A stretch of 63,100 nucleotides of DNA, the filler included, from Reticulomyxa filosa (Eukaryota; Protista; Foraminifera), in assembly GCA_000512085.1 (NCBI GenBank). It is 15 parts of 15 records of this genome, joined end to end, with 100 filler letters (N's around TTAATTAATTAA, not from the genome) between each part and the next. Parts side by side here need not be neighbours in the genome. Positions count along the whole stretch, not along the records: positions 38,603 to 49,070 come from ASPP01004799.1; 14 more parts are not named here. The stretch is one strand, 5' to 3'. The position numbers were made by a program, and so were the translations under genes. This document shows positions 1-63,100 of this stretch, one piece after another (position 1 is the stretch's first letter; each line of letters opens with the position of its first letter). The notes beneath the pieces were generated by a model. The model was given only the letters and a program-made list of their open reading frames with translations, was not told the DNA's origin and did no database searches.

Positions 1-796
1 ATAGTGCCATTTAGGTATTGCGGTTTTTTTTGCAATCTACTGTACTTGAACGAAAATTTTTGCAAGTGATGATGTATCTATTCAGTAAATAGAACTTCGT
101 ATCGCTGTTTTTGTCCTGACTAGCCTTGCCGTCTTTCTTTAAACTTTTCTAGTTAAAAAAGAACATAGTACTCAAAAGAATAAATGAAATGAAAAAAATT
201 GGGAAAAAAAGAATAAGGCATAATGAAGCAAAAAATGAATATGAAAAGGGAACAATATTCAAAACAAAGATTTAGTTCAGAACTGTGATTGTACAATTAT
301 GATTCCAATTTATTCAATTGGAAATTGAACCTGAAATGAAATCAAATATGTGTGCTATAGATTGAGGTTTTCCTTTATTGATACTTCTTTAGTTTTATTT
401 AATAAAGTTTGTTGGATTCCGAATACATATCGCCAAAGTGAAAATATATTGCTTACACTACTAAGAGAATTGTCAAAATGAACTTCAGATTTCAACATAT
501 TGAAGTTAATAATACGAATTGTAGTATTTGTTTGTTTGAAATAGGAATTTTGACTTAAAGCTATCATTTCATTTTAAGAGAACTAAAAGTGTTCGTTGAT
601 AACGACAAATTTTGATAGCATCAAACAAGGTGATACTTCTGGTTAAAGAAATAACGTATTCTTTCTAAAGTTCAATGCAAATCGATGAAAAAAAGTGTTC
701 GTGTTGTTTAGAATCAAAAGGGCGACTTTAAAAATGCACTTTTTGATCAAATTTGTTCAAAGCTAAGAATTTCGCAAAATCAAAGAAATTGAAAGA

Positions 797-2169
797 ATGA
801 CTACTCTCAGTACTAAAAAAGAAACCTCATCTGTAAGTTTTAGTTCAAGCTTTCAAAATTGGCTGTCTTCAGATTTTATTGTACTTGTTTACGTGTTTGT
901 AATTGAACCAGTCAGAGGAAATCCTAATCATTATTCAACATTGGATTAGAATATTAAGCATTAAATTGGGATGGATCCATGACTTTGATAAACTTGTTGC
1001 TAAATATGTTCGTTTTTTTTATTTTTCATTCGCTGACAAACAAATATTTATTGATTTTATTATTTATTATCATTATCTAACACAGGCCACAGTTTTCATA
1101 ATTGACTCATTTTGTTCAACATCTAAATTACTTAAAACATTTATTGGACATAGCAGCTATGTTTGGAGTATTGATTATTCAAAACTCGATTATGGTCAAT
1201 TCATTTGTTCTGGATCAGATGATGGTACAGTCCGCGTATGGGATACTAAGAATAATAAACATATTAAATTATTTGGTGGACACTCTAATCAATTTTATTG
1301 TGTGAAATTTTCAACTTATTATAATCATCATCGTAATGTCATTTGCTCTTCATCTTATGACAAAACAATTCGTTTCTGGGATATCAAAGATAATCAACAG
1401 CAAATATGCAATGGACACACGGATTGTATTGGTGGTATTGAATTTTCACCATTTAATGGTGGACGATATTTGTGTTCTGGATCATTTGACAAAACAATTC
1501 GTTTATGGGATATTGAAGAGTTCAAATCATTGAAATTTTCAATGGTCATGAAGATTGCGTTTGGTGTGTGGATATTTCACCATTGCAAAGTAATAACAAA
1601 AATGATAATAAAAGTAATAATATTGGTGTTGTTGGTGGCAATGGATATACTATTTGCTCTGGATCATGGGATACAACCATTCGTATATGGGATATTGAAA
1701 CAGCCAAGCAATCCATTGTATTCAAAGGACATGATAATTATGTATGGAGCGTAAAATATGGATCACATGAATTAGGAATTAATGGTGGTGCAAATACAAT
1801 ATTATCTGGATCATGGGATAAAAGTGTTCGTTTGTGGGATATTCGATCTGGTCAACAAATTCAAGCGTTCAATGGGCATACAGATGATGTAAATGCAGTA
1901 GAATATTCACCATTTGTAGTGGCTAATATCGATGTCGGTTGTTCAAATGTAATATGCTCTGGGTCAAGAGATAATACAATTCGTTTTTGGGATATTCGAA
2001 CAAATAAGAATAAATTGTATTTAATCAATGGAGATAAGAAAGAAGATTGTGGAATATTATGTCTTAAGTTTCTACAATTAAACAAGAAAAAAAACGCAAT
2101 AATGATCATGATAATAGTATTAATCTATGTTATGGTTCAAACAAGGGCCCAATTCATATTTGGGGATAG
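797..2169 (+). CDS. WD40-repeat protein of an expanded family; two frameshifts, so possibly a pseudogene
   Basis: Repeated GH...WD units (GHSSYVWSID..CSGSDDGTVRVWD; GHTDCIGGIEFS..CSGSFDKTIRLWD; GHDNYVWSVK..LSGSWDKSVRLWD). ATG at 797 is followed by a GTAAG intron. The frame shifts near 1533 and near 2090, both in A runs. The restored C-terminus reads LCYGSNKGPIHIWG-TAG. Confidence 0.9.
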
Positions 2170-2631
2170 TATTATTTTTTTATCTTCCTAATTTCATAAA
2201 TTTCAAAATTGATGTTCGTAATGCAAAGTCTTTTCCTTTGACAGGACGAACAAAAAGTTTATCGCACATATATTGTCATGAAACTCGATAAAACAAGGCC
2301 AAAGCAGAAATACAATAACATCAAACAGAACATATTGTTCTTAATAGGTAATTCGATTGAAGTACTACCATTTTGGACTCTTGTTTTGATACAATACGTC
2401 CTAAAAGAAGCAATAAAGTGCTCAAGAATATAAGTTGATAATCAATCCATACATAAATTGAAGACAAACTAAAAACTTGTTCTCTACAATCTAATTGCAA
2501 ATAATTTTATATGTTTTGCAACATGGACTGCTTTTTACTGAATCAAGTGCAGATGAAATGTTAAAAGAAGTCAATTAGTTTGACGGTGATATCAGATGCC
2601 CGCCTACTTTACAGATTGTAAGAAAAATCTT

Positions 2632-5600
2632 TCACATAATTACACAAGAGTCCATGAAACTCATGTTTTTTACCCCTTCACTTTCAAACAATTTTTTTTG
2701 TTCTTCTGACAACTCTTCTCCCACCTAAGAACACAAAACAACATCCGTATCGTTTGAAGAGAAACATGAAAATAGATACAAATCATGAAGAAATGTTGTA
2801 CAAACCATTTGTTTGATTTGAGCAGGTAAATAGGATAGTATGTCCATGACCTCTTTGCTTTTATTAAAAGGACCTGATGCACTTCCTTCTTTAGTTTGAT
2901 GCACAAAATATTCCATCAGTTCTCTGTCTTTCTCACAGTAATCGCTTCTCAAATAAAATAACAAATAAGCAGTTTTTGCTTTAACGTCCAGTGAAGATAT
3001 CTGTCGTACTCTGTGATCATCAAACAAATACCACTTCTTTATCGTGCTATTGGGATGAGTCAAATCGCGACATAAACAATTGGCGACATAATGTCCACCT
3101 CCACTACGCCCGTAATGATGCTATGTTATCATTGTCATCGCTTCTCAATATTGCAAACAATCGTTGTGTAATTTTCAAAAAAAAACAAATGCAAAAAGAT
3201 CAGTCCTTCCCAAAGTTACTCGATACATACCACTACCCCAAATAAATGATATGTCGTCGGGACATTATTTTCGTCATTGACATTAAGCGTATCTGGATAT
3301 GCTTCGTTTGTTTGTTTTTCTTCTGTCTTTTCTTTTTCTTCTTTCCTGTGTTTTATATTTATTACTTATTTCTGTTTGATGCGGAACAAAAATTGCGAAT
3401 GCAATACAAAACTGTTTTGGCAGTCCTTTTTTTCTGGGGACCACAAAAGGCTCCATGTCAAAGTACTTGAGCAAATATTCAACGTTCGTGTCAATTTTTC
3501 CGCCGTTGTGGCTATTTCGTTTTAGATGAAATATTAACACGGGAGGGGTCGACCAGATGCGATGCGATTTGATTGTTGTGTTAGTCTTATGACAACCTGG
3601 ACACGTGTAACTTTGGATTGCAAATTGTCAAAACATACAATACACTTTGCTATTTTTTTTGGAAAAAACAAGAAACAATGGGTGCGTCATCGTCATAAAA
3701 AGTGTAACTCTGGCTGTTTTTCTTCTTTTTGGTACTCTCGAATGCAATCTCCAATGGAAATTGGCCTATTGGCAATCCGCACATACATTAAAAAAAAAAG
3801 CGTTACATTTACAATAACTTACGGTCATGAAATGATTAATTTTTTTCAAAACTTATTTACAATATGAATATGCTCTTGCACCGAGGAATGCTCTAACACA
3901 TTTTCAAATACTAGTTGAGTGTGATGGCTAAATTGGGTATTCCAGTTACTATATTCCCGCATTTGCTTTTGAAAGATGTCCCTTTGATTGGATTGATTAG
4001 TTTTCGTATCATTTTTTTGAACAGCATTTTGTGAGCTGTTATTCGAAGAAGAAGAAGCATTCGTTTTTGTATTTACAGCGGTAACAATTTCATCGACATC
4101 CATTCCGGCGTCAACAATCTCCTTTTCAATTCGACTTTGTAAGAAGCATTTGAAGAATGATTCGTCCCAATCAATAGCCAAATACTCTTTTTGTTCGTCA
4201 AATTCCAACAATTCCATATGTTCGTCTCTGTTGTTGGCTTCAGTCTTCTCATCGCTTGACGTTGACTCTATTGGTTGGATTGAGTTTATGGTTGTGTCTT
4301 AATTATATTGAGTTCTGTGTCAGCTGCATGACAGCAGAACAACAGAATATGGACTTAACGAAGACAATATGGAATGATACACCCAGAGCAATATTTATCC
4401 CAAGTGCAGCGATAGCACTTTTTACCGAGCATGTCAACTCGTTTCAACACAAAAGGTAGCTCAGTTTGTGCACAGCCATCGGTCCACCATACGCGTGAAG
4501 GACACAATGTAGTTTCTTTGCTATTCACTGCGTTGGTTCGTTTTTTGTTCGTTTCTTGCATTAAATTCCCAAAGATATAGTAATAGCTATTGGCTAATGA
4601 GTTGAACAGATCCGACGCTTTTTGTCCAGGCGGACGGGACTGGCCGGATTTTTTCGAAACTGTTTCATTGCTTGTTTTGATTTGTATTCCATTCAAATAG
4701 CGAAATTGAATCAAATTCCATATCATATGATATAAATCATTGGCAGTAAATCCTTTTTTTGGTAAAAATAACATTACCGGTAATCCAAATGGATGAGGTT
4801 CTGATTCGCGTATAAACCAATTTCTTTGCTTTTGTTTATTTATTTTTTTTTATTTTTTTATTTTTATTTTTCAAAGCAAGCACAAACTAAACTGGCACTA
4901 CTCTTCGATGAATACAACGCAATGGCAATACGTGATATGGAATATCGATTTGAGCCAATTGATATTTATGCTGTGGGCTGACCGATTTAACCTTGGTACC
5001 CAACACCTGAATTCTGGGCGAGTCGTACGGGATCCATTCGTCTGATTGGGCGTCGGTGTTCAAATAGTGGATCCGGATCATCCACTTCCCTCGTAATTCA
5101 TCGGTCGTTTTCACATCCGTGGACACCTTCTCTTTGGACGGAGTTTTCTCGTCTGTATTGGACGGGCTTTGTTGCTGTGTTGACGACGGCCCTAGCACGG
5201 CCTTCAGGAAATCAGAACGGGTCTTGGTCTGCGCCGGATCGGCGATAGTCGATGCGCTTGCTTCATCTTGCAAACGATTTTCGTTTTGAGTTGTGGCGCT
5301 CATTTGCTTTTTAAATGGCTGTAGTCGAACGCAATTGCATTGCTTGGCCTCGTTGGGATGTTCGTCGATATAATGGTTATACACATCTTCAAATAATTTC
5401 ATGTCCAATACCTCTACTTCGCACCACGTATTGGAGTGGTCATACACATCAAAATGTCCGCCCGGACGTATACCGAGTGGAGCACTTTGCACGCCATGCC
5501 TGTCACTGACAATGGTCTCCCACGGGGGTGCTTCGTATCTGCACATATTGATACAATCATCAAAACTGATACAAACAAATAAAATGAAGTAAAATGTTTG

Positions 5601-8600
5601 CTCTTAACAATACAACGATGTCATGCAATTGAATGCCTTGAACACTCTTATCCAAAGAAATAAATTGTCGGATCGCGTTCGACACAATATGGGCAGGGAC
5701 GAGCAAATGTGGAGCAATTCCGGTCAGATGGCTGACACGACGAACGACACCGCGAATATTTGTATTTTGGGTCAGTCGGAAATTGTAACGCACCGGTTTG
5801 CGATAAGGATGATAATAGTGAACAATGACATTCAAAAAAATGTCAGAAATTTCGGGAATTGGCAAAGACAGCATTTGATAAGGTTCAAATTTGTTATTTA
5901 CACGTCCGCATTCATTGCATTTTAATGTGTTTTTGTACTGTCCTTCACACAGATTGACGATTACCGATTGCTCTCTTTGCATATGGCATTCCCAATGCTC
6001 TTTCGCCACAGTTTCGTCTGGTCTTCCGTTGCTGTCTTCGATTGGGACATAAGGTTTTTCCTTTATAGATGTGTTTTTATTGATTGTATTGTCCTCTTTG
6101 GAAACAAATAAACAAAAGATACTTTGACACGGTTTAGCCCTTCGTGAATGCCGGTAAGTAATGCTTGCAAGGCTTCTTGACTATCATGTTGTTCGTGTCC
6201 TTCGAAAAGTGGATTGACCAAAGTAACTGCGGTCTTGACATTTCGTGGCATATGGGTGCTGAATGACTGCGAGGACCACATTTGATTGAACAACGCGCCA
6301 ACTGCCAATGGCACTCGCCAATAGTCGGGATCGTCGTCAAATTTTTTGAATTTGTTCAGTTCATTGATAAACACTTTGGATAAAAAGTACTCGGTCAAAG
6401 GTGTTGTGTGAGATAAGCATTGAAGGGCCGCATTTAAATAGCATGTGTTTCCCATGTTTCGTAATCCAATGATACCGAATGACAAATTCAGTTTTTGAAT
6501 GTCCTCAGTGGTCAAAGACTGGGAGGAGTTCACCTGTGCAATGCTCTTATCCTTTGATATCGCTGGGTCTGTCGTGGAGGTCGTTTCCTCCACTTTGACG
6601 TCAATGTGAATTTCAATCTTTTCTTGTTCGTTGTTGTTTTCATAGTGATCCGCCTGATTCAATGTGGAATGAAGTCCTTGCACGCCGGTCCATTTACCAT
6701 TTGCCTCTGTCACTTCCAAATACAAATAGCCATTGATTTCAATCTTTGCCTGTTGCAATGTGGTGACCTCATTTAGCAAAAGGATGCTGTGAGCTGTGTG
6801 TTGAGACTCTTTGTCTTTCTGTTCGTTTGAAGAAGAAGAAGAAGGACGAGAGTTGGCAATGTTTGTGTTATTGTCATTGGATGCAGTTTTATTAGGATCA
6901 GAGCTTGAATTAGGATTGAGACTTGAACCTGGATTGTTTTGTTCTGGTGTGTCTTTCTTTTTTTGTTTGGCGCCACAAAGGGCCTGACCACAACACCATT
7001 GATTGTCTCCCATCAATGCACTATAGGCCAACGACTCGGTGGAGATTTGCAACAGACCACCTTGATGCTGTTTGACGACGAGCTCTTTGCGTCCTTTCAA
7101 GTCCCACAGTCGCAAATGCTGCATTTGCAAAGGGGCATTATTTACAACCGCGGCGCGAACAATGTGATCATAGCGAGCAAGTATTTCGACAATGTAAGCC
7201 ATGGATGTGTGTTGAGAAAACAACAAGTCCCATTGGTAATACATTCCATTGTCGACGTGTACAATCTTTTCTTTGTTTTGTTGTTTTTGGTACGATTCAA
7301 ACCAAGACATACTTCTCATCAACGTTGGAATCGCATCCACAAGCATCTCTTGCTGTCCATCGTCTTTCTTTTCCTCCTTTTTTTCGTCTTTCATTTCTAA
7401 CTCCAACTCTTCCTCCTTTTGTCTTGCCTTTTCATTTTCATCGCTGAATGCTTTGAAGTCCTCTTCCATCTTCATTTGTTCCATTCTCGACCGTGCATGA
7501 TCGAATACAATTGGATTTGTCTTGGTGTGGATGTGAATCCTCAATGGATAGATTTCCAAATACGAAATGTATTGCAATGTGTCATCCGTTTTATCCGAGC
7601 CATTGGAGACCCCAGCCTCGGCCTCAGTCTCGGCCCCGACTTTGGCGGATAAAGATGGGCCCGTCACAGAAACACCCACAATGTTTGCCATTAATGCAGG
7701 ACCACCGCCATACCATTGACTCAGCGTATTCCACACCACAGGAGGCACGGCTACGTAGTCGCGATTGGCTTCCAATCCCGTTCGAAATTGGAACACATCT
7801 GTATATATGTATATATTGTTTCCTTTCGCACTTATTGGCGAGAAAAAGATGAGAGGAGAATCGCTTACCTTTAAATCCGCCTACCAATGACGTGTTATCG
7901 ATCATTCCTGGTAGAGATGCGTCCAAAGGTAACTGTTCAGGATCATGTGTGTCTCGTTGCGACACGACATTGACTCGGCCATCGCTTCTTGTTTTGTACC
8001 TGTTGATGTATATACAAATTCATTTGATCATACTCCTTCTGTGTCAAGAGTATATCCGCAAACAAACAAACAAAAAAAACAAAGAGACAAACTCCAAGTC
8101 CAAGGCGGTGGCCCACACATCCCACCAGGGTTTGTGAATCAAATAGTACACGTCTCCGTACTCCTCAAAAGCAGGAAATTCGAGCGAGTCAACCACATCA
8201 TAGTGATCGGCGAGCAATTGCGTGATGACGGCCCTTTCGTAACTGGCGTGAGGAGGATGCAGTCCTAACACGACCATGGTAAATTGAGCGATGCTTTCAA
8301 ACAGCAAATCCAGATATTTCTTGCATTGTTGTTTGCATTCATTTTTGTGTAAGTGTTCAAGGTAACGAACAAATTGCGATACATTCATTGTCAATTCGCC
8401 ATGTTCATTTCTTTTTTTTAATATGTTTATATGTGTTTGTACATATAGATTGAATCTAATTTGATTTGGGAATGTTTGTTTTTTTTTGTTTTTTTTTAAG
8501 GTCAACTTGGATCCAAAGGTTTGCGCAATTTGATTGGCCAACTCTGACAATTTTGTCATTTCCACATTCGTTGTGGATATGTCTTCCGTCAATTTGTAAG

Positions 8601-10842
8601 CCTGTTCGCTTCCAAACAGATCGCATGCGGTGCTCAAGTAGTTTGTCACATCGTTTTCGCTCAGTGCGTTGTCGTAATTGCTTTCAAAGCTATTGAACAG
8701 CACTGTTTGTTATTGTTTTTCAAACACGCACATGCTCTACGATTGGTGATCAAAAAAAAAAAGAAAAAAACACACACGAAACTGTGAGCGTAATCGATAG
8801 TTTGCTCCGCTTTTCCAAATATGACAGCCGATGCAAAGATGAAATCTTTGAATTCAACTTTCTTGTTTCGATTTCCATCTAATCCCTAATTTTGTTATTT
8901 GAAAATATATTGTTCATCTTCTTCTTCAAAAAAAAAAAAAAAAAACGCAACAGAGAAAATGAATTTTTTCAGTGACGAATTAAAGCGCTCTTTTTTCCAA
9001 AATTCGTCAAACACTTGCGCAAATTGTGGATAAGTTAAATATTGTCCATTGTTATATTGACAAATAGACAAGTTGTTGAACCAGCCATTGAATAACCTCG
9101 CTACTTGCCAAATGGAAACTACACGCCGCAAAGGACAAAAAGGACAAAAAAGACAAAAAGGATAGAAAGATACATAGTATACATACATATATACATGCAC
9201 ACATACACATATATGCACGACATTAGTGTTAAATGAAGTGAAAAAAAAAAACAGTGGTAACAATGAGTGAGAACGGAGGCATGATAAATATCTCCACACA
9301 AATTGAAAGCAATGTGATCACGTGTAATGTCGGAGTGGACAGTGGCAATGGCTAATGGAGATTGTTTGGAAGGGAGGCTGAGAGAGTCAAAAATACTAAC
9401 TTCGTCATTGGAACGAAGTCCCAGTTCGCGTTGAAAAAAGGAAGATATTTGATTGGAGAAATGAGAAATGTCTTCATTCCAAATATAGTGATGTGTATTT
9501 TGCCACTCCTTTGCAGCGCTCTTCAGCTTTGCTTTCGCTTGCAATTGGCAGTCGAGCAAATTCGACAAGTCGTACACGAGCCACGACAACAGTCCATTGC
9601 CCGCGGACATATGTTTCCATTCATAGAATTCGCACCAATGCACAAACTGTTCCAAGGTTATCACGTCTTGTGGCAAAGGAGGGGGATTTGGCAATATATA
9701 CTCTCCGTTTACTTCTTCTTTCTTTGATTCATTTGTTTCTTTATCGGATGATTGTATCACATTCAATTCACTTCCTTTCTCTTTGTCTTTGTCTTTATCT
9801 TTTTCTTTATCTTTTTCTTTTTTCTTTATCTTTTTCTTTGTGATGTTTTTCATCCTCTTCTTCTTCAATCGGCTCTTCGTCATTGACCCTTTTTTTAAGT
9901 GAACGCAAAAAAACTCTCTCCTACCAGCTCAAGCAGACAAACCGACAGCCGTGACAAAACTGCTCGTGCGTGCTCGAATTGAAGCGATTTGGGGAGATGA
10001 TCGCGGCCATTGGTCGATTGGAGCTTTCCGGAGCTTCGCGCGTCGACCCTTTTTCCGAAAGAAATTTATCCGAATTGAAGGCGAACAGCTCGCGCAGCAA
10101 CGAGCTGGGCGACCTCTTTCCAAAGGACGTTTGCAGTTCGACGAGGATCGACAATATCTCTTCTACTTGCTCGAAGCGCAGTTGGTCACGCATTCCAATG
10201 TCAAACATGTACCAAAGAACTTAACGTACAAACCAAACAGACAAGCAAACACAATGTCCCGATAAGGATGCGTTATATGCATGTGTGTGTTATTTTTTTT
10301 TTTTTTTGTAGTTGTTTGCTTGTTTATTAACATGCAGCCTTTTCTGCAATCGTCCCTTTCAATAAAATTGTCATTCCGATCACAAACTGCTCTTTGCTAA
10401 TATAAAAGTAGTTGAGTGGCGGAGCAACTAACACAGACCGTTTGAGTACAGGCCTAGGGATGTTGAGCGCGCCACCGCTTCCATTCGCGCTTGCAGTTGC
10501 GTTTTTGCTGCCGAAAATTGAAAATTTACTACCAATTGTCGGGGAATGCGATGAACCTGAAAGTAACGTGGGAAATGGCTTGGATGCTGGATACATGTGA
10601 TCTTGGTGCGTCGCATTTGCTTCACACAAATGCTGAAACACATAAAACATTCGATCTGTTAATAGCTTTGGAATAAATGGAAACACGTATTGCTCAAACG
10701 TCGATTTGTTCAACTCGTCGGACACCACTGAAGATTGAAAAATTTCAAAACTACGTAAGAGGCGGGCCAAGGATTTTTCATCCCAGCGAGCAACTGCTTC
10801 TTCATGAGTTAAAATAGACAAGATACTTTCCCTGTTGCCCAT
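2632..10842 (-). CDS. USP32: Ubiquitin carboxyl-terminal hydrolase, USP32-like (EF-hand-like N-terminus, DUSP, USP catalytic domain, CaaX); multi-exon
   Basis: N-terminus MGNRESILSILTHEEAVAR resembles animal USP32 MGAKES..LSYEEALRR. DUSP motifs: YYLIHKPWW, PGMIDNTSL, DYVAVPPVVWNTLSQWYGGGP. Cys box GLRNMGNTCYLNAALQCLSHT; QHDSQE; His box HHYGRSGGGHYVA...WYLFDD..AYLLFY. The spliced last exon ends ...SFMDSCVIM-TGA at 2632. Confidence 0.9.
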
Positions 10843-11494
10843 TTTAACTTCAAATAATCTAATAGTTTTCCCTGAAACTTCTTACTTTCCCAATTTTCTC
10901 TCACTCTTTGTTACAATTTACTTTTTTGAACAAACTGTTTTGTTTATTAAACTTATCCAAAACACATTTTTTATACATTTTCCTAACCACATTAAACTTA
11001 ACGATTACTGGTGCACCAGCCAATATTATATACGAACAAAACAGAACAACGCGAAGATCAGCTGTAAAGTTCTTCACATAGGTCAAGTTAATAAGAGGAA
11101 AATGCTATCCAACTTAGAATTTTAGTATTACAAGAATATGAACCAAAAAAAGAAAAATATTAATCTGATGGAAATTTTAAGTATAAATACAAAATGGACG
11201 ACCTACATTGTGAAATGTAAAATAGCATTAGCATTCAGTGTATTTAGGACAATACAATGAAATTGACAGCCATTGTTTATAACGCATTTTTAACGGAAAT
11301 ATATTGTTTTTTCATTTGAAGATTGATATTGTTGCTGAAAGCGATTATACAATACAATCTTTTATACTAAAGGTTAACTGTACGTACACAGTTTCAGAAA
11401 ACATATGATTACTCTGTGCTGTGCATAACATTGAATTTGGGTTTATTCATATTTTCTATTTCGAGCTGATTTTGAACAACTAACTGTTTTTTTT

Positions 11495-11594
11495 NNNNNN
11501 NNNNNNNNNNNNNNNNNNNNNNNNNNNNNNNNNNNNNNTTAATTAATTAANNNNNNNNNNNNNNNNNNNNNNNNNNNNNNNNNNNNNNNNNNNN
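11495..11594. other. Artificial contig-joining spacer N44-TTAATTAATTAA-N44 (first of 14)
   Basis: Identical 100-bp spacers start at 11495, 13352, 15111, 18337, 20021, 23410, 27580, 28911, 33637, 36684, 38503, 49071, 50524 and 57480. The palindromic core gives stops in all six frames. Confidence 0.98.
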
Positions 11595-11631
<37 letters not shown>

Positions 11632-12224
11632 GTCTTTGTCGACTTGGACTTTTTATTGCCACTCTTTTCCTTTTTCTTCCTGTCATCGTCCTGCGCATTT
11701 TCATTTTCCGTTTCGGTCTCGGTCTCGGTCTCGGTCTCGGCCTCAGTGGTCTCCACCTCTGTCCCTGCTTCCGTTTCGCCTTCACTCTCGTCGTTTTCGA
11801 GTAACGGCATGCCCATGTCCAGTGAAAATGCACCCTTGATCCAAACATCGGCGTCAGGGGCACTACTGCTTCGTGGTCTCCGTGCAGAGGGAGTGGTGTT
11901 GCCACTGACATTGTTGCTTGTCGTCGTGTTATTGTCCCCAGACAGAATGTTGTTGTCCAAGCGCTGCAAGAATACATCGATTCGAATGGACTTGCCGTTG
12001 GTTGTATTTAAATTGAAGATTTGCTGCGCGTCTTTTTTCGGCAAGTCACTGAAGCTCGACAGAGCATTGAAGAACTCTTCGAATGTTACCGTCCCATCGT
12101 CGTCTGTGTCGTTATATTCCAAGTGCGAGCGAACGCGAGACAGCATTACAGGACCCTTTTTTTTTTTTTTTTTAAATGCAATGTCATACAAATATATATA
12201 CAATGATATATATACATATACATA

Positions 12225-12259
<35 letters not shown>

Positions 12260-13295
12260 ATATCATTGTATATATATACATATATAACATTGTATATATA
12301 CATTATATAATGTATACATAAAATTTATACTCGCGTTTGTTCGGCAATGGGAACCATTTTTTGAAAAATGTATTGAATGACGTCTTCGACCGAGTTCATG
12401 TCGACAGCATAATTTTGGATGCGCTTCAAAAAGGGCTGAAGTTGCAACTCGGTGATAATAGAAATGGTCTTTCGCTTTTTGTTTGACTTGCGATGACCGT
12501 TCAAATCTGAAGTCAAAGGCTGAGAAAACGTAAATTGCGGGGAAGAAGAGGTAGAAGCAGGTGCGGAATGAAATTGGTTCATTTGTTGAAGCATTTCTGC
12601 CATGGCCTGCATTTCATCAAGTTCGTCACTTTCGGCCACCGTGTCTTTTTGTTGCATTTCCACAAACATGTCAAATACATAGCGACATTCTTGTTCGGTA
12701 CATTGGTGATAAAATATTTTGACGCCTTCGAAAAACTCTGGAAAATCCAATCGTCCTGTACTCGACTCGTCCAAGTCCATGAATTCATTGCAAAGGCGAC
12801 CGTACACTTCGTCTCTCAATGGCTTTTCATTGGCTTTGCGATACAATTGTTTTTCATTGATGACGTGGTTATTGGTTAATATATTCAGCTTTGAGTCGTC
12901 ATTACCATCGTCGTCTTCGTCATCTCCCTCTCTGTCGTCGTCGTCGCCGTCGCCATCGTCGTTGTCGTTGTCGTTGTCATTGTTATCACTTTTGTCATTG
13001 TCGTCGTGGTCGCCCAGTAGACTTAGTGTTGACATTGGCCATTGCTTTTTCTTCTTCTTTTCCTTGGCCGCTGTTGCCATTTGTGTCACTTTCTCCATTG
13101 CATATTTCAATAAGCGTCCGTCCGTGTGCATTTTATTTTTATTTTTCTTCTTTTTATCTTTGCCTGTGTCGCTGTCGTTGTCGTTGTCTTTGTCATTGTC
13201 GTTTTGCTTTTCTTCTTCTTCTGCTTTTCGAAATTCTTCATATATGTCTTGGAGGTTCTCTAATATTGCTTCACCTTCGACGTCCGTGTTGTTCC
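11595..13295 (-). CDS. EF-hand calcium-binding protein (partial at both ends)
   Basis: EF-hand loops DESSTGRLDFPEF and DTDDDGTVTFEEF, plus a degenerate NTTNGKSIRIDVF. Acidic D/N-rich and ET-repeat linkers. A TA-rich intron lies at ~12157-12330. Confidence 0.75.
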
Positions 13296-13318
13296 TTCAA
13301 CACAAATCATATCACATG

Positions 13319-13350
<32 letters not shown>

Positions 13351-13501
13351 CNNNNNNNNNNNNNNNNNNNNNNNNNNNNNNNNNNNNNNNNNNNNTTAAT
13401 TAATTAANNNNNNNNNNNNNNNNNNNNNNNNNNNNNNNNNNNNNNNNNNNNAAAAACAAGAAACAACTTACATATACACCTAGCACTATGCACAACATGC
13501 A

Positions 13502-14341
13502 TTAAAGTATATGACAGGAGCACAAAGGACGTAGCAAAAGTGGTCCTGTGCACGCAAAAAACAAAAACATGTTTTTTGTCGGTTGTGGTTGTAGTTGCAC
13601 CTTGCATCGGTGTTTGAATGATGTGTACATACTTGTTTTGGAGGCCAGCTTTTGCAAAGTATAGGAGATGCATTGTCTTTGATGGATATGGAAGCAGACG
13701 CCATGTGAGCTCGAAATGTGATAATGGCTTACCAGTCGATGCAACACGATATAAGAGATGGCTGGAAGGGTGAACTCTTCAAACGGGTTGTCGTGGAGAC
13801 AACGAGACCGTGAGTGGCTGTGCTCGTTCCATGGGCGTGTCAACTCGACTATGAGAGATCGAATTTGGTTGCTTCGAACCATTTCCAAAGGGGTCGAGGA
13901 AAAATCGCACATATCAACTACTAAGCGCAACACTCTTTTTATCAACTTTGCCAACTCCTCACTTAATTCTTTGTGTTGTTGTTCTAAACATTTCCATTCA
14001 CTTTTATTTCGTGGGCTATCATATTTTTTTTTTTCAAAAAAAAATTTCATCTTACATTATATCATATCATCACAATATCCACACACATACACACACACAC
14101 ACACACATACCTGATAATACATAGTAGTCTCCATAGACAACTCACAAAACATCCATATTGATTCAAAATATCGATCCATTGTTGTTTGATTTTAGCGTTT
14201 TGAGCTTGCGACAGTAGCTGTTCAAAAAACTTGAGCAATCCATTGTTTATGTCCAGTGTACTCAGTTGCAGTGGAAAGCTCAGACGAGGGGAAATATCTT
14301 TGATTTGTTGATACAATTGTTCACCTTCTTTTTCGTCATTG

Positions 14342-14422
<81 letters not shown>

Positions 14423-15110
14423 TGTTATTGTTGTCACTGTTATCATCGTTATCACTCTTCTCATTATTGTTATCACTATCGTGATGCTGTTCTTTTTTTT
14501 CAAAGACTGATGGCAACTCCAATTGAAAATACAAACTCGATTTATTTGGAAGATATTCAGTTTTACTTTCCGTCATATCAATGCCATCACTTTTTTTCAG
14601 TGGTGTGATTGGCTCAGTTATAAGAGGTTCATTACTGCCATCCCCATGTTGTTCACCTGCTGTCATCTTCCCATTTTTTTTGTTTCTAACATATTATTCA
14701 AAGCATTTTTTACGTGTGTATATGTATAATGTATATTGACTTTACTATTTGGAGAAGAAAAAACAAAACAAAACAAAACAAAACAAACTTGTCAGAGTTC
14801 ATGTGCAGCAAAGTGAAATAGACATCTGGCTTATCAACAATGACACCATTGGTAAGTACAGACTGTGTCAAGTGAGGCTCGTCGAAACGTATCAAAGCCA
14901 GGTCTTTTTCTGACAATATGTGATTTGTGAATTCATGTGATACTATTTTCAAAAATTGCAACAAGTCGGATTGGATACATTCATCTCCCATTTGTTGTGT
15001 CGATAGTCGCGGAGCTACACTTACTATGTGTTTCAACACTACCAATGGTTCTGCTTCATTCATCCCTGTTCTCGATGAATTGCTCTATGTTTATTTTAGA
15101 TTGCTTTAAA
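13502..15110 (-). CDS. Hypothetical protein, internal multi-exon fragment with a poly-Asn tract
   Basis: A chain of coding-like minus-strand exons (ORFs 14710-15063, 14280-14666, 14062-14316, 13502-14050) separated by low-complexity introns. No family recognised. Confidence 0.5.
14344..14420. repeat. (ATT/AAT)n microsatellite, encoding poly-Asn on the minus strand
   Basis: About 25 perfect ATT triplets. The flanks read SDNNNN...NDNDEKEGEQLYQQ, with a frame slip at one edge of the tract. Confidence 0.95.
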
Positions 15111-15210
15111 NNNNNNNNNNNNNNNNNNNNNNNNNNNNNNNNNNNNNNNNNNNNTTAATTAATTAANNNNNNNNNNNNNNNNNNNNNNNNNNNNNNNNNN
15201 NNNNNNNNNN

Positions 15211-15531
15211 TTTTTTGATGTTTGTGTTATACTTTGTTAAACCTGGTTAAAAACGTTTTAAGCTGTAAACAACTTTTTTTTTGTCTCTTTTCATACCATA
15301 TTTCTTCGTTATACACTCGTCCAAGTTCTTTTGTTGGGTCGAGTTTTGCGGCGCAAACCATTTGTCCTTCATACTGTCTTTCCAATTCTTCCCTCCAAAC
15401 CAAAACTCTATTATCTCCTGAACTCGGCCCAACTCATTCGTATCATTGAACTCATTGCCTAAATTTGACTTGGATGTTTCCGTATATGTATCAAGATAAT
15501 TTTCGAGGTCTTCAATGAGTTTCAATGTCAT
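15211..15531 (-). CDS. DUF924-family protein, 5' part (truncated by the contig end)
   Basis: QEIIEFWFG...KWF.....LDECITKKY matches the DUF924 N-terminal pattern (VLDFWF...WF....FD..I...F). A GTATGA intron donor follows. Confidence 0.7.
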
Positions 15532-15897
15532 GTTTTCGAATTATTTGGAGTCCCCCCCCCAAAACTTGTTTTTTTATCTTTTTGTTGTGCAGATGCTTTT
15601 TTAATTTGCAACTGCATCTTCTAGATTAAAAACTATCAGTTTAGGCCATTTGTCTGGCACCACTTTTCATTCCTCCAGAATAGGGCTGATCAATTTTTCA
15701 TTTTTTTTCCAGTGCATTAATTTGGTTGTGTTATTTTAGACACGAATTTTTTGGTTCTTTTTTGACAAAGATTGAAAAAACAAGCGTGTTAAATTTAGGA
15801 TGAAAACACAGATATGGAAAATGTACCACCTCAGTGTTTTTTTTCTTTCCCTCGTTAAAAAAAAAGGAGATAAAGGACATATCTTTTGCGTTGTCCA

Positions 15898-18142
15898 ATG
15901 TCTCAAACCCCTAGCACATCGATGGAAGAGAAAAATGATTCATTCAATATTTCAGATACATCTCCATCATTGATAGAAGAAGATGGCCTACATAGAAAAC
16001 AGAAAAAGACAAAGCTAAAAAAAGAAAAAGGCAACAAAGTGAGCATTGAAAAAACGGCAAAAAACGACAGATGTTCTTGCACGTTCAGTGAGTTGGAAAA
16101 GTGGGGTTCACTCTCTGGACACTTTTGAAACGAGTAATTTGAGAAGCAAGAAGGCCAAATCCACTACGAACAAAAGCTCGAACAAAGAAAAGAAGAGTTT
16201 TGAAAGCAGAACAACAAACAATGTCACACAAGAGGACAACTTTAAGCCTGGTCCAAGGTTGGCAAGGAGCAAGACGTTTTCAGCCCACGCCAGTGATAAT
16301 GACGAGAATGGTATTACATATTTTGTATCTCATTAAAAACATATTATGTTATTATTAATAGCATCGTTGGAAAAAAAGGGGGGGGGGATGTAGGAGGGAA
16401 AAAAAATTTTTAGGCCCTTTTTTTTTAAAAAAAAAAAGAAAAAATGTTGAAACAGATTTCAAAATGTTCGCTGGCGATTGGATTGACAGCAAAGGTCAAC
16501 TAGTGAAAATATCCCTTTGGGGAGTCATTCGATACCCGGAGAATCATAAGCTTCGCTTTGAAGCGGAGCGTATATCCCCAAACCAATTTCAAGTAACATT
16601 TGACAAAGACCCCACCAAAAAAAAGTTTGTTGGAACACTGAGCAGTGATTGCAACACATTGACTTGGTGTAATGACACACAATGGCACCGCAAAGGTAAA
16701 TCCGACCTCTTGCTCATTTGCAAAAAAAAGGGTGATTTTTTTTTAGCTACTTCAAAAAAAAGTGATGTTCCGCAACAACGACAAACAAAGATAGAAAAAA
16801 AAAACACACAAAATCCCTTTTCTTCATCTTTTGTGAAAACAGATACCCCTTCAACTCCTGGTGAACATGATAACACACCTGATACACCTCATAGCTCTAG
16901 ACTACGAGGTGAAACGTGTCTTCTCATGTGAATTTTGATAATGTGAGCTCATATATTACCACAATTTTGACTGAACAAAAAAAAAAGGTGATTTCCAAAC
17001 GACAGCTGCTCAAAGTAACTCTCAAACTAAAAAATTGTTTTTTCTCTCAGATGTATTGTTTTTGTGATTGTACGTGTTCACAATGTTAGAGAGAGTCGAC
17101 TTTGAACTTGTTTTGTTTTTTTTGTTCAATTTATGTAGCAAAATTTATGTCGATTGAAACTCTGAAAGAAAATTCTTTTTTTTTTTTGAAGAAGAAGAAA
17201 AAAAAACTAAATACTGAACTTGAATTACCAAGTTCAATTTTTATTTTGTCGTCAATGCAAGGCTATACGGAGAAAGTCAGGGAGTTGTGGGATCACAACA
17301 CAACATTTGCCAATTTATGGTTCAATGTTTTGTCGTCTTTTTGTAACGTAATCCAGATCCTGACCGTTAGCGTGTTGTTGGGTGAGCAATCTGTCAAGTA
17401 TATTCTTTGGGATGTAGTAAAGGTGTCCAAATTGGTACAAAAAAAAAAAAAAAAAAAATGTGGAAATATATAAAATATAGGTTATTACCATGAGCATATC
17501 ACCGCGCAGTACTTGTGGTGGCCAATTTTGGAAAGCATTCGACTGTTTTTGTTGACGCTGGCACGTGTGGACGTGATTTTGAAAGAGCCTCAATACTTGG
17601 CGTCAGTGGCATCGAATGATAGCAACAGCAGCAACACGAACGAAGCGGATAACCGAAACAATGAAGCAAGAGGAGAAGGGGAGCAAACGCGTCGACTGAT
17701 AGTGGCATGCAACGTCAGTGGGGTGGTGAACCTAGGCATTGGCTTGCCATTGTTTTTATTGATGCTGAACAGGGACAAACAAAACCCTCTTTACACCACA
17801 TCGCTGACCATTTTCCCGTTGTTCTTGTTGCTTCGTATCATACTGAGCGTGCCAATGATTGTGGCGGTCATTTGGAAAACCCCTTTTTACCGATCTTATA
17901 ATGGGAACAATTATGAGCGCATCATCGACTCCACTTTAACCACACATCATTCGCCTGTCGATAAACAAAGCTATTACCGAAACATCTTTTGCCATTTCTC
18001 TGTTTTTGTGTGTGTGTGTGTTTTGTTGTCATGTCTTTTATTTACTGCGGTCTATCACATTTGGAACACAGGCCCGTTGTCCAGCATACGAGAAATTCCT
18101 GCAAATCTGCCTCTGCGTGGTTATGTTTTGCCCTACTCATAA
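15898..18142 (+). CDS. Hypothetical multi-pass membrane protein (multi-exon, 3' incomplete)
   Basis: K/S-rich N-terminal exons, a small beta-rich domain (FAGDWIDSKGQLVKI...FVGTLSSDCNTLTWCNDTQWHR), then several hydrophobic segments (LWFNVLSSFCNVIQILTVSVLLG; GVVNLGIGLPLFLLML; IFPLFLLLRIILSVPMIVAVIW). Confidence 0.55.
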
Positions 18143-18295
18143 TTGTGCCCATATATATTTATTTTATAATCTATGTGTATACATATTATATATATATACA
18201 TTTATAATTATATATGCATATTTTTTTTTTTTTTTTTTTTTTTTGGATACGTTAATGTTTGGTCTTCTTTTTTTAAATTGTAAAATTGGAATGAA

Positions 18296-18298
18296 ATA

Positions 18299-18336
<38 letters not shown>
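18296..18336. repeat. (TAA)n microsatellite at the contig end
   Basis: Perfect TAA run leading up to the spacer. Confidence 0.9.
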
Positions 18337-18457
18337 NNNNNNNNNNNNNNNNNNNNNNNNNNNNNNNNNNNNNNNNNNNNTTAATTAATTAANNNNNNNN
18401 NNNNNNNNNNNNNNNNNNNNNNNNNNNNNNNNNNNNAAAAAAAAAAAAAAAAAAAAG

Positions 18458-18825
18458 GTTCCCGTCGCATGGAAGTTCGTGCGTTTCATTGCGCGGAGAA
18501 AGGTACGCATCACTGGTGTGCGGTGATTTGCCCGGCACGTGCATCGAAGGGATGTGCGGTGGATTGGCTTCGCAAAAGATTGAATTGTGAAAGTGGTGAG
18601 TCGTTTGTTGTTTGTGGGGACAGCAACAGCGACATATCCATGCTAACGCTGCCCAAATATCACGCCGTCCTTGTTCAGAATTGCTGTCGTGAATTGCAAG
18701 ACTACTATCAGGTACATGAGGAGTTAAAAGGCTCTTTTCTTTTCCTTGCTGATCACAGTCGGACACAAGGGGTCATTCAGGGATTGCAACATTTCACTCG
18801 TTCCATGTTTCAATCTTCAAAATAA
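18458..18825 (+). CDS. HAD-superfamily subclass IIB hydrolase, sucrose-phosphate-phosphatase-like; last exon only
   Basis: ASKGCAVDWL (motif III Lys), VVCGDSNSDISML (motif IV GDxxxD), AVLVQNCCREL and GVIQGLQHF parallel the S6PP C-terminus. A poly-A...AG acceptor precedes it. Confidence 0.75.
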
Positions 18826-19183
18826 CCTGTTTTTTTTTCTTGCATGCGCTTACCTCTTTCTCTCTTCCGTTCATATGTCATATTCGTACATTGTTGATCA
18901 TTGGAAAATTCCACTTATCATCTTTTTTTAAAAAACATTTCCTCGAAAATGTTCAAATATAAGATCCAATTACAATTCAAATGATTCTTTTTATAAAAGT
19001 ATGCAAATAAATTTTTGGTTAACCAATTATTAGTACCGAGTTAAATTTCAAAGGCTCTTACTGTGATAGAAAGTTATACTTTAAGGAGTACCTTAAACGA
19101 AAGGGGTCGTACATAATTATTGTATTTCAAAAAAACTCGTACATTGGCTTGTTATCATAATCTTCCCCTGTTGTTTGCAGAAG

Positions 19184-19978
19184 ATGACTTCAAACGTATC
19201 AGAAACTCAAATATGTGAAGCTCTGAAGCTTTTATTTCCGGCAATGGTAGAAAATTCGGAAGCGAGTGCGTTTACAGACTTTGAAAATGTAGACAGCATG
19301 TACGAAGCAAAGACAGTGACATTTTCGCAGTACCAAAACATTGTGACACTATGGTGGAAGCAGACATTGAAACTTGCGACGAAAGAGCAAATAAATACAG
19401 ATAACAGAAGATCAATAGATCGTTTTTTCCCGCAGCAATTGGAGAAAAGACCGCAGTTGGTGTTGTATACAGAGCAGAAAGACGAGAAGGACGAGAAGAA
19501 TGAGGCAAATGATAGCAAAGATGAAAAGCAAAAAGAGAAAGAAGAGCAATTCGAGACAGTGGAATCATTGGAATCATATCTTGGAATTTATCAGCCAAAA
19601 AACGGAACTTGCGGATTGGTTGCGGCGCTGCACGCATGGTATTTGTATTACAGTTACATATTGAACCCGCCAACGGCACGAAGAGATGCGAGCAAGATAA
19701 CGCACGAAGAGATATTGGCCCTAGTGATCCACCACCTGTTAGTCAAGTGCGCAACCACGCATGTCCCCGTCACCGCCGTCACAAAGCCTACAAATGAATC
19801 CAAAGGCCAAGCCAAGTCGGGTATCACTAAGTCAGTCGATGGCGTGTGGAAGTGTCCACAATGCGCTCATGAAAATCCAGCCGAACATGTTTTTTGTGGA
19901 GAATGTTTTTTCGATCCTGAACACGTTGAAAAAAAGCCGGATCAAAGAGGAGAACAACAACAACAAGAAGCATCAAAG
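19184..19978 (+). CDS. MINDY-3/4-type deubiquitinase (DUF4205) with a RanBP2/NZF zinc finger; 5' part
   Basis: WWKQTL followed by LGIYQPKNGTCGLVAALHAWYL matches the MINDY-3/4 catalytic segment (G.vQ.kgGPCGVlAavQ). WKCPQCAHENPAEHVFCGECF is an NZF finger. Confidence 0.7.
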
Positions 19979-20120
19979 GTATATTGCATTTTTTAAAACA
20001 AAATACTTTTTTTTTTTTTTNNNNNNNNNNNNNNNNNNNNNNNNNNNNNNNNNNNNNNNNNNNNTTAATTAATTAANNNNNNNNNNNNNNNNNNNNNNNN
20101 NNNNNNNNNNNNNNNNNNNN

Positions 20121-23100
20121 TTTGAACAAATGGGTCTATCGAGTGTTTCCAATGTGTGAAACAATGAAAGAGTATATTTGGCCTTTCGGTCAATTGAACC
20201 TTTTGGATGAAAAGAAATACATTTGGGCAATGACCAAACAAATGAAAGAAAAATTTGAATCAACAAGTCTCGCTTACAAAGAAATTGAGCAATGGGAAAC
20301 AGTAATTGCAGAAAGCATTTCCAAATCGCAAGAGTTTTTACGTCCAACACTAGCCAATGAAGCAATTATCTCTTTGCGTGATGCAAGTAGGTGTTTGAAG
20401 TTTTTCCATTGGTTGATGCAACATCGACATGAAGGTATAACAGTGAAAGGACAACCAATATCATGGATAGAAAGAGCATTAAACATTGCGTTGAGCTTAA
20501 GTTATTATTTTCGGTTGGACGAAGCACAGCGAAAAAAGTATAGCCAAGTCATGTCCTCTTCAAAAATACCTTGGTTTTCAGACATGGTGAATGAAGAAAT
20601 TACCCTTTTATCAGAGTCCTTTCAAAAGCCAGCTCAAGTTGCATTTCATAAGATTTTAAAAGAAAATTTGTTTGTGTTATTTTTTTGCATTGTTACGGAA
20701 ACTCCAATGATATTGGTTGGAGAGCCTGGCACTTCCAAAACCTTATCTTTGCGGATCGTGCTCGACACGTTATCATACCACAATATCAACGACTTTCATC
20801 AAAAATTAAAGAACAATCATTTCCTATTTCGCGTGAAGCCGTTGCATTGTTTGTCATTCCAAGGCACGAGAGATTGCAAGCCAAGTGCAATTGAAGAAAT
20901 ATGGCAGCAAGCCGAAAGGTACAGTAGTGACAAAACAATGACGACAATGTTGTTGTTCGATGAAATAGGTTTGGCAGAGCAATCACAGTTCAACCCTTTG
21001 AAAATATTGCATCACTTGTTGGAACACCCAAAAATCGCCTTTGTTGGTATTTCCAATTGGACTTTGGATGCCGCAAAGATGAATCGCATGATAATCCATT
21101 CTATACCCAATATGAGTAGTAAGGACTTAGAAAACACTGTCAAGTTCATGTTTAAGAAAAACGTACCAGCGCACATTGCAAAAAATATCGAAAACACAGT
21201 CAAAATTTACGAGCAAATTATCCAGGACACAACAGACGCATTCAAACCCAACGGCAACAAACACTTTTTTGGGGCACGCGATTTTTACTCACTAGCTGGA
21301 CATCAGGTCGTCGTTTTGTCTCAACCAGCAGATACAAAATCCTTGGAAGGATATCTTCGCAATTTTGGCGGCTTTGCAGAAACAAAATCGAGAGAACGAT
21401 TGCAAAAGATTTTTGTGAACATATTACGCTTACAAGATGATGAATTGAACAAACAGTTCAAACTCTGGACCCCCGTGCGTTGTGTCCAAAGTAACCTCAC
21501 AAGAAAGACAATCACAAATAATGATTCGTTACAAATTCACCGACATTGTATGATTATCAGTGACGAAAATTACTCTTGGCAGTCGCTTTTGGACTATGGA
21601 GTTTTAAATTACAAACACATCTTTTTGTTTGGAAGTTGTTTTCCACATGACACATATTCCAACATTGCCAATTACAGTTATTTGAACAAAATCATTGATT
21701 GCATGGACACTGGCAAAACTGTCATTTTAAACAATCTTGACAACATTTACGAAAGTTTGTATGACATGTTGAACCAAAGATATCAACAAAGGCCCTCTGG
21801 TTTGTTTTTTCTTGTTTTACAATCTTTTTTTTATAACAACAATCGTTAAGACAGAAGTAAAAAAAAAAGGTGACAATTATTGTCGAGTGGCCCTGGGAAC
21901 AGAAAGCCGAGATTGTCGTGTTGACCCCAATTTCAGATGTATTGTAGTCGTCAACAAGCAGGATGCATACAGCCCAAATATGCCAACAGCATTTCTCAGC
22001 CGTTTCGAAAAGCAATTCATATCATATCGTAATGTCCTGCCAGCTAATATCGAAAAATATCATTATTTAGCTGAGAATATGTTGCGCAGAAATTTTGGAA
22101 ACCTGTCGAAATTATTTTGTGGATATCATAAAGACACAATCTATTCAGCGTTGTTGTGTTTGGCCGTGCAAAAAGCGACGGAACCTCAAGACAGCAAAGA
22201 CGATGAGCAAACAGAAACGCCCAGTTTAGAAGATGTAAATTTTGACAAAGCACAATTGGAAGAGAAGCTATTGGATTTGTTCCGGCCCTTATGTCGGCCT
22301 GAAGAAATTGTCAGAAGGAAAATTGATGAAGACGTGCAGTTTCATTCATTGGTTAAAAAAAAAAAAATGGTTTAGCCCCTTTTAAAGGTTGAGAGGGGAA
22401 CTATATGTGAAAAAATATTGTGCACATATATTTATATATAAAGGAAAAAATGATAACCGACCAGCAAAAGAGTGCGAAAGATCAAATGTTGATGGTGATA
22501 ACAAATGACGTGGAATGCAACATTCCTTTGGAATGGGACCATTGCACAAAAAAAATTGGGTCGTTCAAGAAAGTGAGCGAATTTGAAAAAAAAGTGAAAG
22601 ATTTTTTTAGCAATACGCAAGTGAATAAGGTATTAATTTTGCAACATAGCTACGCGTCCAACACCGAGAATCTATTGGAACAAGTGATTATCATCCTCCA
22701 GATCGAACATAATCTGTTTTACAGAGTTGCAGATAATCAGAATGCAAATAAATTGATTGTTTTGCTTATTCACAATCAGGAGTCATACTTTCCTTTGATA
22801 TTTAGACGGTTTATATACACATATATATATATATTTACACAGTGTATGGATAAAAGAAAAAGCAAATATTTTTAGGTACATCATATCATATATCCTAAAT
22901 GATTGAAACAATAGGAAGTGGAAACTCGTTTACATTGATCATTTGCTATCAACAAAGTCGATATCATCGAAAGATTTGACGAATTCAGTGGCGGACACAA
23001 TCAATAAACAGTGCAAATCAAATTTGGTTGGCTGTGCATGTAGGGCTTTCGGGAAGCTGCATTTTCCACGTTCAATGGACTGTTTAAACGAAAAAAAGAG

Positions 23101-23353
23101 GCTGTCGGATTTGTTTGAGAAAGAGGAATTCAAGGGATGTGAGGCAATTATAGAAGAGCGATTGAAGATCCTTTTGCCGAAAGCGACGCGAAAGCGATCG
23201 ATTGAAGAGATTCTACGTGATTTGTCATTTCAAAATGATAAGAAAGAAGCGAAAGGGCCATTTTTTGAAAAATACCAAAGTATCGTCGACGCGTTGCTAA
23301 TCTTGACTTTTGTTAATATATTGTTGGTCATTTATGAAAATGGTGGTTTCAAA
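20121..23353 (+). CDS. RNF213/mysterin-like giant AAA+ ATPase, paralog A (internal fragment)
   Basis: ENLFVLFFCI...ILVGEPGTSKTLS (Walker A), LLFDEIGLAEQSQFNPLKILHHLLE (Walker B), VGISNWTLDAAKMNR, FFGARDFYSL, RNFGG, LYDMLNQRY, CRVDPNFRCIVV and FLSRFEK are all RNF213 dynein-like core motifs, in the expected order. Confidence 0.88.
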
Positions 23354-25139
23354 GTTTTGCCAAACTTTTGTTTATATGTTTATTGTTTTACAAAAAAAAA
23401 AAAAAAAAANNNNNNNNNNNNNNNNNNNNNNNNNNNNNNNNNNNNNNNNNNNNTTAATTAATTAANNNNNNNNNNNNNNNNNNNNNNNNNNNNNNNNNNN
23501 NNNNNNNNNTTTTTTTTTTTAAAAAAAAATTTTTTTTTTTTTTTTTTTTTTTTGTACCAAAATTGTTTATAAAAATGCTATTGATTGTTGCTGACTTTTA
23601 CACAAACTATCTATACAGTGCGATGACATCAAGGAAATCATCAAATGTCGAAATCCGAATATTTACTGTAAATTGAAGCCGACAGTTTATCTTTGCGTTT
23701 TTTGACAAGAGAGGCTAGGTTTGCAACACTTTCTTTCCACTGTTTAAGCAATATAATAAATATACACCAAATAGTTATACGGGCTTAAACACAGTGTTGT
23801 GCTGGTGTCGTGGCTGTGTGCGCTGGCTGGTGCGATTGGCGCGGGTGTTCTCGTGTCATCATTTGTAAACCTTGACAGATTGGGTGTTTTTTAAACCACA
23901 TGGTTTTTTATTTTTTTTATTTTTTTTCCCTTTATCTCATTTTAGTGTATTTTATTTCGTTTATTGTATGATCGATGGTCAAATCCCGTTTTTTTTGAAT
24001 GGCCACGCAAAATGAAATAACTTTCACAACTTTGTCGAACGCGTTCCCAAAAAAAAAAAGTCCTATTACTTCTAACAAAACAATTCAATTATATCTATAT
24101 TGCTTCTTTATGACCTTTAAAATTTTTTTGAGCGTTTAAAAAGAAAAAAGGTATGGTCTGCTACTTTAGAGGATTGAAGATTTAGCGCTATTTTTAAAAA
24201 TTTGTACACACGCCAAATCTAACTATTTATTTCATTGTTTTTTTCCTACTAGTTGAAAACAAATTAAGAGCAAAAATAAAAAGTACAATTACATTATACA
24301 CAAACATCAGGAATGTCTTATACTCTGACTATTTAATTTCTTTTAATTTGATTTTGTTGCTTATTTTTGTATTCTTTGTTTCAGAATAAACTGAAAAGTA
24401 ATAAATTGAATACGTTGCACATTTGTTACGAATGTTTTGAAATAGTTATAGTACAAAGTTGATTTGTTTTGCTAATGAAAATATATTATCTATTTTTGTC
24501 ATCAAACAACAAAAATATGATGTAGCATATTCGCATCAAATAGAAAAATTTCAATTGTTCTGTTTTTAAAAGAATTTCTTTTACAGAACAAGCATTCAAA
24601 AAAACGTTGATATGTAATTGTAGTTTGCGCAACTGACAGGCTTTCAATTAAAGTCATCAACAGTTATATATATACTGTCGACATGATATTGCAAGTTTCA
24701 TGCAGTATAAGGTGCTGTTGGTATGTTGGTGAGAATGCGCACAAGTCTCAGGCACTATAAATACGATTGTATATATGCAATACTGTTATTGCAAATGATC
24801 TCCATGGCGTAATTTGATATTTGACTGCTAACAGTCATTAGTATCCAGAGTCAAAATAACGTTTAAACACTCAGTTATATCTTAGTATTTATTAATTTTT
24901 CTCTTTTTATGTTTGTTATAGAACAATATATCGTCTTATTTTTTTAAAAAAATTTACCGATGATATCTAAATTTTTAAAAAATTGATCATTTTTTTATGT
25001 TTTTTGGAAAATATTGCTTAACTTTTTAAAACCCACGCATAAGTCCCACAAAGACAATTTTGAAAAAGTAATTGGGTTCAAACATAAAAGGTCTCTCTTT
25101 TCTTTTTTTTGGAGGTGAAAAAGTTCATAAGCAATTAAA

Positions 25140-27493
25140 ATGTCATTTGTAAGTTCAACCGTTTGTCCTCGAATAATGCTCTCTTATGTTGCTTGAAATA
25201 TTGTGTTCTCACTTAAATGTACTAACATATAGCGAAAGAGTAAGAGAAGCCGCAAGGACGCAGAGTCAAGTGAAATAGGTGAAAAAGAAGGAGAGCCGTT
25301 CAAAAGACCAGAAAAGAAAAAATGTGAGACCCATCCAATGAAAATGGTTCGCAACATTGACGAAATGGAAGAGACAAAGCGAGCACGAATGTGGAATACA
25401 CTGAAAGCAGACACGGAAAGTCGCAAGGCGATAGTGAGTTATTTGTGGAACGTTGGTGTGTGTTGTGTGTGTATCGACCGGATGTTGTATTTGAATGGAG
25501 ACGTCTGCACATCAGAAGCAGAAGAGACAGAGATGCAAGAAAAGTCAGAAAAGCTGTTTGACCGTCTGTTTTACGAGCACATACAAGAGTGTATAGAGTT
25601 GAACAAGTATGTGGCGGTCAAGTCGCAAGATAGCACCAATGGCGATAACAACAGTCAGTCACGCACAGCTGAGTATCAGTGTTTCATTTGTAATGGCACA
25701 TATAATAAAATCAAAGAGCAGTTGCAAAAGTGGTACAAAGACGTCAGTTCTTACGAATTCGATACTTATTTCACCGCCATTTCAATTCCTTTTTGGCATA
25801 CATTCAGAGAGTTAACAATTAATAAATAACATATATACATATATACGTATACATATATACATATATACATATATATATGTATATATGTGTAATAGTTTTT
25901 ATGTGTGCCATCAACTTCGAGAAGCGTTGAGAACGCCAACGATTGCTCTTCCACAAAAACATTGCAATTTGCACCAGTTGTACTTGAGGGCGCTGATCAA
26001 TGGGTACTTTTGGGAGGAAGAGGACCGACGGAATGCAGCGGACAGTGACGACACGAAGACGCCGCGCGAAAGGCCGAAAACGGACTGGAGACAAAAGTGG
26101 GACAAGGAGTCCCTGTTTCAAGTTCGTATCAAAATCTTTGACGACGTTTCGATCTCCAGTGCTCCAGTGAAGACGGAGGTGCCCATGATTTACATTGACA
26201 AAGAGGAAAAAGAAAAGGTGGATGTGAACACAGGAGATGCGCCGACTGACAATAAAAAGAAAGAGGGCAATGACAATGGTAATGACAATGGTAATGACAA
26301 TGGCAATAATAATATAAATATGAATGAAAATAATAAAGACAATAAAAACAATGAAAATAATAAAGACAATAAAAACAATGAAAACAATAAAGACAATGAA
26401 GAAAGCAATAAGCCTATGAGCTGCAGAGCGAAAAGAAAACTTTACTTTAAAAACAAACCAAAGAAAGACAAATGGGTTTGGCCGGAATTGTATTTTCTGC
26501 GATTGTTCCGGAACGACAACTTGAACAGCCACACAAGACTGCTGTTTGGTAATCCCAACCATTTCTTTTACGTCAACTATGAAAAGCTGTACGACCTGTT
26601 GCAGTCGGTGACATCTCATCATTTCCTGTCCTGGATTCTGGAAGATTACAACGGGCCCAGCATGCCGAAGCAGTATATGTATCGCATTACGTGTCGAGTG
26701 ATGAGGCCGTCCATCTATTTGCGATGTCAATACCAAAAGAAGGATCGCGAGCTGTCGCAGACACCCAGTCCGCATGCGCGACAATCGGTGTCGTCGATCT
26801 TCCTTCGCTTGCTGCAGTCGTTTGTGTCGCCATTAGATGGTGAGTTGTGGTGTCAATGTGAAAATATCCAATTCCATGGAGGGGGTCGAGAAGACAAGGA
26901 TGTGCGCATGTTGGGAGAAGGACGGCCATGCGTGTTGGAATTGGTTCATTTGAAGCGAAAGAACTTGAACGAGATAAAAGAGGGTCACCCCGATACCAAA
27001 ATTTTGCTGGAACAAATGCAAGCGTTTATTAATAATGATACGACGATGAATGATGGCAGGATATTTGTCAAGAAATTATCCATTGGCTCCATTGACGATT
27101 TGCAGTATCTCAAAAATATCGAACAGAAAAAAAAAAACCTATCGCTGCGTTTGCTGGCTGTCTGAACCGCTTTCGCACTCCGCGTTTATGCAAAAGTTGC
27201 AAGCCATCCAAAACTCGATTGCTTCGGAACACTCGCTTGTCATTCAACAGGCCACGCCTATTCGCGTCTTTCTACGACGCTCTCCTATGGTTCGCAAAAA
27301 AAACATCTTTGATTTTAATGCCACTTGGATCAATCCACACTGGTGCTATATCGATGTCACCACTGAAGCTGGCACTTATGTCAAAGAGTTTGTTCATGGA
27401 GATAGAGGCAGGACCGTGCCCAATGTCGCCTCGCTCTTCGGCGTTACACGCGCACAAATCATTCAACTTGATGTCACTGGTGTTCACTTGTAG
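25140..27493 (+). CDS. PUS10: tRNA pseudouridine synthase Pus10
   Basis: Catalytic motif FHGGGREDKDVRMLGEGRPCVLE; KKKTYRC; IQQATPIRV..RR; AGTYVKEFVHGDRGRTVPN; LDV; N-terminal CxxC pairs. The first mini-exon is MSF/GTAAGT. There is one frameshift in the A11 run at 27127-27137. Confidence 0.93.
26269..26400 (+). repeat. Coding minisatellites inside Pus10 (12-bp AATGACAATGGT x3; 27-bp AATGAAAATAATAAAGACAATAAAAAC x~3)
   Basis: They encode (NDNG)3 and (NENNKDNKN)~3. Confidence 0.85.
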
Positions 27494-27679
27494 TCTTTTC
27501 GTACATTTTCGCAAATGATACTACTTTTCGTTCACTCAATCTTTAATACCGATTTCTTGTGCTTTATTTTTTTTTTTTTNNNNNNNNNNNNNNNNNNNNN
27601 NNNNNNNNNNNNNNNNNNNNNNNTTAATTAATTAANNNNNNNNNNNNNNNNNNNNNNNNNNNNNNNNNNNNNNNNNNNN

Positions 27680-28910
27680 GGCAGAGTCGTTGTCAGGTAC
27701 CGTAGTAGATAACAATGGCAAACCAATCGCGGCAGCGCGGGTTTCGCTGGTCGGCAGCGGCAAAGAGGTGCTGACTGATGCGCAGGGCCAATTTCGTTTG
27801 CCGGTGAATATGCAACGTAAAGCATTACGGGATGCCGAAGTGCATGTGGAAGCAGCCAACTTTGCCCACCGTAACCAGCATTTTTCTGTGCCGGCAGCCG
27901 GTTTAACCGGCGTGCAGCTTCGTTTGCAAAACACCTTGCTGGAAGTGATTGATGTAACGGCTAGCCCGCTGCATGCGTCGGTCACGGAATCGGCGTTGCC
28001 GGTGAACGTGTTATCCGGTGAAGCGTTACGTCTGCAGCAAGCGGCCACGCTGGGTGATACCTTAAAGCATCAGGTTGGTGTGCACAGTAACTTCTACGGC
28101 TCGGTCGCCAGTAGCCCGATTATCCGCGGGCTGGATGGCCCCCGGGTGTTAATTACCCAAAATGGTCTGGATGCCGGTGACGCCTCGCGGGTTGGCCCTG
28201 ATCACAGCGTATCAAGTGAAGCAGGCACTGCGCAGCAAATTGAAGTGCTGCGCGGTCCGGCCACGCTGTTTTATGGCAGCGGTGCCATCGGTGGTGTGGT
28301 GAACGTCGTCGATGAACGTATTCCGACCCGGGCCGATACTAAAGCCAGCTGGCAGCTGGAACGCGCTTCTGTTAACAATGAAAAAGCCGCCAGTGCCGCC
28401 GGTCAAACGTCAGTGGCCAAATTTGACAGCGGTGAAGTCGCTGTGTACGCCGATGCGTTTTATCGCGAGCAGGACAACTACCGCATTCCGGGTTTTGCTG
28501 AGACTGAGCCGCATGCTGATGATGTCAAAGGCGGCCGGGTAGCCAATACCGATGGCGAAACCAAAGGTGGTACTTTTGGTACCAGTTATCTGCTGGAAAA
28601 TGGTTACATAGGTCTGTCGGCGGGGCGTTTAGAACGCCAATATGGTATTCCGGGCCACAGCAATGGTCATACCGATGAGCATGCTGATGAAGCAGCAGAC
28701 GCAGAGGAGCATGCTGAAGAGCGCGTATTTGCGGATTTAACGCAAGATCGTTTCCAACTGCAATCCAGCCTGAATTTTGACGGTCTGCTGCAAACATTAA
28801 ATACCCGCTACGGCTATACCGATTATCAGCATGCTGAAATTGAAGGCGGCGCTGTCGGCACTACCTTTAAAAACCGCAGTGATGAATTGCGTGTCGAACT
28901 GCTGCATCGC
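27680..28910 (+). CDS. Bacterial TonB-dependent outer-membrane receptor (ZnuD-like), fragment
   Basis: Intronless, GC-rich contig. N-terminal carboxypeptidase-regulatory-like domain (SGTVVDNNGKPIAAARV), TonB-box-like LEVIDVTA, plug domain SSPIIRGLDGPRVLI and IEVLRGPATLFYGSGAIGGVVNVV, and a His/acidic loop HSNGHTDEHADEAADAEEHAEE. Confidence 0.93.
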
Positions 28911-29010
28911 NNNNNNNNNNNNNNNNNNNNNNNNNNNNNNNNNNNNNNNNNNNNTTAATTAATTAANNNNNNNNNNNNNNNNNNNNNNNNNNNNNNNNNN
29001 NNNNNNNNNN

Positions 29011-29406
29011 TGAAAGGCCAATGGCACGATGTTGTCCACCACTTGTGTTGGTGTATACAACGAGCACATTCGTCCAATTGTCTATTATTCATTACATATA
29101 ATTTGTGTGTAATGCAAATGAAAAGAGATAGCTATTGTAATATTGTGGATATGTTCCTTTTTTCCCACATTATAAATCGATATATGCGTGTGTGTGTGTG
29201 TGTGTGTGTTTGAGGAGTATGTATATTTGTATTGAGGAGACACATGGAAGAACGTAACTCAGCCAACAAGAGTCGGAACCTCCAATTGGCATCGGACTCG
29301 GAGCTAAGTTCCCATAATGTGTTCAAATGCTCTGCGCGCTTTTGATCGCTAAACACACGTAAAATCTTCCAAAAGTTGGTGATTATGCCCGCTCGAATCT
29401 ACAAAT

Positions 29407-29448
<42 letters not shown>

Positions 29449-31749
29449 AAGTAAGGAAGTGAAATGTACATGGGTCACATATGAGTGGGGACCACACACA
29501 TACAAAGATAAAAGAATTTAAAAAAAAGAACGGACATCGTCAATGTCTTTGAGAAAAAACTCAATGGCAGTGATCAAATACTTTTCAGTCAATTCAGTGC
29601 CCAAAATGGAACAAATTTCATGGACAGAACATGCCAAAGTTTTTCGGGATTTGAACGACTTTCGCACCAAAGCGTTGTACGTTTCGTGCAGTTCTTCCCA
29701 CCGGCCTTTGCCTAAGGCTAAGGCAACGCCAGGGAAGTTGAAGGCACAATGAGTGGTGCAGTCGGCATCCGCTTCCGCACTTGAAAGGTTCGGAATGTTG
29801 GTGAAATACTTTAAAAACTCACGACTCACTTGGTCCGATCGCAATGTGGACAAAAACGGTCCCAATTGTTCATACGCACTATTTCTTACCCATCGTGAAC
29901 TCTTTTTTTTTTAAAAAAAAGAAAGCAACATTTTGATTCAACTTAAACAAACAAACAAAAAATGAAATAAGAATGAAACAAAACATCATTGAGAAATTGT
30001 TCCATGAGTGAAACAAGAGCGCTTCTGGATTCTTGGTGAATCGCATTCGACACATTGACAAAGCTCTCCACACAGCCCTTTCGCACACTCCATATCGTGT
30101 CTTGGCACAAACTCTTAAATATGGGTAACTTTTGCATTTTTTTGGGGGGGGGGGAGGGAGGGAAAGGTTTGTTGTAATTGTATATGCATATGTGTTTTCT
30201 TTCATCTCTTTGTATTTGTGCGTGTATGTGTGTCGGAGTATGCTTTGTTCCCGACGGACAAACACAAACAAATACAATACTATATAATACTATGTCATAC
30301 CAGTGTCCTTTCAGCGTCGTCAGGACCCAATTGCTCACAAATTGGCCCAAAGTACTGCACTGTCACCTATTTTTTAAAAATTTATTCATGTATGTTTTTT
30401 TTTTTTTTTTGGGGACACATAAAAAAAAAAAAAAAAAAAAAAATCCCTTTATTCAATATTCTTTACCACATTTGCAAAAAAACACAAATGCGTGTTGGAG
30501 TTTTTTTTTTTTTTTTTTTTGAAACAGCGTTCGAAACTTTTCGAACACGGAAGGAATTGTCTTGACTCAAAGCGTGGAGATCAGAGGACAAATAGCTCTT
30601 GCATACCGCACTTCCAACAATTGGGGCCAATTCTGCCAACAGCTATGAATAATCCAATATGAGAAACAAAACAATGTCTAAATAAATAAATAAATATACA
30701 TACATATACATATATATATATATATGATATAACACAAACGAAACAGGCAAAGCAGAAATCTTTTGGTCATCAGTATCGTCATGAGCCATGTGGAGAACAA
30801 TGTTGAGGACATGTTCCAACACTTCGTCTTTGCTCAATAGCTCGGCCATGAGGATTAAGGATGTAGCTGCCGCTTGTCGGACTTCCATGGCGTCACGAAG
30901 CATTTCTTTGAGCAAAGGCAGCAACTCGGCGATGATCAGTCGATGCGCCTCTTTGCCATCGTTTGTCGCTTCCACGAGATATTTCCATAGCCTCCCAATT
31001 GCTCCGCACACGTTTGGCGAATCACCATTTCCTTGTCACTCGCGATGCTGCGAATCCGTGGAATCAGCGAAAACGCTGCTTTGTACCCAAACAATGGGCA
31101 TGCAGATGCCAGTCTCTTCACTGCAACCAACTTTTTTTTTATTTTTTTATTTTTTTTAAAAAAAAAAAAAAAAAAACGAAAAGGCTATACGTATTTAAAA
31201 AAAAAAAAAAACTCTTTGCAGTGGTATGTCGCTGGCAAGCTGTCGATTAAATATGGAAAAGTCAGAATCGCTTGTGAAACACAAGGATGTGTCTTGAACG
31301 TTTTCAAAGCCGGGCATTAGTTGTCCATTTGCATCATATCCTAGTTGCTCTACTAATGCATTTTCGTTCTTTATTTCCTCCTCGCTTTTCTTTTCAATGG
31401 TTGGAGTACTGACGCCAGCTGCAATAATAGTGGCGGCTGTTTCCATAATGTGGTTCTCCTTGTTGTCATCTGAAACCATTAGACTTGGCGCTTCTTTTCC
31501 TCTTGGCGTGTCCTTGTGATGTCTGTCTTCTGATATCACACACTCCTTATCCATCTCGATCTTCTCTGGACTATTGTTTATGCACACTGCCGTGCTGCCA
31601 TTCTCCTCGCTTTCTTCAATCTTTATGCCCTCCACTTTTTGCGGAGACACTGCTGCTTCGTTGTTGCTTAGATCTAAGGTCAGAGTTGTCGCGGAGGCAT
31701 CACTAGAATTATTTGAAGCAATATTGTTCAATTCCTGCTCCATATTCAT
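29011..31749 (-). CDS. PPP4R1: Serine/threonine protein phosphatase 4 regulatory subunit 1-like HEAT-repeat protein (3' incomplete)
   Basis: LPIFKSLCQDTIWSVRKGCVESF, HCAFNFPGVALALGKGRWEEL, RKTLACSVHEICSILG..LTEKYL...FLKDIDDVR and NWRFRLLLAE parallel PP4R1 HEAT repeats. Confidence 0.82.
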
Positions 31750-33366
31750 ACACTTAATGCTCCTTTGGGCTTTATCCTGAAGAATATTTTTCACAATTAC
31801 AATTTTTTTTTTGGCTCTTGAGTGACCCCGTCTTTCGTTCTTTGCTGAGTAATCTTTACAGTTTTTTTTCTTTTTTTTTTTGTCACACATAGAGTCTCCA
31901 TCAAATGTTGCCATCTTTCATAAACAAAATTTGGTTTCTTTTTTGCCTCCGTACATTGCTAAACTTTTTTTCACAAAGCATACGTTTATTGTACGGCATC
32001 AACCGGCTTGTTCAGTCTCAGAAAATACTTTTTTGTAGAAAAGTTAGCGCTGAAGAACAAAAAAATACCGTTAAAAAGATAATATTATTTCTCAAATTCT
32101 CTTAAAGTAATATCGGATGACACTTCCACCCCTTGCACAATTTTTTTAAAGGACGAATTTTCTTTCACCTTTTTGGGAAATTCCAAAAGAAAAAAAGAAG
32201 TGAAACAAATAAAAAATAAAAAAGTGTTTGTTGGTTCTTTTTAGCAGCGATATGAACGATTTGAAAAAAGATCAAAAACAGTATTTGGTTTTACAAGGAT
32301 ATCTGACTGAACATAAAATGAAAATGAAAGCGACTGATAGTAGGAAAAAAAAATTTAAAAAGTTTAATTACTTTTTGATTGACAGTTCAATAATTTTTGG
32401 ATATATAAGAAAACGACTAAAAGAAAACCCAACCAAAATGACCAAGAAAAAACCAGCATTATATGTCATGACGACCAACATCAAAAAAATATCCAATTAT
32501 GACATTAGCTCCGAACGACAAAGTATCCAGTAGCCTCAGTTGCAAGGAAGGAAAACTCTGGCCTAAAAAGTGGCTGCTTTTGTGGTCAAATTCATTTCCA
32601 GAGTCGCAGTGAAATTTTTCCAAATGAACCGTTTCATATTTTTTAAATACGTAAGTAATTAAGTCTCTATGCAAGGGAGGGACAAGGAAATGTAAAGTCA
32701 GAGAAACGGCTGTGCGCAAAAACAGAATAAATTTACCCCTTTGGAGATAAAACAGCTGACATAAAAACAACATTTGCTCTGCTCGTGAAACAAACAAAAA
32801 GATTCGTCGTCATATTTGCCTTAAGAAGCATAAGACTATCAAGAAGACTGCGCTGCACCACCATTTGGTACTATTGTCAATGTTCCAGTCGTCAAATAAT
32901 AAGCAAATCTTTGTTGTAAATCCAAAATAACTACGCATCATCGGACAGTTGCTGTCACCCATGTCCATTTTTTGTCTAAATGTCACAAGAGGAAAAATGA
33001 TATCGAAGAAATATAAAACAAATTAGTCAAGATTACCAAAAACACCGTTTTCCCCTCAAAACGGTCCTTTCTGAAGCATTAACAAAAAAATTCGATTAGG
33101 TTTAAATCTTGTAAAGCATAGAGAGTCACACGCTTGTGATGAGATATTTAAGCTCTTCTCACTTCTTAGTTTTTGATTTTTGATGAAATACCATTACATT
33201 TGATCCCTTTAAACAAATGCATTGCAAGAAAGAAAAACGGAAATGCATTTTCAGTAGTGAGAAGAAAGAAATGATTTTGAAATAAATGAGAAAAGGGAGT
33301 TAGCGAAATATGGAAAAAGCTTGAAAATGGTTTTGTTTTGTTTTTTTTAAAAAAGTATGTTTAGAT

Positions 33367-33624
33367 TTAATCAACCATTTGCATATCTTCTTCTTCATCA
33401 CTACTTGGAGTACGCACGACAGCATTGCCATTACCTTGTTCTTGTTCTTGTTCCTGTTCTTGTAATTGTTCTTGTATTTGTGCATGCTGTTGTTCGGCAT
33501 CATTGTCATATTCTTGTTTGGTGACAATATCAGGAAGAATATGATCTCCATCTTCTCCAATATTGTCTTGAAAATTGCGTTGAGGAGATTCTGGAGTCAT
33601 TGGAGTATTCATGGATCGATCATC
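33367..33624 (-). CDS. Terminal exon of an unidentified gene (acidic, Q/E-rich tail)
   Basis: An open Q/E/D-rich frame follows a poly-A...AG acceptor at the contig edge and ends ...EDMQMVD-stop. Confidence 0.5.
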   Translation of the reverse strand, partial: DDRSMNTPMTPESPQRNFQDNIGEDGDHILPDIVTKQEYDNDAEQQHAQIQEQLQEQEQEQEQGNGNAVVRTPSSDEEEDMQMVD

Positions 33625-33736
33625 TTTTTTTTTTTTNNNNNNNNNNNNNNNNNNNNNNNNNNNNNNNNNNNNNNNNNNNNTTAATTAATTAANNNNNNNN
33701 NNNNNNNNNNNNNNNNNNNNNNNNNNNNNNNNNNNN

Positions 33737-33914
33737 GTACAATTCGTTTTTGGGATATTCGATCAAATAAGAATCATTTGGATATAAAGAAGATGATGGA
33801 ATACTATGTCTTAAATTTATTGAATTGAAAAAGAAAGAGAAAACAAAGAATGTTACATATGATTTGAATTTGTGTTATGGTCTATTAAAAGGTCCCATTC
33901 GTATTTGGGGATAA
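33737..33914 (+). pseudogene. 3' end of a second WD40 family member, with a deletion and frameshift
   Basis: Near-identical DNA to 1975-2169 (TACAATTCGTTTTTGGGATATTCGA...TGTCTTAA.TTT...TGTTATGGT). It reads TIRFWDIRSNKN, then changes frame to DGILCLKF...LCYG..KGPIRIWG-TAA. Confidence 0.8.
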
Positions 33915-35066
33915 TTTACGTTTTGTTGAATAAGAAATGAAGATTTTTTTTAAACATTTGATTAAAAGTAAGTTGATATTATACTTGTTTGATCTGATTG
34001 AATGCAAGCATTGAAAGATGTTCTATTTTATTTTTCTGTTTAAAAAATTGGTTCAATTTTGTTTAAAGAATTGAAAATCATACTAAATATAAATTGTATC
34101 TAAATATCAAAATAAATTGCAAAAGATTTTAAGTATTGTGTTTTTGTATAGCATCGAACACAATTGTCTTTGTGGTAATTCATGACATATCTTTTTTGCT
34201 TCGAAAAACACAAAATGTTATTAAGAATTTTGAAATATTGTTATTGTCATTGAATCTTTTTAAAGAACACAACAATAGGTGTCCTAAATTTGAAAGGCAG
34301 ATTGCAAAGTAAGTACAGTTTTTTAATCAATAAATGTAATTTGAAATGAACTATATTAATCTTTATAAAAATTTTACCCAAGCTAATTGCAGATGAGCAT
34401 CGACAATGTAAGAGTATTATTAAGAGGACAAATTTATGACTTTGATAAAATGATTTCTAAATATACTAAGTTATTTAACAACACATTCAATTTTTTTTTT
34501 TAAATAAATATGCTGATACGTCTCAGAAATAATAAATTTTTATCTATTGAAATGTCTCACGTTGTCAAAATTATTCATTAAATGATTGGAAAGTCTTTTT
34601 TTTTTTTTTTTACATAAACACAAGCTTAGCTTTTTTGTGCTGACATTTAATGCAGAAAAGGAAATTATTTTGTGAGTAGATGCAAGGCGCAAGGCAATGA
34701 TATTGCAAACAAGTTTCTCATCACGTCCAAAACAGACATGGAGTGTATAAAAAAACAAAAGGAAAAAAAAAAAAGCAAAGTAGTTCAAAACATCACTATA
34801 CACAAACCACTATCCATTGAAGCGAATAAAATAAACATTGAAGACTTGGCGACTCAGTAAGTCTCTGAGTGTCACATTTTTTTGGTAATGATGTCATATG
34901 TTCTCTATTCATCCTTTGTATCATAACATTTGCTGTGGCATTTATAATAATTGAAAAACTTACATTATGAATACGTTACGGATTCGTATGGACAAAACCA
35001 TATACCGGTCAAACGACTGATCAGATGTTTGGTTGTATTGGATGAACACTAGGCCAATATAACAGT

Positions 35067-35615
35067 GTGGAATTTTGTTATCAAAACCAAGAGAATCGCC
35101 CCTGTCTGAAATGCTGCATGACAAACCTTGAAAACGAGCGAACAAATACTCAAATCAGCTATGCAGTTAACGTAACGGCAGCTGCCGAAGTGCTCTCCAT
35201 TCTTGCACATTGCAAAGTCCATTTGACCAAGCCGCTTGGACACGGACGGAATCTGCACGTGGAATTATCTTTTCAAGGAAGGGGAGCCCATGAGTTCTGC
35301 ATCATGTTCAAGAAGTTGCAAAATATCACATTATTGGATATTGCAGGAGTTTGTTGGCATGGCATTTATTTGGACATGTTTGGGTGTTTGCATACTGTGA
35401 TTCGCCCTTACTCAATTTGGATGCTGCTGCTTATACACTTACGCAAGGCACTCCAAAATTCAAGCTCTTGCACAAAAAGAAAGAAAATAGCGAAATGCAG
35501 ACACAAAGCTAATCCGAAAAAGGAATTGATCTTGGTCGACCCACAATCGTGCAAGACTTTCATGTATGCAAGGATTGGTAAAGGAATGCATCTTGCACTT
35601 TTGTGCAAACCATGA
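35067..35615 (+). other. Unassigned ORF in a coding-like but apparently degenerate region
   Basis: A 182-codon ORF with higher GC than its flanks. I could not build a coherent splice model or recognise a family. Confidence 0.2.
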
Positions 35616-36783
35616 CACGACATAGCTTTGCCATCCATTTGGAATCGAATGCCAATACACAAAGAATTGCACAACTTATATTCTTGCTATATGTTCACAA
35701 GCTATCTCCTTGACAAATGCATTGTCTACAAATATGTTAGTCCCACATTCTATTATATATGTGTTTTTATTTTTTTTTTAAAAAAAAAAAAGATGTGTCA
35801 TGCAATTGCTTGTAAATATAGCAGTTTGCGCATTGACCATTGACAGCGAAACTTTGAAAATATCTTCATTTATGGTACAGTTATTTGAGTCAAAGGATCG
35901 ATATAAAAAAAATCATTATCAAATTTTTTTGTCCACAGAGAATTGCCTTGCACTTTCACAGGTCACTTTGCTTTTTTCTATTTTTTGCGTGCATTCAGTA
36001 GACGGATTCTCACTACCACTTTTATATTTTTTTTCTGGCATGTCGTCGTCACATGTCATCGCCCTTCACTGGGAGAGACTTGCGAGGCTGGGATTTCTCG
36101 AGAATCTTCATTTTCTGCCATCATCCACTTAAGGTAATTTATAGTTTCCAACCAGAAAGAAAGGTTCATTCTTGTTATCGATTTATTATTTATGTATCAA
36201 AGGAATTCAATGTTTTATCATGCTTTCATTTTTCAAAGCTCTTTTCCCCTTTTTGAACGCAAAAATATGCTTTATGACTGCCCTAGCTAACAATTAAGCA
36301 AACAAAAAATTTAAACGACAGTTCAAAGAATAAAAATTAAATACTGTTTCAGAGCCTTGATAAGTGGAATTGCAACGAAAATAAATAAACACTTTTTATT
36401 GATTGTCATTTTAAAGAAAAAAAGAAACTATTTGCTTAAAGTGTTGTAGTTTGATGCATTGTCTATAATTTTTTTATTTATTATTTTCTCGAATTTACTA
36501 TTTAATGATTTAGTAAAAAAATAAAAATAACTTTTTCCTTATAATTTTTTCTTTCATTATGATAAACCTTTCACAATTTTACTGAATTATCCAAGCTTGA
36601 TGATTTTTACAAGGTCTTTCGTTTAAGGATAAAATATTTCTTTGTGTAAGCTTTGATACTGATAACTTTTTACTCGTACCACANNNNNNNNNNNNNNNNN
36701 NNNNNNNNNNNNNNNNNNNNNNNNNNNTTAATTAATTAANNNNNNNNNNNNNNNNNNNNNNNNNNNNNNNNNNNNNNNNNNNN

Positions 36784-38502
36784 CCCATGCCCATACCTGT
36801 CCCTGTTCCTGTCCCCGTGCCTGTGCCCGTCCCCGGTCCAATGTCCATTCCCCCGCCCATGCCCATGCCCATGGTATAGGTTTGCGGTACTGTGGACCCG
36901 ATTCCGTTCATTGTTTGCGGATAGTACTGCGGGTGATGCACCGGCTGAATTACCGATGAGTAAATCACATTGCCATTGCTGCCGTTGTGATTCTGCTCGT
37001 TCAAATGGATCGTTGGTTTCTTCACTTGTACTTGCGTTGGAGTTTGCGATTGGCTTTGAGTTGGAGTTTGCTCATTCTCCGTTTGTTGTTGTTCCCAATG
37101 GATCGGCAACGACACATTGTCCGCCGAAACACCAAACTTTATCATTTTTTTTTTTTTTTTAAAAAAAATGATAAAATGTTTTAATTTTATTTCAAATGTT
37201 TTCATTTTTACATAAACAAATATATACAAATATAAACATAATAAAAATAAATACATATACACATATAAAAACGTAAACAATTAACTAACCGCTTTCAAAG
37301 TTTTTAAGGTCCAATCGTATTGTCCGTTATGAACATATTGGTGTTTTTGAAACAGCGATCGGAACAGACCACGTAAGTACTGATAATCTGGTCTATGTTC
37401 AAATCCCAACTCCCGACAGTACTTTAGGTACTGAGAGAATTCTTGTGGCAAGTCCTCGCACAACTCTTGAACCGACGTTTTTTGTTTCACCGTCGCAATT
37501 TGAGAATATTTTTCTTGTTTGTTTTTCGCCTAAGTGCAATACATTTTTTTTTTTAAAATTATAAAAAAAAAAGTTGATCAGTTTATTTTACTCACACAAA
37601 TGAACAAAATATAAATGTTACAATGAACACACTTTAAGCCCTTGCCAAGGCAGCTTGCCTTGCTTGATGAAATATAACAGCACATAGCCCAACGTTTCCA
37701 AGTCGTCTCTGCGGGCTTGTTCGTGTCCTAAGTGCGTATTGACACTTGCATATCGTGCCGTTCCGGTGAGTGATTTTCCCTTCACAAACGGGATATGTTT
37801 GCCTGTCTTTGGGACGATAAACCGTTTTGCTAGCCCAAAGTCGATCACGTAAACCTTTTTTAATTATTTGAATATATATATAAATACATAATATTTTTTT
37901 AGCGATATTTATCACAACCACAAGTTGCAGGTGTATATATACATTTTTCCCCCCCTCCCTCTTGCCCCCTTTTTTTTTTTCCTCTTTTTCCCCTTCAATT
38001 GCAAACACGGACAATGTTTTAAGTATACGTTTTTTAAAAAGAAAAAGAAACAAAGGAAAGGAAGAGAGGGGAACGAGGGAAGCAGGAAAAAAATTTTTGA
38101 TGAGTTTTTTTTTTTCCCGGTCACATATAAAAAATGTTGGGGTGTTTCTCTCTCTTTTTACGACAACAAAACGATGTTAAAGCTTTCATTCAATCCAATC
38201 AAAAAATTGTCAGGTTTGATATCTCTGTGAATAAAAAGTTTCCATGCACTTTTTCAATTCGATCCAACTGTTGTCAATTGTTTATGTTTTATAAAGTGGT
38301 GTTTTTTTTTTCAAAAAAAAAAACCATTTGATCGGCCAATAAACAAACAGTTCGTAACGAAAAACGTCGACCACAGTAGTTGAAAAGAACTTCTAAACTT
38401 GGTCCTAACATCTCCATCACTAACACGTTGAATTCTCCTTCTTGTCCAAACCATTTCACTGCTGGCACTCCTTGACTTCCTTTCAAAATTTTGTAAATCT
38501 TG
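36784..38502 (-). CDS. CK1: Casein kinase 1 (partial at both ends, multi-exon)
   Basis: [34 protein letters not shown], (F)[56 protein letters not shown] and [12 protein letters not shown]-rich and GM/GT-repeat tail. One slip in a T5 run at 38233-38237. Confidence 0.95.
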
Positions 38503-38602
38503 NNNNNNNNNNNNNNNNNNNNNNNNNNNNNNNNNNNNNNNNNNNNTTAATTAATTAANNNNNNNNNNNNNNNNNNNNNNNNNNNNNNNNNNNNNNNNNN
38601 NN

Positions 38603-38840
38603 AAAAAAAAAAAAAAATATGCACTTTCGCTTTACCTCGGATGTTGTGGTTAAACCCAATTTTTCGTAGTTGCTCCAATCCAAACACACCACTGAACACG
38701 TCCTTTGTTGTTCGATGTTTGGCTTGGATGGACACCTCATTTTTGCTGGTGTCCAGTGAGGTAGAGAAAACGTACGGGGTATTATTTGTTATCATTATAA
38801 ATCCACTTCCTCCTCCCTTCTTCTTTCCGATGGACGCCAT
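38603..38840 (-). CDS. First exon of an unidentified gene, divergent from the mitochondrial carrier
   Basis: ATG-initiated exon MASIGKKKGGGSG...IGFNHNIR followed by a GTAAAG donor and truncated at the contig edge. Confidence 0.5.
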
Positions 38841-39111
38841 TCCTGTGTTATTAAGTTAGATATTTGTTATTGCAAATATTTATTGGGGTCTCGAGAGCCT
38901 CTCTTCTTAGGCTTTTTGTTTTTTCAACCCCCCTTTTTTCACCACAAAGTCGTACAATTTAGAATCCAAAGCATAATACTTACTTACACTTTAAAAATAA
39001 AAAGACGATATATCGATCAGACAACCTGTCACGTGTTTTTATTTTGTTTGCCAAAAAAAAAAAAAAGGGGGAAGGAAACAAAAATATAAAAAAAACTATT
39101 GGCAGCAACAT

Positions 39112-40244
39112 ATGCCCAACGAAATTGCAGGAAATTCTGGGACGAATCCATCAAAGGGGGTCCTGCCTCCTCCTCCAGCACATCCCCCTGCTCCAAAACC
39201 GAACAAGAATCTGAAGATCTTGTTAAGTGGTGGTTTTGCAGGAATGATAAGCAAGACGTGCACAGCACCGTTGGAACGAGTGCAGATACTAAACCAAACG
39301 GGAGCAACTCACGAGACAATAATGTCGACATTGAAGCACATTTTGACGAGAGACGGGACGATGGGTCTGTGGAAAGGGAACTTTGCCAATTGTGTGCGTA
39401 TATTTCCACACAAGTCGTTATTATTTGGGGTCAACGATTTTCTGGTGAAGCAAACCAAGTCCACGAGTTCATACGTCAACTTTTTCACAGGTGTGAGCCC
39501 CCCCCCCCCGAAATTACTATACTGTTTGGTTGATATCTGAAAGAGTATATATAAATATATATATATATATATATGTATTATGTGTGATTGTGTAAAAAAG
39601 GAGCAACCGCGGGAGCAGTGGCAACGACAATTACATATCCGATTGACTTAATACGAGCCCATTTGTCTGGCACGTGGGATCCAAACAGTAAATCCATGAT
39701 CCAGGTGACCAGATCCATCATTGTGAACGAGGGGGTTTCTGGCCTTTACAAAGGATTAGGTGTGACCTTGCTTGGCGCCTTTCCATATGAAGGCGTACGT
39801 ATCGGAGTGTACAGGTACTTTTTTTTTTTTTAAAAATAAAAAATGTGTGCACTAGGAAAATGATAACTAACTTATTTATTTATTTGTGATGGGGGGGGGA
39901 TTGTTGTTGGCAGTGTTCTTCGGGACTATATTCCGACAGTGGAGGCGTATAATAGCATACAACCACACCCGATCGGAAAGCTATGTGCGGGTGCACTTGC
40001 AGGTGCTGCGGCAGGTGCTGTCACTTATCCTACAGACACCGTTCGCCGAATGTTGCAAGTCCAAGGCGCAGACGGCTTGCCCAAATTCAGTGGTGTCATT
40101 GACTGCACAATCAGAACCTTTCGCGAAGGGGGTTTACTACGCTTCTACTCTGGACTGTCTGCCAAATTAGTTCGAGTCATTCCTGATGCTGCCATTTTGT
40201 TCCTTGCTTATGAAAGTCTTAAAAATTATTTTCAACATGATTGA
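39112..40244 (+). CDS. Mitochondrial carrier (SLC25), CoA / adenine-nucleotide carrier-like; 3 exons
   Basis: Three Px[DE]xx[KR] signatures (APLERVQ, YPIDLIR, YPTDTVRR), plus LSGGFAGMISKTCTAP, LWKGNFANCVRIFP and GLYKGLG. Confidence 0.93.
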
Positions 40245-40763
40245 ACTTCAATTTATTCCATTTCTCCCTTGTCTCTCTCAACCACTCATTTTTTACTCTT
40301 TTTTGTTGATTCCGATTATTAAAACATAATTGATGCTGTTGTTTGTCTTTTATTTCTTTTGTTCTGTTTTGTCTTGTTTGGTTTGTTTTAATTGGTTCTG
40401 GGTGCATATGGGAGTGTCTGATACTACTCAAATACATCTCCACACTGCATCGTTTGTTTTATCTTGGCTTGTGTGTTTGGGTGATTAACTTTTAGTTTTC
40501 CCCTTTTTTTTTTTTGTTCACATTCTTTAAACAAAATTTTTGCTTTTTTTTTTTAAATCATTAAAAAAAAGGACTTTGTAGTCACATCCCCTCAAAAAAA
40601 TAACAAATAAAAAAACACGACTTTGAGAGCGATGCAATTTCAATATACAAGTAGCAGGCATTTCTCAAAGAAGCAAACAAAATGATGATGAAAGATGAAG
40701 TAGTAATTGTTTTGGTTTTTTTTAATTTTGTTTTGTTTTATTTTTTTTTAATGTGAGGTTAAC

Positions 40764-42277
40764 TCAAGAAGAATTTTCAACACTCAATAAAAAAGCTATC
40801 AAAATAAGTTTCAAAAAAAAAAAAATTTGTGCGGATCGCTTGAGATTGAAAGTGTCTTTACAAATCGGTTTTTGTGTGGTCATTGCCTGAATCCTCTTGG
40901 CAGTGTCCTGGCCAGAGTCGATGTGAGTTTGTGGATCCGAGACGGAAGAGGCGCCGGATTGGCTGTCAGTGTCATTGGATGAGAGAGTGTGATTGTCCGT
41001 ACCATCTTCGTGTTTGTTCAGATCTTCGTTTGTGGGCAAAGATGGTGGTCGTGTGTATCGCATTTTCAACTTGAAGTAGCTAATATCTAAGTTTGTTGAC
41101 GCCGCGTCGCACAAACTTTTGTACTTTTGAATACAATACCCATCAAATTTGATTTTTACTTCTTTGTCATTGTCTTTCGTTTCTTGTCGTATCCTTGTTT
41201 TTTTATTTTAAAAAAATAAAAAATCAACAATAATAACATTAACAAAAAATTTTAATTTTTTTTTTTTTTTTTTAAATTCGTAGTCCCCCGTTCCCCCCCT
41301 CCCTCCCTCCCTCCTCTCTCTCCTCCTTCTCCTCATTTAGTCTCTTCCAGACAATAACTGTTTGATTAGTTTCTCTTGTTCGAGCAACCACTCTTCCAAA
41401 TGATCAGTGACAGTGAAACACATATCTTGCACCAATTTGTGCGTTTTGGACGTTGATTTTAGCAGCTTTGGTTTTTTGACGTGATAGTGCTTTGGCAACG
41501 CTTCTTTTTCCTTTTCAATGTCTGTCGTGTTGTCCTCTTCGCTGCTCTGCTTCAAAGAGTCGAGCAGCTGGTCATATTCCAATTGCTTTTTTTGTGACTC
41601 GACTGAGATGTTCGCTTCAATATCTTCCACAGTTTCTTGAGGAATCAAATATAAATTCCCATTTTTTCGTTTTCCTGTCGAATACTGGCCTGCCCTCCAT
41701 TCACGTACACACACACACACATATACATATACACACAAAACACATAACAGTGACCTTTGTCATGACAGATGCTTTTCATCTTATTTCATTTGCAAATGTT
41801 ACAAAAAAAAACATTGCTTTGTCAAAAAAAATAAACAAACAATATGTGTTCGTTCATCAAATGAACCTTGAATATTGTCACAAATGCCCTCCATTGCCAC
41901 GGAAATTCTGAGAAGGTCCGATTGTTTGCGAATTTTTTTACCCTTTTTTTTTTTAAAAAAAAAAAAAAAAGGGGAAAACTGGGCTTATTACGTGAATGTT
42001 ATGCGTTAACAAAAAAACAAAAAACAAACAAAAAAACAACAACAGTGGTTTTGGTCCTGATTGAACACAAAACTGCGGAGTCCAATCTAAAACCAAACAA
42101 AGCATCAAAGTTTGCAGAGTCGTCATAATAGGAATTGTTCAATGACGTCACAATAGTTTGGCAGGTGCTACAAAATAGTGACGTCAGATCCGCAGAAGAC
42201 TTGAATTTAGCTGGTACATCAGCTACCATTGCGCGAATAAGTATACAAGAGCACAAAAACAGAAAAATTCGCAACAT
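40764..42277 (-). CDS. Canopy (CNPY)/MSAP-like saposin-fold secretory-pathway protein; multi-exon
   Basis: Signal peptide MLRIFLFLCSCILIRA, then CSTCQTIV...GFRLDS. A short exon near 41880-41925 reads SDLLRISVAMEGICDN, followed by LVQDMC...LEEWL and YCIQKYKSLC. This six-Cys saposin-like spacing matches Canopy proteins. The 3' end is uncertain. Confidence 0.65.
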
Positions 42278-42805
42278 TTTGCAGAGGAACAAAAGCTACT
42301 GTTAGAAAAGATAATTGTTGAGAGTTTTCTGCTTCACTTCCAACGTGACTGAACTCTCCCTTCAAACTATGCCCAATTTTAGCGTATCTCTTTAAAAAAT
42401 TAGTAACATCTTTTTTCCACATTTGCTGCTTTTCAAAAGAAAATTTTCACAGTGGAATGATTTTCATGAATGAAATTTCAAATAAATTATTTTCAATATA
42501 CAGCAATTTTAACAAAAAAAACTTTATGCATCGCTTTTTTTGCGAATAAATGTTTAAATAGATAAACAAACAAACGTCTCTAAAGTTGAAATATGAATTT
42601 ATAAATAGAAAAGCAAATTAATTAAATACTTCAAAACAAAAAATGAGAATATTTTTTTGTTTAATGCTAAAAACCACACAAACTCTTTGATTAAGACTTA
42701 CAGAATATGTTTCGGCCTGCAGCTGAAACTAAAAAAAAAGGTTTTAAAAACGGTTTTTTGTTTGTAGGAGTTTTTATCTAAAGCTGTTAGAGTATTACCA
42801 TTAAC

Positions 42806-45800
42806 ATGACACAGCAAGACGAGAAGGATCCCTTGGCCGATTACACTGGTGTGTTGATGTACTGTACTTCAAACGAAAAGTCTACTAAATTACTGGGAAA
42901 GAGAAAACGAAACAAAAATAAAAACAGGCCCATGGATTGAGAAGCGCATTGAATGGACGTGCGACACGCGAAAACAATCAGTCGAATTATTTGGATCGTG
43001 GAATCGATTCAAAGGAGGCGACGACTTGGAATATCAAGGTGTGGATACCACACCATTCCCATTTTTTAAAAACAACAAAACAAACAAAATACATAATAAT
43101 CGTAAGAAAGATGAACAAAATTGAAGCTCATGAAAAAAAATCGAAACATACTACAGGACAAAATATATATGCTGTGACTGTGAAGTTACCTTTGGGAACG
43201 TATGTGTATCGATTTTTAATTGATGGAGAGGAATGGGAAACAAATTTGGGTGAGGCCAAGGCCATTCGAGATGGTTTTGAGTATAACACCATCACCGTCA
43301 AAGGTGTGCGCAATTTCCACTTGTAATTTTTTTGCCCCTTTTTTTTTTCGGCATTTTTTTTTGTATACGTTTTTTTCTATAAACACAACATCAAAAAAAA
43401 ACCCTTTTATGTTTGATGACGTTTTTTTATTTTTTTTATTTTTTCTTGGTCAAATAAACCCGAATTTTTAAAAAATGATTATTTAAAAAAAAAAACAGCC
43501 AATGACGCAGAGAGCAGTGAAGACGAAGAAGCTCAAGAAGAAAACAAAGAAGATGTCAACGAACAAATGCTTACTTACGATGAATCGACCGGAGGATTTG
43601 TTGTTGGCAAAGGGTAAGTTTTTTTTTTTTTCATCAACTCTCCAACCTTTTTATTTTCACGATTTTGCTTCAAGTTTTCCGGGATTTAACATTAATGAGG
43701 AAAGAAAAATGGGCTCCCCAAATCCAAAGATTTTTTTTATTGAAATAAAAATGTAGCAAAAAAAGAAAAAGACGTGGCCGTCCAAGTATCGAGATTGAGC
43801 TTCCATCAAACTTTGTCGAAGCTGCTCCTTCTGAACCACAACAACAACAAGCGACGACCACTGAACCGTTAAGATAAAAAGAGAAAAGAAAAAAATCCTC
43901 TCCTCTTTTTTTTTTTAGTAAATCCTTTTTTAAATTTTAAGTTTTCAAAATTTTACAGCCCAATGTACGTATACTTATATTGTAAATTTAAAAAAATAGG
44001 TCGGAAAGTGTCGCTGAAAAACAATCTGAAGGAGCAGAAAAAAGCAAGAGCCGAAAAAAAAAGAAAGGCAAAATGAGAGGATTTGGAATGGCTAGGAATG
44101 ATGTTGATGTTAAGTAAATTTTGATTAGTGGGATAACTCAACAAAAAGAATGAGGACATCCTAAAAAAAAACATTTTCCCGCACACAATACTTTTTAAAA
44201 AATGGTTGAAAAGAAAAAATTAATAAAGTCCTTGTTCGATAAATACTTTTACATTGTTATGTTGGATGGTTGATACAGTTAAAGCAATTGTTTAAAGAAA
44301 AGGAAGAAGAATGGGCTCGGATGGTCTTTGTCCAACAATTGCGACAACAACAACAACACAATGATGAAGTGAACCGAGTCAAAACGCTTTGGAAACAAGA
44401 ACGACAAGTGCGTGTTGACATGCAAAAGCGAGTCCAAATGAAAAATAAAGAACTCGAGCAAAAAATCATTGAATTGACAGGAGAAATTGATAAACTAAAA
44501 GTATGTTTCCATTTTTTTTTTTGTGTTTGTTTGATCAAGTTTTGGTTGTGTTTGCATTGCAAAGAAACAAGCGGAAATTCAAGCCGGAGGTGATAACAAG
44601 CAAACAGCCTTGTTGGAAGACGCAATGAAAAAAAAAGATCAAGAAATTGAATCTAAAACAGACGAACTCAAAGCTGCTCGTGAACAAATTACTATTTTGA
44701 GAAAAGAAAAAGTTAAGAAAGCAAACATTGACAATTTGTTGTAATCTTGAATTTGTCAGTTACTCTTGTTGGTTTGCTTGTTTTGATAGACGGAACTCGA
44801 AAAAAATTCACGAAGCCAAACAGGAGACTTGGAAAATGAAAAACGATCCTTATTGGGCGAATTGAATAGACTACAAACTGAATTAAGCTCTATTCAAACC
44901 CAAAATGAAGCCTTGCGCAAAAACATTGACGTCATTAGATCTGGTAATTCTGAAACAAGGACGTTAGAAACACAACGTTTTGCAACTTTGCAAGCCAATT
45001 GGGAAGTTGAGCAAAAGACTAAAACATAATTTAACAAGCAAAGGGCATAATTTGTTTATTTTGTGAATTGTCTTAAATAGGAAGAAAAAAGGATTTATTG
45101 AAATACAAAGACGAGGTTAAACGATTAAAAGGAGAATTGTCTGAAAAAGAGACAGAATTACAAAAAGAAGCCGAAGCAAAAAGGGCAAGTGACCAACATA
45201 GCCATAGTGAACGAACCAAAAATGAAAGTTTGCAAGAGAAAATAAGAGAAATGGAAAAAGAAATTGCAGGATTGAGTGATGTCTCTAAGCACAATGCGGC
45301 AATTAAGTCAGCCGTAGAAAAAGAGCGAAGCGAGTTGGAAGGAGAAAAAAAGACATTGGAAGAAAAAATTGAAATACTTGAAAAACGGCTTACATCTCAA
45401 AAGAGTAATTTTGAAGAGGAATTACACCGTGTTAAAGCGCAAGCCAAGGCAGATTTGGACTCTTTAGCCGAAAAAACGGACAAGGAAGCAGCAGGACGAT
45501 TGGAAGAATTGCGAGTGCTCATCACACAAAAAGATGACGAGATTCGTGGTGCCAAGGAAAGAATTGTTAAATTGGAGGATGGATTGAACGAAGCAAGAAA
45601 CACTGGAGAAAACTTGTCCAAGAAATCGACAGCTTTGAGCGACGAATTGGAAGTGACCAAAAAGGAAAAAAGAGAATTAGAAAAGGAAAAAACCGATTTG
45701 TCTGGACATGTCGAAAAATTGAAGGAAGAATTAAAAGAGAAAGAGTCGTCTGCACAAAATGCGGAAAGTGCAGCATCGAACAAGATCAACAACTTGGAAA

Positions 45801-47699
45801 AAGAATTGGCAGCTCACAAAGAAAAATCCACAAACGAAATCAACTCGGTGGAGGCGTCAAACCGAAAGTTGTCAGAACAAATTGACGGTCTTAAAAAAGA
45901 ATTGTCTGATAAATCCTCTGAAAGCACTTCGCTTGCAGACAAGCTCAGACAAGCGGTTGATGATATCGGCACTTTGCGTAATTCGGAATCATCATTGAAA
46001 GGACAAGTCGAGGGACTGAACAATCAATTAGCAAAAGAACGCGAAGACACTCAAACCGCTTTGAAAGAGAGAGACAGCAAAATTGATGCTCTTTATGGAC
46101 AAATGGAAAAGTCGCTCGGAGAAAAAGATAGCAAAATTGGTGATTTGGAGGGAAGATTGGTGGAAACACAAAAAAGTTTGGAACAGAAATTGTCCGAATT
46201 CCAAAATTCGCAAACAACAATCGAGAAATTAAATGTTGAAATCAAGGCAAATGCCAATCAGTTCGAACGTGAAAAAGCAGCATATGAAGAGCGAATTGCT
46301 ACAGCCGCCACTAAAGATGAAAAGATTATGAAGAAATGCAAAGACATATCCCAAACTTTCACAACCCTTCAAAAAGAAATGAACGAAATCAAAACCGCTA
46401 AGATCGAACAATTAGAAAAGATGAACGAATTCTTCCCTAATTTCAAAGATCTGTTGACACGCTCTTTTGGCTTCCATCAAAACTTGGTGGATGGATTGAT
46501 GGAAAAATACAAGTCCGAGCTTACCTTGCGTCGTAAATACTTCAACATGTTGCAAGATTTGCGAGGAAATATCCGAGTATTCTGTCGAGTCCGACCATTA
46601 TTGCCATTTGAAATTAAAAAAGGATACTCTGAGTGTATCACATTCCCAGTGGAAGGCTCAATGCTGATTAAAGATGACAAAGATCAACAGTTGAAATTTG
46701 ACTTTGATCAAGTGTACACTCCACAAACTTCTCAAGAAAAGGTGTCAGAAGATACTACTGAGTATGTGCAATCGGTGATGGACGGATACAACGTCAGTAT
46801 TTTTGCCTACGGTCAAACCGGAAGTGGAAAGACTTACACAATGAACGGACCACCAGAAAACCCTGGTGTCAACTTGAGAGCTTTGAAGAACTTGTTCAAA
46901 TTGGCACAAGACAGAAAGCCGATGTTTGAATACGAGATCAAAGTGTCCATTTTTGAAATTTACAATGAGGAAGTTCGAGACTTGTTGTCTGGCATCGAAA
47001 AAGGAAAGAAAAAGAAAAAAGATGAAAAACCTGCCAAGAAAGAAAAACTTCAACATAAGATTTTGCATTTGCCTGATGGATCCGTCGAAGTTACAAACTT
47101 AAACTGGATCTATGTCGAAACAGACCAAGACGTCGTTGAATTGGACGATGTTGCCAAAGCAAACCGTACCGCAGGTGTCACAGATATGAACGCACACTCT
47201 TCGCGATCGCACATGTTGTTAGTCGTTGATGTTAAAGGGTTTAACGTTCCTGCCAATATTGAGTATATTGGTAAACTTTATTTGGTGGATTTGGCCGGAT
47301 CAGAACGTGTCAAAAAATCAGGAGCAACAGGTCAGGCATTGCTGGAGGCACAAAATATTAACCAATCGCTCTCTGCTTTAGGAAACTGCATGCAAGCATT
47401 ACAACAGAAGAAATTTGTTCCTTATCGAGACTCGACATTGACAGATATTATGACTAATGCTTTAGGTTTGTTCAAAATAATGTTTGTGTTTTTGCTGGAC
47501 GAGACAAACATAAATTTTTTTTTAAACAGGTGGAAATGCCAAAACAGTCATGTTTATCAATTGTTGCCCGACTGCAGAGCATGCCTTTGAAACAGTTTCA
47601 TCTCTGAAATTTGCAGAAAGAGTCGGAAAAGTGGAACTGGGTCAAGCAAAACAACAAAAGACAGCACCCAAAAAAGCAAAGCCAGAAACCAAGCAGTAA
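42806..47699 (+). CDS. Kinesin-14 (C-terminal motor, KIFC-like) with an N-terminal CBM48/AMPK-beta glycogen-binding domain and a long coiled coil
   Basis: Motor motifs: neck LRGNIRVFCRVRP, P-loop GQTGSGKT, switch I NAHSSRSH, switch II LVDLAGSER, VPYRDSTLT, LGGNAKTVMF, ETVSSLKFAERV. Upstream GT-AG exons splice in phase from ATG 42806. Exons 2-3 give IEWTCDTRKQSVELFGSWNRF...VKLPLGTYVYRFLIDGEEW...YNTITV. One junction (45081) needs one extra A in an A run or an alternative splice. Confidence 0.88.
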
Positions 47700-48278
47700 A
47701 ATACACACAGATCAAACATCAAACAGCAAAAAAAATGTTTTTTTTTCATGCTCTTTTTTCCCTTTTTTTGTTTTAGTTTGTGGTGGTTTTTGTTGTTTGA
47801 ATTTGTTTTGTTCTTTTTGGTTGATATGCTTGAGAGTGGCATTTTTGGAGTTGTAAAAAACAAAAACAATTGGTTTGAGAATACGCAATGGTTTTTTTTT
47901 GAAATATCCCTATTTTTGTCATGTTGCCGGGGATTGGCATCGTGACTATAACAAATTTGTACATAATTCTTTGAAGTATTTTTCAGAGCAACGGAAATAA
48001 ATTTAGAGGAGATCAATCCACTCAATTTTTTTTTAAAGAAATGACCAATTTATTAGATTGGAAGAACTACTACAACCCAAAGTGATAATACTATTGATTA
48101 TTACTCCTTTTTTTACCTATATCTTGTTTATAGAGCAGCACAGTTAAATTTGTGTGCGAACTTTTTTTCCTAAATAATTAGCAGGATTAAGAAAAAGAGA
48201 ACATCCAAAGAGACGTACCGAAACACCAACTTTGTGTTTTTTTGTTTGTTTGATTAGACCCTTTAATCATTGTAAAAA

Positions 48279-49028
48279 ATGTGGCTGGATCCGGTGTTAG
48301 TAGGTCTAAACATTGTAAGTATAGTGTTGTTGATAATTTTGACGCTAAATTCAGAAGCACCACTGAAAAGAGTGATAGTGAACAGTGGCTACATAACGAT
48401 GTTGTACCAAGGTTGGTCGTGGTGCGTGATATTTGTAGTAAAGCTGTTATTATATCAAGTGTTTTCGTATTTCTACTACACAAGCCGTATTCCAAACATA
48501 TTGGAATATTTGTTCGACCGCAATAAAATGGCGATGATGTTTCCAGACGCCACAAGAATAGCCGAAGAAGAAGTGGACAGCATTGCGTGGAGAATGCATC
48601 AATGCATGTTGTTTGTAGTATTTAGCATGGGGATCAAATATATATTGCAATTGATCGTAACGAACGAAACGACGGAAGCATTGAAGCAATACCAATTGAA
48701 AAGCAAGTATTCTTACATATTCGATGCATTAACCGGAGAGTACGTATTTCAGCCGGGAAGAGTGTTGGACAGTCTGAGCGGTGCCAATGGCGACGCAATT
48801 GAATTGGGAGACAAGTTGCTCTCGCGCAATCGCGCAGACAAGTTTAACGCGTTTGAAGAGTCCATTATGCGTTACCAATTGGAGACGTGGAAGCCATGGC
48901 CCAGCGAAGTTATGGAATTTACAAGGTTGTATCAATTATTCGCTAATGTCCATGTCAGCGGCATTCAAAACATTCCATCGGACACTCCTTCCCTAATCAT
49001 TACTAATCATGCTTTAGGCCATGGGTAA
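48279..49028 (+). CDS. Membrane protein with the start of a PlsC/LPLAT-type acyltransferase domain (3' incomplete)
   Basis: Three hydrophobic segments, then VHVSGIQNIPSDTPSLIITNHA, the typical 'G.ENIP..P.LIV.NH' entry into the acyltransferase HxxxxD motif. Cut by an intron and the contig end. Confidence 0.7.
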   Translation: MWLDPVLVGLNIVSIVLLIILTLNSEAPLKRVIVNSGYITMLYQGWSWCVIFVVKLLLYQVFSYFYYTSRIPNILEYLFDRNKMAMMFPDATRIAEEEVDSIAWRMHQCMLFVVFSMGIKYILQLIVTNETTEALKQYQLKSKYSYIFDALTGEYVFQPGRVLDSLSGANGDAIELGDKLLSRNRADKFNAFEESIMRYQLETWKPWPSEVMEFTRLYQLFANVHVSGIQNIPSDTPSLIITNHALGHG

Positions 49029-50623
49029 ATCATATAATTAATAAAATATATGTATATGTAATATGATATGNNNNNNNNNNNNNNNNNNNNNNNNNNNNNN
49101 NNNNNNNNNNNNNNTTAATTAATTAANNNNNNNNNNNNNNNNNNNNNNNNNNNNNNNNNNNNNNNNNNNNTGCTGCTAAGTGATTATTCAATGTACAGCT
49201 CGTTGTTGTCACTCAAAGCAAAAAATAATGTGATAAAAACACAAAAACGTACGTAAGTACAACTCTGCTAAAAGTGAGAAAACGAGATATGTCCTTTCCT
49301 TTAGTCTAGTCATTAAAAAAAGTGTGACTACAAGTACACATCTTTAGTCAAAGCACTTTTCGAGCTTAAAACAAAAAATAGTCTTATGACTTATAACAAC
49401 TCGAATTGTTTGAAAAATTATCAGCTTTTTGTACTGAGAATGATATTCGTAATTAGATACTTGAAACTTATCAGACGATTTTTCAGCGCGCAAAGTGCTT
49501 ATTCAATGTACAGTTCGTTGTCACAAACATATACGTAAGTAAGATTTCGCCAAGGGTTGGAAAACGTTATGCAAATACGAATACGTTTTGATTCAAAGGT
49601 TTTCAATGACTAAAAAAGTTATTCAAACAACAATTACAGTAAATTTGCGTTGCAACACATTATTGAATGTTGAGTTTCGACAAATCCACAGGCTTTATTT
49701 TCCATGTGATAGTTTCTTTTTTTTAGAACACAAAAAAAATTGTTATGACGTATGCACAAAAGTTTGTCTAGTGTGCAAAAAGGAAAAGTGCTTGATTGGA
49801 AACGTATCCCTTGTGGCAAAACATTTTTTTGACTTTAGTTTTTTGGAAACGTTTCAAAAGACAATATTAAGTTTACAATTTTTTTCCAATGTAGCCCTTG
49901 CCATGTAATCACTTTGCAGTCGAATTTGTGTATTCCTTTCTTTTTTTTTTGCGAGTAATGCATGATTCAGAAAATAAAATGTTATATTGTTTTAATCCTT
50001 CAATTCGAGTTGTTAATTAATGCAACTATTTTTTTTTTGGAACAATAAGTAATGAATTGCAAAAAAAATGTTTGATCTATTGATCCAAAATAATTCATAA
50101 TACAGTTTTTCTGAAGGATAATCATACCCAGTGGTAAAATAGCTTCAAGATATTGCAATGCATTGACAAATTGCAAAAAGGTGTTATTGGTATAAAATAC
50201 ATAGATATCTAAGAATACATTTGTAATTTTGATCACTTTTCATTTGTTACATGAACATCTTTGTTCAAAATATTCTGAAAAAATAATTTAATTTTATATT
50301 ATGGTTTATAGATGCGATATACAAAATACAAAAATAATTCAAGAATCACTTATATGATTTGTTCCTCCAGAAAAACTATAAAATGAATTGAAGTGACTCC
50401 AAAAAAAAGTAGTTTGTTTTTATGCAACAAACACGATAAAAAAAACTGTATTGAAATTACTAGATTATTATTCCAATAATTCTCTTTAAAGTATTTTTAG
50501 AATAAAATCTTGTACGCTTAGAGNNNNNNNNNNNNNNNNNNNNNNNNNNNNNNNNNNNNNNNNNNNNTTAATTAATTAANNNNNNNNNNNNNNNNNNNNN
50601 NNNNNNNNNNNNNNNNNNNNNNN

Positions 50624-50722
50624 GTATCATTTGCACTTTTATTAAAATTAAGAAATTTTCAAATTTTTTTGTTTACATTTTAGAAATCTCCAAGTCGCGT
50701 AGATATTTTTTTAAAAAAAAAT
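50624..50722 (+). repeat. ~100-bp direct repeat, copy 1 (copy 2 at 57292-57391)
   Basis: GTATCATTTGCACTTTTATTAAAATTAAGAAATTTTCAAAT...GAAATCTCCAAGTC(G/A)CGTAGATA recurs with only a few differences. Confidence 0.92.
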
Positions 50723-51273
50723 TTTGATTAAATGTTGTTTTTTCATGGAGAAATACAATCATCTCTATAAGGTGGCATTTTAGGTGTCAACTTTCTTTTT
50801 TATCTTACTGTAATTCAAATTTTTACATTTCATTGGTTAATTATTTTAAAATACTTTTGTTAAGCCTTTTAAAACAGGTAGTATGTGTAAAGCTCCATTT
50901 CTGTGAAAAACAAAATAAAAAGCGATTTGGAGATTAATATATGCAAAGATTTCATTGCAAGGTATACTTAGCCTCTTTATATTGCTAGCTAACGTATAAA
51001 TAATCACTTTTTATCAGATTTTGACAAATTTTGTGTTATAGCTTATCTGAAACTTTTCAGAAATTGTAATTTGGAAAGAAAATATTGTGATTAGATTGTG
51101 ATGTAAATTTGAATTGATTAAAAAAGAAAGAGCAGTGCATAAATCCAACACAAATTAATGTAATTGAACGATACACCAAAAAGCAATCAAAAATTGAAAT
51201 CTGTTCGTCATTTCTTTAGCAAAATAATGTTTTTTGAAAATCTATATTTTAAAAAATTTGGAAAATCTACTGA

Positions 51274-53920
<2,647 letters not shown>

Positions 53921-56900
53921 TATTTAATACTTTCTAATTTCAAGATAACAACAAATTAAACTCCTAAACTCTGAACTAAAAAGCTCAAAAAAATACCGTG
54001 AACACTTCATGGGTGTGCCTAGCTTTTTTTCGTTTTGTCCTTTGTTGGTTATATGAACTGGTTGCAAACAGATTAGTGTGACAGTTTATATTTATTACCT
54101 TTAAACAAATTTGTATTAAATATTTCGATAAAAATTCTAAAACTAATGAATCTTTAACATGCAAAGTTGAAGAAAAATACATGTCAAAAGAATGCAACAT
54201 TGTGGAATATAATTGAACTTCATTGTTATTTTATTTAGTTTTATTTTCGATCAGTTTTCCAAATAAAAACGCATAAATTGGAATTTGTAATATTCATTTC
54301 TTTTGATCTTTCATAGTGTCAATGACTTATCAGTAGCAAAAAACACAAAACCACTATTGCGGCAGTTGTTTATCTGGCTTGTTATATTTGGATTGTGCCA
54401 TCCTGTAACATACTCAGGAATTGAATTAAAGACTCCAGCAAATATCAAGTGCTTTTGATGCTCTTTTTTTGTAAAATTGTTTAAATATCTTATTCTAAAT
54501 CTTTTGTCTATTTAGCCTTCAAATCATTGCACAATTTTTTCTGAAAATTTGGATCTGGCGCTCTTCTTTTGGAAAAATAAATTGAAGTGAATGATCTTAC
54601 CGAGATGAATAATTCAATTATTTTCTCTTGCATGAGACTTCTTTTGTTAATAGGAAATAAAAAATCAATCGTCTGAATTACTTTAATTAGTTTTTGTAAA
54701 ACTTAAGATAATGTATATTTAATGTAAATGTCAATTCTTTTTTTCATAAAAAGAATTCAATTAATAAAGAAAACCTTGTCAATATGTAAAAGCCAGAAGC
54801 AAAACAATAATTCATATATAATCAATTTGTGCAACAGAGTCGTATTGAAATAATCACAAAAAAACAAAAATGTTGATTGGAAAAGAAGAATGAAAAAGAA
54901 AAAAAAGACAGTCAGAAAAGATGCGCAACTGCAGAAAAAGTGAAGAATCACGCTACTTTTAATTTTTGTTGAAACGAAATTACTTTTTACGAATTAACAA
55001 TTGCAATCCAAAATCGACAGGATAAATAGATGGCTGTTGCTTAGTTTAAGTGGCACAAAGTTGGAAATTTTAACAAACGTGTTTTCTAGTCAATTTTTAA
55101 AGTAAGATTTATAAATTTGTAAAGCTCACTATAAATCTTTTCTTACATAATAGAATCATTGTTTTTTCTTTGAAAAAGATAAATTCTAATTGATACAGTA
55201 CTAGCTTTGAGATTTCTACAAATTGGTTTGGCAAAGATGTGATAAAATGTAGTGTCTTCTCACTTTTTACTCTTGGAAAATGGTTGCAATGTCCAAAAAG
55301 TTCACGTTAAGCAAAAACCCATAATAATGATGAACGCTGATCGGAGTTATGAAAGGGTAAATGAATGAGATTTTGGATCGATAGCTTTGAAAGATATAAT
55401 GTTCTCTATGATATACTACGAATTGACTCGCGACAGATACAAGTGACGTCAACATAATAAAGTCATATTTACTGGCCCATTTAGCAGAAATAGTTGCAAA
55501 AAAGCTAATAATTCGAAGATTATTACACTAACGAAAGATTGTTAATATCGAAAGTGTGTGAAAATTTGATCTTAAGTAAGCATATGACAGCGACTCAGTT
55601 GGTGAACGAACAATGTATTATTGTGAGTTATTGAAGTGTTTGCCATGTATTGATCGTATTGCATTGTTCTTCACAGTCTTTTGGAAGAGGCAAGAGTAAT
55701 ACTGTGCAATATGTTGTATCAATTTTGTACGTATGCTTTGTATTAACGAACTTATACACTTTTGAATCTGCAATCCAGTTTGAAAATATTGCAATTGTCA
55801 TTATGTGTTCATTGAAAGTAGTTGTTTAATACTTCAAGTACACGAATACTTATGTTTATGAACATATTCACCGCATGAACTAAACTGAAAATTGCAGAAG
55901 TTATATCAAGATATATTTGACAACTTCGCGAAGACAAGTGCATAATGTGATTATCTATTGCAAAAGGTCTTTATAAAAAATATTGTCGAATACGAACATA
56001 TTGTTTATTTGGAAAAAAATTTTAAAAATTTTTTAATCATATTTATTTCGTTTATTATTGGAATAGCGCTTGAGAAAAGATAGATTATGTAAAAAAATAA
56101 GTAACTATTACAAACCAAAAATGGACACTATGACAAAAAAAAATCAAATATGAAAAATTTTCACTTAAATTATAATGTTATTAACATAAAACCTTTATTT
56201 CATTAATGATTTTTATTTTTAATATATTTTTTCACTAAATTTTGTTCATTCGTTTTCATTGCGAAATTTTGTTATTTTTAAAATAAAATTGCGGAAAATA
56301 TTACTGTTGAACATTTTTTGAAACTACTTAAAAAAAGTTGGCAAATTTCATTGTCACTATTGTCAACTTTTTCTCAAAAATTTTGAAAAATCAATAAGAT
56401 ATTTAAATTTTTGAAATAATTAATAAATATTTAATAAAAAATCAAAATCATATTTAAAAACTACAATATTACTATATTTTTCAAAAAAATTATATTTAAA
56501 TGTTGTTTTTCGTGAAGAAAATCAATTATCTATATAATATGTCATTTTATGTCAACTTTCTTTTACATTCTACTATATTAACATTTGTTGAAGCATCATG
56601 CTGAATATTTGATTTATATTATCATCTAATTTTTGTATTTATTGTCTCGATTTCACATCACATATCCGAATTGTCTAATCCCATGATAACGAAACAATAA
56701 ATTGATCATTTGTCTAATATTTAGCAAGTCGTACGTTGTGAAAATACCCATTTAATTGGTTCAAATTCTTGACTGATCGTACATTACATATGTTAATTAA
56801 AAAAAAAAAATTCAATATAAACGATATCAATTGGATAAGAAAGAGAAGATTTCAACAACAGCAAAATCTAGTCGCAACCTTTCGTAATCTACAGGTTTCA

Positions 56901-57291
56901 ACACAGATCCAATCAATCTTGGTAGCAACAATAAGCTCGAAAGCGTTTCCCAAAGATAATTTTTTGAAAGTAAGTATTTCGGAATAAGTTGTCTCTGGAC
57001 ACTGATGCAATAATCAAGGACAACATCATGTTCGGAAAAAATTAATGAACACGCTGAAACAAAGTTTAAAACTTCTGCAAAAGTGTCATACAGCAATGCC
57101 TTCATCACAAAAAGAATACCTCAAAAAAGAGGACTCAACGATAGAGAAGACGAAGAAGATAGTAATAATCCGCAACTTAAAAAAACAAAAAATTGACAAG
57201 GTACCAGAATTAGAAAACTGGAAAACAACAAACGCAACGGAAAGTTTTTTCACGATGACAATAAAGAGGCTGAAGAAATAAATGAGAATGC

Positions 57292-57391
57292 GTATCATTT
57301 GCACTTTTATTAAAATTAAGAAATTTTCAAATTTTTTTGTTTACATTTTAGAAATCTCCAAGTCACGTAGATACTTTTTTTAAAAAAAATT
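57292..57391 (+). repeat. ~100-bp direct repeat, copy 2
   Basis: Matches 50624-50722. Confidence 0.92.
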
Positions 57392-57579
57392 ATGCTTGTA
57401 TCATTCGTAGTCTTTGAGAAAAATCATATTCTTTTATTCCAGTTTATTGCATCAGTAGTAAAATTTGAATCATTCGGCANNNNNNNNNNNNNNNNNNNNN
57501 NNNNNNNNNNNNNNNNNNNNNNNTTAATTAATTAANNNNNNNNNNNNNNNNNNNNNNNNNNNNNNNNNNNNNNNNNNNN

Positions 57580-57619
<40 letters not shown>

Positions 57620-57621
57620 GT

Positions 57622-60600
57622 ACCTGAGCTGGTTTTCCTTTGATATCTTTGATTCAACATGTCATACAAGCTTTCGTGTATGCTCTCAGCATTGAACAAA
57701 ATAACAGGTTTGCCAGCGTCCATGCAATTGATGGTTTTGTTCAGGATATCATAATGCATGACACTGGAAGTTTTGTCTTTGGGGAAGCAGGCTCCAAATA
57801 AAAATACATCATCATACTGCACTATCTCATGATCGAACAGCACTTGCCACGAGTACTGCGTGTCACTAATAATCATGCAATGGCGACTGACGGCGTAATG
57901 GTCTACGAGCAGCGTGGAATTGGTGGTGCGTATATCATTTAGATTGCTTTGGACACACTTCAAAGGAGTCCATTCATTTAAATTGGTACTACTTTTTGTG
58001 GCTCCATTCCCAACACCTGCGTGATAATTTCTTCCAACTTTTTTCTAAACTCAGGGGTGTCAATTCCGCCAAAGTTGCGTGCAAACCCTTCCAACGACTT
58101 GTGATACGACTCACTGTGCAATTGATGTCGAATTAAGGCATAAAAATCTCGTGCTCCGAAAAAGTGTTTCTTGCCATTGGGTTGAAAGGCCTCGGATTGA
58201 TCTTGAATGATTTTGTCATAAACGGTGGTGATATTGGAGATTTCGCCTTGCAAATTGGGACAGATCACTTGTCTAAAGTTGTTGGCTTCTTTGGAAATGA
58301 GACAATGAAGACGACACATTTCTTGAGCGGTTTCTGTCAAGTCTTTGGTGGACAAGTCTCGGATTTGGTGCATTATGACACGGTTCATTTTCGCAGCATC
58401 GAGAATCCAATTGGAAATACCGACAAATGCAATCTTTGGTGTTTCCAATAATTGATGCAAAATCTTCAAGGGTCGATGTGTCGAGTGCTCTGCCAGTCCA
58501 ATTTCATCGAGCAACACCAAGGGATTGACCGTGGGATGATTGAGGAAGATCATGGCTTGTCCCCATCTCTCCATGATTCCACTGGGCTTGCTGTCGCGAG
58601 TGCATTGAAACGCAACAGTTTGAATAGGTTTGATGGGCACGTCCAAGTGAATCTCTTTCAATTTCTCTTTCATTCGCACGATTCCAGACGAGGAAAAGCT
58701 GCTTCGCATAATCTCAAATGACAGTGTTTTGGAAGCCCCTGGCTTGCCAACCAAAACAATCGGCGTGGCGGTGACGATACAAAAGAACAGAACAAACAAG
58801 TTTTCTTTCAACACTTGATTGAGCGCCACTCCTTTGGGCATCTCAAACACGCCAGAGACGGCGTCAATTTCCGCCTCCAAATTCTTTGAAAATGGCACAT
58901 TGTTTAACGTGGACACCACTTGATCCAACTTTTGTCTTTGTGTATAGTCCAATCGAAAGTAATAACATAAGCTTAAGGCAATTGTCATACATCTGCAGAT
59001 ATGCACACTGGAGGAGGACTTGTCCGGACGCTGGACATATGAAAACAACAAAGAAAACAACTTCAAAAAGCGTGCCGCGTCGCGCAATGAAATAATATCT
59101 TTATCTTTTAAACTCTCTCGCAGAAATCTTTGGCTTTGCGCAACATTTCCCGCAATTGCGCACTTCCACTCGAAAGGGATATTTCTACCGTCGTTGGTAG
59201 ACATTTCTCTAAATATCTTTTTCGACATTTCCCAAATGTATTGCTCCTCGTCCCAAAGGGATAACTGTCCAAACGACCACAGATACTCTTTCATCGTTTC
59301 ACACAATGGATACACTTGATAGATGTAACGACTCAATGGATCATTGGCGGAATATTCCTTGGCTTCCGGGGAGATCGCTCGTCTTCGATAAGGATTGCAA
59401 GCTCCAATGATTTTGATTTGCTCTGGCAGTTCAATCCCATCCAAACTGTGACTGCAAACCAACTCCTTAAACCAACCAATGTCCGGAGACGTGTTGATTT
59501 CGTCGAAAAATACCACATTTCTTTGCTGCTTTCCCCCTCTTTTCCTGTCATCGCCTTCCATTTCGTTATGCTGTCTTCCACGGTCTTCCGAATTTGTTCT
59601 CGTCCAAACGACCCATGTACATCCACTGACTCCAAATGCACGTTGGCCGCACGAGCGAGGTATTTCAATAAAAAGGTTTTGCCACAACCCCTGTTTATAT
59701 AAAACATAAACAAAAATAAATAAATAAATAAATGAATGAAATAAGTAAATATTTATTTATTTATTTTTGTTTATGTATTTATTTATTATATGGAGTATCA
59801 TGTTACATAAAACAAAACGTTTCCCCCATCAAAATCGTTGGAACGTTGGATCGGACTTTGAGTGTAATCGCTGCGAACTTGAGGATATTGTCATAAGTCA
59901 GCACAAAGTTTTCAAATTCACCTTTGGACAAATCGTCCATGGTTTTCTGGTGAAGTGCAACTGGAACGCCAAGGATCTGAAATGTCAGCTGCACTCTCTT
60001 CTTCATTTCTTCTTTGTCGTCCCAATACGTCTAATGTTTCCATTCAAAACATATATATATACATATATACAATACATCTTCAAAAAAAAAAAAAAAAAAG
60101 GAACAAGACACACAAACCCGGGCTGATGGAATGTTTTTCCAATTAAACAGCAAGAATTGCAATGTCTTCAAATCCTCTAACAGTGGCCGGTTTACACCAG
60201 CGGTGTCACTGATCAGCAATGAGATTGTGCCTATTTCACGCAAAAACGGGAAAAAAAAAAATTTGCACAGACAACGAATATGAAAAGAAATCGTGTGTGT
60301 ACCTTCATCTTGATTCACCAGATACAAAAATTCTTTGGATTCGTGCCATTTTTCGCATAAATAGAACTCGTCCGATTCGAAGAACTCACTATCGTCGTCG
60401 TTGTCGTTATTGTTATCGTTGGCATTCTTTTGGTCCTCGCGGCTGCGTTTTTTGTAGGATCGACGACATAAATCTTTGCATACTTCGAGCACTGCTTTCG
60501 TGACTTCGTGTTTGAACAACACTGGATAATTTTCAGCCCCCAAAATCGAGTTTTGCAGGAAAGCAGACTCGGCGATGCGAACAAATTGTGGATAAGAAAA

Positions 60601-63100
60601 TTTAAAAAACATATTCCAGTGCAAAGCTGTTGGAAATATTGCGGCTGGGAAATTCTTTGTTATGAATGTGTTCATTTCGTTATCACTTGGAAGCGAATCT
60701 AACGGATTCGGGTCTTCATTTCTATAAATCGAGAGAGAAAGGGGTTAAAAAGGAAAAATATACATACAATTTTGTTCGTTTTTGTTGTTGTTTTTTATTT
60801 ACTTCAATTTATTTGATTGAAACAGTTGAATCCACCGAGCCGAGTATCGAGCATCAAGTCCGAATTCAAATGGGTTATTGTTTTTATTGACATCAACTTC
60901 CGGAAAGTTAATAGGACCAGAAAACAGATATAACAACTTTCGCGAGTCCGATGTAAGTTCCTCTCTCTGGTTCAATACCGATGGAATTTCAATGAGAAAC
61001 GCCATGTTGGGTTTCACATGAAAACACAGCCCCAAATTGCTTTGGCCAATGTCAATATGTTGTAAAAACAGCAACTCAAACAAGAAATCGTTAATTTCAC
61101 TTTGAACACAAGAAGACAAATCCAAATGATACATTATGGCATTACTATTATTATTATTATTATTATTTGTTTTAAAAGAACAAGCAGCAGCCAATTTATT
61201 GAGATTGTCATTCCAATCCCAATTTTTGCACGGATGATATCTCCAAAACGATTGAATAACACACTCCCAATCAATGTCTCCACTATTGAACGCAACACAA
61301 AAGCGTTTCATATTTAACTGTTGGATATCCTTTTTGATTTTATGCGATTTCCCCATTCCGATTTCTCCAGACGTATACAACTGCACTAGGGGCTTGACAA
61401 AATCGGTGGAAAGTTGTTTTTTAAACTCGGACAAATCCTTGCAATACATTGTGGAGAAGATTTGGTTTGCCGTTTTGGGCTCCAATGTAACGGGTCGGTG
61501 AATTGAAAAGCGCATTAATTGTTGACATAACTCGTTTTCCAAAGTGGAGGAAATCACGACGAGCAAATATGGCACCGGGGCGAATCGTTTCGGAGAATCT
61601 ATATCAAATAACAATGTGGAGAATAGGCCCACGACCTTGGATAAGGTGTCGCGAGACAACTTTTCAGGCCATACCAAGCAATACAATGAGGACGCGACCT
61701 CATCATGAGCGGCATTTTGATCATCTTTTCTATCTTCCTCCGCATCTGCAGAGGCCCTTGCAGCATTTACAAGGGCACGAAACAGTAAGCATTCAACCTC
61801 CTCTTCGGTCGTCGTGTCCCTGCAAATCAGTACGTGTTCATAGGTTGGTCTGGGAATATTCCATGAATGGAACAATTCCAAAATTCCAAACAACACCTCT
61901 TTGCTTTTTTGAAATAGCAAGCACGGTTGTCCAGGCTTCAACGAGCCGGCGGAACGAGCAGTGTTGGCTTCGCTATTGCCATTGGGTCGATGTCCGACTT
62001 GCTGGACGTGCTTTTTCCAAATGGCCTCGGTGACTTTGCTAAAGTTCTCAATAGCGTCAGGTGCATCGGGATCGGTGTGTTTCCATTGTCTGAGGAAGTC
62101 AAAAAGATCGTGTTCATTAAATCGACTGTCGATCCGTTGCAAGAACGGAACAATGTATTTGGAGGCCACGGCATCGATGTACTGTTTCGTGTTTGACGGG
62201 ATGGACTTGGATTGTGGATGTGTCCAAGACCGAACCTTGTTGAATTTGGCGACCAATGCTCGAACTTCGTTGATACAAAAGTAGTTTAATGAAACGTACT
62301 GTTTTCGAAGTTGGAAACGATCGTTTTCCCACCTTTTCAATGTGTTTTCCCATTTTATTTTTTTCTCATCAAACCATTTGGGCACATCTTGAACCGGATA
62401 ACATAAGTCGTCGTTTCCATGTTTGCGTCCTCCCTTTTGCCAAAATTCGAGGATCAGTATGTGTATTTCCTTGCATAGTTCAAACTGTGTCCGAAAATTT
62501 TCCAGCAATTGCAGTTCCGTCTTGTCAGAAAACATATTAGCAGCACTCGGTCGATGAGATGGTCCACATCTTCACAGGTCAGTACGTCCTCTTCAATGTG
62601 CAGCTCCAAGTGGGTGGTTTCATATGGTTTACATTTTGTATGGCGAGCACGTTCATGATGATGAGGAGGAGGAGGAGGTACTTCGACATGTTTGCTCTCC
62701 ACTTCCTCCTTTTTTTCATCCTCTGGCATATCTTCATGAGACTCAATGCCAGTGTCGTAGCGGTTGCAAAGGGCTTGTCCCACAGATGCGTTTGAAAGCA
62801 CGTTCTCACCATGGGCAAAGCATTGATCAGGTGTTGATGACGCTTCTCTTTATAATTACTTAAAATTTCGATTATTTTCTCGAAACTTATGTTGGCCTGG
62901 TTTTTATTACATAATTGCATAAATTTTCGACATTGACGCAGCTCCTCTGTCGAAGATCCAAACAAATCTTTGTCAAAGTGCTTGCAACATTCCTCGTATA
63001 TCTTTGTTAGGTCACTTATCAGTGCGTTTGAGTTGTCTTCTCTTTCGTCTATCATCTTTACAAAGTCTGTCCATTCCTTGTTGTTTTGGATTTTCTCCTT
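57622..63100 (-). CDS. RNF213/mysterin-like giant AAA+ ATPase, paralog B (internal fragment with several frameshifts)
   Basis: FVLTYDNILKF, PTILMGET/GCGKT (Walker A split by an intron), FFDEINTS, IIGACNPYR, YQVYPL, ISLRDAAR, VLVGKPGASKTLS, VLLDEIGLAEHSTHRPLKILHQLLE, VGISNWILDAAKMNR, FFGARDFYAL, LYDMLNQRY. Frame changes near 62730, 62536, 59513 and 57995. Confidence 0.88.

What the first reader, a model, noticed from the sequence alone, without database searches (positions are those of the whole stretch)
42806..47699. Kinesin-14 carrying a glycogen/starch-binding CBM48 domain: candidate motor for alpha-glucan granules
Seen in sequence: the ORF track shows only the motor, but manual splicing links ATG 42806 to it through phase-compatible GT-AG exons. 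These are MTQQDEKDPLADYTG / PWIEKRIEWTCDTRKQSVELFGSWNRFKGGDDLEYQG / QNIYAVTVKLPLGTYVYRFLIDGEEWETNLGEAKAIRDGFEYNTITVK, then an acidic linker, a basic linker, a long coiled coil and the C-terminal motor, with no intervening terminal stop exon. Established: W..V.L.GS[WF]N.[WF]...L..G.Y.Y[KR]F.[IV]DG.W...N.I.V is the AMPK-beta/CBM48 glycogen-binding signature, and kinesin-14 motors are minus-end directed with the cargo tail at the N-terminus. Inference: the cargo-binding position is occupied by a carbohydrate-binding module, so the motor could haul glycogen or starch particles (or glucan-associated complexes) directly along microtubules, for example in reticulopodial transport. I know of no characterised kinesin with this architecture. 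Caveats: the second glucan-stacking aromatic is Phe (GSWNRF), and one downstream junction (45081) is out of phase by one base.
Basis: partly seen in the sequence, partly recalled or inferred. Interest (0 to 1): 0.85.

Follow-up and report, generated by a model that had tools for sequence, protein, structure and literature searches.

The report
Kinesin-14 with remodelled glycogen-binding-fold tail
A microtubule motor gene of the giant amoeba Reticulomyxa really does begin with a domain shaped like a glycogen-binding module, a design shared by other foraminifera and Paulinella and missed by the public annotation; but its sugar-binding site is rebuilt and these organisms seem not to make glycogen, so it probably carries something else.

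Summary
The fusion is real. The piece is a Reticulomyxa filosa contig. Eleven exons (42806-47699) encode an AMPK-beta-type CBM48 domain, charged linkers, a long coiled coil and a C-terminal KIFC3-like kinesin-14 motor. All eleven map in order onto one intron-free 1255-aa ORF of a close relative, found in two independent assemblies. The out-of-phase junction at 45081 is one base short in an A-run, most likely an assembly error. NCBI's model (RFI_05478) omits the CBM exons. About 25 relatives share the design, including Paulinella and Nonionella proteins; their motors group on one branch (SH-aLRT 99).

Of the four AMPK-beta residues critical for glycogen binding, only W133 is kept (W100F, K126R, N150Y, family-wide). 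A published survey found no glycogen branching or debranching enzyme in R. filosa or any rhizarian. Best reading: a minus-end motor whose CBM48 fold is a repurposed cargo or partner-binding module. No paper describing it was found. Red algae have a separate PLAT-CBM20-kinesin-14, and plants a malectin one, so sugar-binding folds joined kinesin-14 repeatedly. No transcript of this genome was seen. New variant of a known kind; interest 0.5.

The parts
42806..42848 (+). Exon 1, start codon and short acidic leader
   Evidence: weak match, 5/12, to P0122 1-12
42928..43038 (+). Exon 2, first half of the CBM48-fold domain; Phe at 43008-43010 stands where AMPK-beta has W100
   Evidence: (31/36 identical to P0122)
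43157..43303 (+). Exon 3, second half of the domain; Arg 43210 (K126), Trp 43234 (W133), Asp 43270 (L146), Phe 43276 (T148), Tyr 43282 (N150), invariant Asn 43285 (N151)
   Evidence: (AMPK1_CBM E 3.6e-5)
43499..43613 (+). Exon 4, acidic linker (13 D/E in 37 aa) ending in a conserved predicted beta-hairpin
43757..43867 (+). Exon 5, basic cluster and conserved RRGRPS-x-E motif, then low-complexity linker
44000..44108 (+). Exon 6, second basic linker (11 K/R in 36 aa)
44279..44500 (+). Exon 7, conserved start of the helical stalk, shared by the long foraminiferan forms
   Evidence: (58/74)
44565..44711 (+). Exon 8, stalk; AAG acceptor
44790..45005 (+). Exon 9, stalk
45081..47465 (+). Exon 10, long coiled coil, kinesin-14 neck (to about 46560) and motor (P-loop 46811, switch I 47189, switch II 47282); one base short in the A-run near 45085-45090
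47530..47699 (+). Exon 11, end of the motor, short basic tail, stop codon
   Evidence: 48/54

Best explanation
One gene encodes a kinesin-14 of about 1,258 aa, of the KIFC3-like kind. Shown: the domain order (CBM48 fold, acidic and basic linkers, about 700 aa of coiled coil, neck, C-terminal motor), intact catalytic motifs and purifying selection on all parts. Inferred from family knowledge: it dimerises through the stalk and walks to microtubule minus ends. Inferred: the N-terminal domain came from an AMPK-beta-type CBM48 in an early rhizarian and now serves as a cargo or partner-binding module whose ligand is not storage glycogen, most likely a protein or peptide bound at the rebuilt Phe/Arg/Trp/Tyr face. 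The basic linkers may hold a second microtubule or an acidic membrane, which would give cargo transport or microtubule sliding in the pseudopodial network or spindle.
For: Colinear intron-free ORF in a relative, two assemblies. Fold matches the AMPK-beta CBM (Foldseek E 1.8e-6; Z 14.0, rmsd 1.8 A over 84 residues). CBM exons are more constrained than the stalk: 82% vs 62-64% identity, dN 0.11 vs 0.25, dS about 1.5-2.4. Family-wide replacements: W100 to F in 22/25, K126 to R in 20/25, N150 to Y or F in 24/25, L146 never the majority; W133 kept in 17/25. One short paralog clade swaps the pair to Y126/R133, which keeps an aromatic-arginine pair but removes the stacking Trp. No branching or debranching enzyme in R. 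filosa or Rhizaria. The AMPK-beta1 region 68-123 binds the debranching enzyme protein independently of glycogen, so this fold can bind proteins.
Against: No binding or motility data; the ligand is not identified. F for W and R for K are conservative, and a Tyr could add a new stacking surface, so sugar binding is not excluded. The absence of glycogen enzymes rests on a 2014 survey of two rhizarian genomes, one of them this fragmented assembly; I could not repeat it. Fast organelle transport in Reticulomyxa was ascribed to a dynein-like motor (PMC2288898 abstract), so this kinesin is probably not the main transport motor.
Confidence: 0.5

Rival explanations
1. The domain still binds a carbohydrate, but not storage glycogen: beta-glucan, a glycoconjugate on a cargo, or small oligosaccharides that regulate the motor.
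For: The site stays aromatic-rich and conserved in its new form. Most rhizarians are said to use beta-glucan. The same foraminiferan domain subtype also occurs with an F5/8 type C, galactose-binding-like domain in a Nonionella protein. Three different sugar-binding folds (CBM48, CBM20, malectin) sit on kinesin-14 tails.
Against: No precedent tested here for CBM48 binding beta-glucan. From my own knowledge, beta-glucan stores are usually inside vacuoles, out of reach of a cytosolic motor. The Y126/R133 paralogs lack the stacking Trp.
Confidence: 0.22
2. One reading: the domain binds alpha-glucan, and the motor hauls glycogen or starch particles toward minus ends.
For: The closest structures are the glycogen-binding AMPK-beta CBMs. 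W133 is kept, and F and R are conservative. Plant AKIN-beta2 binds starch in vitro without K126 and N150 (PMC4032982), though it keeps both Trp. Red algae, which store starch in the cytosol (own knowledge), carry a CBM20 kinesin-14.
Against: Only one of four critical residues is identical. No glycogen branching or debranching enzyme was found in R. filosa, Bigelowiella or other Rhizaria.
Confidence: 0.15
3. The domain has no external cargo. It is an intramolecular regulator (autoinhibition of the motor or a dimer cap), and the basic linkers do the tail's work by binding a second microtubule, as in Ncd-type sliding motors.
For: Conserved basic clusters follow the domain. [quoted passage not shown]
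Against: The motif and hairpin after the domain are low-confidence in the model (pLDDT 50-68) and show no sign of packing on it. The short paralogs keep the domain with a different linker.
Confidence: 0.1
4. In this genome the CBM exons and the motor are separate genes, or the gene is broken at 45081.
For: The assembly is one base out of phase at 45081. NCBI's model starts at 44202 without the CBM. No R. filosa read was seen.
Against: All exons are colinear with one ORF of an 88%-identical (neck and motor) relative. dN/dS is 0.02-0.15 on both sides of the junction. Three in-frame routes need no missing base: donors at 44944 or 44977, or the AAG acceptor before 45092 that NCBI's model uses. There is no terminal exon after the CBM.
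Confidence: 0.03

Closest known systems
Kinesin-14, KIFC3-like (kinesin family member C2/C3; PDB 5WDE)
   Same: Best solved match to the motor (E 2.5e-65); C-terminal motor, Ncd/Kar3-type neck, long N-terminal coiled coil.
   Different: N-terminal CBM48-fold domain and charged linkers; the motors form their own branch, apart from animal KIFC3.
AMPK beta subunit carbohydrate-binding module (CBM48, Pfam AMPK1_CBM; PDB 1Z0M, 4YEE)
   Same: Same beta-sandwich (Z 13-14, rmsd 1.4-1.8 A); W133, G147 and N151 kept.
   Different: W100F, K126R, L146D, T148F, N150Y; fused to a motor rather than a kinase complex; host lineage apparently without glycogen.
Plant malectin-domain kinesins MDKIN1/2 (kinesin-14; PMC7094084)
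   Same: A carbohydrate-binding-type fold at the N-terminus of a kinesin-14, conserved for hundreds of millions of years, ligand unknown.
   Different: Different fold (malectin), different lineage and a different branch of the motor tree.
Red algal PLAT-CBM20-kinesin-14 (Gracilariopsis PXF46250, Eucheuma, Agarophyton, Gracilaria; in databases, no paper found)
   Same: A starch-binding-type domain N-terminal to a kinesin-14 motor.
   Different: CBM20 rather than CBM48, preceded by PLAT, motor not at the C-terminus; own clade (SH-aLRT 100), not joined to the CBM48 group.
PTST1/PTST2 and FLO6 (plant coiled-coil plus CBM48 targeting proteins; from own knowledge, not tested)
   Same: Non-catalytic CBM48 with a coiled coil, acting as an adaptor.
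   Different: No motor; plastid-located; intact starch-binding site.

Membership tests
Kinesin-14 | Kinesin motor with intact P-loop, switch I and switch II | tested here: met
   Pfam Kinesin E 6e-84; motifs at 46811, 47189, 47282
Kinesin-14 | Motor at the C-terminus after a long coiled coil | tested here: met
   Motor ends about 27 aa before the stop; stalk 54-67% EKRQLA with 1 Pro in about 650 aa; no dedicated coiled-coil predictor was run
Kinesin-14 | Class-specific neck before the motor core | tested here: met
   Ncd and Kar3 chains align from query residue 13-17, kinesin-1 mostly only from 29-31; neck ends in LRGNIRV
Kinesin-14 | Motor falls in the kinesin-14 clade against other families | tested here: inconclusive
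   All near hits are kinesin-14 or KIFC-like, but my trees held no outgroup from other kinesin families
Kinesin-14 | Minus-end-directed motility | not testable with these tools
   Needs a gliding assay
CBM48 / AMPK1_CBM (fold and homology) | Profile match above the curated cut-off | tested here: met
   Whole domains of relatives score 30-52 bits against a 26.8 cut-off. The window's exon 3 alone scores 24.3; the joined window domain was not searched.
CBM48 / AMPK1_CBM (fold and homology) | AMPK-beta-like beta-sandwich | tested here: met
   Model of relative P0015 (pLDDT 85.5) matches 4YEE and 1Z0M
Glycogen-binding CBM48 (function) | Critical residues W100, K126, W133, N150 | tested here: not met
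   F, R, W, Y in the window; the same pattern dominates 25 relatives
Glycogen-binding CBM48 (function) | Host makes cytosolic alpha-glucan | not tested
   No search of the R. filosa proteome was possible here; the literature says no branching or debranching enzyme in Rhizaria
Glycogen-binding CBM48 (function) | Binds glycogen or cyclodextrin in vitro | not testable with these tools
   Needs a pull-down or ITC

The most novel reading that the evidence does not exclude
Rhizaria have an ancient, undescribed kinesin-14 subfamily that grips a carbohydrate cargo directly through a retuned CBM48, and red algae reached a similar design separately with CBM20. That would be a motor that moves polysaccharide or glycan-coated cargo with no protein adaptor.
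Probability: 0.3. Interest if true: 0.8.

Novelty: new variant of a known kind. Interest (0 to 1): 0.5.

Why it matters
It corrects a public gene model and defines a kinesin-14 subfamily, apparently undescribed, shared by foraminifera and cercozoans, whose microtubule-based pseudopodial motility is poorly explained at the molecular level. A CBM48 kept under strong selection in a lineage that seems to have lost glycogen is a clean natural test of how a sugar-binding fold gains a new ligand. Together with the red algal CBM20 and plant malectin kinesins it shows repeated recruitment of carbohydrate-binding folds to kinesin-14 tails, with no ligand known in any case found here. The 100-residue domain is easy to express and test.

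Tried and rejected
I did not resend, trim or mask the request, and did not use read laying, so there is no read evidence from this genome. The joined spliced model was not built, searched or folded, as the operators asked: exons were searched one by one, and natural proteins of relatives (P0015, P0122) stood in for the whole domain. A homolog search with the CBM region of P0024 found only three close proteins. The CBM profile search of representatives was filled mainly by proteins with tandem CBM repeats and by N-terminal fragments. phmmer of a single CBM against PDB found nothing; the profile did. The ESM Atlas has no cluster with both domains among its top hits, which shows nothing about novelty. 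Ten paper searches found no description of a CBM48 or CBM20 kinesin; the 2014 R. filosa genome paper is not held, and subscription journals are mostly not covered. The careful tree did not finish and no AU test was run. With LG+G4 and FastTree the single branch for all CBM48 motors was weak; only the mixture model gave 99. Rejected: a chance ORF mosaic (shuffles, colinearity), a pseudogene (low dN/dS), an AT-hook reading of RRGRP (no basic residues after GRP; not tested further), and packing of the downstream motifs on the domain (low confidence).
Full report
Source. The piece 38603-49070 is 10,468 bases. The neck and motor are 100% identical to RFI_05478 (ETO31642) of the foraminiferan Reticulomyxa filosa, recorded on a contig of 10,468 bases. 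That public model is 1132 aa, starts at 44202, lacks exons 1-6 and ends in a different tail. So the CBM exons are not in the annotated protein.

Gene structure. Eleven exons link ATG 42806 to the stop at 47697-47699 with GT donors, AG acceptors, no internal stops and matching phases, except at 45081. The exon 8 acceptor is AAG; both NCBI's model and the relative read straight through it. The exons sum to 3776 bases, one short of a 1258-aa frame. I worked exon by exon and left out any search or fold of the joined model.

One transcript. P0122 is a 1255-aa protein with AMPK1_CBM, Microtub_bd and Kinesin, encoded without introns on a 4302-base JGI contig (3300030741) and a 3892-base Logan contig (SRR7522797). 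Each window exon aligns to it in order and almost end to end: exon 2 31/36, exon 3 37/47, exon 7 58/74, exon 10 594/786, exon 11 48/54. At the problem junction the relative reads through with five codons where the window has 14 bases, inside a run of six A. The piece holds over 90 A or T runs of six or more, so an assembly slip is the simplest reading (inference). Three other in-frame routes exist (donors 44944 and 44977; acceptor before 45092). Synonymous sites are near saturation, while dN/dS is 0.08 for the CBM exons, 0.10-0.15 for linkers and stalk and 0.02-0.03 for the motor, so the gene is live on both sides. Reads of R. filosa itself could not be obtained.

Range. Two motor searches gave 29 proteins (25 after removing cluster duplicates) with the CBM at the N-terminus and the motor near the C-terminus. 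Named ones are Paulinella chromatophora (Cercozoa) and Nonionella stella (Foraminifera); the rest come from unnamed assemblies, some from intron-free genes on genomic contigs. There is a long form (1100-1700 aa) and a short form (760-820 aa). In a mixture-model tree these motors, plus two CBM-less rows (one a Nonionella protein with a Cys-rich N-terminus), lie on one side of a branch with SH-aLRT 99; simpler models left that branch weak, and there was no outgroup. Most CBM-less tips inside the group look N-terminally cut. One origin in an early rhizarian is likely but not proven.

The motor. The best solved match is KIFC3 (E 2.5e-65); Ncd and Kar3 also align over the neck. P-loop and both switches are intact. 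Minus-end motility and dimer formation follow from established kinesin-14 knowledge and were not tested.

The N-terminal domain. A family profile finds AMPK-beta CBMs first (E 1.7e-12). The model of a relative's domain (pLDDT 85.5) matches them at Z 13-14 and rmsd 1.4-1.8 A. The fold is therefore secure. The binding site is not. W100, K126, W133 and N150 are the critical residues of AMPK-beta1 (PMC4032982), and W100G and K126Q abolish glycogen binding (PMC6274970). The window has F, R, W and Y. The profile alignment is gap-free from G147 onward, and the structural end-points (model 97 to chain 156) agree, so the invariant Asn is N151 and the Tyr stands at 150. Across 25 relatives: F 22, R 20, W 17, Y or F 24. 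In the short paralogs the pair becomes Y126/R133, one event in one clade, which fits a structural aromatic-arginine pair better than a sugar platform (inference).

The host. A phylogenomic survey found no glycogen or starch branching or debranching enzyme in R. filosa, Bigelowiella or any rhizarian database entry (PMC4236520). A later paper says beta-glucan replaced alpha-glucan in most rhizarians (PMC7965971). I could not repeat this search. Taken with the rebuilt site, it makes glycogen cargo unlikely (about 0.15).

Mechanism. Best reading (0.5): a minus-end kinesin-14 whose CBM48 fold is a repurposed cargo or partner-binding module, probably for a protein, followed by a conserved hairpin and basic RRGRPS motif that may bind microtubules or membranes. 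Rivals: another carbohydrate (0.22), alpha-glucan (0.15), a purely internal regulator (0.10), separate or broken genes (0.03).

Comparison. It works like other kinesin-14s with accessory tail domains. The closest described parallel is the plant malectin-domain kinesin, whose ligand is also unknown (PMC7094084). The searches also showed a red algal clade with PLAT, CBM20 and a kinesin-14 motor, separate in the tree, and one more CBM20 kinesin on another branch (P0081). No paper on a CBM48 or CBM20 kinesin was found in ten searches of the open literature; subscription journals were largely out of reach, and domain databases already hold the architecture for unnamed proteins.

Verdict. Observation confirmed; interpretation partly supported. 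A real, conserved, apparently undescribed domain architecture, but probably not a glycogen motor. New variant of a known kind, interest 0.5.

Noticed in passing
P0310, P0334, P0373, P0376, P0323 and others: Red algae (Gracilariopsis, Agarophyton, Eucheuma, Gracilaria) have a kinesin-14 with PLAT and CBM20 domains before an internal motor; one clade, SH-aLRT 100. Their CBM20 keeps the first LGxW Trp but seems to lack the later Lys and Trp of the starch site (site residues from memory). No paper found. Red algae store starch in the cytosol, so this may be the better candidate for a glucan motor.
   Followed up: partly
P0081, L006 49-3426 (JGI 3300016906): A third, separate kinesin-14 with an N-terminal CBM20 (E 1.8e-12) whose LGxW, YKY and WE motifs all look intact; organism not identified.
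   Followed up: partly
P0259, P0253, P0245: The same foraminiferan CBM subtype occurs without a motor: with an F5/8 type C domain in Nonionella stella (P0259), and before a helical region (P0253).
   Followed up: partly
P0058, P0066, P0073, P0075: Short paralog (760-820 aa), one from Nonionella, in which the residues at AMPK positions 126 and 133 are swapped to Tyr and Arg.
   Followed up: partly
P0108 (Nonionella stella): Motor near or within the CBM48 group, but with a Cys-rich, RING-like N-terminus in place of the CBM.
   Followed up: no
L003 1-8554 and 10001-13342: A CBM48 kinesin gene without introns lies head to head with a 4634-aa dynein heavy chain gene, about 1.4 kb apart, on a 40-kb contig.
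   Followed up: no
window 39112-40244 +: Three-exon mitochondrial carrier gene (Pfam Mito_carr in each exon).
   Followed up: partly
window 48279-49028 +: Membrane protein ORF ending in the start of an acyltransferase domain (E 0.008); cut by the edge of the piece.
   Followed up: partly
window 40764-42430 -: Several minus-strand ORFs (116, 133, 97 aa) that look like exons of one gene pointing away from the kinesin; no Pfam match.
   Followed up: partly
window 42745-42770 +: A pyrimidine tract and TAG about 36 bases before the ATG suggest an intron in the 5' untranslated region.
   Followed up: no
P0001 (RFI_05478) C-terminus, window 47690-48082: The public model skips the stop at 47697 and adds a hydrophobic tail from T-rich downstream sequence; relatives end at the stop, so that tail looks like a prediction error.
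   Followed up: partly
P0113, P0306; P0061, P0076, P0100, P0104: Other kinesin-14 fusions among the hits: dual-specificity phosphatase (Pythium, Lagenidium) and Pfam PF00790 (Eutreptiella and others).
   Followed up: no
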